From assembly GCA_039924685.1 (NCBI GenBank), contig JBDTAI010000209.1, positions 1 through 37,083 of the forward strand: DNA of 37,083 bases, in the 5' to 3' direction. A program made the position numbers and the translations under genes. The DNA comes from Ktedonobacterales bacterium (GTDB lineage Bacteria > Chloroflexota > Ktedonobacteria > Ktedonobacterales > JADMIN01). Of the stretch, positions 1 to 37,083 are shown piece by piece. A model generated the notes under the pieces. The model did not search any database. It was not told the DNA's origin and saw only the letters and a list, made by a program, of their open reading frames with translations. Positions within the stretch are counted from its first letter, which is position 1. Each line of letters begins with the position of its first letter.

Positions 1-933
1 AGCGGCCTGGGCCTGCGGGCTGATGAGACGGCGCTACGGGCAGGCCTGGCGATGGCGGGCGTTCCGCTCGAAGCGATCAGCGCGCTGGTCCTCACGCATG
101 CCCATCCCGACCACATCGGCATTGCGCACCGCATCCATGCCAAGTCGGGCGCGCCGATCTACATGCTGCCCGACGAGGCCGAGACGCTCTACACCGTTTG
201 GGATCGCGGCTTTGATGGCGCCGTCGCGCGACTGGCGGATTGGTACGCAAGCAACGGTCTGGCGCCTACCGAGGCTAGCCTGGATACTGGCGTGGGTACT
301 AGCTTTGTCGGCGCTGGCACTGGGGGGGCTGAGAACGCGACCGCCACGCCGATGTTGCCCATTCGCCTGCCGCCGCGCGCGGCGATCCATCCGGTGGCCG
401 AGGGACAAGACCTGCGCCTGGGTCGCTGGAGCTATCATGTCTACTGGACGCCGGGGCATGCCGACCATCACCTGTGTTTGCTGCGTGAGGACGGCCTGTT
501 CTTCGCGGGCGACCACATTCTGCCGCGCATCACCCCGAACATCGGCCTCTATCCTCATGCGCGCCCGAATCCGCTGGGCGACTACTACGCCTCACTGGGG
601 CTGGTGCGCGATCTGCCTGCGCGACTGACGCTCCCCGGCCACGGCCTGCCCTTTGCGGCGCTGGCGCAGCGGGTGGATGAATTGCGGCGCCACCATGAGG
701 AACGTAGCGCCACCGTCGCGCGCCTGCTGACCGAGGCGTCGGGTCAGCGGCAAACACGTGATGGCGTGGATGGCGCCACCGTGGCCCGCGCGCTCTTCGG
801 CGGGCGGCTGCATACACGCGACGACGAACGCTTTGCGCTGGTGGAGACACTCGCTCATCTGGAATACCTGTATCTGGCAGGCAAGGCTGATCGCAGCGAA
901 CAGGACGGGCCGCGGCGCTATTGCGCAAACTGA
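1..933 (+). CDS. MBL-fold metallo-hydrolase; 5' end lies upstream of the window
   Basis: Frame 1 is open from base 1 into the 52..933 ORF. HxHxDH zinc motif (LTHAHPDH) and a later His cluster (TPGHADHH) are present. MBL proteins usually carry ~50 aa before the motif, so the start is probably off-window. Stop TGA at 931-933. Confidence 0.85.
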   Translation, partial: SGLGLRADETALRAGLAMAGVPLEAISALVLTHAHPDHIGIAHRIHAKSGAPIYMLPDEAETLYTVWDRGFDGAVARLADWYASNGLAPTEASLDTGVGTSFVGAGTGGAENATATPMLPIRLPPRAAIHPVAEGQDLRLGRWSYHVYWTPGHADHHLCLLREDGLFFAGDHILPRITPNIGLYPHARPNPLGDYYASLGLVRDLPARLTLPGHGLPFAALAQRVDELRRHHEERSATVARLLTEASGQRQTRDGVDGATVARALFGGRLHTRDDERFALVETLAHLEYLYLAGKADRSEQDGPRRYCAN

Positions 934-963
934 TGTTGTCTGATGCTGTCTAATGCTGTCTGC
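931..963 (+). repeat. Tandem repeat, 10-bp unit tgatgctgtc, about 3.3 copies, beginning at the stop codon
   Basis: Read directly: tgatgttgtc tgatgctgtc taatgctgtc tgc. The first unit contains the TGA stop of the MBL gene. Confidence 0.85.
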
Positions 964-1413
964 TAAGCGTTGCGCAATTTGGGGTACTCGACTGCCACTG
1001 TGAGGGATGGATGACTCACTGATGGGGCGCCAACGTCGGCAGCGCCAGCGATGGCGTAGGACTTTAGTACCCCTGTTCCAGTAGGTCACGTTGGAATGGC
1101 CTAGAATCGTCCCACAACGCGACAAACCCGCTGAAATCCGTAATTCTTGGCCCTTCTGATGCGTCCAGACTACTGAACATGACAATAATAGGCGACTGCA
1201 AGAGCCGTGATGATCGCCAATTTGTCATGAGCGCTTGTCGCCAGGCCAGGCGCGTGCTACACTTGCGCCTAGCAAGTTTGTGACAGAAGTGGGCGTTACG
1301 CTTGGGAGTGAGCGGCTCACAACGTTGTATTGTTTTGTTACTGCAATTGAGATGCGCTGGCGACCCTTCGCTACGTGAGAGCGTAAGACGCCAACGCCGA
1401 GGAGGATACACTC

Positions 1414-1767
1414 ATGCCAGTTGGTCGCACAGAGTTGATCAAGCGTGTGGCGACGAAGTCCCAGAAGAGCGTGAAGGAGAGCACTGTCTTCGTCAACGCC
1501 GTTCTGGAGACCATTCAAGAGGCGCTCCAGGAGGGTGATGCGGTCAGCCTGGTGGGCTTCGGCAAGTTCGCCGTCAAAGACACCGCTCCCAGCGTGCGCG
1601 TCAATCCCCAGACCCGCGAGAAGATCAACGTGCCTGCCCGCAAGCGCGTCAAGTTCAGCCCCGGCAAGGAACTGAGCGACGCCGTTGAGGGTTCCAAAAC
1701 CGTTGCGGCTCCGAAAGTCGCGGCAGCCAAAGCCGCCGCCCCGAAAGCAACGGGCGGCAAGAAGTAA
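1414..1767 (+). CDS. hup: HU-family nucleoid DNA-binding protein with Ala/Lys/Pro-rich C-terminal tail
   Basis: GFGKFAVKD...NPQTREKINVPARKRVKFSPGKEL matches the HU/IHF arm and core. GGAGG lies 8 nt upstream of the ATG. The tail is AAPKVAAAKAAAPKATGGKK. Confidence 0.93.
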   Translation: MPVGRTELIKRVATKSQKSVKESTVFVNAVLETIQEALQEGDAVSLVGFGKFAVKDTAPSVRVNPQTREKINVPARKRVKFSPGKELSDAVEGSKTVAAPKVAAAKAAAPKATGGKK

Positions 1768-1805
1768 ACCGGCTGCGACGCCCAGCGCGCCGCTACGGTG
1801 AAGCA

Positions 1806-1838
1806 AAGGGCCTGACGATCACTCCCCGTCAGGCCCTT
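1806..1838. terminator. Hairpin between convergent hup and the NMO-like gene (probable bidirectional terminator)
   Basis: 12-bp perfect stem aagggcctgacg / cgtcaggccctt with a 9-nt loop, followed by gttatat. Confidence 0.6.
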
Positions 1839-1887
1839 GTTATATGCCCTCACCTCAACCTTCTCATGGTAGGCGAGGGAGACAAAA

Positions 1888-2949
1888 TTACTCCTTCTTG
1901 AAAGTCTGCGACGCCTGTTGCAATGCCGCCTGCGCCTCGCGGACCATGCGCTCGATCAGTTCGCGGGCGGTGGGGATGTCGGCGATCAGGCCGATCCCCT
2001 GGCCAGCCCAGACAAACCCCTCATCCAGCTTGCCCTCGATAGCCGCCTTGATGTTCACCTCGCCCCGAATGTAGGGGAGCAGCGCTACGAGCGCCTCTTC
2101 ACGCGAGGCGCCACTGCGCTCAAGGTCCGCCTCCAGCGTCAGAATGCGCTCCGCCATCGGGCCGCGTAGCACCCGGGCCGGTCGCCCAATCGCGCGCTCG
2201 ATCACCAGGGTGTCGTTCTCGGTGGCCGCTACCAGCGCCGCCTTATATGCCGGATGCGCGATGCACTCCTGCACGGCGATGAAGCGCGTCCCCATCTCCA
2301 CGCCATCCGCGCCCAGCGCCAGCGCCGCTGCCAGCCCGCGCCCATCCACCATGCCACCGCTCGCCAGCACAGGAATCGTGATGGTGTCGAGGATGCGTGG
2401 CGTGAGGATCAGTGTGCTCACGTCGTCGCGCCCCAGATGTCCACCGCCCTCATAGCCAACGGCGATCACTGCGTCGGCGCCGAGGTCTTGCGCCTTACGG
2501 GCGGCGCGCACCCCTGCCACCAGCACCATCGTCTTCGGCAGTGGCGCCACACCGCTGTGCTGGATGCGCCGCAACGTCGCTTCGGGGTTGCCCGCGGTGA
2601 TGGTGATGACGGGCGCGTTTTCCTCCAACGCCACATCCAGGAACGGCTCGATGGGCCGCATTCCCAGCGGGAAGTTGACGCCGTAGGGCGCGGTGGTGGC
2701 CGCACGCAGGCGGTGGATGTCGGCGCGCAGTTCGTCGGGTGTGGCGAAACAGGCGACGCCAAGCTGGCCAAGTCCGCCCGCCGCCGAGACGGCAGCCGCC
2801 AGTCCAGAGTAGGCCAGATGCGCCAGCCCACCCTGCACGATGGGGTAGCGGAGGGCCAGCAGTTCGGTGATGCGCGTGCGTAGTGGCGCGGGCGCTGTGG
2901 GATTGGTTATGTGCTGGTCGTGTGGGGTAGCTGGCTCGTTCTCGGCCAC
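1888..2949 (-). CDS. Nitronate monooxygenase / FabK-like FMN oxidoreductase (NMO family)
   Basis: N-terminal LALRYPIVQGGLAHLAYSGLAAAVSAAGGLGQLG and the TIM-barrel FMN pattern (VLASGGMVDGRG, GADGVEMGTRF). GTG start with GGAGG upstream. Confidence 0.85.
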   Translation of the reverse strand: MAENEPATPHDQHITNPTAPAPLRTRITELLALRYPIVQGGLAHLAYSGLAAAVSAAGGLGQLGVACFATPDELRADIHRLRAATTAPYGVNFPLGMRPIEPFLDVALEENAPVITITAGNPEATLRRIQHSGVAPLPKTMVLVAGVRAARKAQDLGADAVIAVGYEGGGHLGRDDVSTLILTPRILDTITIPVLASGGMVDGRGLAAALALGADGVEMGTRFIAVQECIAHPAYKAALVAATENDTLVIERAIGRPARVLRGPMAERILTLEADLERSGASREEALVALLPYIRGEVNIKAAIEGKLDEGFVWAGQGIGLIADIPTARELIERMVREAQAALQQASQTFKKE

Positions 2950-3254
2950 AGAGAAACCTCCTCGAAAGGCATGGTGTGTTGCACAGTAATTCGCTGTAGG
3001 GGCATCCGGCAGACGCCTGCCGCGCCACCTATCTACAGCAACTCTACAGCAGAGCCGACAGGCGACAGATAGTGTGCTACTGATAGGTGCTTAGAAGTAT
3101 AGCCCAGCGGCGTCCTGGAACGCAGCAGCAAGGAGCAATGCGCAAGGAGGCCGCAGGCTGGCATATGGGCGGCGTGTGCGGCATTGTGCGGCGCGGCCAG
3201 TCGGTGTGGGCGAGTATAGCGTGTCTCTCCGGCTGGCTTGCCCGGCGGCGGATG

Positions 3255-3263
3255 TGCTATGCT
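3255..3263 (+). promoter_or_regulatory. Possible extended -10 promoter (TGcTATGCT) for tRNA-Leu
   Basis: TGc + TATGCT lies ~65 nt upstream of the tRNA 5' end. There is no convincing -35. Confidence 0.3.
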
Positions 3264-3327
3264 GAGGGCGGCGAAAGGCGCTTTGTTTGGAAGATAGTGA
3301 CATACTGCGAGGCGCCTGCGGCCATCT

Positions 3328-3416
3328 GGGGCGGTGGTGAAATGGTAGACACAGCGGACTTAAAATCCGTTGCCGGCCAACCCGGCGTGGGGGTTCGAGT
3401 CCCCCCCGCCCTACCA
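3328..3416 (+). tRNA. tRNA-Leu (anticodon UAA), class II with long variable arm, CCA encoded
   Basis: Folded by hand. Acceptor GGGGCGG / CCGCCCT (G1-U72 wobble). Anticodon stem gcgga / tccgt with loop cuUAAaa. Long variable arm gttgccggccaacccggcg. T arm GGGGG-TTCGAGT-CCCCC. Discriminator A followed by CCA. Confidence 0.9.
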
Positions 3417-3429
3417 GGAAATCCTGAAT

Positions 3430-3717
3430 CTATCTGACTTCAACGCGACCAACTGGCATTGCGTGATGGCCCTCGTTTCGGTCATCCACGCGGGTTTTGC
3501 GCCACTTTTGACCCCAGCCGCTATAGAACTGTTCATATTCATAGCGATGCAACTCCCAGCCGTTGGGCTGACGGTTTAGCCGATGCTGATCTGTAATGTC
3601 CCTGGCGCGCTTGAGCGCTCGGCGCACTGTCTCTGCCCATGACGAGACTGCAAGTTGTGGCACATTCACTTGCTCCAAACCAGGCACGCCAAGTCCACGG
3701 ACCAGGGACTCTTCCAT
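3430..3717 (-). CDS. Hypothetical protein (possibly a gene remnant) in the low-GC stretch next to the tRNA
   Basis: 95-aa ORF only, with no motif I recognise. It sits in a ~50% GC segment directly 3' of the tRNA. Confidence 0.3.
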   Translation of the reverse strand: MEESLVRGLGVPGLEQVNVPQLAVSSWAETVRRALKRARDITDQHRLNRQPNGWELHRYEYEQFYSGWGQKWRKTRVDDRNEGHHAMPVGRVEVR

Positions 3718-4034
3718 GAGACACCAATCCTCTCGCTACATAGCTGAACAACGCTTCATGCAAAGTGTGGCCCACAATGGTGAATGCCGACAAGCCGCTG
3801 CTTACGGCCTAGTTTCAGGCAGATGAGGCAGGGGACAATTGTCACTTCCCCATGCTTGACGACAGGAAGTGCAAGTACATCATGTACAATCGTTAGGACA
3901 AGGGGAGGTGTTCTCTACGCTTCCCATACCATTACGAATGCGAAGCATGAACATGCACACGTCCTTCGGCAAAGGCGCTGGATGGATAGACACGCAACAG
4001 TACTGCAAATATCCCGATAGAGGAGCTTTCCCGC

Positions 4035-6593
4035 GTGAAGATACTTGGCCGCATGGCCGTTTTCCCGACGATTCCGCCGCGCATCGAGCGGTTGCACGAG
4101 CTAGCCTACAACCTCTGGTGGACCTGGACACCCGACGCCCAGGCGCTCTACGAGACGATTGATCCTGCTCTGTGGGCGCGCACCGAGCATAACGCCGTCC
4201 GCACACTGGCCGAGGCCGACCCCGCGCGGCTGACGGCGCTGGCCGACGATGGCGCCTTTCAGGCGCGCTATGATACCGTGCTGGCCGCATTCGACGCCTA
4301 CATGAATCCGCAGTCCACCTGGTTCAGCGCCCATCACCCGGAGGCGAAGGGCAAGACCATCGCCTACTTCTCCGCCGAGTTTGGCCTGCATGAGTCGCTG
4401 CCGATCTACTCCGGTGGCCTGGGCATCCTCTCCGGCGATCACTGCAAAGAGGCCAGCGATCTCGGCCTGCCCTTCGTCGGCGTTGGCTTTCTCTATCCCC
4501 AGGGCTACTTCCGCCAGCAGATCACCCGCGAGGGACGCCAGGAGGCGATCTACCAGAAGCTCAACTTCTCCGAGGCGCCCGCCCGCCCGGCCACCGATCC
4601 GCAGGGGCGCGAGGTGCTGATCAATGTGGATTTGCCAGGGCGCAAGGTCTACGCCAAAGTCTGGCGCATTCAGGTGGGGCGCATCCCGCTCTACCTGATG
4701 GATACCGACGTGGACCTCAATGCGCCCAACGACCGCGACCTCTCGGCGCGGCTCTATGCGGGCGACCACGAGATGCGCATCGCGCAGGAGATCATGCTGG
4801 GCATCGGCGGCGTGCGGGCGTTACGGGCGCTGCACATTGACGCCAATGTCTGGCATATGAACGAAGGCCACTCGGCATTCCTGGGGCTTGAGCGCTGCCG
4901 AGAGCTAATCGCCGGGCTGGATGTCAGCTTTGAAGTGGCCCGTCGCATCGCCGCCGCCAACGCGATTTTCACCACCCATACGCCGGTCGCCGCCGGCAAC
5001 GATGTCTTTTCCTTCGATCTGGTGGAACGCTACTTCGCCGACTACTGGCCGCAGTTACGGCTTGACCGCGACGGCTTCCTCGACTTCGCCCGTCAGGACG
5101 CCGGATGGGGGTCGGGCTATAGCATGACGGTGCTGGCGATCAGGATGGCGGCGCAACGCAACGGCGTGAGCCGTCTGCATGGCGATGTGTCGCGTCAGAT
5201 GTGGCAGTTCCTCTGGCCTGATCTCGAAACCGGCGAGGTTCCCATCGGCTCGATCACCAATGGCGTGCATACCGCTACCTGGCTGGCGCCGCAGATGGCC
5301 GACCTCTATAGCCGCTATCTCGGCCCCGACTGGTACGCGCATCTGGATGATCCCGACCGCTGGCGCGATGTCGCGGCGATCCCCGCTGCCGAACTCTGGG
5401 CCACTCATCAGGCGCTCAAGGACCAGATGATCGCCTATGCGCGACGGCGGCTTCAGCAGCAGGGGATGCGGCATGGCAAGAGCGGCGCGACACTAGCGGC
5501 GATGGACCAGATACTCGATCCACGGGCGCTGACGCTGGGGTTTGCCCGGCGCTTCGCTACCTATAAGCGCGCGACGCTGCTCTTCCGCGACCGTGAGCGG
5601 CTGTCCCGGCTACTGAACAATCCCGACCGTCCGGTGCAGATCGTCTTTGCGGGCAAGGCGCATCCCGCCGATCAGCCGGGACAGGACTTCATCCGCCAGG
5701 TGTATCAGTTTGCCAGTGAGCCGGAGTTTGCGGGCAAGATCGTCTTCCTCGAAGACTACGATATGGATATGGCGCGACACCTGGTGAGCGGCTGCGACGT
5801 ATGGCTCAATACGCCGATCCGCCCGCACGAGGCCAGCGGCACCAGCGGCCAGAAGGCCAGCCTGAATGGGCTGCCCAATTGCAGTGTGATTGACGGCTGG
5901 TGGGAAGAAGGCTACAACGGCCACAACGGCTGGGCCATTGGCGAACGGCGCGACTACCAGGACGACCAGACCCGCGACGACGCCGACGCGCTGGCGCTCT
6001 ATGAAACGCTGGAGCGCGCCATCGTGCCGCTCTACTATTCGCGTGGCGACGATGGCCTGCCGCGCGGCTGGCTGGCCGTGATGAAGGAGGCGATCCGCAC
6101 GGTGGCGCCCACCTTCAGCATGAAGCGCATGGTCAAGCAGTATACCGACGACCTGTATATTCCTGCCCTGAAGCTGGGCCAGCAGATGGACGGCGACTCA
6201 TACGCGCTGGCCCGTGAGTTGAGCGGCTGGGCGGAGCGATTGCGTCGTGAGTGGAGCAATGTTGCCGTCGAGGCGGAGGGTCCGCGTGAGGGACAGCTTG
6301 CGCAGGGTCAGCCGCTCCGCGTAACGGCCTATGTGCGGCTTGGGGCGCTCAAGCCTGACGATGTGCGTGTGGAACTGGTGGAGGCGCGTGATGAGAACGG
6401 CATACTACGCGACCGGCAGGTGATCCAGATGGGGGCGGCGAGCGGCGCCAAAACCGGAGCGGATGGAGCGCGGCGCTATACGGCGCAGTACACACCCGAC
6501 GCCAACGGCAGCCTGGTCTATGGCGTGCGCGTCGTTCCCCATCATGCAGGGCTGACCTCGCCACTGGAGACGGGGCTTGCGCGCTGGGCGTGA
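4035..6593 (+). CDS. glgP: Alpha-glucan (glycogen/maltodextrin) phosphorylase, GT35 family
   Basis: EFGLHESLPIYSGGLGILSGDHCKEASDLGLPFVGVG and the PLP-lysine region HEASGTSGQKASLNG. GTG start preceded by agaggag. Confidence 0.93.
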   Translation: MKILGRMAVFPTIPPRIERLHELAYNLWWTWTPDAQALYETIDPALWARTEHNAVRTLAEADPARLTALADDGAFQARYDTVLAAFDAYMNPQSTWFSAHHPEAKGKTIAYFSAEFGLHESLPIYSGGLGILSGDHCKEASDLGLPFVGVGFLYPQGYFRQQITREGRQEAIYQKLNFSEAPARPATDPQGREVLINVDLPGRKVYAKVWRIQVGRIPLYLMDTDVDLNAPNDRDLSARLYAGDHEMRIAQEIMLGIGGVRALRALHIDANVWHMNEGHSAFLGLERCRELIAGLDVSFEVARRIAAANAIFTTHTPVAAGNDVFSFDLVERYFADYWPQLRLDRDGFLDFARQDAGWGSGYSMTVLAIRMAAQRNGVSRLHGDVSRQMWQFLWPDLETGEVPIGSITNGVHTATWLAPQMADLYSRYLGPDWYAHLDDPDRWRDVAAIPAAELWATHQALKDQMIAYARRRLQQQGMRHGKSGATLAAMDQILDPRALTLGFARRFATYKRATLLFRDRERLSRLLNNPDRPVQIVFAGKAHPADQPGQDFIRQVYQFASEPEFAGKIVFLEDYDMDMARHLVSGCDVWLNTPIRPHEASGTSGQKASLNGLPNCSVIDGWWEEGYNGHNGWAIGERRDYQDDQTRDDADALALYETLERAIVPLYYSRGDDGLPRGWLAVMKEAIRTVAPTFSMKRMVKQYTDDLYIPALKLGQQMDGDSYALARELSGWAERLRREWSNVAVEAEGPREGQLAQGQPLRVTAYVRLGALKPDDVRVELVEARDENGILRDRQVIQMGAASGAKTGADGARRYTAQYTPDANGSLVYGVRVVPHHAGLTSPLETGLARWA

Positions 6594-6703
6594 ACTGGCC
6601 AGCGGGTGGGGTCGGCCAGCGACTAAAGCCACGCCTCTGGGCTATCGCCACAAGGGCCACGCCTGCGTGAGTGGGAGACTATTCGCCGCCAGGCTGCCGA
6701 TCT

Positions 6704-7609
6704 TCATGCCTCATCAGCTAGGACTTCGGCGATGGCGCGTCGGGCGATGTTGGCGAGGACAGGGTTGGTGTGCTGGTAGTAGGGCAGCGCGATCAGTCCG
6801 ATGGAGAGCGCCCAGCCGCGACCGCGCGCCCATGTCGCATCGTCAACCGCCAGCGCCGCACGGAAGACACGCCGGGTCTGAGCGGAGAAGAAGTTCCATG
6901 CGGGCATCAGGTCGCAGGCGGGTTCACCTACCCCCAGCGCGCCGAAGTCTATCACGGCGCTGATCCGGCCCTGCTCAACAAGCAGGTTGAGTGGGGAGAG
7001 GTCGCCATGAATCCAGACAGGCGGACCATTCCATGCGGGCGCTTTCAGGGCTGCCTCCCATGCGGCGCTCACTGCGTCGGTATCGAGCGCGCCTTCCAGT
7101 GAGGCAGTTGCCGCGCGAGTCTCAGCATCGCGCGTGGCAAGCGGTACGCCACGTGACGCGACTGGTGGCTCAGGGAGCGGCCAGTCCTTGGTAGCGATCT
7201 GGCGCAAGGCCGTGGTGAACTGCGCCAGATCACGCGCCGCCCGATCCTGGTCGGCTATCCGTGCGACGGTAGCGTTCTCGCCGGTGAGCCAGCGGTAGAT
7301 GGACCATCGCCAGGGATAGCCTTCGCCCGGCGCTCCCAGCGCGAGTGGCATAGGGATGGCCAGCGGCAGGTGTGGAGCAAGTCGCGGCAGCCAGCGTTGC
7401 TCTTTCTCCACATCCGCAACGGCCCAGTCAATGCGAGGCAGCCGCACGACCATGTTCTCGCCCAGCCGATAGAGCGCGTTGTCGGTCCCGGCGGAGGGAA
7501 CTGGCGCGATGGGCAGTTCCGCCCACTGGGGAAACTGCGCTGTGAGCAACCGACGCACAAGTGATGCGTCGGTATGCACTTCATCGTCGTGCATTTTGCT
7601 AGCGGACAT
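6704..7609 (-). CDS. Aminoglycoside/phosphotransferase (APH) family kinase-like protein
   Basis: Catalytic loop WIHGDLSPLNLL and the IDFG motif. The start overlaps the stop of the upstream fpg gene by 11 nt. Confidence 0.85.
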   Translation of the reverse strand: MSASKMHDDEVHTDASLVRRLLTAQFPQWAELPIAPVPSAGTDNALYRLGENMVVRLPRIDWAVADVEKEQRWLPRLAPHLPLAIPMPLALGAPGEGYPWRWSIYRWLTGENATVARIADQDRAARDLAQFTTALRQIATKDWPLPEPPVASRGVPLATRDAETRAATASLEGALDTDAVSAAWEAALKAPAWNGPPVWIHGDLSPLNLLVEQGRISAVIDFGALGVGEPACDLMPAWNFFSAQTRRVFRAALAVDDATWARGRGWALSIGLIALPYYQHTNPVLANIARRAIAEVLADEA

Positions 7610-8621
7610 GTGTACCTGACGCTTTCAGCTTGTTGGAGCGTACCAGGTGTTCCGACGCATCCGTTGGCGCATTTCCATGACTCACGTTTCCCAGCGGCTG
7701 GCAGTTGGGGCAGAAGTGCGTGCCACGCTGGGTGACGACGATGCGCTGAATCGGCGTTCCGCAGCGGGGGCAGGGTTGGCCGGTATGTTGGTAGACCTCG
7801 ACGTGTTCCAGGTTGGTTCCGGCCTCATCATAAATATCGCGGTGTCGGCCAAACGTTGTGCCGCCATGCGTGATGCCGGTCTCCAGCGCACCCCGGATGC
7901 CCGCATGCAGCGCGGTGACCTCGTTGGATGTAAGCGAGTCGGCGGGCCGCAACGGATGGATGCCCGCGCGAAACAGCGACTCATCGGCGTAGATGTTGCC
8001 AAGCCCGGCGATCACCGCCTGATCGAGCAGGGTGGCCTTGATGGCGCGTTTGCCGGTGAGGCGCTTCGCCAGCGCCTCGGACGTGAAGGCGTCATCGAGC
8101 GGTTCGGGGCCAATCGCCGCGAAAAACGTGGGCAGCGCGTCGGGCACGGTGAGCGTCAGCCGCCCGAACTTGCGCGGATCGGTGTAGAGCAGCAGCGCGT
8201 CATTGTCCAGCGTGAGGGCCACCTGCGTGTAGCGCGCACCCGCTGAGGCGAACGCCTCTACCGATGGTTGGGCCGTATCGGCCAGCGGTGCGGCGCGTTC
8301 CGGCGCAATCAGCAGCAGGTTGCCCGACATGCGGCGATGAACGACCAGGATGCGCGTATCACCTGTATCCTGAGTATCCTGCATGTCGGAGTTCTTATCT
8401 GCGCCAACATTCTCATTAGTGGGCGCGAGCGTGATCAGCAGGTATTTTGCGCGCCGCCCGATGGCGGTGATACGTCGTCCGACGATCTGCCGGGTGAAGG
8501 CGTCGGGCGTCATCCCCTGGATGGCGCGCTCCCACAACACCTGGGCGCGCACGATGCGGCGCCCGATTACTCCCGCGCGCAACTGGCGGGCGACATATTC
8601 GACTTCTGGTAGTTCTGGCAT
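7599..8621 (-). CDS. mutM: Formamidopyrimidine-DNA glycosylase (Fpg/MutM) with internal low-complexity insert and C-terminal tail
   Basis: MPELPEVE N-terminus; the catalytic Pro must follow the initiator Met, so I place the start at 8621 rather than 8657. C-terminal zinc finger CPRCG...CPNCQ. Confidence 0.9.
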   Translation of the reverse strand: MPELPEVEYVARQLRAGVIGRRIVRAQVLWERAIQGMTPDAFTRQIVGRRITAIGRRAKYLLITLAPTNENVGADKNSDMQDTQDTGDTRILVVHRRMSGNLLLIAPERAAPLADTAQPSVEAFASAGARYTQVALTLDNDALLLYTDPRKFGRLTLTVPDALPTFFAAIGPEPLDDAFTSEALAKRLTGKRAIKATLLDQAVIAGLGNIYADESLFRAGIHPLRPADSLTSNEVTALHAGIRGALETGITHGGTTFGRHRDIYDEAGTNLEHVEVYQHTGQPCPRCGTPIQRIVVTQRGTHFCPNCQPLGNVSHGNAPTDASEHLVRSNKLKASGTHVR

Positions 8622-8669
8622 GGGGGAATTCGCCGCTTTCTCTGCAATCTGGGTCATCCCGGCTGATCT

Positions 8670-8699
8670 TTGGCTAGCGCAAACGTTCTAGCCTAGTAT
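8670..8699 (+). promoter_or_regulatory. Candidate sigma70-type promoter upstream of the BNR-repeat gene
   Basis: TTGGCT, 18-nt spacer, TAGTAT. It lies ~165 nt upstream of the ATG at 8867. Confidence 0.35.
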
Positions 8700-8866
8700 A
8701 TCATCTGGCCGTCATGGCGCGTTGGTTCTGCGCACCCCAAAACAGTGCGCCTTGCTGGTTCCGTCGTGTGATTGTGTACTGACCGTTAATAACAGGCGCT
8801 GTGGCGCGTGTGTATAGATAAACGCATTGGCTCCTGGTGTCGGAACTGGTGAGAAGGGAATGACAC

Positions 8867-10465
8867 ATGGCCGCTCAGCGGATACAGCCATCTTCCGGGA
8901 AGCAGAGATCGCGTTGTGGCGCGCTGCTGATCGCGCTTGTCGCGGTCCTCGCCGTCGCGCTGGCAGGCGTCGCGCTGGCCTACATCCACTTTGCGCCGCT
9001 GGCAGGTTTCGGCGTGTCATCCACGAAGACGCCGACGCCGCCTACCTATTCTCTCGTGGGTGGCGGGCGCTGTGTCACGCTGGGGTCGCATCCTACTGGG
9101 CCATACGCCAATGTGCAGGTCAGCCATGATAGCTTCCTTGCGCACAGTGAGCCAATGCTTGCCGAGAATCCGGCCAATCCGCTGCAACTGGTGGGCGGCT
9201 CCAAGTTCTTCACCAATCCAGCGAAGTATGCGTTCCAGATCGGCTACTTCTCTTCTTCGGATGGTGGCTGCACCTGGACCGACGGCGGATTGCTGCCGGG
9301 CTACGCCGACCGGGGGCGCGTCTCGGACATCACTATGGCGTTTGGCCCTTCGGGTCACGTCTATGCGCTTGTGCTGTACCTGGCAAAAGACTTCATAGAA
9401 AGCGGCATTGCAGTCTCGACCTCGACGGATGGCGGCAAGACGTTCGGCCAGCCGGTCGCTGTCTATGATAATCCCACAGGCGCCGTCTTTGGCGACAAGC
9501 CCTGGATTGCTGTGGACATGTCGCATGGGCCGCATCGTGGCGCCGTCTATGTCGCCTGGTCGTATGATACGGGTGCTCCCTGCGGCTATGGCAACTTCTG
9601 CATCCAGCATCTTGGCGTTGCGCGCTCGGTGGATGGCGCGCGCACATTCTCGCCAGTGCAGTTCACGGAGGGCAACGCGCCTTTCTGCACGAATGCTGTG
9701 CCGGGCCGGGCGCTTGGCGATACGCGCTGTGACAGCGTGCTGGGCGCGACGCCGGCGGTCGAGCCAGATGGCACACTTGCCATCGCCTACGCCTACTTCG
9801 ACCTGACCAGCGGCATTCAGGGGCGTCCGCTGATCCCGACGAGGCTGGTGGTGGTCACATCGCATGATGGCGGGCAGACATGGTCCACGCCCGTCCGCGC
9901 CGTAACGGTTCACGATACGCCACCCGTTGTCCCGCCCGATGACTACCGCGCATTTCCGCTGCCAGCCTTCGCCGCTGACCCTTCTACCAGCGGCAGGCTC
10001 TATCTTGCCTGGATGGATGAGCAGCAGGGGCAGAGCAATATCCTCGTCGCTACCTCACGCGACGATGGGCAAACGTGGTCTGCGCCGCTGCGAGTCAATG
10101 ACGGACCATCGGGCAGCGGGGCCACCAAAGCCGATAACGCCTCGCAGCCCGCGCTGGCGGTGGCGCCGGATGGCGTGGTCAGCGTCATCTTCTTCGATGC
10201 GCGCAACGATCCCACCCATCACCTGCTGGACCTCTACCTGACGCAATCGCGCGACCATGGGGCGAGTTTCACGTCGAACATCCGTGTGACGACGGTGAGC
10301 AGCGATCCTCGCGCGGGTGGGCCGCGTGATGAGGGTGGCCAGCTCTTCTTCGGTGACTATCAAGGGCTGGCGGCAGACAACGCCTTTGTCCACCCCTTCT
10401 GGAACGACACCCGCACCGGCAGTCAGCAGATCGAGACCGCCGCTCTCCCCAGCATCCAGCCATGA
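8867..10465 (+). CDS. Membrane-anchored BNR/Asp-box repeat protein (sialidase-like beta-propeller)
   Basis: N-terminal TM segment ALLIALVAVLAVALAGVALAYI. Five Asp-box-like motifs: SSDGGCTW, STDGGKTF, SHDGGQTW, SRDDGQTW, SRDHGASF. Confidence 0.85.
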   Translation: MAAQRIQPSSGKQRSRCGALLIALVAVLAVALAGVALAYIHFAPLAGFGVSSTKTPTPPTYSLVGGGRCVTLGSHPTGPYANVQVSHDSFLAHSEPMLAENPANPLQLVGGSKFFTNPAKYAFQIGYFSSSDGGCTWTDGGLLPGYADRGRVSDITMAFGPSGHVYALVLYLAKDFIESGIAVSTSTDGGKTFGQPVAVYDNPTGAVFGDKPWIAVDMSHGPHRGAVYVAWSYDTGAPCGYGNFCIQHLGVARSVDGARTFSPVQFTEGNAPFCTNAVPGRALGDTRCDSVLGATPAVEPDGTLAIAYAYFDLTSGIQGRPLIPTRLVVVTSHDGGQTWSTPVRAVTVHDTPPVVPPDDYRAFPLPAFAADPSTSGRLYLAWMDEQQGQSNILVATSRDDGQTWSAPLRVNDGPSGSGATKADNASQPALAVAPDGVVSVIFFDARNDPTHHLLDLYLTQSRDHGASFTSNIRVTTVSSDPRAGGPRDEGGQLFFGDYQGLAADNAFVHPFWNDTRTGSQQIETAALPSIQP

Positions 10466-10535
10466 CCGCCGACGTATCAGTGCAGGAGGAAATCGTAACT
10501 TCTTCATCACGAGGATTCACAAGTACCACATCCTC

Positions 10536-10564
10536 TTGCTTCTTGGATTGCTAGCTGTTATACT
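10536..10564 (+). promoter_or_regulatory. Near-consensus sigma70-type promoter of the low-GC islet
   Basis: TTGCTT (10536-10541), exact 17-nt spacer, TATACT (10559-10564). It lies ~90 nt upstream of the ATG at 10658. Confidence 0.5.
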
Positions 10565-10657
10565 CACTCCATTACTAGCGCGCGAGAGGTAGTTCAGCCT
10601 CACATATTCCTATTCTCTGTTTTGCACGTCCTTTGGTTTACGTTAGGACGGAATGAA

Positions 10658-11989
10658 ATGACGCAACCCTTGCACATCCCGCCAGAGCAGGAGGAACTGT
10701 TCCGGTTCACATTCAAGTCGCCCATTGATGATCACATTCGACGGTTGACGCCGGTTGAGTATGGACGGTTCATCTACTACCTTTTCCAACGAGATGGGCT
10801 ATACCATCCTGTGCTTGTCGATGGTCCAGGTGATGGTGGTGTGGACATCGAGTTGTATGCCCGTAATGGCGTCAATCCTGAACTGTGCGGTGTTGTGCAG
10901 TGCAAGCGATTCCTTCTTGAGAAAGTCACTCCCAACGACCTCGCGCCCGTCATTGTCGCCGCCAACATGGCAAAAATTACACGAAAGTATTGTTTTACGA
11001 CCTCTGGGTACACGCCCCCAGCGCGTGCTTCTGCTCGCAACAACGACGTCAAGCTATTTGACTCTGCTGACGTGCGATTCTGGATTCAAGACATAACGCG
11101 CCGCGAATCTTTAAGAACGCAGTCTCCTAATCTCCCAGACCTCGATAGCATGCCTATACCTATCATTTGTGTCACCAACAACAAGGGAGGGGTTGGCAAA
11201 ACCACACTTACTGGCAACTTGGCTGCTGCCTTTGCTACTGAGCAGCACAATGTTTTGGTTATTGACGCCGATCCACAAGGTCATTTAACCTCCTGGTTGA
11301 CAGATCAGCGACACAATGCTCCTGCGCTATCTCTACATGCCGTGCTGACACAAGACGTTCCCATTTATCCCCTTATGCAGAGAACAACAGAAAAAGGCGT
11401 TTGGATTCTCCCATCCACTCAGGAGTTGCATGAGCTTCCGGGGGGACATAATGCATGGACATTTGAGCGCAAACTAGCCCATGCGTTGGCGGCGCTACCA
11501 CTTTCTGATCCACCCATTCGCTATGTCCTAATCGATACTCCTCCTGGCTTGGGCTCCATAACGCGGTCAGCAATGCTTGCAGCCAAGTCGTTGCTGATAC
11601 CGCTGCAGCTTGAGGTGTTTTCGCTTGAAGGGCTAGATGCACTGTTGGGCTTTATTGTCCAGACCGAAACGATTCACCAGAAGAAACCGCTTCAGATATT
11701 AGGAGGAGTGGCAACACGCGTGGATATGCGCTTTCGCTGGGGGTTTCGGTTTCGTGATAGGTTTGATTTACAGAATCGCCCGCGCTTGCAGCAATCAGGG
11801 CTTACTGATGAGCAATTCTGGTGTGGGCTGTTGCGGGAGCGAGGGGAATACAAGAAATCGCAAGCCGAACACCAGTCTGTTCTTCAATATGCGCGTCGTT
11901 CTGATGCTGCCGATGACATCTGGCAGTTGGCACAGGAGGTAACACATCGTGTACCCATACTCACCCACCTTGATACCCGAATCACCTAG
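10658..11989 (+). CDS. Fusion protein: N-terminal Mrr-type restriction endonuclease (PD-(D/E)xK) domain + C-terminal ParA/MinD-type deviant Walker A ATPase
   Basis: Nuclease part: LTPVEYGRFIYYLF, GDGGVDIE, VVQCKRF (D...QxK as in Mrr), CFTTSGYTPPA, KLFDSADVRFWI. ATPase part: NNKGGVGKTT, VLVIDADPQG, YVLIDTPPGLG, C-terminal SVLQYARRSDAADDIWQLAQEV. ATG at 10658 with aggacgga upstream is preferred over the TTG at 10622. Confidence 0.85.
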   Translation: MTQPLHIPPEQEELFRFTFKSPIDDHIRRLTPVEYGRFIYYLFQRDGLYHPVLVDGPGDGGVDIELYARNGVNPELCGVVQCKRFLLEKVTPNDLAPVIVAANMAKITRKYCFTTSGYTPPARASARNNDVKLFDSADVRFWIQDITRRESLRTQSPNLPDLDSMPIPIICVTNNKGGVGKTTLTGNLAAAFATEQHNVLVIDADPQGHLTSWLTDQRHNAPALSLHAVLTQDVPIYPLMQRTTEKGVWILPSTQELHELPGGHNAWTFERKLAHALAALPLSDPPIRYVLIDTPPGLGSITRSAMLAAKSLLIPLQLEVFSLEGLDALLGFIVQTETIHQKKPLQILGGVATRVDMRFRWGFRFRDRFDLQNRPRLQQSGLTDEQFWCGLLRERGEYKKSQAEHQSVLQYARRSDAADDIWQLAQEVTHRVPILTHLDTRIT

Positions 11990-12488
11990 TGTTAGCGATT
12001 CAGATTTCGCCAGCGATGCGGTTGAGACCCACGTGCAGGCGATTCTCACCGAGTTAGAGGAACTCCCCTCTGACGTACAGTTGGCTGTCTACACACGCTT
12101 GCTGAGTGGACTGACAAACAAGCTCACGTCGACCTTAGTCAAGAATGCGCTGGCTGCCGCAAAGGTTGATCAGCAGACACCCAAGCCGAAAGGAACTATC
12201 CGCAAGGCCACTTCGGCAGGACAGAAAGCGACAACTGAGAGCGTGCCGCGCGCAAATTCGATGTTGCGCCAACTGAATGATCCTTTTGATCCCATAGAGG
12301 CATGGCGGCGATTCGGCGGTAGCGCCGCTGAGATGCTTGATGTTTTGCGTGAGGAACCACAAGGTGTTCTGGAAGCAATGCTGAGACATCACAATATGCC
12401 ACCTGGACCAAAGCCACGAGGCAAATCGCGAGAAAAACTGGCGGAAGCTATTGCTCTCAGATTGGAGCAACAGTTCCGGGGCGCCTAA
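11949..12488 (+). CDS. Hypothetical partner protein of the nuclease-ParA fusion (helical N-terminus, Lys/Thr-rich linker, helical C-terminus)
   Basis: 179-aa ORF with balanced, helix-like composition; the antisense ORF is Cys/Ser/Leu-rich junk. GTG 11949 overlaps the upstream gene by 41 nt; TTG 11970 is an alternative start. No motif recognised. Confidence 0.6.
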   Translation: MYPYSPTLIPESPSVSDSDFASDAVETHVQAILTELEELPSDVQLAVYTRLLSGLTNKLTSTLVKNALAAAKVDQQTPKPKGTIRKATSAGQKATTESVPRANSMLRQLNDPFDPIEAWRRFGGSAAEMLDVLREEPQGVLEAMLRHHNMPPGPKPRGKSREKLAEAIALRLEQQFRGA

Positions 12489-12635
12489 TACCAAGTTTGT
12501 CTGGGTTCTTGTAAAAGATTGGCGCCATTGGAGGAATCTCCACGTCTTGAGCCAACGTCAAGCTATAAGCACCTACCTCACACCGGGATAACACCTACCG
12601 TCATGGTACCTCAACAACTGTAAACGTCTGACAAC

Positions 12636-12674
12636 ATCAGCCCTCCACCTGCACAATACAAGCGGAGGGCTGAT
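12636..12674. terminator. Hairpin between the convergent islet operon and lpd
   Basis: 11-bp perfect stem atcagccctcc / ggagggctgat with a 17-nt loop. Confidence 0.55.
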
Positions 12675-12699
12675 ATGTTCGGTTGTATTGTGGCGCTAG

Positions 12700-14136
12700 C
12701 TACCGGCGGGCAGCGGCAGCCGACCGCTGGAAGATGTGGACGGCGCGGCCCTCGGCGGCCAGCGTGGCCTCACGCAGCGCCTCGCTATAGGTCGGGTGCG
12801 GGTGGATGGTGGCGATCACCTCATCCGCCGTCAGCTCGGCGCGCATCGCCAGCGAGAACTCGGTGATCAGGTTGGTGGCGTCCGGGCCAAAGATCGCCGC
12901 GCCCAGAATCTCGCCATACTCGCCGAGGATCACTTTGGTGAAGCCCTCGGTTTCACCGGTCGCCAGCGCCTTGCCGTTCGCCACCCAGGGGAACTTGTCG
13001 GCGCGCACATTGCCACTGCGTTCACGCGCCTGTCGCTCCGTCAAGCCGACCGAGGCGATCTCCGGGAAGGTGAAGATCGGGCGCGGCACGATGTTGTAAT
13101 CCATCACGGCGTCGTGGCCCAGCGCATGCTCGGCGGCCAGCTCGCCCTCCATCATGGCGACGTGCGCCAGCCAGGTCTTGCCCACCAGATCGCCGATGGC
13201 ATAGACGCCCGGCAGGTTGGTTTGCAGGTGATCATCGGCCACTACGCGCCCGCGATCCATCGCCAGCCCAGCGCGGATCAGGCCGTCGAGTCCGGCGGGG
13301 TTCGCCTTGCGCCCGACCGCCACCAGCACATACTCGGCGTCAAATGCCTTTTGCTGGCCGTCGCTGGCCGTCGCCGTCACGCGCTTCCGGCCATCGGCGT
13401 CGGCGATGGACTCCACCTTCGCGCCGACCGCAATCTCCACGCCGCGCTTGCTGAGTGAGCGGGTGAGCGCCTGGCTCACCTCTTCATCCTCGTTGGCGAT
13501 GATGGCAGGCAGCATCTCGACAATCGTAACCTTTGTTCCCAGCGCATTGAACATGCAGGCAAGCTCGACGGCGATTACTCCGCCGCCAATACAGACCAGG
13601 CTTTCAGGAACCTTCGGCATATTCATCGCGTCGTCGCTGAAGATCACATTGCGCCCATCCAGGCCAGGGAACGGCGGGGTGATCGGCACAGAGCCGTTGG
13701 CGAGGATCAGCTTGCCCGTTTCGAGTTCCTGCGTCGTGCCGTCTTTCAGGGTCACGCGCACGCGGTTGGGCGCCAGCGTCTCGGCGCTGCCCTCGAAGAT
13801 GGCGACCTTGTTGGCCTTGAGCAACTGCGCCACGCCGCCGGTAAGTTGCTTCACCACCTTGTCCTTGAAGGCGACGGCCACGCTCATATCCAGCGTTGGC
13901 TCCGCATTCAACTTGATGCCGAGCTTGTCGAGTTCGCGCAGTTCGGCGTAGATTTGGGCGATGTGCAGCAACGCCTTCGAGGGGATGCAGCCCACGTTGA
14001 GGCATGTACCGCCGATATACTGCTTCTCGACGATGCCCACCCGCGCGCCAAGCTGCGCCGCGCGGATGGCGGCGACATAGCCACCGGGTCCCGCGCCGAT
14101 CACCAGCACGTCGAACTGCGAATTTTCGTTTGCCAC
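12700..14136 (-). CDS. lpdA: Dihydrolipoyl dehydrogenase (E3 component)
   Basis: FDVLVIGAGPGGY FAD fold and the redox disulfide GGTCLNVGCIPSK. GTG start at 14136 with GAGGAG 6 nt upstream. The 47-aa upstream extension in the ORF track has no Lpd-like sequence. Confidence 0.93.
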   Translation of the reverse strand: MANENSQFDVLVIGAGPGGYVAAIRAAQLGARVGIVEKQYIGGTCLNVGCIPSKALLHIAQIYAELRELDKLGIKLNAEPTLDMSVAVAFKDKVVKQLTGGVAQLLKANKVAIFEGSAETLAPNRVRVTLKDGTTQELETGKLILANGSVPITPPFPGLDGRNVIFSDDAMNMPKVPESLVCIGGGVIAVELACMFNALGTKVTIVEMLPAIIANEDEEVSQALTRSLSKRGVEIAVGAKVESIADADGRKRVTATASDGQQKAFDAEYVLVAVGRKANPAGLDGLIRAGLAMDRGRVVADDHLQTNLPGVYAIGDLVGKTWLAHVAMMEGELAAEHALGHDAVMDYNIVPRPIFTFPEIASVGLTERQARERSGNVRADKFPWVANGKALATGETEGFTKVILGEYGEILGAAIFGPDATNLITEFSLAMRAELTADEVIATIHPHPTYSEALREATLAAEGRAVHIFQRSAAAARR

Positions 14137-14481
14137 AAGGTACTCCTCGCAGGCGATTCCACAGCGCCCAGGTCGTATGCCCAGGCCGCAAATCGCTCTG
14201 TCTCTTTCTATGTCGCGCCGACCCCCATTGGCCGACGGCATCACCACATCGTTCACAACAAAGCCATATATCAGCATATCACCGTCAGTATATGATATGC
14301 GACGGGGCCGCGCTGGTAGTGGGTGGCGACCTGGAGCAGGCGGGTGAAGCGCATCATAGTATCACGAGAGGCGCTCGTGGTACACTGATACCATATATTC
14401 CGCTGCTACCTGAGAACAAAGGTACGTCAAAGACGGCTGCCGTTCAACGTGTGGAATGTGTGTGGAGGCGACGCGAGGCTT

Positions 14482-15933
14482 ATGTTCCCCGACCTGTTCC
14501 AGCGCTACCGCATGCTGCGTGTGCTGCTCACGCTTGTCACGCTGATCGTCGCCATCTATGCGTTCGAACTGCTCTGGGGCGCGCTGCAACTCTTTGGCGA
14601 CATCATCCTGCTCTTCTTCCTCGCATGGATCGTCTCCTTCATTCTGGAACCAGTCTCGGTATTTCTGCAACAGCGCGGAGTGAAGCGCCCGCTTGCGGTC
14701 ACGCTGATCTATCTGGCGCTGGCGGTGGTGATCTCCGGCCTGATCGTGCTGACGATTCCCACCATCGGCGATGAGGCGCAGCGGGTGGCGCAGGAGATCA
14801 CGCTGGCGTTTGCGCCTACCAATATCAACGCGCTCAATCAGCAGTTGCTCGTGACGCTCAAGCATCTCGGCTTCAGCGACCACGATGCGCGCAACTTTGT
14901 CTCCCAACTTTCCAGCCAGATTCCCGGTTTCGTTTCGAGTGTGGCTAACCAGGCGATCAACACTACGACCAGCCTCGTCACTTCGGTGCTGGTGATCCTC
15001 TTCGACACCTTCCTGGTGATCATCCTGTCGTTTTATATGATGCTGGATGGCGAACGGCTGGTGGAGCGTATGGTGGTGCGGTTGCCGCCCGTCTGGATCG
15101 AGGATGTGAGCCTGTTCCAGAAGAACGTTGACCAGATTTTCGGCGGCTTCTTCCGCGCGCAACTGATCATCGGCGCGGTGTATGGCGTGATCACCTGGCT
15201 GGCGCTGCTGGCGCTGGGACAGGCGAACGGGCTGCTGGTGGCGCTGCTGGCGGGCCTCTTTATGCTGCTGCCGTTCATCGGGCCGTTCCTGGCGGTGGTC
15301 CCGCCGATCATGCTGGTGCTGTTGCAGACGCCACCCAACCAGGTGATCCTGAAGCTGATCATTCTGGGGGTGACGCTCTTTCTGGGCCAGCAACTGGTCT
15401 TCCAGATCATCGCTCCGCGTGTGATGGGATCGAGCATCGGGATGCATCCGCTGCTACTCTTCGCCGCACTGCTGATTGGCGCGAAGGAGGGTGGTGTCTG
15501 GGGCGCCTTCTTCGCCGCGCCGATCCTGGCGGTGGCCATTGCGATGCTCCAGGTGTTCTATGACAGGTTCGCCGCGACCTCACCGCTCTTCAAGCCCGTC
15601 CAGCGGGCTGCGGCCTCCGCCGAGCTGGCAAACGCCGCCGAAACGGAGCATAAGGGTGATGGCGCCAGTGATTCACCTGATGGCAGAACCTTTGCCAGTG
15701 ATGAGAGTACTGGCAAAGCGGCGCCGATACGCGGCCAGGTGATCAGTCTGGCGCAACGTCTGCGCCTGATTGCCCCCACGCGCTCACGCCTGTCTACAGA
15801 CGAACTGCTGGCCAGCGAGAACGACCCCGACGATCCTGGCGAGCAGGACGATGCCGCCAAACTGTCGGAACGCACAGTGGAAACCGCATCGAAGGCTGGC
15901 GCGACAACTGCCCCGCGACCAGATGAGTCGTGA
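14482..15933 (+). CDS. AI-2E family (PerM/UPF0118) transporter with long acidic, disordered C-terminal tail
   Basis: Multi-TM profile with family-typical GGFFRAQLIIGAVYGVITW...LLPFIGPFLAVVPPIML. The start could also be GTG 14449. Confidence 0.85.
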   Translation: MFPDLFQRYRMLRVLLTLVTLIVAIYAFELLWGALQLFGDIILLFFLAWIVSFILEPVSVFLQQRGVKRPLAVTLIYLALAVVISGLIVLTIPTIGDEAQRVAQEITLAFAPTNINALNQQLLVTLKHLGFSDHDARNFVSQLSSQIPGFVSSVANQAINTTTSLVTSVLVILFDTFLVIILSFYMMLDGERLVERMVVRLPPVWIEDVSLFQKNVDQIFGGFFRAQLIIGAVYGVITWLALLALGQANGLLVALLAGLFMLLPFIGPFLAVVPPIMLVLLQTPPNQVILKLIILGVTLFLGQQLVFQIIAPRVMGSSIGMHPLLLFAALLIGAKEGGVWGAFFAAPILAVAIAMLQVFYDRFAATSPLFKPVQRAAASAELANAAETEHKGDGASDSPDGRTFASDESTGKAAPIRGQVISLAQRLRLIAPTRSRLSTDELLASENDPDDPGEQDDAAKLSERTVETASKAGATTAPRPDES

Positions 15934-16003
15934 CGACGCATCTATTCTACGTTGGCGCTCTCACCATGCCTGCCACGAAGTTCCTGACGTGGGCAAAAGA
16001 AGT

Positions 16004-16034
16004 CCCCGTCTGGCATACAAGATGTCAGGCGGGG
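16004..16034. terminator. Hairpin between the convergent transporter and citrate synthase genes
   Basis: ccccgtctggca / tgtcaggcgggg, a 12-bp stem with two G-U pairs. Confidence 0.4.
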
Positions 16035-16070
16035 AGTGAGAGAGGTGGTGATGTCTGATGCCTTGCGCTA

Positions 16071-17201
16071 TTAGCCGACGGCGACGGGGGTGCGCTGGTC
16101 AATCGGCGTGAAGGTGAGTCCCTCTGGCCCCACGTACTCCGACTGCGGGCGGATCAGGCGGTTACCGACAAGCTGCTCAAGCACATGCGCCGTCCAGCCA
16201 GCGACGCGGCTGATGGCGAAGGTGGGAGGGTAGAGGTCACGCGGCAGGCCGACCGAGTTCAGCACGGCGGCGGAGTAGAACTCCACGTTGGTGTAGAGGC
16301 GCTGATCGGGCTTGCGGCGGTGCAGTTCGTCGAGGGTATAGACCTCTGTGCCACGCGCCAGCGCAAAGAACTCAGGCGTGGAGGATTGCTGCGCCATCCC
16401 CCGCAGAATCTCGGCGCGCGGATCGGTCGTTTTGTAGACGCGGTGGCCGAAGCCCATCAGCTTCTGGTGCGTGTCGAGCGCGTTATTGATCCACGGCTGG
16501 ATGTTGCCAGCGGAGCCGATGGCGTCGAGCATATCCATCACCAGCGCCGGAGCGCCACCGTGCAGCGGCCCCTTGAGCGCGCCGATGCCACCGACGACGC
16601 ACGAACCGAGGTCCGACTCGGTGGAGGCGATCACGCGCGCCGTGAAGGTGGAGGCGTTCATGCTGTGGTCGGCCAGCAGCGTCAGGTAGGTATCGAGGCT
16701 CTTGACATGCGACTCTGGCGGAACCTCGCCGGTCAGCATATAGAGATAGTTGGCGGCGTGGCCGAGATCGCTGCGCGGCGCGATGGGATTCAGCCCGTTG
16801 CGGATGCGGTGGAAGGCGGCGACGATGGTGGGGAAGCGCGCCGTGAGTCCGATGGCCTGATCGAGCGTCGGCGTGCCTTCGATGGGCAGCATCGCCGCCA
16901 CCGCCGAGACGCCGGTACGCACCGCGCTCATCGGCTCGGTGTTACGCGGCAGGATGTGAAACACCTGGCCATTATCGGGCAGGTTGCGCTGCGTGCGCAT
17001 CTGCGTGTTGAGCTGGTCGAGTTCGGCGCGAGTGGGCAGATGGCCCCTCCAAAGCAGGTGACACACCTCTTCATAGGTCGCTTTGCCCGCTAGCTGATTG
17101 ATGTCGTAGCCACGGTAGACGAGCCGGCCTTCGTTGCCGAACACATGGCTGACACTGGTGGAGGCGACGACCACCCCCTCAAGCCCCTTTGCTGAGGTCA
17201 T
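16071..17201 (-). CDS. gltA: Citrate synthase (short, ~375-aa type)
   Basis: GLEGVVVASTSVS N-terminus and the signature GFGHRVYKTTDPRA. GAGGAG lies upstream of the ATG. Confidence 0.93.
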   Translation of the reverse strand: MTSAKGLEGVVVASTSVSHVFGNEGRLVYRGYDINQLAGKATYEEVCHLLWRGHLPTRAELDQLNTQMRTQRNLPDNGQVFHILPRNTEPMSAVRTGVSAVAAMLPIEGTPTLDQAIGLTARFPTIVAAFHRIRNGLNPIAPRSDLGHAANYLYMLTGEVPPESHVKSLDTYLTLLADHSMNASTFTARVIASTESDLGSCVVGGIGALKGPLHGGAPALVMDMLDAIGSAGNIQPWINNALDTHQKLMGFGHRVYKTTDPRAEILRGMAQQSSTPEFFALARGTEVYTLDELHRRKPDQRLYTNVEFYSAAVLNSVGLPRDLYPPTFAISRVAGWTAHVLEQLVGNRLIRPQSEYVGPEGLTFTPIDQRTPVAVG

Positions 17202-17636
17202 TGCTGTGGCTCCTCTCGAAACTGTCTCGGAAAGACACTCTGCTGATACTATTCATCAAGCTGGGTACATCGCGCAATGAGGGCGTCCGAGGGTACGCGG
17301 CTCCCTCATGCATATAATAGTTGATTTGTATTGATTTGTCCAGGGCGGCGCCAAAACACACCGAAATTGATCCGCAACGCGCCGACGTCGGCATGCGACG
17401 CTATCGGCACGATCCGGCGCATGTAGCGTAATGCCCGAATAGTAGCGACTTCGCCGGAGTTTTGGTGTGACACTGTTCCATATACGGCAGTTCCGAATGA
17501 ACGCTACGCATGTGTGCCTTTGCGTAGCAGCCCTTGCGCGCGATATGTGGATTACACTTGATTGCGCGAAGGTGGCGCAAAGATGGCACATGGCGCCACT
17601 TGCGCGCCAGGCGGCATATACGCCAGAGACGAGGTG

Positions 17637-17645
17637 TGCTAGAAT
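17637..17645 (+). promoter_or_regulatory. Possible extended -10 promoter (TGcTAGAAT)
   Basis: TGc + TAGAAT lies ~135 nt upstream of the ATG at 17781. Confidence 0.35.
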
Positions 17646-17780
17646 GGCGGCATTGCGGTTCGCCCGCTGCACGGCAGGGCGGTCTCAGCCTTGAAGGGCC
17701 AGAGCCAGAGTACGGACGACGTGGGCCTGAAAGCCCTGTAGCAGTGGCACGTTGAGGACGGCAGAAAGTGAGCGCGACCG

Positions 17781-18911
17781 ATGGCGTCACGCCCAGATAC
17801 GGCCACAGATACGGCCACAGATACGGCCACGCCTGCTCCGCCCCCTGCCAACGTCGGCGTCGTTGACGGATGCAGGTCAGGTCGCCCATCCAGCAGCATC
17901 CGCTTCGACTGGCTGATGCTGGCGGTGAGCGCCTGGCCACTGGCGGGCGCGTTGAGCGACGCCTATGCGCACATCAATGAGCCGGGGCTTGAGACCTTTT
18001 TCACCCCCTGGCATGCGCTGCTCTATTCAGGGCTGATCGTCGTCGGCGGCTGCAACGCGCTCGTGCTCTGGCGCAACCACAGGCAGGGTTATGCGTGGAG
18101 CCGCGCCATCGCGCCGGGCTACGAACTGACGCTGGTGGGGGTCTGCGTGCTGGCGGTCGCCGGTGGCCTCGATCTGATCTGGCATACGCTGTTTGGCATC
18201 GAGCGTGACGTGCCAGCCATTGTCAGCCCAACACACATCCTGATCGTCATTGGCATCCTGCTGATCGTCGCCGGGCCGTTGCGCTCGGCGTTCAGCCGAC
18301 CGCAGGGGCAGGATGTGCGCGGTTGGGCGCAGGCGCCGCTGATCCTCTCGGCGCTGCTCACCTATACCATGATCACCATCGTCCTCGAACTGACCAGCCC
18401 ATTCTCGTATCGCTGGGCCTCGGTGGGCAACGTGGACCTCTTCGCCAATACGCCCTACCCGCCAGTGGACTCATATCTCAGTCAGGGTTTCGGACTGATG
18501 AGCCTGATGATTCAGAGCGCGCTGCTGATGGGCCTGGTGTTGACGCTGGTGCGGCGCTGGCGCTTGGCGCCCGGCGCGCTCACGCTCTTGATCGGCGTCA
18601 ACGCTCTATTGATCAGCGCATTGATGACGGATTTCTCGCTGGTTCCGGGGATGTTTGTGGCAGGTATCGTCGGCGATCTGCTGCTCTTCTTGCTGCGCCC
18701 GGCGCCGGATCGGCGACTGGCGTTCCGCCTGTTCGCCTTTCTGCTGCCCGTCGTGGTCTATGGCGCCTACTTCGTCAATCTCGACCTCGTCTCCGGGGTG
18801 GTCTGGATCATCCATCTGCTCTTCGGCTCCATCATGGTCACGGGCCTGATCGGCCTGGGGATCAGCTATCTCGTGCTGCCGCCAACGCGCGCATCAGAGG
18901 CGCACGCATGA
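17781..18911 (+). CDS. Polytopic integral membrane protein, function unknown
   Basis: 376-aa ORF with roughly 10 hydrophobic segments and GC3-rich codon usage. No catalytic motif recognised. Confidence 0.7.
   Translation: MASRPDTATDTATDTATPAPPPANVGVVDGCRSGRPSSSIRFDWLMLAVSAWPLAGALSDAYAHINEPGLETFFTPWHALLYSGLIVVGGCNALVLWRNHRQGYAWSRAIAPGYELTLVGVCVLAVAGGLDLIWHTLFGIERDVPAIVSPTHILIVIGILLIVAGPLRSAFSRPQGQDVRGWAQAPLILSALLTYTMITIVLELTSPFSYRWASVGNVDLFANTPYPPVDSYLSQGFGLMSLMIQSALLMGLVLTLVRRWRLAPGALTLLIGVNALLISALMTDFSLVPGMFVAGIVGDLLLFLLRPAPDRRLAFRLFAFLLPVVVYGAYFVNLDLVSGVVWIIHLLFGSIMVTGLIGLGISYLVLPPTRASEAHA
17795..17830 (+). repeat. In-frame 12-bp tandem repeat x3 (agatacggccac) encoding DTAT-DTAT-DTAT
   Basis: Read directly. 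It lies in the N-terminal region of the 17781 CDS. Confidence 0.85.
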
Positions 18912-18987
18912 GATACTGAGATACGTAGAATATCGTTAATACCGTCTTCCAGCCCGCGTAGGCAAGCTTGGTGTCCGTAGGCCCAGA

Positions 18988-19008
18988 GGCGCGGCTTCAG
19001 CCGCTGGC
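18988..19008 (+). repeat. 21-bp repeat copy 1 (ggcgcggcttcagccgctggc) with internal GCGGC-ttca-GCCGC hairpin
   Basis: Exact match to 20841..20861 in the same orientation. Intergenic, upstream of clpP. Confidence 0.85.
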
Positions 19009-19045
19009 CGCCCCCCGCCGGACGTGGCAGGGAATCCCCGCTTTG

Positions 19046-19054
19046 TGCTATTCT
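19046..19054 (+). promoter_or_regulatory. Possible extended -10 promoter (TGcTATTCT) for clpP
   Basis: It lies ~70 nt upstream of the ATG at 19123. Confidence 0.35.
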
Positions 19055-19122
19055 GTAGGTACGATACGCGACATTGGAAACAGCGTGTTCTGTGGCGCCA
19101 TCGTGTACAGAGGAGCAAAGTT

Positions 19123-19806
19123 ATGGCATCGCATATGCAACATCCCTTCGATCCCGCCGCCCTGAAGTGGCTGGCCGGTGACAAGCCGCTGCCCGCCCCA
19201 GTGAGCGTGCTTGTGCCGAATGTGATCGAGTCCACCCCGCGTGGCGAGCGCGGCATGGATATCTATTCCCGCTTGCTCAAAGAGCGCATCATTTTCATCG
19301 GCACGCCGATTGACGATACGGTAGCCAATCTGGTCGTCGCACAGTTGCTCTTCCTTCAGAGCGAAGACGCGACCAAAGACATCAGCATGTACATCAACAG
19401 CCCCGGCGGCAGCATCTATGCGGGTCTGGCGGTCTATGACACCATGCAGTACATGAAGCCCGATGTGGCGACATTCTGCATGGGCATGGCCATGAGCATG
19501 GGCGCCGTCTTGCTGGCGTCGGGCGCAAAGGGCAAACGCTACGCCCTGCCCAACTCGACCATTCTGATCCACCAGCCGCTGGGCGGCGCCGAGGGCCAGG
19601 CGGCAGACATCGAGATCACTGCGCGTGAGATCATGCGGCTGCGCGACGCGCTCTACCAGATTCTGGTGCATCATACCGGTCAGTCGCTTGATGTTATCAA
19701 GCGCGACTCTGACCGCAACTACTACATGAGCGCCGAAGACGCCCTGAAGTATGGCATTGTGGACGAAATCCTCACGCCAAGTCAGGAACTCGCCACCACG
19801 CGCTAG
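19123..19806 (+). CDS. clpP: ATP-dependent Clp protease proteolytic subunit
   Basis: [21 protein letters not shown], catalytic Ser region [11 protein letters not shown], His region [16 protein letters not shown] lies upstream of the ATG at 19123. The ORF-track extension back to 19024 is not ClpP-like. Confidence 0.93.
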
Positions 19807-19875
19807 GGAACTTGTCGCCGACCTGTGACAATCGGGCGATACGCAACGTAGTAGGCAGTGAATGATGGTTTGGGT

Positions 19876-19911
19876 AGCCCTGGGGTAGCAGTTATCGCTT
19901 GCCCCAGGGCT
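19876..19911 (+). terminator. clpP terminator hairpin
   Basis: 10-bp perfect stem agccctgggg / ccccagggct with a 16-nt loop, followed by gttcgtgt. Confidence 0.55.
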
Positions 19912-20072
19912 GTTCGTGTCTGGCATGGGGCGCGGAAGCGCGGCCATCAATGGTCGGCGCGCGGCACGGTGGCGTTCGGTCAGCGGGTAAACCCGCGCCG
20001 CTGGGCGCTCACGCGCCACGAAGCCTGCCTGCGCAGGCAGGAGAATCGTGTGCGTGGATCGGAGGCGGCTGA

Positions 20073-20807
20073 ATGGCGGTGACAGAGAGGCAGGAGCAGG
20101 TACAGCCATCGGCTCCGGCGCGCGCGCGGATGTTGCGCTTCCTCTTCGGGCTGCTCTATCGCAATCGCACGCTCTACTGGCTTGCCAGCACGATTCCCTT
20201 TGCCGGACAGTGGCGCGTGTGGCAGCGACTGGCGGTTCCGCGCATCGTCGGCGCGGATGTATTGGAGATCGGCTGCGGCATCGGCAAACTGCTGGCGGAT
20301 ATGGTTCAGGCGGGCTATGCCTGCACAGCGGTTGATCGCTCACCGCAGATGGTGGCGGCCACACGCGGAGAACTGCGTCGGCGCGGCCTGCCCACCGACG
20401 CGGCGCCCGTGCTGCTGGCGAGCGCGCAACGGCTGCCCTTTCCGGCGGCATCGTTCGATACCGTGGTCAGCACGTTCCCGACCGACTATATCTTTGATCC
20501 TGCCACACTGCATGAGGTGGCGCGGGTCTTGCGTCCCGGCGGACGACTGATCATTGTGATGGGCGCCGAGTTGCTGCCTGCGCGGGCGGCGTTGGTCCCA
20601 TTGGTGGCGCTGCAAACGCTGGTATATGGCCGTCGTGGCGAGGCGTCTGGCGCCGGGCGAGCAAATTGCGCGCTTTCGACTACTTCCGGCCTGGGCAAGG
20701 CGCTCACCGAGGCGGGGTTTTTGCCGCAGGCCGAGTGTGTGGCGGGGCCATTCTGGCAGGCGTACCTGCTGCTGGCCGAACGCTCCGACATGGCCGACGT
20801 AGTATGA
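20073..20807 (+). CDS. Class I SAM-dependent methyltransferase
   Basis: Motif I VLEIGCGIGKL and post-motif LRPGGRLII. Confidence 0.8.
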   Translation: MAVTERQEQVQPSAPARARMLRFLFGLLYRNRTLYWLASTIPFAGQWRVWQRLAVPRIVGADVLEIGCGIGKLLADMVQAGYACTAVDRSPQMVAATRGELRRRGLPTDAAPVLLASAQRLPFPAASFDTVVSTFPTDYIFDPATLHEVARVLRPGGRLIIVMGAELLPARAALVPLVALQTLVYGRRGEASGAGRANCALSTTSGLGKALTEAGFLPQAECVAGPFWQAYLLLAERSDMADVV

Positions 20808-20840
20808 GGGCCGTGAGGGCAGGGAACCGGATGTCGCCTG

Positions 20841-20861
20841 GGCGCGGCTTCAGCCGCTGGC
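20841..20861 (+). repeat. 21-bp repeat copy 2 (ggcgcggcttcagccgctggc)
   Basis: Exact match to 18988..19008. Intergenic, just upstream of mutS2. Confidence 0.85.
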
Positions 20862-20919
20862 TACTATCCAGCGCATGATGAAACAACACCAACTAGAGAG
20901 ATATAGTACGGCACAACAG

Positions 20920-23310
20920 ATGCACACGAAAAGTCTGAACACACTCGAATATCCCAAAATCATCGCGCGGCTGGCGGATGAGGCGGCCTTCTCGGCGAGC
21001 AAAGAATTGGCGCTGGCGCTCGAACCGACCGCCGATCCCAGCGAGGCGCGGCGGCGGCAGGCCTATACCGAGGAAGCGCGGCGGCTGATTGATGCGCGGC
21101 CCGATGCAGGTGTGCGGGGCGCGCATGAGATACGCCCACAGGCGCGTGCGGCTGAACACGGCAGAGTCCTCAGTCCCGCTGATCTGCTCGACATCCTGGC
21201 CACCGCGCGCTCTTCAGCGTATGTCTCGCGGCTGATCACGCGCCAGGAGGCGGAGTATCCGCTGCTCAAGGCGCTGGCTGTGGACCTGCCGATCCGCCCG
21301 CAACTCGAAGGGCGCATCGCTGAGTGTATCGGCGACGAGGGTGATGTGCTGGATTCAGCCTCGCCGCGCCTGCGCCAGTTGCGGCTGGAACTGCGCGCCG
21401 CCCAGCAACGCCTGCAAGAGCGGCTGGGAACACTGGTGAATGAGTATCGTAGCGCCCTGCAAGACCCGATCATCACCCTGCGCTCCGACAGGTATGTCTT
21501 GCCGGTGCGGGCCGAGGCGCGTGGGCAGGTGCGCGGCATCGTCCACGATCAATCGGGCAGCGGAGCGACGGTCTTTGTCGAGCCGCTGGTGGTGGTGGAG
21601 ATGAACAACCGCCTGCGCCAGTTGCAGATCGAGGAGCGCCAGGAGATCGAGCGTATCCTGCAAGAACTCTCGGAACTGGTGGGACGCGAGGCGCCCTATC
21701 TGATCCTGGCTGTGGAACTGCTGGCGGAGATTGACCTGCATCTGGCGAAGGCGCGCTATGCCAGCCTCACCCGCGCCAGCGCCCCTGCGCTCAACACCGA
21801 AGGGCGGCTGCGGCTGCGACAGGCGCGACATCCGCTGCTCACCGGCAAGGTGGTGCCGCTGGACTTCTGGCTGGGCGGCGACGAGGCACGCATGGTGGTG
21901 ATCACCGGCCCCAACACCGGCGGCAAGACGGTGGCGCTCAAAACCGTCGGCCTGCTGGCGCTGATGGCGCTGGCCGGACTGCACATTCCAGCGGAAGATG
22001 GCTCGGAGGTTCCTGTCTTCGCCGATGTGTTCGCCGATATTGGCGACGAGCAGAGCATCGAACAGAGCCTCAGCACCTTTTCATCGCATATGAGCCGCAT
22101 CGTCGAGATTCTGGGCGCCGCGACGCCCGACTCGCTGGTGCTGCTGGATGAACTTGGCGCAGGCACCGATCCCAGTGAAGGTTCGGCGCTGGCGCGGGCG
22201 ATCCTCTCCGATCTGCTGGCGCGCAACGTGGAGACACTGGCTACCACCCACTACTCTGAACTCAAAGCCTTCGCGCATGAGGAGCGCGGCGCCACCAACG
22301 CCTCGGTCGAGTTCGATGTGGAGACGCTCTCGCCGACGTATAAGCTCAATATCGGCCTGCCGGGGCGCAGCAACGCGCTTGCCATCGCCTCGCGCCTGGG
22401 CCTTGCGCCGGAGATCGTGCAGCGGGCGCGCGAGTTCCTGGGGTCCGAGGGTGTGGAGATGGAGAGCCTGCTGGAAGGGCTGGCCGCCGAACGCCAGGGG
22501 GCGGCGGATGAACGCTATCACCTCAGTATGGAGCGCGCCGAGGCCGAGTATCAGCGGCGTGAACTCGAACGGTTGCGCGCCGAAGTCGAGCATCTGCATG
22601 TGGAGGCAGAGGCTGAACGTGAGCGGATCATCAACGAGGCGCGGATCAGAGCGCGGCGCGAGGCAGAGAATGCTCAGGCCGAACTTGCGCGCATTCGCAC
22701 CCAGATGCGTTCACAACTGACTGAGGAGCGGCTTGAGGAACTGCGCGCCCGCGCCCACCGGCTGACGGAGCGCAATGCGCCGCTGCCTTCGCGGGTCAGG
22801 GCGTTGCCAGCGGCAGCCAGTGAGGCAGCGCTTGAGGGGCCGCTGGAGATCGGCGATACTGTGCGCGTGCGCTCGATGAACCAGACCGGCGAGGTGCTGG
22901 CGCTGCCCAACACACGTGGCGATGTGGAGGTGCAGGTGGGCGCGCTCAAGCTACGAGTGGGGCGCGACAACCTTGATCGCCTCAGCCGACGGCAGGCGCG
23001 CGCAGGTGAACGGACGCCCCAGACACACCTTGTCACACTGCCACCACGCGAAGACACCCCTTCGCCTGATGCGCAGCTTGATCTGCGCGGCTGGCGGGTT
23101 GATGACGCGCTCGACGAGGTGGATAGTTACGTCAACGACGCCTATATGTCGAACATGCCAACCGTGCGATTGCTGCACGGCAAGGGAACCGGCGCACTGC
23201 GACAGGCGATCCGCGAACGATTGCGCCACAATCCGATGGTGAAGTCGCTGGCGTCCGCGCTGCCCAAAGAGGGCGGCGATGGTATCACCGTGGTGACGCT
23301 CAACATCTGA
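20920..23310 (+). CDS. mutS2: Endonuclease MutS2 (MutS ATPase core + C-terminal Smr domain)
   Basis: N-terminus MHTKSLNTLEYPKI, Walker A GPNTGGKT, Smr LDLRGWRVDDAL...LLHGKGTGALR. The start could also be ATG 20875. Confidence 0.92.
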   Translation: MHTKSLNTLEYPKIIARLADEAAFSASKELALALEPTADPSEARRRQAYTEEARRLIDARPDAGVRGAHEIRPQARAAEHGRVLSPADLLDILATARSSAYVSRLITRQEAEYPLLKALAVDLPIRPQLEGRIAECIGDEGDVLDSASPRLRQLRLELRAAQQRLQERLGTLVNEYRSALQDPIITLRSDRYVLPVRAEARGQVRGIVHDQSGSGATVFVEPLVVVEMNNRLRQLQIEERQEIERILQELSELVGREAPYLILAVELLAEIDLHLAKARYASLTRASAPALNTEGRLRLRQARHPLLTGKVVPLDFWLGGDEARMVVITGPNTGGKTVALKTVGLLALMALAGLHIPAEDGSEVPVFADVFADIGDEQSIEQSLSTFSSHMSRIVEILGAATPDSLVLLDELGAGTDPSEGSALARAILSDLLARNVETLATTHYSELKAFAHEERGATNASVEFDVETLSPTYKLNIGLPGRSNALAIASRLGLAPEIVQRAREFLGSEGVEMESLLEGLAAERQGAADERYHLSMERAEAEYQRRELERLRAEVEHLHVEAEAERERIINEARIRARREAENAQAELARIRTQMRSQLTEERLEELRARAHRLTERNAPLPSRVRALPAAASEAALEGPLEIGDTVRVRSMNQTGEVLALPNTRGDVEVQVGALKLRVGRDNLDRLSRRQARAGERTPQTHLVTLPPREDTPSPDAQLDLRGWRVDDALDEVDSYVNDAYMSNMPTVRLLHGKGTGALRQAIRERLRHNPMVKSLASALPKEGGDGITVVTLNI

Positions 23311-23340
23311 TGGCCCCTTGATGGCCCCTTGATGGCCCCT
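23308..23340 (+). repeat. Tandem repeat, 11-bp unit tgatggcccct x3, starting at the mutS2 stop codon
   Basis: Read directly; three perfect units. Confidence 0.9.
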
Positions 23341-23378
23341 GTTGGGCGCCTGATAACAACTGGCGGTATCCGGTGCGC

Positions 23379-23418
23379 GTAGTAGTCTGTAGTAGTCTGT
23401 AGTAGTCTGTAGTAGTCT
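23379..23418 (+). repeat. Tandem repeat, 10-bp unit gtagtagtct x4
   Basis: Read directly; four perfect units. Confidence 0.9.
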
Positions 23419-23601
23419 ATGGTGAGCCAGCATCAAGCCTGCTGACATGCGAGATCAGTTTGTATGGCGTATGGCCCGGCGGGCGGCGTGGTATGCGCCT
23501 GGTTGGCGCCGCGTCGCGGATAGCGGGTCGCGTGGCATGGCCCGGTGGGCCACACGATCACTGCCACATCACGCATACAACGTCTGCTGTGCAGCGGGCG
23601 C

Positions 23602-23630
23602 TTGACGTGAGTGACCACTGCCACTACGAT
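23602..23630 (+). promoter_or_regulatory. Candidate sigma70-type promoter for the S41 peptidase gene
   Basis: TTGACG (23602-23607), 17-nt spacer, TACGAT (23625-23630). It lies ~85 nt upstream of the GTG at 23716. Confidence 0.5.
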
Positions 23631-23715
23631 AGAGGAAGGCTGCGCCGTGCGCCGCCTGCCAGCAGACATATAAGCGGGTTATGAATGGATCGTCCTGGGT
23701 GAGTGGAGGCTTTGG

Positions 23716-25092
23716 GTGCTCAACACGACAGATAGAAATACCGCGTCTTCGTCAGCGGCTGACCAGCAACCCGATCCGGCGCGAGTGCGCCGACAGCACG
23801 CTGATCAGGCGTTGACACAGATCGTGACGACGGCGCTGCTGGTGGCGATTGCCTTTGGCGCGGGGTGGTTTGGCAACAGTTATGTCAACCGCGACAGGTA
23901 TATCTCTAACCCCAACGAGTTGATCATTCACCAGGCGTGGAACGACATCAACAAGAACTTCGTCGTCACCAGCAATATCAACCAGAAGCAGATGGCCTAC
24001 GCCGCTGTCAATGGCATGATCGGCACCCTCAACGATCCCGGCCACACCGTCTTCCTGACGCCTGAACAATACTCATCGGAGACGGCCTCGCTCAACGGGC
24101 AGGCGCAGATTGGCCTGGGCGTGGAACTCAGTGGTGGTGACGGCAAAACGCCGCTGAAGGTGCTGGTGGTCTTCCCCGGCTCCTCCGCCGATAAGGCGGG
24201 CGTGAAGCCCGGCGACGAGTTCGCAGCGATTAATGGAACTGATGTCACCCACCAGACGAGCGATCAGGTGCGCCAGTTGATCGCCCAGCAGGGAACCAGG
24301 ACCTTCACGCTGACGATGTTTCGCCCCAGCCTGAAGAAGACGATCACTTTCAGCCTTGCGCGCGGCCCCTACACTGTGCCGACCGTTGCAACCTACTACC
24401 TGCCCCAGCAGAATCTTGCCGACATCCAGTTGTTCCAGTTCAGCGACCGGTCCAGTGTTGATCTTCAGAAGGCGCTGACCGACGCCATCAACAACCACCA
24501 TGCCAAGGGGATCATCTTCGATCTGCGTGGCAATCCGGGTGGTCTGCTGCAAGAGGCGATCAACGTTGTCAGTGAGTTCTTGCCGTATAGCGCCTCCAAC
24601 CCTGACAAGGTGCTGATCGTGAAGAGCCGCACCTCGTCAAGTACCTACACCGTGAGCGATGCAGCGGAACAGTCGGCGCAGGGACAATCCGTTGTGATTG
24701 ACAAGGGGCTGGCGGCCAACACACCAGTGGCGATTCTGGTGGATAGCGGCACGGCCAGCGCGGCGGAGATTACCACAGGCGCGATCCACATCAATCGCCC
24801 GGACGTGCATGTGATCGGCCAGACAACCTATGGCACCGGCACTGTACTCCAAACCTACATCTTCGGCGATGGCTCGGCGTTGGTGCTTGGCACGCAGGAG
24901 TTCCTGCTGCCCAACGGAGCATCCATCTATCACAAGGGCTACACACCCGACCAGCCGGTGGCGCTGCCCAACACCGTGCAGCCGCTGACGCCGCTGGTGG
25001 CCAGTGAGGACAACCTTACCTACGCCCAGGTGCAGAAGTCGGGTGACGCGCAGTTGCTCACGGCGATCAGCGACCTGAGCGGCGGCCAGTAG
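23716..25092 (+). CDS. S41-family C-terminal processing peptidase with PDZ domain
   Basis: TM anchor near the N-terminus, PDZ-like GDEFAAINGTDV, S41 signature FDLRGNPGGLL. GTG start with gagtggagg upstream. Confidence 0.88.
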   Translation: MLNTTDRNTASSSAADQQPDPARVRRQHADQALTQIVTTALLVAIAFGAGWFGNSYVNRDRYISNPNELIIHQAWNDINKNFVVTSNINQKQMAYAAVNGMIGTLNDPGHTVFLTPEQYSSETASLNGQAQIGLGVELSGGDGKTPLKVLVVFPGSSADKAGVKPGDEFAAINGTDVTHQTSDQVRQLIAQQGTRTFTLTMFRPSLKKTITFSLARGPYTVPTVATYYLPQQNLADIQLFQFSDRSSVDLQKALTDAINNHHAKGIIFDLRGNPGGLLQEAINVVSEFLPYSASNPDKVLIVKSRTSSSTYTVSDAAEQSAQGQSVVIDKGLAANTPVAILVDSGTASAAEITTGAIHINRPDVHVIGQTTYGTGTVLQTYIFGDGSALVLGTQEFLLPNGASIYHKGYTPDQPVALPNTVQPLTPLVASEDNLTYAQVQKSGDAQLLTAISDLSGGQ

Positions 25093-25126
25093 TTCACCAG
25101 CGATAGCTGCCAATAACTTCGTACCC

Positions 25127-25156
25127 AAGCCCCTTCTCACCACTGGGAAGGGGCTT
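25127..25156 (+). terminator. Terminator hairpin after the S41 peptidase gene
   Basis: aagccccttc / gaaggggctt (10 bp) followed by tctgtt. Confidence 0.6.
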
Positions 25157-25300
25157 TCTGTTGGCTTGACTTTGGTGATATGCTTCTAGGCAAATAGACG
25201 CTTTCCTTTATTGTCCTTATAGTGTCCCTACACAATGGCGAACGCTCTCTGCTGAACAGTATGTGCGTTAGGTTGCGACCGTTCAGCGGCTATTTTTCCT

Positions 25301-25873
25301 GTGTTGCGAAAGGGCGCCCCTATGCAGCCACAATCAGCCCAACCACCACTCGCGCAACCGTCATCGTCCCAACCATCCACTCAATCACCTGTCCAACCAC
25401 CGTCCCCGCTATCGGCGCGCCGGATGCTGCGCTGGCTGCCGCTGCTGGCTTGCGCGCTGCTGCTGGTTGGTTTCGCGGTCTGGCTGCTGGCGCTGCGCCT
25501 CGCCACGCCGACGGGCATCACTGTTACCTGGCAGGGGCAGCCACAGGGCTTCACATCCAGCGATCAGAGCGCGATCGCTGATCAACTGAAGACTACGATC
25601 ACAGCAGACTCCGGCGGACAGCAACCGACGATCACCTACAAGATTACCTATGCGCAACGCCAGGGCGACTACGCCGTCCTGGGAGCTGAAGAGCAGACAC
25701 CATCCGGCCAGATGATTGCCAATGAGGGGGTGATTATGCTGGCGCAGAAACAGGGCGGTGTATGGAAGGTCTGGCTGCCCTCCTCACCCGGCTTCTGCGC
25801 CGAACTCAACCAACTGCCGCAGGGCATGCTCTCGACTGACGAACGCTCACAATTTGGCGGCTGTCCGGCATAG
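25301..25873 (+). CDS. Membrane-anchored or secreted hypothetical protein with Pro/Gln/Ser-rich N-terminus
   Basis: ORF with TM segment WLPLLACALLLVGFAVWLLAL. The start is GTG 25301 or ATG 25322. No domain recognised. Confidence 0.6.
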   Translation: MLRKGAPMQPQSAQPPLAQPSSSQPSTQSPVQPPSPLSARRMLRWLPLLACALLLVGFAVWLLALRLATPTGITVTWQGQPQGFTSSDQSAIADQLKTTITADSGGQQPTITYKITYAQRQGDYAVLGAEEQTPSGQMIANEGVIMLAQKQGGVWKVWLPSSPGFCAELNQLPQGMLSTDERSQFGGCPA

Positions 25874-25953
25874 CGCCACATGCTCGCTTTCCGTGGCACA
25901 TCCCAGTCCCATTCATCTCTCACTGCTTCTGCTGATGAATTGAGGTTTTGCTT

Positions 25954-27078
25954 ATGCGACGCCTGCTGCGTACATTGATCATCGTCGTCGCCTGCTGCCT
26001 TCCGCTGCTCGTTCTCAACAGCGCAACCGTTCACGCCGTTCACGCCGCCAGCGCCCAAAGCACGCAGGTTATCCAGGCCACTGACGCCGACCCGCGCTTC
26101 TGGTTGCCGGTGCAGGGACCCGCCGATGTGACGCTAACACAGGGGTTCATGCAGGGCGATCATATCGAGGCCTATCAGAGCGCCTATGCGCTGGATTTTG
26201 CCGTATATGCCCAGCCATACTTCATCGTCACTGCCGCGCAGGCCGGGAAAGTGATCGCCTTCGACGATCATTGGGTGGATGGCGTCAATCAGTGCGGCCT
26301 GCCCTGCCCCTGCTGGAAACAGGCGAACTATGTGCTGATCGCGAATGATGGCGATGTACGCACCATCGGCGGCCAGCAGGTATACACCGCCTCGCTCTAT
26401 ATGCACCTCAAGAACGGCAGCGTCAGCAGTCGCATCCATGTGGGCCAGCACGTCAACGTCGGCGATCCCATCGGGCAGGTGGGCTTGACGGGCTGCACGA
26501 CGGGGCCGCATCTGCATTTTCAGGTGCAGACGTTGCCCGACTTCAAGGTGACAGGCAAGCAGACGACGACCGAACTGAGTTGCGATAGCCAGCGCCACCT
26601 AGTACCAGAAGTGATCACGCTCACCGGCGCATCGGGCGTCCCCTGGAAAACGGAGAGCCTGAGTGTACAATTCGCCAACCCGGAACTCAGCCAACTGAGT
26701 CCCGATTGGGAGTGTGCCTTGTCCGGCAATACAGTCATTCACCAACGCAAACAACCACCCACGCCTACACCGTCACCTACGCCGACTGCTACGCCACAAC
26801 CCACCGACACACCACAGCCAACCGCCACGCCGATACAGATTTTTCCGACACCACCAGGTGGCGGCGCTGGTGGCGGCGGCTCCTCTACCTGCTGCACCAC
26901 CTCGATGGGGCTAATCAGCACATGCTTTGTTGTCATGTTTTTCACGCGCCGCTCGAAGCGCAAGCGGCAGGCCACACCAGCGCCCACAGACGCAGGCGGA
27001 GGCGGGCAATGCGGGCAATGCGGGCAATGCGGGCAATGTGAGCAAGACACGCAGGATCGAGAGGAGCGCGCACAATGA
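25954..27078 (+). CDS. Secreted M23-family metallopeptidase with Pro/Thr linker, C-terminal TM anchor and Cys-rich tail
   Basis: Signal peptide MRRLLRTLIIVVACCLPLLVL. M23 motif VGDPIGQVGLTGCTTGPHLHFQV. Linker PPTPTPSPTPTATPQPTDTPQPTATP. GGAGGGGSS + TM + RRSKRKR, then a (GQC)4 tail. ATG 25954 with tgagg upstream is preferred over the TTG at 25948. Confidence 0.85.
   Translation: MRRLLRTLIIVVACCLPLLVLNSATVHAVHAASAQSTQVIQATDADPRFWLPVQGPADVTLTQGFMQGDHIEAYQSAYALDFAVYAQPYFIVTAAQAGKVIAFDDHWVDGVNQCGLPCPCWKQANYVLIANDGDVRTIGGQQVYTASLYMHLKNGSVSSRIHVGQHVNVGDPIGQVGLTGCTTGPHLHFQVQTLPDFKVTGKQTTTELSCDSQRHLVPEVITLTGASGVPWKTESLSVQFANPELSQLSPDWECALSGNTVIHQRKQPPTPTPSPTPTATPQPTDTPQPTATPIQIFPTPPGGGAGGGGSSTCCTTSMGLISTCFVVMFFTRRSKRKRQATPAPTDAGGGGQCGQCGQCGQCEQDTQDREERAQ
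27002..27037 (+). repeat. In-frame 9-bp tandem repeat x4 (gcgggcaat) encoding GQC-GQC-GQC-GQC
   Basis: Read directly, within the 3' end of the M23 peptidase gene. Confidence 0.9.
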
Positions 27079-28331
27079 ACGCGATGACGACCCGCTTCTG
27101 CCCATCCTGTGGGGCGCCGCAAGCTGACCCTGCCGCGCGCTATTGTGGGAACTGTGGCGTCACATTGCCCACACCGTCAGGCGCGCCTGCTGCGCCCGTT
27201 GTTACGCCGCCGTCTCCGGTGCGCGCCTCTGGTCCCATGACTGGTCCTGTCCCTGCGCCCATGCCAGCGCAGCCAGGTAGTCCGCCCTACCCGCAGCCCT
27301 ATACACAACCGTATGCGTCAGCGCCGAGCGCGCCAATCACCGGTAACTGGCAGCCGACCATGCCGGGCGCCCAGCCAACCCCGATGCCACCGCCAGGCGT
27401 CGTCTATGCGCCGCCGATCATGTATGCGCCACTGGTGATGGCGCCTGTTGCGCTTCCGCCCGCGCAAGCGACCAGCGGACAGGCAGAGGAGGCGCTTGCC
27501 GCGCCAGTGGCGCTGTCAGTGGGCGCCGTCTTCGCCGCGCTGCTGGTGGCTGTCGCGTTCGCGCTGCCGCAGCAACTGCTGGGTGTGGACGTCTCGACGC
27601 TGGCGAACGGCGATACAGGAAGCGCAAGTGATGTGACAGGCTGGCTTGCGCTGCTGCGCTATCTCAATCAGAGTTCGCGCTGGCTGCCGGTCGCGCGGCT
27701 ACTCTTTGCGTTCGTCTTCGGCTACGACCCTGGCGCATCATCCGCTGCTGCACTGCTGACGCTTCAGGGTGAGCGCGACCTGTTGCTGCTGCTGATCGGG
27801 CTGGCGCCGCTGGCGCTGGTCTGCGCCTATTGGTACACCCTCGCGCACACGCGGCTTTTCAAGGGCGGTGGCGTGGTGGCGCTGTGGATTGGTGTGACGC
27901 TGCTCTGTTTCTGCCTGCTATTGCTGTTAACCGTGTTTGGCGGAGTCATACTCTATGGCGTGCAGAGCGCGCTGGGTGGCTCCAACGCTACAGCCACAAC
28001 GCCGGTATGGTCATTGGCGCTGCTCGTGCTATATCCAGGGTTCTTCGTCGTGCTGATCGCGCTGGCGGTCATCTGTGCCCTCATCGGCATGCTCCTCGCC
28101 GGGGTGGGGGCCATCAGGCGGCGTGTGTTGACCACTGGATCGCACAGCCGCCATGTGCCGGTCTTCTGGGCGCTACTGGGATTGGGGTTAGCGCAGCTTG
28201 CACTCTTCGCGCTGCTTCAGGCTACCATCATGCAGGGCGCCACCACGTCCTGGCAGCAATTTCCGCTCGGTGCGCTGCTGGTGGTCGTCGCCGTGACTCT
28301 TCATCGGACGTTTGCCACAGGCCGCCCCTGA
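27075..28331 (+). CDS. Zinc-ribbon domain membrane protein (N-terminal CxxC...CxxC, Pro-rich linker, multiple TM helices)
   Basis: FCPSCGAPQADPAARYCGNCG zinc ribbon, a ~100-aa Pro-rich region, then about 7-8 hydrophobic helices. The ATG overlaps the upstream stop (ATGA). Confidence 0.75.
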   Translation: MNAMTTRFCPSCGAPQADPAARYCGNCGVTLPTPSGAPAAPVVTPPSPVRASGPMTGPVPAPMPAQPGSPPYPQPYTQPYASAPSAPITGNWQPTMPGAQPTPMPPPGVVYAPPIMYAPLVMAPVALPPAQATSGQAEEALAAPVALSVGAVFAALLVAVAFALPQQLLGVDVSTLANGDTGSASDVTGWLALLRYLNQSSRWLPVARLLFAFVFGYDPGASSAAALLTLQGERDLLLLLIGLAPLALVCAYWYTLAHTRLFKGGGVVALWIGVTLLCFCLLLLLTVFGGVILYGVQSALGGSNATATTPVWSLALLVLYPGFFVVLIALAVICALIGMLLAGVGAIRRRVLTTGSHSRHVPVFWALLGLGLAQLALFALLQATIMQGATTSWQQFPLGALLVVVAVTLHRTFATGRP

Positions 28332-28375
28332 CACTGCGGGGGATAGTACAGTCAAGCGGCGGACAGGAGACAACA

Positions 28376-28408
28376 TAGCGCTGGATCGCACAAAGCGATC
28401 CAGCGCTA
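28376..28408. terminator. Strong hairpin between convergent genes (bidirectional terminator)
   Basis: 14-bp perfect stem tagcgctggatcgc / gcgatccagcgcta with a 5-nt loop. Confidence 0.65.
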
Positions 28409-28434
28409 CGCCATGGGTGATCGGTTGTTTGACG

Positions 28435-28794
28435 CTACTTCTCGGTAGACGTCTCAGGCTGGGCGCCTTCAGCGTCGCCGCGCCGGTGTGCGCGCTGGCC
28501 GCCGATGCGTCCGATGCGCGAATAGTGCTCGACACCCAGGTTGCGCTTGGTGGATTCGCCGCCACGACGCCCAATCTCAGTATAGAACGCGGAGCCGTGA
28601 CGCTCGCGCACCGTCGAGCCGCCTTTGGAGCCAATGCGGCTGTAGAACTCGCGGCCATACTTCTCGCGGGCGGCGGTACCACCACGTTTTGCCGCCTCGG
28701 TCCCCGGACGCGGTCCGGGCTTGCGGCGCTCACGGGGAGCCTGCTGCTGATCAGGAGCCGTATCGTTTGTCAGGGAAATGCGATCTTCAGGCAC
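28435..28794 (-). CDS. KGG-repeat general stress protein (YciG/GsiB-like)
   Basis: Three repeats of the type EFYSRIGSKGGSTVRERHG / AFYTEIGRRGGESTKRNLG / EHYSRIGRIGGQRAHRRG. GTG start with aaggacagga upstream. Confidence 0.85.
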   Translation of the reverse strand: MPEDRISLTNDTAPDQQQAPRERRKPGPRPGTEAAKRGGTAAREKYGREFYSRIGSKGGSTVRERHGSAFYTEIGRRGGESTKRNLGVEHYSRIGRIGGQRAHRRGDAEGAQPETSTEK

Positions 28795-29094
28795 TATCCT
28801 GTCCTTTCAGATAACTGCCAGGGAATGGCTAACTAGGGCTACAACGTGCGCCTGCCTCATTCGTCGCTATATCTTCACAGTGGCGCACGTGATCGCCCGA
28901 TGTGATGCTGCACAAGTTGGCTGGCGTAGCATGGCGCGCGAGCTACGTTCACCTGTATGCGCGCTGCGAATGCGCAAGGCTGCTACCGATAGATACGAGA
29001 CAGATGGGGTATTGCCGCCAGAATATGTCGCAATTGTCGGATTCCGCTGTACACTGGCATATAGGCGCTCATCCATCCCTGTGACGAGGTAGCG

Positions 29095-30630
29095 GTGAAG
29101 AGCGATGAGAGCTACAGGCGCCTATTATGCAAAGGAATGATCGGGCAGATGAGCAGATCACAGGCAAGAGAGCGCAAAGGAAGCGGCGATATGAGTGATC
29201 CAGGCCAGACTGGAAAGGCCGATAATCCGACGTTCGGCGCCGCTCACCGGCAGGAAGATGATGCTGCTGCGACAGGCAGGGAGTACAGGATGCAGCAGGC
29301 GCGGCAGCCAGAGCGACAGGGGAGCCAGAAACATGCGAAGGAGCGGTGGTATGGCGTGCAGGAAACCGCCAATTTTCTTGGCTTGCATCGCTCCACCTTG
29401 CATCTCGCCATCCAGCGCGGACGCCTGACGCCCGATCTGCGCACGCCCGGCGGACATGCGCGCTTCCGGCGGGCAACGCTCGAAGCCTTCCAGCGGCGAC
29501 TGGTGGCGGAAGCGGCTACTAGCGAAGTGAGCGTCTTTGCGCCTGCTCAGGTGATGGCGACGCTCGCCAGCCTGATTGCTTCAGCGCAGCCTCTGCGCGC
29601 AATCTGTCAGGCGGCGGTGAACGGTATTATCGCCGTGGAGCCGGACGTGATGTGCTGTATCGTGTTTCGCGTCACGGATCAGATAGACCAACTGGATCAG
29701 GGGAGCCAGAGTGACCAGAGCGATGAGCGTCTCTTGGGGCAGCGCGGTAGCCCAAGCGCGCTACGCCTCTATGCCTCGCAGGGTTTCCCGCGCCGCTTCT
29801 TTCGCACCTATACTCTGTTGCGCACACAGACCAGCGCCTCGTTCGCCACTCTCTCTGTCTTGCGGACACGCGAGGCCGAGTTTTGCGATGACATCGCCCA
29901 GAGCGAAGAGGTATATCCCTACAGTGGCACACGGCGTCTTCTGGAGGAGATGGGGATGCGCGCCTATGGGGTCGCGCCGATTGTGGTCACGGGTCGGGCC
30001 GTCGGCGCGCTGATCGTTGGTAGCAAACTGCCGCATCACTTCTCCCTGCATGAACGGGTGTTTGTGCAGGGCATCACCGACCAGCTTGCCAGTGCTGTGC
30101 GTATGCAGCGGGGGCGACGGCGAAACGAATCCGACATGCAGGCGGCGCGGACACTGCTGGCGCAGGTGTTTAGCCGACGCGCGGCGGGTGGGCGAACAGC
30201 GCCAGCGCCAGCCCAATCAGCGCTGGCTGGCATCGAAGGTGAGCAGGAAGAACAGCCAGAGGGGCAGCGACACAAAAGCCCCATGGCGCCATTGGTGATG
30301 CTCTTGACGCAGCAGACCGGCGCCATCCAGGTTTGCGCGCTCGGCTTCGGTGCATCTGTGCAGGGTGATTCACTGGATGAGTGTAGCGTGAACCTGCTTG
30401 AATTGGCATGTGACGCCAGCGCAGGCGATGCGCTGGCGCAGCGGCATTGGCGTGATGACGCGGGCGCGACCAGCACAGGGCTGGCGCTGAGTATTCCGCT
30501 AGCTGGTGGCAGCGGCAAGCGTGGCGCTGTGGTGGCCCTCTGGCAGGGCATACATACGCCAACCGAGGGCGACAAGCTGCTGCTGATGGCGTTCGCGGGC
30601 GCCTGTGCATTGCTGGCGGAAGAAGGATAG
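29095..30630 (+). CDS. Putative transcriptional regulator: excisionase/MerR-type HTH followed by a GAF-like sensor region
   Basis: WYGVQETANFLGLHRSTLHLAIQRGRLTP...GGHARFRR matches the excisionase-family HTH. The remaining ~400 aa look like a GAF-type fold, but that is a weak by-eye call. Start uncertain. Confidence 0.7.
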   Translation: MKSDESYRRLLCKGMIGQMSRSQARERKGSGDMSDPGQTGKADNPTFGAAHRQEDDAAATGREYRMQQARQPERQGSQKHAKERWYGVQETANFLGLHRSTLHLAIQRGRLTPDLRTPGGHARFRRATLEAFQRRLVAEAATSEVSVFAPAQVMATLASLIASAQPLRAICQAAVNGIIAVEPDVMCCIVFRVTDQIDQLDQGSQSDQSDERLLGQRGSPSALRLYASQGFPRRFFRTYTLLRTQTSASFATLSVLRTREAEFCDDIAQSEEVYPYSGTRRLLEEMGMRAYGVAPIVVTGRAVGALIVGSKLPHHFSLHERVFVQGITDQLASAVRMQRGRRRNESDMQAARTLLAQVFSRRAAGGRTAPAPAQSALAGIEGEQEEQPEGQRHKSPMAPLVMLLTQQTGAIQVCALGFGASVQGDSLDECSVNLLELACDASAGDALAQRHWRDDAGATSTGLALSIPLAGGSGKRGAVVALWQGIHTPTEGDKLLLMAFAGACALLAEEG

Positions 30631-30819
30631 TGAGATCGCAACGTTTTAAGGCCGACATGCGGATGGAGCATGCTCTGGCGCCGTGGTACAGGGTTTGCGA
30701 TAGTGGATGTTCAGCGAGGTCAACGCAGTGATGCAGACGGCTGCTACGTACAAGGCCGTACGCGGCAAATGCACAGAACTGCTCCACTGTTTTCATCAGG
30801 ATATGTAGGGGAATTAGTC

Positions 30820-31044
30820 ATGAGCCTATGGGATGTTTCGACGCCAGTGAGCGGGCATTGTCAGCAATGCGGCGACGACCTGGGGACACCGCTACGGGTG
30901 CGGGCGACGGCGGAGTGGGTGCAGAGCTATCAGCATGACGAGCGCCTGCGCCGTAGCGTCGAGCGCGCCGTTGTGCGGCTGGTGGTTGCGCGCCATGCGA
31001 CCAGTTGTGCAGGCGCGGTCGCCCTGCATCAGCGCACTGCGTAA
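30820..31044 (+). CDS. Small hypothetical protein (74 aa) with an HCQQCG motif
   Basis: ATG preceded by taggggaa, GC3-rich codons, and a small hairpin right after the stop. No homology recognisable. Confidence 0.4.
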   Translation: MSLWDVSTPVSGHCQQCGDDLGTPLRVRATAEWVQSYQHDERLRRSVERAVVRLVVARHATSCAGAVALHQRTA

Positions 31045-31239
31045 TCAGGCGCCAGATCGCCTGTTCCCGGCGTTGAATAGCCGGTAAAGTTGTGAAGGCC
31101 GATGTACAGCCGATGTACAAACGATAGCCCTTCTGCGCGACATCGATCCAGCGGGGTTGCGGCGCGCACGACCATCCGCGCATCACTCCCCACGCGTCGC
31201 CAACCCGCCATTCGTGGCTCCGCTGCCACTACGTTCCCG

Positions 31240-31282
31240 AAGACCGCCATCCTGGAAGGGACACCCCTTTCGTGGCGGTCTT
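31240..31282 (+). other. Strong extended hairpin in a long intergenic region (terminator-like or structured RNA)
   Basis: aagaccgcca / tggcggtctt (10 bp) enclosing an inner gaaggg...cccttt stem, followed by gatcatctttgt. Confidence 0.4.
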
Positions 31283-31450
31283 GATCATCTTTGTGGCAAG
31301 GTGCGCTCCTCCATGACGCTCCCATGTGCGCGCAGGTGGTCCTGGCTGGCAGTCAATGGTCAATACGGAACTCTTGTATAGGCTGAAGCGTAGAGACTGT
31401 TATAGTAGTCCGGCAGACCCCTCGTGTGGCGTCTGCGCTGCATCTGCTCG

Positions 31451-31459
31451 TGATATGCT
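31451..31459 (+). promoter_or_regulatory. Possible extended -10 promoter (TGaTATGCT)
   Basis: It lies ~50 nt upstream of the ATG at 31507. Confidence 0.35.
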
Positions 31460-31506
31460 CACGGCTGATGGCTGGCTGATGACTACTGGGAAAAGGTGAC
31501 CCTGCT

Positions 31507-33141
31507 ATGGCTCGCAGTCTTTATCGCTTATATCTCTACGTGGTGTTCTCATTGATGGCGCTGTTGGCAGCCTTCAGCCTCACGTTCATGCTGTCGCAAC
31601 TGCTGGCATTCACTCCACTGAGTGGTGGATTTTATGCGCCGCCAGACGCCGCCTCCGTCACCCAGTCGATCATCCTCGCCAGCATCACGCTGCTGATCAC
31701 CGGTGGATTGGGTGGGCTGCACTACTGGCTGATCCGCCGCGAACAGCGCAGCGACCCCGAACCGGGCAGAAGCGTGATCCGCGCACTGTTCCTGAACGCC
31801 ATCGAAGGCTCGTACGTTATCGCGTTTGTCCTGACGCTGAGTTTTGCCTTCTTGCACTTCCTGCCAGGGGGCGGCAGCAACATAGCGTCTGCTGTAGCGA
31901 GCGCAATCAGTTCCGCGCTGATAATAAGCCTCTTTGAGTTGGAGCGGCGGCGCGTCCCTGCGACAATCGGCGCTGCCGCTGTCTTGCAACGCCTCCATTT
32001 CTATGGCGTGCAACTGCTGCTGCTCTTCATCATCCAGGGCTTTTTGCAAAATGTGTTGGGGACGAGCGAGCGTGCGATCCTGCGCGGCACGCCCTTCAAT
32101 CTCTGCGCGCCCAATCAGTTCAGTCCCGACTTCGGCGCGTGTTTTTCGGTGAACATCGGATCGCTCTGGCTGGCGGCGTTGGTTCCGCTGGCGGTCTGGG
32201 GCGCTTATGCGCTGCTGACGGCGCGTGATCAGCGTTCACTGTTGCGTCAGGTGTTCCATGTGATCAGCTTCAGCTATGCGGTGATCGTTTTCCTGTTCGG
32301 TCTCGAGCGCGCGCTGGAGTATTTGCTGCGAATACCATTCGGGCAGTCAGTTGATCCTGTCACGTTTGGCTCCCAGTTCGACTTCCCGCCGATCCTGATC
32401 TTCGGCGGGCTGGCGATTCTGGCATACGGCGTTTGGCTGCGCGCCGATGCGCCATACTCGCATACTGGGCCAACGACGCTGCGGCTGATCGTGCAGTCGC
32501 TCATCGGCATATTTCTGAGTGCGCCGTTCTGGTATGGTATTGGCTCACTGCTCTATCACCTGCTCGAAGGCAGCGCACACGGTACGCTAACGAGCGATAC
32601 CAGTTGGTGGCCACTCACGCTCGCGTTGCTGCTGGTTGGCATAGCCTATATCCCCACGGCGCTCAACCTGAGCCGGCGCAGCGCCCAGACGGGAATGCAC
32701 AGTCCACGGCGCGGCTTTGTGCTGGCATTGCTGGCGGCTGGCGCGCTGACGCTAGCCGGAGGGGTGATCGGACTGCTCTACACGCTGGTGACGACGGCGC
32801 TGGGAGCGCCACTGCTGAACTGGCAGGATACAGCGCGTGCGGCAGGGGCGGCACTGCTGACCGGCCTCGTGTTGGTGGGCGTCTACCTCTGGATCGCCGT
32901 TCGTGAAGGGGTATTTGCGCGTCAGGGCCAGCCCGCTACGCCTGTCGCATCCCAGGCGCCTGTCGTGGCTGCATCTGGCGAGACGCTCACTCCACGTATC
33001 AACGAAGGAAGTGGCAACGAGTTGGCGCCTGCTGGTTCCCTGGAAGGCGTGCTTGATGAACTGCTGGCGAACACGCTCAGTCGCGATCAAGCGGCGGCGC
33101 GCATCCGTGAACTGGTGGGCGCCCGCATGATACAACCTTGA
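31507..33141 (+). CDS. Large polytopic membrane protein, function unknown
   Basis: 544-aa ORF with about 12 hydrophobic segments and a soluble C-terminal tail. No motif recognised. Confidence 0.7.
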   Translation: MARSLYRLYLYVVFSLMALLAAFSLTFMLSQLLAFTPLSGGFYAPPDAASVTQSIILASITLLITGGLGGLHYWLIRREQRSDPEPGRSVIRALFLNAIEGSYVIAFVLTLSFAFLHFLPGGGSNIASAVASAISSALIISLFELERRRVPATIGAAAVLQRLHFYGVQLLLLFIIQGFLQNVLGTSERAILRGTPFNLCAPNQFSPDFGACFSVNIGSLWLAALVPLAVWGAYALLTARDQRSLLRQVFHVISFSYAVIVFLFGLERALEYLLRIPFGQSVDPVTFGSQFDFPPILIFGGLAILAYGVWLRADAPYSHTGPTTLRLIVQSLIGIFLSAPFWYGIGSLLYHLLEGSAHGTLTSDTSWWPLTLALLLVGIAYIPTALNLSRRSAQTGMHSPRRGFVLALLAAGALTLAGGVIGLLYTLVTTALGAPLLNWQDTARAAGAALLTGLVLVGVYLWIAVREGVFARQGQPATPVASQAPVVAASGETLTPRINEGSGNELAPAGSLEGVLDELLANTLSRDQAAARIRELVGARMIQP

Positions 33142-33172
33142 ATACAAGGCTGATATCATGACCCTACAGCAA

Positions 33173-34150
33173 CATGAGCAGGGAGATACTTAGGCCTTAT
33201 TCGGAAACCGGCTTACGCTGCTCGTAAGCGATCACATTGCTGGAAGCAAAGGAGAGCGCAGGCCAGATGCAGGAAAGCTTCGTACGTCGGTTTCAGCTTC
33301 TCCCACCGCACCAGCAGGCGCCGCGAGCCGTTGAGCCAGCTATGCAGGCGCTCCACCACCCAGCGGCGCGGCTTCTTGTCGGGATCAGGCGATCCCGCAT
33401 GCGCGGTCTCCTCGCCACGCGGGCGGATATGCGCGGTATAGTGGCGCTGCTCGGCGGCAAAGCGGGGCAGGTCGTAGTCATAGCCTGCATCCAAACACAG
33501 GTGCTGCGGCTGTTCGGCGGTGGGCGTCGGTCGGTCGACAACGATGGCATCCAGTGTCGGCGCGGCCAGTTTCATGTCGTGGACATTGGCTCCTGCCACG
33601 ACAACCGCCAATGGCAAGCCGTGGCCGTCACTCAGTGTGCTGCGCTTGGTCCCGTACTTGCCGCGATCCGTCGGGTTGTGTCCGAACCCCTCGGCGTCGG
33701 CGGTCGCGGCGCGGGCGAAAGGGGCTTTCGTCATCGCTCCGTCCAGGCTTTGCCATTCCCAATCAATGCCGACCAACTCGTCGAACTCGGTCAGACTTGC
33801 CGCCCACAGCCGCTCGAAAAAGCCGTCGCGTTCCCAGGCCCGAAAGCGATCGTAGACCGTGGTCGAAGCGCCGATCTCGTGCGGCAAGGCGTTCCACTGC
33901 AGGCCGGTGCGCAGCACATACAGCATCGCGCCCAGCATCTGTCGGTCGTCGCGGGGCGGCCTGCCCCCTTTCGGATGCGGCTTGTGCGGCGGCAGCAATG
34001 GCTGCGCCCGCTCCCAGACCGCCTCGCTCAGTTCCCACGGTTTTGTGCGTGCCATCGGGATGCGCTCCTTCCTTCCTCTGCTCAGTCACCTCCTTCAGTG
34101 TACCACAGTTTTACTGTTTCCGAATAAGGTCTTAGAACTCCCTGCTCATG
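33173..34150 (-). mobile_element. IS5-family insertion sequence (978 bp) with ~35-bp imperfect terminal inverted repeats
   Basis: Left end CATGAGCAGGGAGATACTTAGGCCTTATTCGGAAAC. Reverse complement of the right end CATGAGCAGGGAGTTCTAAGACCTTATTCGGAAAC. A single transposase ORF lies inside. Confidence 0.85.
33213..34055 (-). CDS. IS5-family DDE transposase (DUF4096-type N-terminus + DDE_Tnp_1)
   Basis: N-terminal GGRPPRDDRQMLGAMLYVLRTGLQWNALP. DDE region ANVHD, LCLDAGYDY, VVERLHSWLNGSRRLLVRWEK (E-x6-R..K block). Confidence 0.92.
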   Translation of the reverse strand: MARTKPWELSEAVWERAQPLLPPHKPHPKGGRPPRDDRQMLGAMLYVLRTGLQWNALPHEIGASTTVYDRFRAWERDGFFERLWAASLTEFDELVGIDWEWQSLDGAMTKAPFARAATADAEGFGHNPTDRGKYGTKRSTLSDGHGLPLAVVVAGANVHDMKLAAPTLDAIVVDRPTPTAEQPQHLCLDAGYDYDLPRFAAEQRHYTAHIRPRGEETAHAGSPDPDKKPRRWVVERLHSWLNGSRRLLVRWEKLKPTYEAFLHLACALLCFQQCDRLRAA

Positions 34151-34170
34151 AACACAGAAAGCATACCTGA

Positions 34171-34587
34171 TCAGCGAGCGGCCGGTTGTGAACCTTCGAT
34201 CTCCGCTAAACCTTGCTGTTGATAGATGCTGAACACGTTGCCTGCGGGGTCGCTAAAGAGGGCATAGACCTCGTCCTCATCAGGATTGACCGGCTGCACA
34301 ATCGTACCGCCTGCGGCGCTGATGGCTTCGAGCGTCGTTGCGGCGCTTGCAACCATAATGCCCACCAGCACACCTGGGACAGTTGCTGGAGGGCGTCCAG
34401 TCACCCATGTTCCACTGACCTCCGAGGTTGTGTCGTCGAATGCGGTTGAGCCGTCGCCCCGCTGCCTGACGCGCCAACCAAAGACTCGTTGATAGAACTG
34501 CGCTGACACGGCGACATTGGTGGCCGGGATTTCCAGGTAACAAATCTTGCCTGTTCGATAGTTGGGAGATGCCGCTTGGTTAGTCAT
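34171..34587 (-). CDS. VOC (glyoxalase/bleomycin-resistance/dioxygenase) family protein
   Basis: ICYLEIPATNVAVSAQFYQRVFGW and C-terminal FSDPAGNVFSIY. ATG 34587 with GAGGAG upstream is preferred over 34650. Confidence 0.85.
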   Translation of the reverse strand: MTNQAASPNYRTGKICYLEIPATNVAVSAQFYQRVFGWRVRQRGDGSTAFDDTTSEVSGTWVTGRPPATVPGVLVGIMVASAATTLEAISAAGGTIVQPVNPDEDEVYALFSDPAGNVFSIYQQQGLAEIEGSQPAAR

Positions 34588-34815
34588 GTTGCTTCTCCTC
34601 ATCTGAGTGTGTGCTCTGTTCCCTGACAGAGATGCCAGGGGACCTGGCATGCGCCTTCTCGAGTATAGACCATTGGTTCTAGCAAAGCAAGATACATATA
34701 AGCAAGGGGGTAGCGCCGTCGCTCGTTAGACGTCGTTCGATGTGGCAAAGATGACAAGTCTGAAGAGGCCGTTGCCGCATCAGACAGGGGGCCTGGAGAT
34801 ACGGTATACTGAGGC

Positions 34816-34843
34816 TTGATACGCTGACTATACGCAGTATATG
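34816..34843 (+). promoter_or_regulatory. Candidate promoter for the GlcE-like gene
   Basis: TTGATA, 16-nt spacer, TATATG. It overlaps the ATG at 34841 listed in the ORF track, which argues for a downstream start. Confidence 0.4.
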
Positions 34844-34894
34844 CGCCTCCTGTTATGTGCGCATTTGGCGGACGAAGATGAGAGTGAACGGTGG

Positions 34895-36352
34895 ATGGCG
34901 ATGGGTGTGACAGGCGCACTTGGTGAGCAGGAGCGGCTGGCATTCGCCGGGCGACTGGCGCGTGAACTTGGCGTCGGACAGACGCTGGCGGGCGCACAGG
35001 TGGCGACCTATGCGGTACAGGGGCGGCTCCCGGCGGTGGTGGCGCGACCAACGGAGATCGAGGGCGTGGCGGCTGCCCTGCGGCTGGCATCTGAAGCAGG
35101 CGCGAGCATTGTTCCCTGGGGTGGCGGCGCCGAGATGGACCTGGGCTATCCACCGCAGCAGTGTGATCTGGTTCTCAGCCTTGAGCGCCTCACACGCACG
35201 CTGACGTACGATCCCGCCGACCTCACCATCACCACCGAGGTCGGCGTCACCCATGCCACACTTGCCCGCGCGCTCGCCGCCAACCACCAGACGCTGCCTT
35301 TCGATGCGCCGCTAGCCCATCGCTCCACACTTGGCGGAACACTGGCCACCGGCTTCGCCGGGCTGCGCCGCGCCTTCTATGGAGCGTCGCGCGATCTCTC
35401 GCTGGGCATGCGGGTGGTAGACGCTAGCGGGACAATCCTGAAATCCGGCGGACAGGTGGTGAAGAATGTCAGCGGCTATGACATGGGCAAGCTGTATATC
35501 GGCTCACTTGGCACGCTGGGAGTGATCGTCGAGGCGAGCTTCAAGCTGGCGCCGCTACCCGAAGCTGAGGCGACCGTGATCGGCATAGCGCATTCGTTGC
35601 CAGCCGCGCAGGCCGCCGCCGAAACGATAGAGCGGCTGGCCGTGCGCCCTTCGGCGCTGGTGGCGCTGCACATCAATGCGCTGCCAGAGCTGGCCCGCAT
35701 CACTCCCGGCTACGAGCGGCGCGCATTGCTGGTGATTCGCATCCCTGGCGCAGAGGCCGCCGTGAAACGCGGCATCGCTGAGGTGGAGGAGGCTATGCGG
35801 GCGGCGCAGGTTGATCCGGCGCTGACACTGGATGGCAGCGCCAACGACGCCTTCTGGCAGGCCGCCAACGACTTCCTGTGTGTCGCGCCCGACCTCGCTC
35901 ATCCCGACTCCACGCACACCGACCCTTCTATTGGCGCAGACGGCGCGGAGGACGCGCTGCTACGGCTTTCGATCCTGCCGATGGAGAGTGTCGCGGCGCT
36001 GGAAGCAGCGCAAACCCTTGCCAGTGAGCATGGGCTGGCGCTCGCCTGGCTGGCCGATCTCGCCACCGGCGTGATCTGGGTGCGGCTGCGCTCAGGCGGG
36101 ACGATCTCAGCGGTAGAGAGCAGTGCCGCGTCTGCTGTGAACGCCACATTCGCGCGGGCGCTGATTGCGACGCATACCGCGCTCGCCCACCGCTGGCGCA
36201 ACGTCGTGCTGCTGCGCTGTCCGGCGGCGACCAAACCGCATGTGGCGCTATGGGGCGCCGATCCGGCGGGCCTGGAACTGATGCGCGAGATCAAGGGCCG
36301 CTTTGATCCACACCATCTGCTCAATCCGGGCCGCTTCGTCGGCGGCATCTGA
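34895..36352 (+). CDS. FAD-binding PCMH-type oxidoreductase, glycolate oxidase GlcE-like subunit
   Basis: VVARPTEIEGVAAALRLASEAGASIVPWGGGAEMDLG, KNVSGYDMGKLYIGSLGTLGVIVEASFKL, C-terminal MREIKGRFDPHHLLNPGRF. The start could be 34841, 34895 or 34901. Confidence 0.85.
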   Translation: MAMGVTGALGEQERLAFAGRLARELGVGQTLAGAQVATYAVQGRLPAVVARPTEIEGVAAALRLASEAGASIVPWGGGAEMDLGYPPQQCDLVLSLERLTRTLTYDPADLTITTEVGVTHATLARALAANHQTLPFDAPLAHRSTLGGTLATGFAGLRRAFYGASRDLSLGMRVVDASGTILKSGGQVVKNVSGYDMGKLYIGSLGTLGVIVEASFKLAPLPEAEATVIGIAHSLPAAQAAAETIERLAVRPSALVALHINALPELARITPGYERRALLVIRIPGAEAAVKRGIAEVEEAMRAAQVDPALTLDGSANDAFWQAANDFLCVAPDLAHPDSTHTDPSIGADGAEDALLRLSILPMESVAALEAAQTLASEHGLALAWLADLATGVIWVRLRSGGTISAVESSAASAVNATFARALIATHTALAHRWRNVVLLRCPAATKPHVALWGADPAGLELMREIKGRFDPHHLLNPGRFVGGI

Positions 36353-36375
36353 TGCGAAAGCCGATCGTGCACTAG

Positions 36376-36420
36376 AGGCTCGCACGTTGTAGGCTCGCAC
36401 GTTGTAAGCGCCCGCGTTCT
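36376..36420 (+). repeat. 15-bp tandem repeat (aggctcgcacgttgt): two perfect copies plus a degenerate third
   Basis: Read directly. It lies between the convergent GlcE-like gene and folD. Confidence 0.8.
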
Positions 36421-36439
36421 GCGCTCATCGGGGACGAGC

Positions 36440-37083
36440 CTAATCCGGGCCGATCAGAGTGTGGCGGATCAGCATGAGGTGGGTGAGGGGACCAAGACCA
36501 CCGGGAGCGGGCGTCAGATAGCCTGCTACATCGCGCACCGAGGCATGGTCCACATCGCCGACGATGCGGCCAGCGAGCGAGGTCATACCAGCATCGAGGA
36601 CGACGGCGCCGGGGGTGAGCATCGCGCCGGTGATGCTGCCGGGGCGGCCTGTGCCGGTGAAGAGGATGTCGGCCTGGCGGGTGACGCTAGCGAGATCAGG
36701 CGTGCGCGAGTGGCAGAAACTGACGGTGGCGTTCTCGCGCAGAAAGAGCAGCGCCGCCGGTCGCCCACCTACATTGCTGCGTCCCACCACCACGGCGTTC
36801 TGTCCTTGCAGGGGGATATTGGCGGCGCGCAGCAGTTCAAGCGCGGCATCGGCGGTGCTGGGGACGTAGCTGGGGAAGCCAAGCATCAGTCGCCCGGCGT
36901 TGCGTGGTCCCAGTCCATCCACATCTTTCTCTGGCGGCAGCGCCTCCATCACCACGCGCTGGCGGATGTGGGGCGGCAGCGGAATCAGCAGCACGACGCC
37001 ATCTATGTCGGCCTGTGCGCCAAGCGCTGCCACCGCCGCCCGCAGCGTCGTCTCGGTCGCTTCACGCGGAAACTGGCGCAGCG
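36440..37083 (-). CDS. folD: Bifunctional methylenetetrahydrofolate dehydrogenase/cyclohydrolase FolD; 5' end outside the window
   Basis: EKDVDGLGPRNAGRL, VVVGRSNVGGRPAALL, PGGLGPLT. The frame stays open to the window edge. Confidence 0.92.
   Translation of the reverse strand, partial: LRQFPREATETTLRAAVAALGAQADIDGVVLLIPLPPHIRQRVVMEALPPEKDVDGLGPRNAGRLMLGFPSYVPSTADAALELLRAANIPLQGQNAVVVGRSNVGGRPAALLFLRENATVSFCHSRTPDLASVTRQADILFTGTGRPGSITGAMLTPGAVVLDAGMTSLAGRIVGDVDHASVRDVAGYLTPAPGGLGPLTHLMLIRHTLIGPD

Follow-up and report, generated by a model that had tools for sequence, protein, structure and literature searches.

Closest described systems

Restriction-modification units, according to Kobayashi and co-workers, reportedly insert between conserved genes, or substitute for the DNA there, without mobility genes of their own, and long target duplications are said to occur with them. 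The locus described here is a compositional islet within a window of 37,083 nucleotides (the whole stretch of DNA that was analysed, from a Ktedonobacterales bacterium). It resembles the core-flanked hot spots for defence and toxin-antitoxin (TA) genes, in which the cargo varies from relative to relative between flanks that are conserved to the base. Like the contents of such hot spots and restriction-modification units, its cargo is small, AT-richer, of the nuclease, NTPase or TA type, and devoid of an integrase. Unlike restriction-modification units, the islet in the window has neither a target duplication nor a methyltransferase, and it matches no catalogued defence system. With the classical genomic island it shares an atypical composition, sharp borders and presence or absence among relatives. 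However, it measures only 2.2 kb and has no integrase, att-like repeats or adjacent tRNA; among the related copies only one (locus L200) lies in an island of that kind.

The two genes of the islet also recall several known systems. As in type I ParA/Soj-ParB operons, the first gene specifies a Walker-type, Soj-like ATPase and the second, coupled to it, a small partner. In contrast to those operons, the ATPase carries at its N-terminus a PD-(D/E)xK nuclease domain with conserved catalytic residues. Of the components of a type I ParABS system, the ParA ATPase is present whereas a ParB or RHH partner and iterated parS sites are lacking: the partner is unrelated to ParB/RHH proteins, there are no parS-like repeats, and the genes are chromosomal, patchily distributed and absent from plasmid records. 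The nuclease domain is of the Mrr_cat type, with the D...QxK signature of the type IV restriction endonuclease Mrr. Unlike Mrr, the protein has no Mrr_N reader, its nuclease domain is N-terminal and fused to a ParA ATPase, and a partner gene is needed or kept. The coupling of an NTPase to a nuclease effector is likewise found in OLD/Gabija GajA, Septu PtuAB and Lamassu LmuA-Mrr, but the NTPase of the islet is a dimerising switch of the ParA/MinD class with a deviant Walker A motif, not an ABC or AAA type.

Composition and borders of the islet

The islet extends from 10466 to 12699 (2234 bp, about 51% GC) and is present in a single copy in its genome, a metagenome-assembled genome (MAG) of a soil Ktedonobacterales bacterium consisting of 564 contigs at ~80% completeness. 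Its composition differs significantly from that of the host by three measures. The GC content is ~0.514 (from 10466 to 12680, or on to 12699) against a genome mean of 0.624 (sd 0.021 in 2.2-kb windows), and 0.05% of the genome's 2.2-kb windows are as GC-poor. In a sliding profile, GC falls from 0.63-0.68 outside to 0.49-0.55 across ~10450-12700 and then recovers abruptly. GC3 amounts to 0.515 in gene 1 and 0.539 in gene 2, compared with 0.73-0.82 in the four flanking genes; measured against the 2849 ORFs that reach 150 aa (mean 0.72, sd 0.068), gene 1 lies at z = -3.0 and gene 2 at z = -2.7, both within the lowest 1.3-2.1%. Finally, the tetranucleotide L1 distance between islet and genome is 0.476 versus 0.209 +/- 0.031, ~8.8 sd above the mean. 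One of 2946 windows reaches this value, and the islet is the second strongest compositional outlier of the 3.9-Mb assembly. The same genome also has an OLD-type islet of similar style.

A sequence-only reading of the window had proposed, from hand counts, a GC-poor islet between GC-rich flanks, with codons ending far more often in A or T and an abrupt change at both ends. The counts prove sound and all three proposals are borne out. The limits then given, 10500 to 12675, enclose a real islet but fall slightly short of its true extent. Comparison with a relative sets the borders at 10466, the first base past the stop codon of the left-hand gene, and 12699, the last base before the stop codon of the right-hand gene; the islet takes up the whole intergenic space between these two convergent genes.

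The site in relatives

The left flank is a core gene for a BNR/Asp-box (sialidase-like) protein of 532 aa (8867 to 10465, plus strand; Pfam BNR_2, 2e-12). The right flank is the core gene for dihydrolipoyl dehydrogenase, lpd (12700 to 14130, minus strand; ~476 aa; Pfam Pyr_redox_2, 3e-70), the reading frame of which is open to 14277. The comparison of the site rests on two metagenome contigs, L116 and L119, the only ones close enough. L119 is syntenic with the window on both sides, with fpg-BNR on the left and lpd-permease-citrate synthase on the right in the same order and at 84-86% nucleotide identity. The BNR protein is 84% identical to its L119 counterpart, and the gene 85.5% identical at the nucleotide level up to base 10465, so that the BNR stop codon is the left breakpoint. 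The lpd protein is 95% identical to those of P0156/L116 and 93% to that of L119; nucleotide identity remains at 0.85-0.92 right to 12700, where the lpd stop codon forms the right breakpoint. In L119, homology ends exactly at the first of these stop codons and restarts exactly at the second. Between them lies an unrelated insert of 1.73 kb, with no similarity to the islet. It gives clear matches to DUF6883 and DUF4926; those to the toxin-antitoxin pair HicB/HicA, at E of about 5e-4, are weak and lie below the Pfam cut-offs. The same hicAB-type cargo adjoins lpd in L116.

The islet is therefore missing from the syntenic site in both close relatives. The sequence-only reading had looked to such genomes for BNR and lpd lying side by side without the insert. 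The flanks are indeed syntenic and the insert absent, but the two genes are not adjacent, since other cargo lies between them, and no empty BNR|lpd junction was seen in L119 or L116. That the relatives carry different cargo and no empty junction points to replacement at a hot spot, of the hicAB-type cargo by the cassette or the other way round. The level of identity stays even as far as the junctions, with no raised divergence of the flanks beside them as a trace of recombinational import. The branching of the window, L119 and L116 comes close to a trichotomy: over 4.1 kb, site patterns lean slightly towards a grouping of the window with L119, whereas a rooted lpd tree groups L116 with L119 (support 0.82). 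Elsewhere in the family, no contig from another genus carries both BNR and lpd, and no flanking genes are shared.

The reported lack of an integrase, a transposase and flanking repeats stands up to inspection of the ORFs, to Pfam and to a computed repeat search of the junctions. No direct or inverted repeats bracket 10466/12699 in the repeat search of the window, and no tandem repeats occur in or beside the islet, where there are only short repeats at the level expected by chance. Neither of its two genes is an integrase or transposase ORF. No IS flanks it, no IS remnants are present in its non-coding ends, and these ends recur nowhere else in the genome. There is no tRNA beside it, the only one in the window (3328-3416) lying 7 kb off. 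The attributes of a classical integrative island, namely a recombinase gene, flanking or terminal repeats and an adjacent tRNA, are thus all missing.

Gene 1, a fusion of an Mrr-type nuclease domain with a ParA ATPase

Gene 1 (10658 to 11989, plus strand) encodes 443 aa. It starts at ATG 10658, preceded by the Shine-Dalgarno sequence AGGACGGA; the frame is open from TTG 10622. The N-terminal part of the protein is an Mrr_cat PD-(D/E)xK nuclease domain (Pfam, 5e-11), without a match to the Mrr_N winged-helix domain in Pfam, and is followed by a complete Soj-like ParA/MinD ATPase (AAA_31, 5e-33). Alignment with 28 homologues of 37-68% identity reveals that the nuclease residues D59, D63 and E65 never vary, and Q81 and K83 hardly at all. 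The Walker A, A' and B residues (K176, K181; D203, D205; D293) are invariant as well, and the Walker A motif has the deviant form KGGVGKTT. In the AlphaFold2 (AF2) model (pLDDT 88.5, pTM 0.89) the two domains are packed compactly, and Foldseek aligns the ATPase with Soj/ParA at a TM score of 0.87. On the NCBIfam model ParA_partition, gene 1 scores 91 bits against a cut-off of 180.

The N-terminal domain of gene 1 is essentially confined to Ktedonobacterales. Scanning contigs with gene-1 patterns, which amount to the generic ParA Walker A motif, recovers only ordinary ParA genes from other phyla. Among the catalogued defence systems of PADLOC-DB 2.0 there is no significant match to the islet proteins; the best for gene 1 are PDC-M28B (8e-5 over 40 residues, covering Walker A only) and LmuA (2e-3, on the Mrr domain). 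The phage and plasmid records searched contain no such fusion: of the matching plasmid records, at least 5000 in number, not one extends over 80% or more of it. Literature searches for Mrr_cat together with ParA, and for ParA-like ATPases together with anti-phage activity and nucleases, found no description of the fusion.

Gene 2 and the operon

Gene 2 (11949 to 12488, plus strand; 179 aa, GTG start) overlaps gene 1 by 41 nt and has its own Shine-Dalgarno sequence, AGGAGGT. In homologous loci it lies next to the gene-1 homologues. The two islet genes form one operon. The gene 2 protein is predicted to be all-helical; it contains a basic, disordered linker and ends in a conserved domain, and its AF2 model has an overall pLDDT of 72, rising to about 90 in this C-terminal domain. 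Homologues span 99% of its length and are always found beside gene-1 homologues, and the partner gene is kept even in paralogues of 24-32% identity. The family is rare, with 34 clusters among 1.84 billion representatives. Gene 2 has no match in Pfam, NCBIfam, PADLOC or PHROG, its modelled structure and sequence find none by Foldseek or among PDB sequences, and relaxed Pfam scans of 28 family members return noise only. One distant homologue of the C-terminal domain belongs to a protein with weak matches to the DNA/RNA-binding SAP/Rho_N domains.

A putative sigma-70-type promoter, TTGCTT-17 nt-TATACT (10536 to 10564, plus strand), was recognized by eye in the AT-rich leader. Its first hexamer matches TTGACA at 3/6 positions and falls under the cut-off of the consensus scan, which is why the scan did not report it. 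The regions upstream of eight homologous cassettes do not align and have no conserved non-coding ends. Between the converging gene 2 and lpd, an inverted repeat with 16-bp arms (12636 to 12674) can fold into a hairpin of -27.8 kcal/mol on the plus strand and -35.6 kcal/mol on the minus strand (z = -5.3). It belongs to the islet, having no counterpart in L119 or L116. With these folding energies the hairpin noted earlier is real. It possibly serves as a shared terminator, but it is without a clear U-tract and was not scored as an intrinsic terminator. Rfam detects no non-coding RNA within the islet.

The cassette in other genomes

Of 169 Ktedonobacterales species genomes, 4 have the gene pair, one of them in decayed form, and gene 2 is present in 1 of the 13 genomes of genus g4. 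Nine loci represent nine different contexts, the cassette having 0.51-0.58 GC and the flanks 0.57-0.68. Such a patchy distribution over differing contexts is what is expected of a horizontally acquired islet. At most loci the cassette stands alone as a 2-kb islet flanked by housekeeping genes, and no replication or transfer genes accompany it. Cassette GC is always 6-13 points below that of the host (on average 9.8 points) and is correlated with it (r = 0.88, slope 0.54). Even the copy of G016, which has suffered internal deletions, is still GC-poor. No low-GC donor lineage was found. This, together with the low GC of the family in every host, indicates that the deficit is a marker of the mobile pool and not of a recent AT-rich import.

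Two copies bear on how the cassette moves. In G060, 4.8 kb made up of IS elements and the cassette occupy a site that measures 23-138 bp in three congeners (G003, G059 and G061). The copy is thus an insertion relative to these genomes, which provides empty-site proof for another member of the family. At the same locus the end of the target gene is duplicated over 215 bp, with divergence between the copies, which is reminiscent of the long duplications described for restriction-modification units. The L200 copy has an integrase, transposases and a serine recombinase for neighbours. The copy of L016 adjoins tRNA-Glu, the sole tRNA neighbour among eleven related loci, and tRNA linkage is therefore no rule.

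Interpretation of the locus

We interpret the islet as an accessory, horizontally exchanged two-gene operon situated at a variable hot spot between the 3' ends of BNR and lpd, and assign this reading a probability of about 0.75. It agrees with the earlier suggestion of a horizontally acquired two-gene cassette set between convergent core genes, which is supported by the L119/L116 site, by the presence of the pair in 4 of 169 genomes and by its varied contexts. Alternatively, the segment could be vertically inherited core DNA, its low GC being due to local selection or expression level. The dependence of cassette GC on host GC is what long residence would produce, and the islet bears no mobility signature. 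Yet the closest relatives carry other genes at the syntenic site, the few genomes of the order that have the cassette hold it in a new context each time, and the G060 copy is an insertion with respect to its congeners. Vertical inheritance is contradicted by the site comparison and was rejected as highly improbable. Chimeric joining of foreign reads inside a MAG contig, by misassembly or misbinning, deserves thought in a fragmented and incomplete assembly. It is, however, hardly to be expected here: both flanks are on one 37-kb contig in the order and orientation of the independent contig L119, the junctions coincide exactly with two stop codons, the operon that they enclose is intact and has a leader and a hairpin of its own, and equally sharp homologous islets exist in eight other independent assemblies, complete or near-complete contigs included.

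A further proposal concerns what the cassette does. It could be a partition module of the parA-parB type, derived from or serving an integrated plasmid or element, in which the Mrr-like domain would only bind DNA, as a head that stands in for the HTH of type Ia ParA proteins, and gene 2 would be a centromere-binding adaptor. The Soj-like ParA with intact ATPase motifs would fit, as would the small, translationally coupled downstream partner with its basic disordered linker; parA followed by a small partner gene is the layout of partition systems too. The relative of the gene-2 C-terminal domain in a protein with weak SAP/Rho_N matches, and the mobile-element-rich region around the L200 copy, are also compatible with it. 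On the other hand, conservation of the D, D, E and QxK residues throughout the 28 homologues would be unexpected for a mere binding domain. Nor are there iterated parS-like or tandem repeats in or beside the islet, replication or transfer genes at most loci, plasmid records that span the fusion, or any match of gene 2 to ParB, RHH or HTH proteins. We consider a partition function unlikely.

On our preferred reading of the cassette as a horizontally exchanged operon, it would have arrived by recombination, with no site-specific recombinase encoded by the cassette itself. A strain that had the cassette before could have passed it on by homologous exchange through the conserved flanks. The G060 and L200 loci suggest another route, namely insertion that is illegitimate or assisted by IS elements. 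The low GC would then reflect an AT-richer mobile gene pool and weak assimilation to the host, not a low-GC donor species.

As to function, we hold it an even bet that gene 1 is an ATP-gated nuclease, that gene 2 is its regulatory or targeting partner, and that together they make up a defence- or addiction-type module. ATP-driven dimerisation of the ParA moiety on DNA would bring two Mrr-type PD-(D/E)xK domains together and so allow cutting, while the translationally coupled gene 2 protein would regulate or target the ATPase in the manner of ParB, MinE or an antitoxin. The model is based on the invariance of the catalytic and Walker residues, the Soj-like fold, the compact packing of the two domains, the overlap of the genes and the retention of the partner. 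More tentatively, the Mrr/ParA fusion and its partner of 165-180 aa may represent a new, Ktedonobacterales-restricted family of anti-invader or addiction modules that spreads as 2-kb units without a recombinase and keeps a stable GC deficit of ~10 points. Its spread into intergenic hot spots might be aided by a break made by the module's own nuclease.

The compositional islet in itself is a textbook case of an ordinary pattern. What the locus adds is a hot spot of cargo exchange, pinned to the base, that separates two convergent core genes in a poorly studied soil lineage. The family-wide GC deficit, for which there is no low-GC donor, cautions against dating transfers by GC alone. Lastly, the combination of a ParA/MinD switch with an Mrr nuclease, a cargo absent from defence catalogues, plasmids and phages, is a candidate for a new mechanism of immunity or addiction.

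Composition of the islet

Between the BNR gene (+ strand), which ends at 10465, and the convergent dihydrolipoyl dehydrogenase gene lpd (- strand), which ends at 12700, the sliding GC content falls from 0.63-0.68 to 0.49-0.55 (about 10450 to 12700), with recovery within one 150-nt step. Segment 10466-12680 has a GC content of 0.514 versus a genome mean of 0.624 (2.2-kb windows, sd 0.021), and just 0.05% of the 2.2-kb windows are as low, the baseline being the whole assembly (3.92 Mb, 564 contigs, ~80% complete). The tetranucleotide distance between islet and genome is 0.476, as against 0.209 +/- 0.031, a value matched at just one further site of the assembly. GC3 amounts to 0.515 in gene 1 and 0.539 in gene 2, versus 0.73-0.82 in the four neighbouring genes. 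Since this GC3 deviation is significant when computed in full (z = -3.0 and -2.7 against 2849 long ORFs), the atypical composition noticed in the sequence-only reading stands.

That reading had also reported neither a mobility gene nor flanking repeats. Indeed, only two genes lie within the islet, neither of them an integrase, and a repeat search of the window found no pair bracketing it. The islet has no tandem repeats and no Rfam match, and both it and its ends are single-copy in the genome. An AT-rich leader of 192 nt precedes gene 1; TTGCTT-17-TATACT, read by eye in this leader but not reported by a promoter scan, is a plausible putative promoter. In the 211-nt trailer after gene 2, positions 12636-12674 form a strong hairpin without a clear U-tract (fold energy -27.8 kcal/mol for the + strand and -35.6 kcal/mol for the - strand; z = -5.3).

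The two genes

Gene 1 (10658-11989, + strand) starts at ATG 10658 after the Shine-Dalgarno sequence AGGACGGA, the ORF being already open from TTG 10622. Its product carries an N-terminal Mrr_cat PD-(D/E)xK nuclease domain (Pfam, 5e-11) fused to a complete ParA/MinD ATPase (AAA_31, 5e-33). D59, D63 and E65 of the nuclease domain do not vary among 28 homologues of 37-68% identity, and Q81-x-K83 is almost invariant; the ATPase motifs KGGVGKTT, IDxDPQ and LIDTPP are likewise invariant. The AF2 model, of high confidence (pLDDT 88.5), has a pTM of 0.89, which indicates that the two domains are packed in a fixed arrangement, and the ATPase half superimposes on Soj/ParA structures with a TM score of 0.87. 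Unlike Mrr proper, the protein has no Mrr_N reader. The N-terminal domain occurs in nine other genomes within the order, with a single match, of other architecture, elsewhere in the phylum sample; it is essentially confined to Ktedonobacterales.

Gene 2 (11949-12488, + strand) begins with GTG after AGGAGGT and overlaps gene 1 by 41 nt. To judge from the sequence, the two genes form an intact, translationally coupled operon. The 179-aa product is predicted to be all-helical, with a basic, disordered linker and a C-terminal domain that is modelled well. It has no match in Pfam, NCBIfam, PADLOC, PHROGs, PDB sequences or PDB folds, and its family is a rare one, with 34 clusters in a set of 1.84 billion representative proteins.

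The BNR-lpd site in relatives

By the taxon names of its homologues, the organism belongs to Ktedonobacterales (phylum Chloroflexota). The metagenome contig L119 (Ga0102924_1009749), from a close relative, is 81-86% identical in nucleotides to the window, with fpg-BNR on the left and lpd, an AI-2E permease gene and citrate synthase on the right. Similarity stops at 10465, the BNR stop, and restarts at 12700, the lpd stop, with no drop in identity towards either junction. The cassette was first proposed to have been dropped between these core genes. It is absent from the syntenic L119 site, as that proposal would have it, but the site is not empty: between both stops lie 1728 bp of other cargo, unrelated to the islet (L119:2303-4030). 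This cargo comprises a DUF6883 (147 aa, Gln/Glu/Thr-Gly repeat tail) and DUF4926 pair, an 86-aa ORF, a hicB-like gene and a truncated 44-aa hicA-like gene, the latter two being weak matches to the toxin-antitoxin (TA) proteins HicB and HicA. Its GC content, 0.53-0.60, is likewise below that of its own flanks. In L116, a second such contig (lpd 95% identical in amino acids), the same hicAB adjoins lpd, followed by the contig end. Because the flanks are kept to their stop codons while the cargo differs in L119 and L116, the convergent intergenic space appears to be a cargo-swapping hot spot, with the cassette as one cargo and TA-type genes as another.

The window, L119 and L116 are nearly equidistant (83.7-85.9% identity), and site patterns and a rooted lpd tree conflict over their branching order. 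Other genera of the family are too rearranged for site comparison, since BNR and lpd never share a contig there; of the sequences examined, two metagenome contigs, L119 and L116, were near enough. Separately, window positions 14047-14450, which cover the 5' end of lpd and the control region between the divergently oriented lpd and permease genes, show an identity to L119 of 0.57-0.64, versus 0.85-0.95 in the adjoining genes. The 525-aa lpd ORF is probably an over-extension; homologues have 476-479 aa and start near 14130.

The cassette elsewhere

Homologues of both genes, with 50-68% identity and always adjacent, occur in other Ktedonobacterales assemblies. Counting one genome per species, gene 2 is present in 4 of the order's 169 genomes (this genome, G060, G036 as a divergent copy and G016 as a remnant), in one of the 13 of genus g4 and in none of the 112 of family f3. 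No plasmid or phage record covers at least 80% of the gene 1 fusion. The G016 remnant (locus L115, G016:C38, 1837-2680) retains gene 1 minus two internal blocks (roughly aa 121-265 and 300-386) and gene 2 cut after ~78 aa, its C-terminal half gone; the GC content is still 0.43-0.56, versus 0.60-0.70 in the host. More distant operon paralogues (gene 1 identity 24-32%), in L206 (G036:C54, 4974-6801) and L208 (G023:C4, 4299-6108), again form low-GC islets of ~2.1 kb. They retain a partner of 165-168 aa whose C-terminal region, as judged by eye, is similar to that of gene 2. Several Ktedonobacterales have two or three such operons per genome. In these sequences the pairing is obligate across deep divergence.

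The genomic context is different at every locus. In L016, RNase J and tRNA-Glu lie on one side and a nitroreductase on the other, the cassette beginning ~215 bp past the tRNA-Glu(TTC) gene (2770-2846); at the other ten loci examined, no tRNA lies near the cassette. The L017 copy is near an NB-ARC STAND NTPase and adjoins acetyltransferases, those of L199 and L202 lie among metabolic genes, and L018-L020 have a response regulator on one side and adk-secY with ribosomal protein genes on the other. In another Ktedonobacterales MAG, GCA_036558965.1 (L018/L020, 1156-2586 and 8001-9810) the cassette is ~5.4 kb from an lpd orthologue (76% amino acid identity) in a different arrangement, a proximity that is probably coincidental. 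L200 is surrounded by an integrase, an HTH_17 protein, a DDE transposase, a serine recombinase and a reverse transcriptase.

The G060 copy has an empty-site counterpart, 23-138 bp in G003, G059 and G061 versus 4.8 kb in G060. This insert is made up of an IS (a second copy in the genome is 99% identical), a 215-bp gene-end copy, an IS630-like fragment and the cassette. The 215 bp duplicate, in direct orientation, the 3' end of an adjacent 410-aa gene, and the two copies, only 88% identical, bracket the cassette (L113, G060:C1, ~7299-7514 and 10445-10660; query positions 3300-3514 and 6446-6660). Such divergence points either to a long target duplication of some age or to a second copy that came in from another genome together with the cassette.

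Meaning of the GC deficit

At nine independent loci the cassette has a GC content of 0.51-0.58 versus 0.57-0.68 in the flanks, a mean offset of -9.8 points (range -6.4 to -13.4). Cassette GC follows host GC (r = 0.88, slope 0.54), which is indicative only, as the sample is just nine loci and these are related. The distribution survey of the order identified no low-GC donor lineage. As a rule, mobile and accessory DNA has a higher AT content than the host genome, and bacterial mutation is AT-biased. We therefore infer that the deficit is a lasting trait of a gene pool that goes on moving among high-GC Ktedonobacterales without ever being fully assimilated, rather than a sign of recent transfer from an AT-rich species. 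Just one locus in the genome deviates more strongly in composition, C449:2400-4500 (GC ~0.44, 0.43-0.48, versus 0.62-0.65), and it supports this interpretation, being an islet of the same style. It holds a gene for an OLD-family ATPase (AAA_15/AAA_21) and TOPRIM nuclease (L204, 2367-4392, - strand), apparently split into ORFs of 148 and 545 aa. The genes on its two sides encode a 2-oxoacid dehydrogenase E2 (acyltransferase) and a peptidase S58; no mobility gene is present.

Proposed function and arrival

ParA/MinD proteins form ATP-dependent sandwich dimers, bind DNA non-specifically and hydrolyse ATP when triggered by a partner protein. On the basis of this established mechanism, ATP would dimerise the gene 1 protein on DNA and bring two PD-(D/E)xK domains together into a cutting-competent nuclease. 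The role of the gene 2 protein would be to stimulate this hydrolysis, to direct the ATPase to its target or to hold it in check.

The TA-occupied hot spot, the patchiness, the turnover and the nuclease-plus-NTPase make-up lead us to regard the cassette as a defence- or addiction-type module, with a probability of about 0.5 given sequence and model evidence. The main rival, a partition-like module, fits the gene order but is unlikely: the nuclease's catalytic residues are conserved, the cassette is absent from plasmids, and it differs from type I ParABS in having no parS-like repeats and an unrelated partner, neither ParB nor RHH. The cassette belongs to none of the PADLOC systems.

The cassette may have come from a strain that already carried it, by homologous recombination between the conserved flanks, or have been inserted illegitimately or with the help of an IS, as at G060 and L200. 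Speculatively, the break for insertion might be made by its own nuclease. The islet differs from a classical integrative island in having no integrase, att repeats or tRNA. It shows the same pattern as core-gene-flanked variable islets and resembles restriction-modification and TA units that insert or substitute without a recombinase of their own. As a compositional feature it fits an already known pattern; its cargo is an uncatalogued domain combination, worth a simple experimental test.

Follow-up and report, generated by a model that had tools for sequence, protein, structure and literature searches.

What might a ParA-type ATPase do when it is fused to a nuclease domain? ATPases of the ParA/MinD class act as switches that position chromosomes, plasmids, carboxysomes and the division machinery, and to our knowledge they are not known to regulate a covalently attached nuclease. 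The question is raised by a locus of a soil Chloroflexota genome, which carries a gene joining an Mrr_cat domain to a ParA-type ATPase domain and, next to it, a small gene encoding a partner protein. Both genes lie in a stretch of 37,083 nucleotides that was analysed as a whole and is called here the window; the coordinates of the features are collected in Table 1.

The initial annotation of this DNA proposed that one open reading frame comprises two modules. Both of them are supported by Pfam (Mrr_cat and AAA_31, above their cutoffs), and all the motifs that it quoted are found in the translation. The product is identical to an NCBI protein named 'MAG: AAA family ATPase [Ktedonobacterales bacterium]'. 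A TTG codon at position 10622 is a possible upstream start, but the homologues begin at the position of the ATG. The AlphaFold model is a single confident two-domain chain (pLDDT 88, pTM 0.86), which points to a fixed mutual arrangement of the two predicted domains. The same Mrr_cat-ParA architecture is present in about 30 independent clusters from different samples, and this recurrence, together with the confident two-domain model, indicates that the fusion is not an assembly artefact. Conservation was evaluated on 26 full-length fusion homologues of 37–67% identity. Two residues of the helix between the domains, W142 and I146, do not vary among them, and R148/R149 are almost invariant. When the whole fusion was searched with Foldseek the matches were ParA-type ATPases on the C-terminal half, and none of those listed convincingly spans both domains.

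Table 1. Features of the Mrr_cat-ParA cassette and of its flanks (positions refer to the window).
Feature	Residues	Position	Strand	Details
BNR protein gene, left flank		8867-10465	+	
Whole accessory cassette		10466..12699	.	between stops of the convergent BNR gene and lpd
Extended -10-like element TGTTATACT, putative promoter		10556..10564	+	94 nt upstream of ATG, first base 102 nt
Mrr_cat-ParA fusion gene		10658..11989	+	ATG start, 443 aa
Mrr_cat PD-(D/E)xK nuclease domain (predicted)	27-139	10736..11074	+	Pfam PF04471
Motif LTPVEYGRFIYYLF	30-43			
Motif GDGGVDIE	58-65			
Catalytic candidates in GDGGVD	D59/D63	10829-10852	+	
Motif VVQCKRF	79-85			
Catalytic candidates Q81-C-K83	81-83	within 10892-10912	+	
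Motif CFTTSGYTPPA	112-122			
Motif KLFDSADVRFWI	132-143			
Connecting helix and proline-rich linker	136-154; 155-168	11063..11161	+	model secondary structure, pLDDT
Soj-type ParA ATPase domain	169-432	11162..11953	+	
Motif NNKGGVGKTT	174-183			
Motif VLVIDADPQG	199-208			
Motif YVLIDTPPGLG	289-299			
DNA-patch candidates in ATPase domain	R358, R393, R395, K399/K400			
Shine-Dalgarno AGGAGG		11934..11939	+	9 nt before partner GTG, inside fusion gene 3' end
Orphan partner gene		11949..12488	+	GTG start, 179 aa
Partner N-terminal helical hairpin	16-73	11994..12167	+	AlphaFold
Partner disordered linker, lysine/arginine-rich	74-99	12168..12245	+	pLDDT <50 for residues 74-98
Partner C-terminal all-helical domain	100-177	12246..12479	+	pLDDT 79-93
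GC-rich hairpin		12636..12674	.	16-nt arms, 88% complementary, between partner stop and lpd stop
lpd, right flank		12700-14277	-	

The N-terminal half is an Mrr-type nuclease domain, for which cleavage of DNA is predicted. Mrr_cat matches with 43.2 bits against a gathering score of 21, covering profile positions 1–111 of 115, and the profile of the domain aligns with E. coli K-12 Mrr with an hhalign probability of 96.8% and 30% identity over 104 aligned columns. In this alignment D63 pairs with D203 of Mrr and Q81-C-K83 with Q219-A-K221; thus, the earlier description of the site as the D...QxK variant of Mrr is right. The D203A mutant of Mrr is catalytically dead, and the oligomeric state of that enzyme sets its activity, the tetramer being inactive and the dimer active (PMC5435990). 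All 26 homologues keep D59, D63 and Q81, and at least 90% of them K83, although conservation of PD-(D/E)xK residues does not in itself establish cleavage. The Mrr_N winged-helix domain gave no match at E values up to 1, and only 26 residues precede the catalytic domain. A profile search found no relatives of the N-terminal domain among solved structures, and the nuclease domain used as lone query retrieved only four fragments, all from the same family.

In the C-terminal half, AAA_31 covers residues 169–339 with 115 bits (Pfam cutoff 27), and CbiA (63.6 bits) and ParA (38.8 bits) are each above their own Pfam cutoff. The deviant Walker A motif contains the signature lysine K176 and K181, D203 and D205 belong to Walker A', and D293 to Walker B; these residues and T182 are invariant in the 26 homologues. 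The claim of a full deviant-Walker ATPase with its signature lysine is thereby borne out, as is the claim that the putative catalytic residues of both modules are intact, given their conservation across the family. The top Foldseek matches are Soj/ParA proteins with target TM-scores of 0.78–0.87. The C-terminal helix of ParA type, also proposed initially, corresponds to residues 416–431, which align with the last helix of Soj from T. thermophilus (TtSoj), so that it represents the normal end of the ParA fold and not the membrane helix of MinD. An identity as MinD was considered and rejected: TIGR01968 scores 48.6 versus a cutoff of 212.9, the terminal helix is Soj-like and min genes are absent nearby. 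Non-specific DNA binding involves a basic patch formed by R189/R218 in BsSoj and by R182/R208/R211 in TtSoj, TtSoj R182 being equivalent to BsSoj R189 (PMC6393308). R358 of the fusion aligns exactly with TtSoj R182 and is an arginine in about 20 of the 26 members, while TtSoj R208 and R211 align one residue off the near-invariant R393/R395, with K399/K400 nearby.

The small downstream gene, whose co-occurrence had been suggested as a check, is present at every locus with a full-length fusion, and it is an obligate partner. At each of the ten loci whose fusion is full-length or split it follows directly, translationally coupled or nearly so: the genes overlap by 41 nt here and by 32 nt in L001, L002, L004 and L011, and a gap of 4–13 nt separates them in L005, L013 and L014. 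The two families are also alike in size (about 34 clusters for the fusion and about 35 for the partner). The NCBI annotation of the partner, with 151 residues, is too short, since the alignments with 35 homologue clusters cover 99% of the 179-residue form, including its MYPYS N-terminus. No family match of the partner was found in Pfam, NCBIfam, PADLOC, PHROG or the PDB, Foldseek gave no relatives among solved structures, and the partner profile has only 33 matches among 1.84 billion representative proteins. Its predicted hairpin is modelled with pLDDT 80–90 over residues 21–50, declining to 63–78 by residue 70, and has five invariant residues (Q44, R50, L51, L55 and K58); by analogy with the ParB, ParG, MinE and McdB partners, it is a candidate surface for contacting the ParA domain. 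The linker that follows bears a net charge of +3, and across the family its sequence is variable and its basic character is kept. The C-terminal domain is characterized by the motif DPxDPxEAW...EPxGVLEAML.H.NMPPGPKPRGKS.

This last domain is also found in proteins of 300–1043 residues, and that of the partner shares 59% identity over 74 residues with the phage protein P0172 (E 8.5e-26). In the two contexts examined, P0172 and P0175 are encoded between portal and head protease or capsid genes on phage-like contigs, whose portal carries a fused 2H phosphoesterase; the neighbour of P0172 in L015 is a minor head protein of MuF-like type. P0172 and P0175 are large multi-repeat proteins with SAP/Rho_N-like repeats, apart from which no recognisable enzymatic domains were found in them. 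Comparison of the partner domain with these repeats by hhalign gave a weak match (probability 34–50%, P ~2–4e-4; shuffled controls reached at most 2.7%), a suggestion that the domain might be SAP/HeH-like. Phage 'polyvalent' or head-packaged injected proteins and this type of portal-2H phosphoesterase fusion have been described (Iyer et al. 2017, PMC5512222). P0172 and P0175 resemble the polyvalent proteins in being large, multi-repeat and encoded in head modules.

The fusion and its partner constitute a self-contained, horizontally exchanged two-gene accessory unit. The GC content of the cassette is about 0.50–0.53 versus 0.62–0.64 in the flanks, and the GC3 values of the fusion and partner genes (0.52 and 0.54) are the lowest in the window; among six loci measured, the module lies below its flanks in five, and L005 shows no GC dip. 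Phages were ruled out as the source of the low GC, their contigs having about 0.60. A sister contig, L018, is syntenic, with flanking proteins 80–93% identical. DNA homology to it ends exactly at the stop codon of the BNR gene and returns at ~12700, and the same slot of L018 is occupied by unrelated small genes (DUF6883, DUF4926 and a weak HicB-like match). The extended -10-like element is putatively the cassette's own promoter. Its pattern, TGnTAT[AG]nT, is present in the 250 nt preceding the fusion gene at six of ten loci, against a background frequency of 1.5% of windows, and a count of six was not attained in any of 2,000 shuffles. The GC-rich hairpin after the partner gene may be a shared terminator, which the terminator scan did not call because it has no T-tract. 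Repeat families near the cassette did not exceed chance, and no 9-mer is common to the upstream or downstream regions of eight loci.

The family is narrow, comprising uncultured Ktedonobacterales-like Chloroflexota, which limits the power of the comparison; a genome scan with the nuclease-domain profile found at least two loci. The insertion positions differ in every genome, and the loci are placed among chromosomal housekeeping genes. Some copies are degenerate: that of L010 is decayed, that of L011 frameshifted and that of L007 truncated beside a transposase, the sole one seen, and in decayed copies both genes are damaged. A 451-residue protein, P0089, was considered as a sign of effector swapping and set aside as an ordinary Soj with a low-complexity tail.

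What is then the function of this cassette? Defence against invading DNA or an addiction of toxin-antitoxin style is most likely, and the data fit plain addiction about as well as they fit defence. On balance we think it probable that it is a conflict cassette of one kind or the other, in which the nuclease would be gated by ATP-driven dimerisation of the ParA domain on DNA, with the partner as regulator. A conflict role is in keeping with the low GC of the cassette, its exchange with TA-like genes in one and the same slot and its decay in some of the genomes; the nuclease activity, the ATP gating, the regulation by the partner and the phenotype are what we infer. The mechanism might proceed as follows. 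In the large protein a rigid helix connects the Mrr-type PD-(D/E)xK domain with the Soj-type ParA ATPase, which on binding ATP would form the usual ParA sandwich dimer. The dimer would bind DNA non-specifically through the candidate basic patch (R358, R393/R395) and bring two nuclease domains together on the duplex, by which cleavage would be licensed. The partner would contact the ATPase through its conserved hairpin (R50, K58), and its basic linker and C-terminal helical domain could bind DNA or another target. In this manner the partner would set the place and time of ATPase cycling, either silencing the nuclease on self DNA or guiding it to foreign DNA.

A bolder form of this proposal, which we regard as rather unlikely, is that the cassette represents a new anti-phage class, in which an ATP dimerisation switch of ParA/MinD type directly arms a fused restriction-type nuclease on DNA, and in which host and phages, the latter using decoys, would meet in an arms race at the orphan partner. 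Chloroflexota phages would package giant head proteins that contain one or two copies of the C-terminal domain of the partner, without its ParA-contacting hairpin, and inject them with their DNA; these decoys would occupy the target of the partner, and the nuclease would be disarmed. Conversely, the partner might sense the phage proteins by contacts between the matching domains.

As an alternative, the cassette could be a pure addiction module, selfish and with no role against phages or plasmids, in which the nuclease-ATPase is the toxin and the partner the antitoxin. Its compact operon of two genes with overlapping reading frames agrees with this, as do the constant pairing of the genes, the damage to both of them in decayed copies, and the slot, which in L018 is exactly that of the TA-like genes. 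The neighbourhood is also in line with it. Residence in defence islands had been put forward as a check, and the loci are not recognisable as such in a PADLOC scan of 64 neighbours pooled from ten loci. In this pool most matches are generic domains (kinase, cysteine desulfurase fragment), the few single strong ones (REase_II, mad6 and MkoA) are known at pool level, and no defence gene is consistently co-located; a DUF262/GmrSD_N fragment lies beside the L011 copy and a weak TIR-region match is among the L005 neighbours. Against pure addiction, a protein of 443 residues with a complete and conserved ATPase goes far beyond the usual type II toxin in complexity, and the C-terminal domain of the partner is common to phage virion-module proteins, which suggests an interaction with phages. 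We consider a purely selfish role improbable. This alternative overlaps with the favoured conflict reading, since abortive infection is a further function of many TA-like modules.

Even less probable, in our opinion, is a lineage-specific ParA system for partition or positioning, with the Mrr fold serving only for DNA binding or anchoring and the partner as a cargo adaptor like ParG or McdB. In type Ia ParAs the N-terminal domain is a DNA-binding or anchoring module, and type Ib partition operons classically have a ParA gene with the gene of a small basic partner behind it. The complete Soj-like ParA with its candidate DNA-patch residues would suit such a system, and so would the gene order, which with the disordered basic region of the small partner recalls type Ib par and McdAB; moreover, the PHROG annotation of the ATPase half is that of a ParA-like partition protein. 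However, the catalytic residues of the nuclease are invariant or, for K83, nearly so, there are neither centromere-like repeats nor conserved flanking motifs, and the NCBIfam ParA_partition score of 91 is far under the cutoff of 180 (RepA, 57 against 348; SopA, 20 against 725). The scattered chromosomal positions, foreign GC, slot exchange with TA genes and decaying copies also speak against it. The initial annotation had reported no methyltransferase, ParB, replication or integrase gene nearby, which holds for the 17 ORFs profiled among the 27 window ORFs of at least 150 residues (15 neighbours and the two module genes), and such genes are absent beside all ten full-length or split copies. 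It had also asked whether homologues are plasmid or prophage partition genes next to parB or rep, and they never are: no plasmid or phage record carries the pair, neither the partner nor the nuclease domain was found in the collections of plasmids and phages, and coverage of the query stays under 80% in each of the 5,000 plasmid records with the best scores.

Finally, the cassette could be a selfish element of homing type, whose nuclease would cut empty intergenic sites and which would spread by recombinational repair. This would explain how, with no integrase, it came to be scattered among unrelated genes; intact copies have neither integrase nor transposase beside them, yet their positions differ per genome, and the borders at gene ends are sharp. 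The idea seems very improbable to us: neither repeats in the flanks nor a conserved target motif turned up, known homing endonucleases need neither a ParA ATPase nor a partner, and the alternative cargo of L018 suggests a generally variable slot and not a specific homing site.

If ATP-driven dimerisation does gate an Mrr-type nuclease in this conflict cassette, an NTPase class new to the NTPase-nuclease systems of defence and addiction would be involved, and it would offer a simple and separable model for the licensing of DNA cleavage by dimerisation. This significance is limited, because the taxonomic range is narrow and cultured hosts are lacking. Phage defence in Chloroflexota and Ktedonobacteria is, as far as we know, essentially unexplored, and the orphan fold of the partner, with relatives in phage head modules, gives a concrete candidate for host-phage interaction in this phylum.

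Comparison with known systems agrees with the initial view that no named system can be assigned, as PADLOC-DB v2 gave no significant full-length match for either protein and the literature no match. The best PADLOC matches of the fusion are PDC-M28B (E 7.8e-5, over a P-loop stretch of 40 residues only) and a weak one of the nuclease domain to LmuA (E 0.0018); PADLOC, NCBIfam, PHROGs and Pfam gave nothing beyond its two domains, and no description of an Mrr_cat-ParA protein or system was found in the literature. With E. coli Mrr (EcoKMrr, type IV methyl-directed) the fusion shares a homologous catalytic domain with the same GDGG(I/V)D ... Q-x-K-R residues; it differs by having no Mrr_N, by the N-terminal location of the catalytic domain, which is joined to a ParA ATPase, and by its obligate partner gene. 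With Soj/ParA proteins (TtSoj 1WCV, HpSoj 6IUB, ParA 8RAY) it has in common the full deviant Walker A fold with signature lysine, Walker A' and Walker B, and R358 is the candidate equivalent of BsSoj R189 by alignment, but it carries a nuclease extension of 168 residues and remains below every NCBIfam ParA, MinD and RepA cutoff. The partner is similar to the adaptors of ParF-ParG and McdA-McdB in being small, encoded downstream and provided with a disordered basic segment, although it is unrelated to ParB, ParG, McdB and MinE, and the cassette, unlike partition systems, has no parS or iteron array and is located off plasmids and phages.

Type II TA cassettes of variable chromosomal slots resemble the cassette in the overlapping two-gene operon, the foreign GC and the slot shared with DUF6883, DUF4926 and the weak HicB-like gene; here, however, the 'toxin' is large and predicted to be ATP-dependent, the 'antitoxin' is downstream and no homology to TA families was found. 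Lamassu combines an SMC-like LmuB with LmuA effectors, some of them of Mrr type, OLD, Gabija and PARIS an ABC ATPase with Toprim, and McrBC an AAA+ GTPase with a PD-(D/E)xK subunit. By analogy with these systems and with Septu, a nucleotide-driven module for oligomerisation or translocation would control a DNA nuclease within a compact accessory operon. The fusion is distinguished from all of them by placing nuclease and ATPase in one polypeptide, by its orphan partner, and by a dimerisation switch of the ParA/MinD class (SIMIBI) in the place of an SMC/ABC, AAA+ or helicase motor.

The joining of an Mrr-type nuclease and a ParA/MinD ATPase in a single ORF, first noted in the initial annotation, is confirmed, and all the motifs quoted there are found at their positions. 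In Pfam, Mrr_cat matches residues 27-139 with 43.2 bits (curated cutoff 21) and AAA_31 matches residues 169-339 with 115 bits (cutoff 27), while CbiA and ParA are likewise above cutoff on the ATPase half; the NCBIfam ParA_partition, MinD and RepA models give sub-threshold similarity only. An AlphaFold model built from a 26-sequence family alignment is one confident two-domain chain (pLDDT 88, pTM 0.86), with an alpha/beta nuclease fold (9-134), a long helix (136-154) and a ParA fold (169-431). Foldseek matches the C-terminal half to Soj/ParA structures in the PDB (target TM-score 0.78-0.87), and none of the listed matches convincingly spans both domains. The full architecture is common to about 30 clusters.

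Conservation was scored on 26 full-length members sharing 37-67% identity. D59, D63 and Q81 of the nuclease half never vary and K83 is kept in at least 90%; the signature lysine K176, K181, T182, D203, D205 and D293 of the ATPase half are likewise invariant, in agreement with the earlier view that the catalytic residues of both modules are intact. Profile alignment relates the N-terminal domain to E. coli K-12 Mrr (96.8% probability), D63 corresponding to Mrr D203 and Q81-C-K83 to Q219-A-K221. D203A is a published catalytic-dead mutant of Mrr, an enzyme reported to alternate between an inactive tetramer and an active dimer (PMC5435990). R358, which some family members lack, matches R182 of T. 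thermophilus Soj and thereby R189 of B. subtilis Soj, a residue required for DNA binding (PMC6393308), and the helix equivalent to that of TtSoj R208/R211 carries near-invariant R393 and R395 together with K399/K400. On these conserved catalytic and basic residues, both catalytic centres appear functional, and the ATP dimer has plausibly kept a surface for binding DNA.

The small downstream gene, whose co-occurrence had been proposed for checking, accompanies the fusion consistently: a 154-182-aa gene or tblastn match lies at the partner position in 9/9 other loci with a full-length or split fusion, overlapping it by 32 nt or sitting 4-13 nt 3' of it. Its public annotation, ABI068_06720 (151 aa), starts 28 codons late (11949-12032), since conservation among homologues reaches back to the GTG at 11949 ('MYPYS...'), into an N-terminus that this model lacks. 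The family comprises 35 clusters; 1.84 billion representative proteins, searched exhaustively by HMM, yielded only 33 matches, and no relatives by sequence or fold were found in Pfam, NCBIfam, PADLOC, PHROG or the PDB. The AlphaFold model (pLDDT 73) comprises a variable acidic tail, a hairpin of helices at residues 16-73 (Q44, R50, L51, L55 and K58 invariant), a basic linker that is disordered (74-98) and an all-helical C-terminal domain modelled with confidence (105-177). In a 213-aa metagenome fragment, P0184, the C-terminus of a fusion homologue reads through in frame into the partner hairpin, by an indel in the overlap or as a natural three-module fusion. A GC-rich hairpin with 16-nt arms and no T-tract, between the convergent partner gene and lpd, may be a bidirectional terminator.

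Coordinates of the features discussed (plain numbers refer to the window; L numbers are other contigs)
Feature	Location	Strand	Description
Fusion gene	10658-11989	+	443-aa product, identical to an NCBI MAG protein of Ktedonobacterales bacterium
Partner gene	11949-12488	+	GTG start, AGGAGG 9 nt upstream, 41-nt overlap with fusion gene
GC-rich hairpin	12636-12674		
tRNA-Leu (anticodon TAA)	3328-3416	+	
Low-GC3 ORF	17401-17940	-	
Low-GC3 ORF	19048-20451	-	467 aa
Exchanged slot	L018:2300-4054		equivalent to 10466-12699
Deleted fusion	L010:3012-3855		
Truncated fusion	L007:8001-8876		
Split fusion	L011:1599-2913		
STAND/TIR proteins	L004:3346-4671; L005:6364-8883; L007:256-1437		
P0172	L015:8001-11132		1043 aa
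P0175	L016:9001-11829		942 aa
Portal-2H fusions	L015:1-2761; L016:3362-6289		

The window is ordinary chromosome, its profiled genes including glycogen phosphorylase, APH, fpg, a BNR protein, lpd, an AI-2E transporter, citrate synthase and mutS2; a tRNA-Leu is the sole RNA gene detected by ARAGORN and Rfam. The cassette is compositionally foreign: its GC is 0.51-0.54 where the flanks have 0.62-0.64, and its GC3 is the lowest of the window. The dip recurs in L001, L002, L004 and L009 and is absent in L005. Two other window ORFs have a GC3 of 0.60, unusually low for the genome; the longer, for which Pfam gives no match, may be foreign as well.

Among 11 loci the neighbours are unrelated (an adk-secY-ribosomal operon, RNase J, moeA and a GGDEF/EAL gene with radC among them), and none has parB, rep, a methyltransferase partner or an integrase beside the cassette, as had been seen in the window. 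Neither centromere-like repeats nor flanking motifs common to the loci were found; an extended -10-like element, TGnTAT[AG]nT, lies upstream in 6/10 loci, compared with 1.5% of background windows. What lies between the BNR gene and lpd varies: the metagenome contig L018 has the same fpg-BNR-slot-lpd-AI-2E order (protein identities 80%, 84%, 93% and 80%), and DNA homology to the window ends exactly at the BNR stop and returns at the lpd 3' end. Its slot (GC 0.54-0.57) holds DUF6883 (147 aa), DUF4926 (130 aa), an 86-aa orphan and a 74-aa gene with a weak HicB-like antitoxin match below the Pfam cutoff; the DUF6883 ORF bears a (GQET)n repeat. Damaged copies comprise an internally deleted remnant (residues 7-120, 266-299 and 387-434 only) with a truncated partner, a truncated fusion adjoining an rve transposase, and a fusion that a frameshift breaks in two, downstream of a DUF262/GmrSD_N fragment. 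The partner and nuclease domain are absent from 72,556 plasmid and 50,697 phage records, and no ParA among the 5,000 best-scoring plasmid records covers the nuclease half. The foreign GC, unrelated neighbours, slot swap, damaged copies and lack of plasmid or phage records argue for an autonomous, dispensable, horizontally exchanged cassette and against a housekeeping partition system. Members of this small family come only from uncultured Ktedonobacterales-like Chloroflexota, save one 'Proteobacteria MAG' label, on the 5.7-kb contig of the deleted copy, which is probably misbinned.

When 64 neighbours were scanned as one pool with PADLOC, no recurrent defence genes emerged. Three copies have genes for STAND-type NB-ARC/AAA_22 and TIR-domain proteins (TIR-FGE-sulfatase, TIR-TPR) no more than a few kb away; genes of this sort are common across these genomes and have no significant PADLOC system match.

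Eight of the 33 partner relatives are 301-1043-aa proteins carrying the partner C-terminal domain once or twice. Two of them, P0172 (59% identity over 74 aa, E 8.5e-26) and P0175, are encoded on two phage-like contigs (62 kb and 43 kb, respectively) in equal syntenic position, 3' of a portal fused to a 2H phosphoesterase/2'-5' RNA ligase domain and ahead of the genes for the head protease or capsid; in L015 a MuF-like minor head protein lies upstream, and a head maturation protease, an SU10-type capsid protein and a head-tail adaptor lie downstream. At the N-terminus both have a 'PDQPR..GRFG' motif and a Cys4 cluster. The large phage proteins also contain SAP/Rho_N-like repeats, to which the partner domain is weakly similar (34-50% probability, P ~2-4e-4; shuffled controls at most 2.7%). 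Head-module multidomain proteins and portal-2H fusions have been described as virion-packaged, injected counter-defence effectors, the latter proposed to counter nucleotide-signalling defences (PMC5512222). P0172 and P0175 resemble polyvalent-type proteins packaged in the phage head. The phage proteins could be mimics of the partner or targets that it senses, or could simply employ its domain for DNA binding.

By analogy with Soj/ParA, ATP would cause two copies of the fusion to form a sandwich dimer with non-specific affinity for DNA. Double-strand cleavage by PD-(D/E)xK enzymes usually needs two half-sites together, and dimerisation would unite two Mrr-type half-sites, in agreement with the oligomer-controlled activity of Mrr. 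The partner would be expected to act like ParB, ParG, MinE or McdB, with R50/K58 of the hairpin as a short conserved element modulating ATP hydrolysis and the linker and C-terminal domain as a tether to DNA or another target; the output could be antitoxin-like protection of self-DNA or recruitment of the nuclease to foreign DNA. A purely addictive role for the pair is a serious rival to a possible defence function. We think that the earlier proposal of an ATP/DNA-gated nuclease is partly supported, as architecture, intact sites, obligate partner, absence from known systems and accessory status hold.

The placing of the fusion outside named systems stands: it fails membership in every PADLOC system, and our literature search found no description of an Mrr_cat-ParA protein or system. 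It differs from Mrr proper in lacking the Mrr_N domain, and it fails the MinD membership test. In contrast to ParABS and type Ib par, the cassette has no centromere-binding protein or sites, the fusion scores sub-threshold, and it is not on replicons needing partition. Its predicted logic of an NTPase-coupled nuclease resembles that of Lamassu, OLD/Gabija/PARIS and McrBC. Such nucleases are already known, but here the NTPase belongs to another class: it is a SIMIBI dimerisation switch of the ParA/MinD type, joined to the nuclease in cis.

Follow-up and report, generated by a model that had tools for sequence, protein, structure and literature searches.

ATPases of the ParA/MinD type act as positioning and partition switches that are driven by small partner proteins, such as ParB (Spo0J), ParG of TP228 with ParF, omega with delta, MinE and McdB. 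Members of the ParB family combine a ParB_N CTPase domain with a helix-turn-helix (HTH), ParG and omega are ribbon-helix-helix dimers in which an N-terminal beta-strand is followed by two helices, and ParA activators have as their hallmark a basic, ATPase-stimulating N-terminal peptide with a conserved Arg/Lys. Here we describe a two-gene cassette in the window (the whole stretch of 37,083 nt that was analysed) in which a gene coding for a fusion of an Mrr_cat (PD-(D/E)xK) nuclease with a ParA/MinD-type deviant Walker A ATPase (10658..11989, + strand) is followed by an ORF coding for a protein of 179 aa (11949..12488, + strand), hereafter the partner. Judged by its sequence, the partner is most likely a DNA-binding regulatory subunit.

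The fusion protein showed Pfam matches to Mrr_cat (residues 39-151, E 5e-11) and AAA_31 (residues 181-351, E 5e-33). Its reading frame is open from TTG 10622, yet the homologues favour ATG 10658 as the start, their own starts lying at the position of M13. Residues D71, D75, E77, K188, GG, K193, TT, D215, D217 and D305 were invariant and Q93 nearly so, and the lysine two residues beyond Q93 was kept in 16 of 18 sequences, the remaining two fusion proteins missing this catalytic residue of the nuclease. The ParA part was nearest to plasmid and phage ParA proteins (PHROG 164, E 9e-46; 30-34% identity with plasmid ParAs). A protein search with the Mrr region alone matched close relatives only, and the match of the fusion to the PADLOC profile of LmuA was weak (E 0.002). 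As in Mrr, McrBC-like systems and Lamassu LmuA, a nuclease (here Mrr_cat, D...E...QxK) is coupled to an NTPase in an accessory, mobile cassette; unlike in those systems, the NTPase is a ParA/MinD dimerisation switch and not a GTPase, a helicase or an SMC-like ATPase, and the SAP-like partner described below has no counterpart there. Literature searches on Mrr/ParA fusions found no description of the fusion or of the partner; the two-gene module is thus undescribed in the literature searched, and the partner family was previously unannotated.

The partner ORF begins with GTG 11949, and the three peptides quoted from it in the preliminary description were all found. Inspection of the sequence identified a Shine-Dalgarno motif, AGGAGG, at 11934..11939 (+ strand), 9 nt upstream of this GTG and within the 3' end of the fusion gene; no motif comparable to AGGAGG was read ahead of the alternative start TTG 11970. 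The homologues (35 clusters, 38-63% identity, all of them Ktedonobacterales-like) were 175-192 aa long and covered 99% of the query. Since they are full-length and share a conserved N-terminus, mostly M/V-Y-P-Y/H-S (MYPY in the partner, kept in homologues), the long form starting at 11949 is favoured. The assembly's gene call (P0001, 151 aa, start 12033) is therefore probably too short, and the gene model should be 179 aa. Non-synonymous differences amounted to 0.2-0.5 per site against about 0.75 for synonymous differences, which were saturated. The ORF is a real gene under purifying selection, as the preliminary description required of a functional partner, and it keeps a conserved place behind the fusion gene.

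The overlap of the two genes was as first described: the fusion gene ends at 11989, 41 nt into the partner counted from GTG 11949 and 20 nt counted from TTG 11970, so that the Shine-Dalgarno motif and start codon of the partner both fall in the final 56 nt of that gene. The two genes are probably co-transcribed and translationally coupled. The proposal that the ORF encodes a dedicated partner of the fusion gained further support from its conserved linkage, with an overlap of 29-41 nt or a gap of 4 nt, and the downstream ORF was present directly 3' of the fusion in every locus inspected (L001/L002, L003-5, L013, L015, L016/17, L018, L019 and G439), including loci whose fusion proteins are just 37-41% identical to that of the window. 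Within the order, 169 genomes were covered; the partner and a strong fusion match (Mrr-N-domain match with E < 1e-40) occurred in the same four of them and were always adjacent. The pairwise identities of partner and fusion were correlated with r = 0.94, a value reached by one of 5040 permutations. The strict pairing and co-divergence, which extend to the paralogous cassettes described below, favour a physical partnership of the two proteins.

The three-part build first proposed for the partner, helical, basic and disordered, and again helical, was borne out by an AlphaFold2 model and by a charge pattern kept across 29 sequences. The N-domain (aa 17-73; 11997..12167, + strand) was modelled as three helices (17-38, 41-58 and 61-73; pLDDT 80-89) and contains the invariant residues Q44, R50, L51, L55, K58 and A71; its acidic character also held, with a net charge of -1 to -4 in 27 of 28 full rows of the alignment. 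It is followed by a basic, low-complexity and probably disordered linker (aa 74-100; 12168..12248, + strand), in which pLDDT was 35-41 (below 50 throughout residues 72-98). Despite poor sequence conservation and a length varying from 17 to 32 residues among the homologues, the linker had a net charge of +2 to +6 in all 29 sequences. The C-terminal four-helix domain (C-domain, aa 101-179; 12249..12485, + strand) was modelled with a pLDDT of 86-93 over residues 105-177 (pLDDT 86 and pTM 0.75 when the domain was modelled on its own) and carries most of the invariant residues of the partner family. The statement that no family could be recognised holds for the curated libraries: Pfam, NCBIfam, PADLOC and PHROGs returned nothing significant for the partner, with no match at E <= 1 in Pfam and NCBIfam. 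Foldseek searches with the full model against PDB and BFVD, and with the C-domain model against PDB, returned nothing better than E ~1. Against PDB sequences, the profile of the full family gave weak matches in the N-domain only (sigma-70 region 4, E 0.22; coiled-coil regions of viral spike proteins). An assignment of the N-domain as a sigma-region-4/HTH fold was rejected: this match is not significant and had no Foldseek counterpart, and too few residues follow the 'GL' turn for two HTH helices.

Profile comparisons indicate that the C-domain is related to SAP DNA-binding domains and homologous to SAP-related modules. The SAP domain (PF02037; represented by the C-terminal DNA-binding domain of Ku70, PDB 1jjr, and related to Rho_N) consists of a helix, an extended loop and a second helix in about 35 residues. 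In direct searches the C-domain itself matched neither Pfam SAP, nor a PDB sequence, nor a fold in PDB or BFVD, and the profile of the clade A C-domain alone found nothing in PDB; the assignment is therefore a two-step chain of profile comparisons. The C-domain profile A8 matched the sister domain set A5 in hhalign with 93.4% probability (E 2.5e-7; 71-84% probability with less diverse alignments), and the A5 profile in turn matched the Ku70 SAP domain (1jjr) with E 1.2e-7. In addition, a protein containing both domain types (P0049) scored above the Pfam cut-offs for SAP and Rho_N as a whole protein, no single stretch of it passing alone. It is the final two helices of the C-domain that align with the helix-loop-helix of SAP, and the SAP-like part of the AlphaFold2 model spans aa 138-177, with helices at 138-145 and 161-177 separated by a loop of 15 residues. 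Unlike SAP domains, the partner clade has a much longer and strongly conserved loop (H-x-x-M-P-x-G-P-K-P-R-G-K-S), and its C-domain has two additional N-terminal helices preceded by a D-P-x-D-P motif.

Comparison with the partners of ParA/MinD ATPases gave a mixed picture. As in those systems, the partner gene directly follows the gene of a deviant Walker A ATPase that has the signature lysine, and the two are coupled. The partner is a small protein in which a flexible basic segment is combined with a probable DNA-binding domain, and it pairs one-to-one and co-diverges with its ATPase. The likeness to ParB, ParG and MinE drawn in the preliminary description did not extend to sequence or fold: no ParB_N (PF02195) or HTH match was found in Pfam or NCBIfam at E <= 1; AlphaFold2 modelled helices only and no strand, which argues against a ribbon-helix-helix of the ParG/omega type; and MinE showed no relationship to the partner in sequence or fold. 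The basic peptide of ParA activators was likewise absent from the extreme N-terminus, 22 of 27 full-length partners having no K/R in residues 1-16, and the basic stretch of the partner is internal. The further suggestion of a DNA-binding adaptor fared better, gaining support from the kinship of the C-domain with SAP DNA-binding domains. Two differences concern the surroundings of the partner: its cognate ATPase bears a restriction-type nuclease domain, and the cassette stands alone as a chromosomal islet in which no centromere-like repeats were found.

Many paralogous Mrr-ParA cassettes were present in the order, with the same gene order, each fusion being followed by a partner of 160-195 aa that ends in the same type of C-domain (the sister domain), and several such cassettes, each with its own partner, can occur in one genome. 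Clade B partners, which belong to these paralogous cassettes, carry at their N-terminus a basic peptide that includes P-[LM]-T-x-x-Q-R; when clade A and clade B partners were compared over their full length, the C-domain alone aligned, with low probability. Partner-type C-domains were also found among the SAP-like repeats of large phage head-module proteins, one of which is encoded at L067 3472-6603; the best segment was 59% identical, and the domain appears to have been exchanged more than once between partners and phage proteins.

The islet has a GC content of 50-54%, compared with 60-69% in its flanks, and the partner was present in three of 401 genomes sampled across the phylum. A pattern scan of genome_contigs with the partner alignment found no relative. 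Copies of the cassette occupied unrelated neighbourhoods, most of them standing alone between housekeeping genes with no mobility gene, and a decayed copy was found in genome G174. Defence-type genes nearby (TIR, NB-ARC, reverse transcriptase) were scattered only, and the neighbourhoods were not consistently defence islands. An empty site was not found, the BNR-like flank being kept in relatives without the lpdA flank next to it. Upstream of the cassette, a promoter-like TTGCTT-17 nt-TATACT (10536..10564, + strand) was read from the sequence, which the consensus scanner did not list; locus L001 has a corresponding TTGCTy-17-TATACT ahead of its cassette. Downstream, between the cassette and a convergent lpdA-like gene, lies a hairpin with 16-bp arms (12636..12674, no strand assigned; inverted repeat I5, 88% complementary, 7-nt loop), a possible bidirectional terminator. 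The terminator scanner made no call near the cassette and missed this hairpin because it has no T-run.

Since the cassette is low in GC, patchily distributed, present as multiple paralogues, located at unrelated sites and accompanied by decayed copies, a role in defence or addiction ('conflict') is more likely than one in DNA partition. We put at about an even chance the reading, drawn from these sequence comparisons, that the partner regulates an ATP-switched nuclease or serves as its DNA-binding adaptor, in the manner of ParB or ParG, and that the mobile cassette encoding it serves defence or addiction rather than partition. Its main rival, unlikely on the whole, would make the partner an antitoxin or immunity protein that silences the Mrr-ParA fusion as a nuclease toxin in an addiction or abortive-infection module; the disordered basic segment would render the partner unstable, and the nuclease would be set free once the cassette is lost or translation is blocked during infection. 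Type II antitoxins usually combine a folded DNA-binding domain with a disordered segment, a build that the partner, with its predicted DNA-binding domain, matches. The cassette further resembles type II toxin-antitoxin systems as a compact two-gene unit that is horizontally mobile and reaches unrelated sites without a mobility gene, that recurs as paralogues with a partner each and as decayed copies, and whose coupled and overlapping genes imply tight co-expression; conservation of the catalytic residues of the nuclease points the same way. It departs from them in gene order and protein sizes, a large protein encoded first and a length of 179 aa being unusual for type II antitoxins, and in that no toxin or antitoxin family was matched (the best antitoxin family for the partner, PHROG 6494, had a non-significant E of 0.22). 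Moreover, conservation within the partner is strongest in the SAP-like domain, which also occurs in the virion-module proteins of phages, where neutralisation of a toxin makes little sense.

A true segregation system, with the partner as the centromere-binding ParB/ParG analogue of an integrated or extrachromosomal element and the Mrr-like domain as an additional DNA-binding or regulatory domain comparable to the N-terminal domain of type Ia ParA, is improbable. In its favour, par operons likewise have an ATPase gene followed by one for a small DNA-binding protein, the ParA part is nearest to plasmid and phage proteins as described above, and one homologous cassette shares an island with genes for an integrase, a transposase and a serine recombinase. 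Against this, no repeat array or centromere-like repeats adjoin the cassette (10400-12750), and most copies stand alone among housekeeping genes. Searches of plasmid records returned none with coverage of the fusion of 80% or more, and neither plasmid nor phage records gave a match to the partner. The genome also already has a canonical ParA gene elsewhere, next to its only ParB_N gene, on another contig, and the nuclease residues, kept in 16 of 18 fusions, would be needless for a purely DNA-binding role. More improbable still is a partner that serves solely as the transcriptional autoregulator of the operon or has a role unrelated to the activity of the fusion protein. The SAP-like, predicted DNA-binding domain and the promoter-like site common to the window and L001 are consistent with autoregulation; however, the upstream regions showed no alignment beyond that site and no conserved operator-like palindrome, and the pairing and co-divergence of the two proteins are strict over deep divergence and in the paralogous cassettes as well.

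For the preferred reading, a DNA-binding adaptor or regulator of the nuclease-ATPase, we infer the DNA binding of the partner, its contact with the ATPase, the direction of regulation and its biological role as follows. The ParA moiety would dimerise with ATP and bind DNA, thereby bringing two Mrr nuclease domains together; the SAP-like domain and the basic linker of the partner would bind DNA, and its N-domain or the linker would contact the ATPase. In a role like that of ParB, ParG or MinE, the partner would set the timing of ATP hydrolysis and thus the site and time of nuclease activity or release. Stimulation of the ATPase and a fixed stoichiometry of the two proteins, both put forward in the preliminary description, are likewise conjectures.

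Internal head proteins such as IPI* of phage T4 and the Dar proteins of phage P1 block restriction. By analogy, it is conceivable, if speculative and rather unlikely, that the cassette is a restriction-like anti-phage system of a new kind, in which the ParA ATP switch would license the Mrr nuclease on DNA with the SAP-domain partner as its DNA-bound regulator, and which phages of Ktedonobacteria would counter with their large head-module proteins, acting as decoys or DNA shields.

The locus thus joins the switch-and-partner logic of ParA/MinD to a restriction-type nuclease, and it defines a partner family whose conserved domain is, by profile comparison, a bacterial relative of the SAP DNA-binding domain and which is represented by many paralogous cassettes in one order. 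If the proposed mechanism is true, it would constitute a new way of gating a nuclease, in which a dimer on DNA depends on ATP and a DNA-bound partner resets it, and the cassette would be a new module of defence or addiction, one that phages may be able to counter.

The partner ORF (11949-12488, + strand, 179 codons) begins with a GTG that falls within the last 41 nt of the upstream Mrr_cat-ParA fusion ORF, an overlap that had been read from the sequence and is confirmed by the ORF coordinates; all peptides quoted in the preliminary description were found in this 179-codon frame. A Shine-Dalgarno sequence, AGGAGG (11934-11939, + strand), is positioned 9 nt 5' of GTG 11949, and no comparable AGGAGG-type site was found in the window sequence upstream of the alternative start TTG 11970. 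A search of 5.8 billion proteins yielded 35 clusters of partner homologues (38-63% identity, 99% query coverage, mostly 175-192 aa), most members of the family alignment beginning M/V-Y-P-Y/H-S, and the agreement in length, coverage and N-terminus supports the long form starting at GTG 11949. The assembly's own gene call (P0001, 151 aa), which begins at GTG 12033 and lacks 28 N-terminal residues, is therefore probably too short, the missing residues being backed by the Shine-Dalgarno sequence and the homologues. At its longest, the fusion's open frame spans 10622-11989 (+ strand, 455 codons, TTG start); in all homologues the start corresponds to the position of ATG 10658, in agreement with the 443-aa gene call, and these sequence comparisons indicate that ATG 10658 rather than TTG 10622 is the true start. 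Pfam places an Mrr_cat restriction-nuclease domain at residues 39-151 of the fusion and a complete ParA/MinD-type ATPase (AAA_31) at residues 181-351. The two genes are situated in an islet of 2.2 kb with a GC content of 50-54%, compared with 60-69% in the flanks. A promoter-like TTGCTy-17 nt-TATACT element (10536-10564) is also present at about 6600-6640 of locus L001, where the cassette is only ~60% identical at the protein level and the remaining upstream DNA is unalignable. Between the cassette and a convergent dihydrolipoamide dehydrogenase-like gene (12700-14277, - strand) lies a hairpin with 16-nt arms and no T-run (12636-12674), which may serve as a shared terminator.

At every fusion locus that could be read, a partner homologue was located directly 3' of the fusion (among others at L015, L016/17, L018, L019 and in genome G439), the two genes either overlapping by 29-41 nt or lying 4 nt apart and the neighbourhoods being unrelated: an island with integrase, transposase and serine recombinase genes (L001/L002), the interval between a two-component system and adk-secY (L003-5), or a site adjoining a gene whose sequence appears to resemble an IS200/IS605-type TnpB (L013). 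Even fusions only 37-41% identical to that of the window have partners in this position, P0188 and P0189 showing the same build. Of the order's 169 genomes, all of which were searched, four encode the partner, and these four alone give a strong match (E < 1e-40) to the Mrr N-domain of the window's fusion. Fusion and partner genes lie side by side in each, although in one of them (G174) the cassette has decayed and both genes are fragmented. The pairwise identities of fusions and partners were correlated (r = 0.94), a value that only the true pairing reached among 5040 permutations. Codon alignments of seven loci gave a saturated pS of about 0.75 for the partner against non-synonymous differences of 0.2-0.5, and the fusion gene displayed the same pattern of saturated synonymous and lower non-synonymous differences. 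Two of the observations that would have spoken against a partnership, namely fusion homologues without the ORF and an ORF free of purifying selection, were looked for and neither was encountered, and the proposed co-occurrence and co-variation were borne out. The retention of the ORF behind the fusion, its selection and its co-divergence therefore argue for a real partnership. The partner family is rare, since a profile searched exhaustively against 1.84 billion representatives recovered only 34 proteins. In the decayed copy (L014/L038, G174:C38), which belongs to a genome of the same family, the frame is broken and divides the Mrr part from the ParA part, while only a 90-aa N-terminal part of the partner is left. 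A metagenomic protein of 213 aa (P0061) joins, in one frame, the C-terminal portion of a ParA domain of the window's fusion family to the partner N-domain. It represents either a copy with a frameshift or a natural fusion, and in the latter case would hint at physical association.

The helical / basic linker / helical organization suggested for the partner was reproduced by an AlphaFold2 model run with the family alignment and by the charge pattern of 29 sequences. The N-domain consists of three helices (17-38, 41-58 and 61-73, pLDDT 80-89), and its net charge lies between -1 and -4 in 27 of the 28 complete rows. Neither K nor R occurs within the first 16 residues of 22 of 27 full-length partners. 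Residues 72-98 are unstructured (pLDDT below 50); linkers differ in sequence and range from 17 to 32 residues in length, yet their charge is +2 to +6 throughout. The C-domain (105-177, pLDDT 86-93) retained its confidence when modelled alone (pLDDT 86, pTM 0.75) and contains four main helices with a 15-residue loop before the last. It also holds the majority of the invariant residues (L106, L109, D111, D114, P115, A118, W119, G123, L133, E136, G139, H147, P151, G153, I168 and R171), with a second group in the N-domain (Q44, R50, L51, L55, K58 and A71).

In line with the initial impression that no family was recognizable, the C-domain gave no match in curated libraries or fold searches and no direct PDB sequence match. 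A search of representatives showed that it also occurs inside larger proteins (P0041, P0049, P0052, P0056, P0066 and others), adjacent to a related repeat ("type-2"). Scored as a whole protein, P0049 exceeds the Pfam cut-offs for SAP and Rho_N; no single stretch passes alone, and the best stretches fall within the type-2 repeats. A profile of type-2 repeats and related partner domains (A5) matched the SAP DNA-binding domain of Ku70 (PDB 1jjr, E 1.2e-7), and a diverse alignment of C-domains from the window's partner clade, clade A (A8), matched A5 over 59 columns (93.4% probability, E 2.5e-7), less diverse clade A alignments giving 71% and 84% probability. Because the A8-A5 alignment places the SAP helix-loop-helix over the partner's helix 138-145, long loop and helix 161-177, the C-domain is likely, by transitive assignment, to be an extended SAP-type module that binds DNA.

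Two of the larger proteins are encoded on IMG/VR viral contigs, P0049 (1043 aa) at L067:3472-6603 (IMGVR_UViG_3300049215_000527) and P0056 (611 aa) at L068:4653-6488 (IMGVR_UViG_3300030410_000215). Both genes are part of a head module and follow a minor head protein gene, which in L068 is itself preceded by a portal gene; P0049 is followed in L067 by a gene for a head maturation protease. Each protein contains several SAP-like repeats and a copy of the partner C-domain, whose best segment in P0049 shares 59% identity with the partner of the window, and in a low-resolution domain tree (75 residues) the larger-protein copies are scattered among the partner copies. The domain thus appears to work in a DNA-packaging context as well, which fits DNA binding. 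P0049 and P0056 may bind DNA in the virion or act against restriction, and their copies open the possibility that virion proteins engage in mimicry.

Weaker matches to the Mrr N-domain profile were found in 53 of the 169 genomes, often several per genome. All 13 paralogous loci that were read encode Mrr-ParA fusions (416-515 aa, P-loop NNKGG[VI][GA]KTT), and nine of these, plus one locus whose fusion was missed by the pattern, have a downstream ORF with a type-2 C-terminus (E 1e-12 to 1e-4; 160-195 aa in loci that contain it in full), three of which also match the clade A profile. These clade B fusions (L039, L040, L046, L048, L051, L052, L056, L058, L059, L063 and L064, in genomes of the same order) number up to 4-5 per genome, most with a downstream partner bearing the sister SAP-like C-domain. 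In clade B partners, a helical middle part and a K/P-rich linker are accompanied by a basic peptide at the N-terminus, in which P-[LM]-T-x-x-Q-R-x-x-L-A is conserved; this may be an ATPase-activating motif absent from clade A. The SAP-like C-domain, shared by both clades, is thus a common hallmark of nuclease-ParA fusion partners.

We propose that the ParA moiety would dimerize with ATP on DNA and bring two Mrr domains together, while the SAP-like domain and basic linker would hold the partner on DNA, where it would contact the ATPase, control hydrolysis and thereby control engagement or release of the nuclease; as the preliminary description had suggested, the partner would in this resemble ParB, ParG and MinE, which play such a part for other members of the ATPase family. 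The main rival is that the partner is an antitoxin-like inhibitor, and a purely regulatory role is less likely. The same holds for a true centromere-binding protein: a conventional partition role for the cassette is unlikely, because a canonical ParA adjoins a ParB_N gene on another contig of the same genome, no repeat array was found near the cassette, plasmid records that span 80% or more of the fusion were not found, the partner had no match among plasmid or phage records, and both the nuclease residues (D75, E77 and Q93-x-K95, kept in 16 of 18 fusions) and the ATPase motifs (invariant in 18 fusions, the signature lysine K188 among them) are preserved. The ParA part is nevertheless 30-34% identical to plasmid ParAs. 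No description of either protein was found in the literature searched. The window's cassette represents a single clade within a diversified set, and the partner belongs to an unannotated family within the ParA-plus-partner kind.
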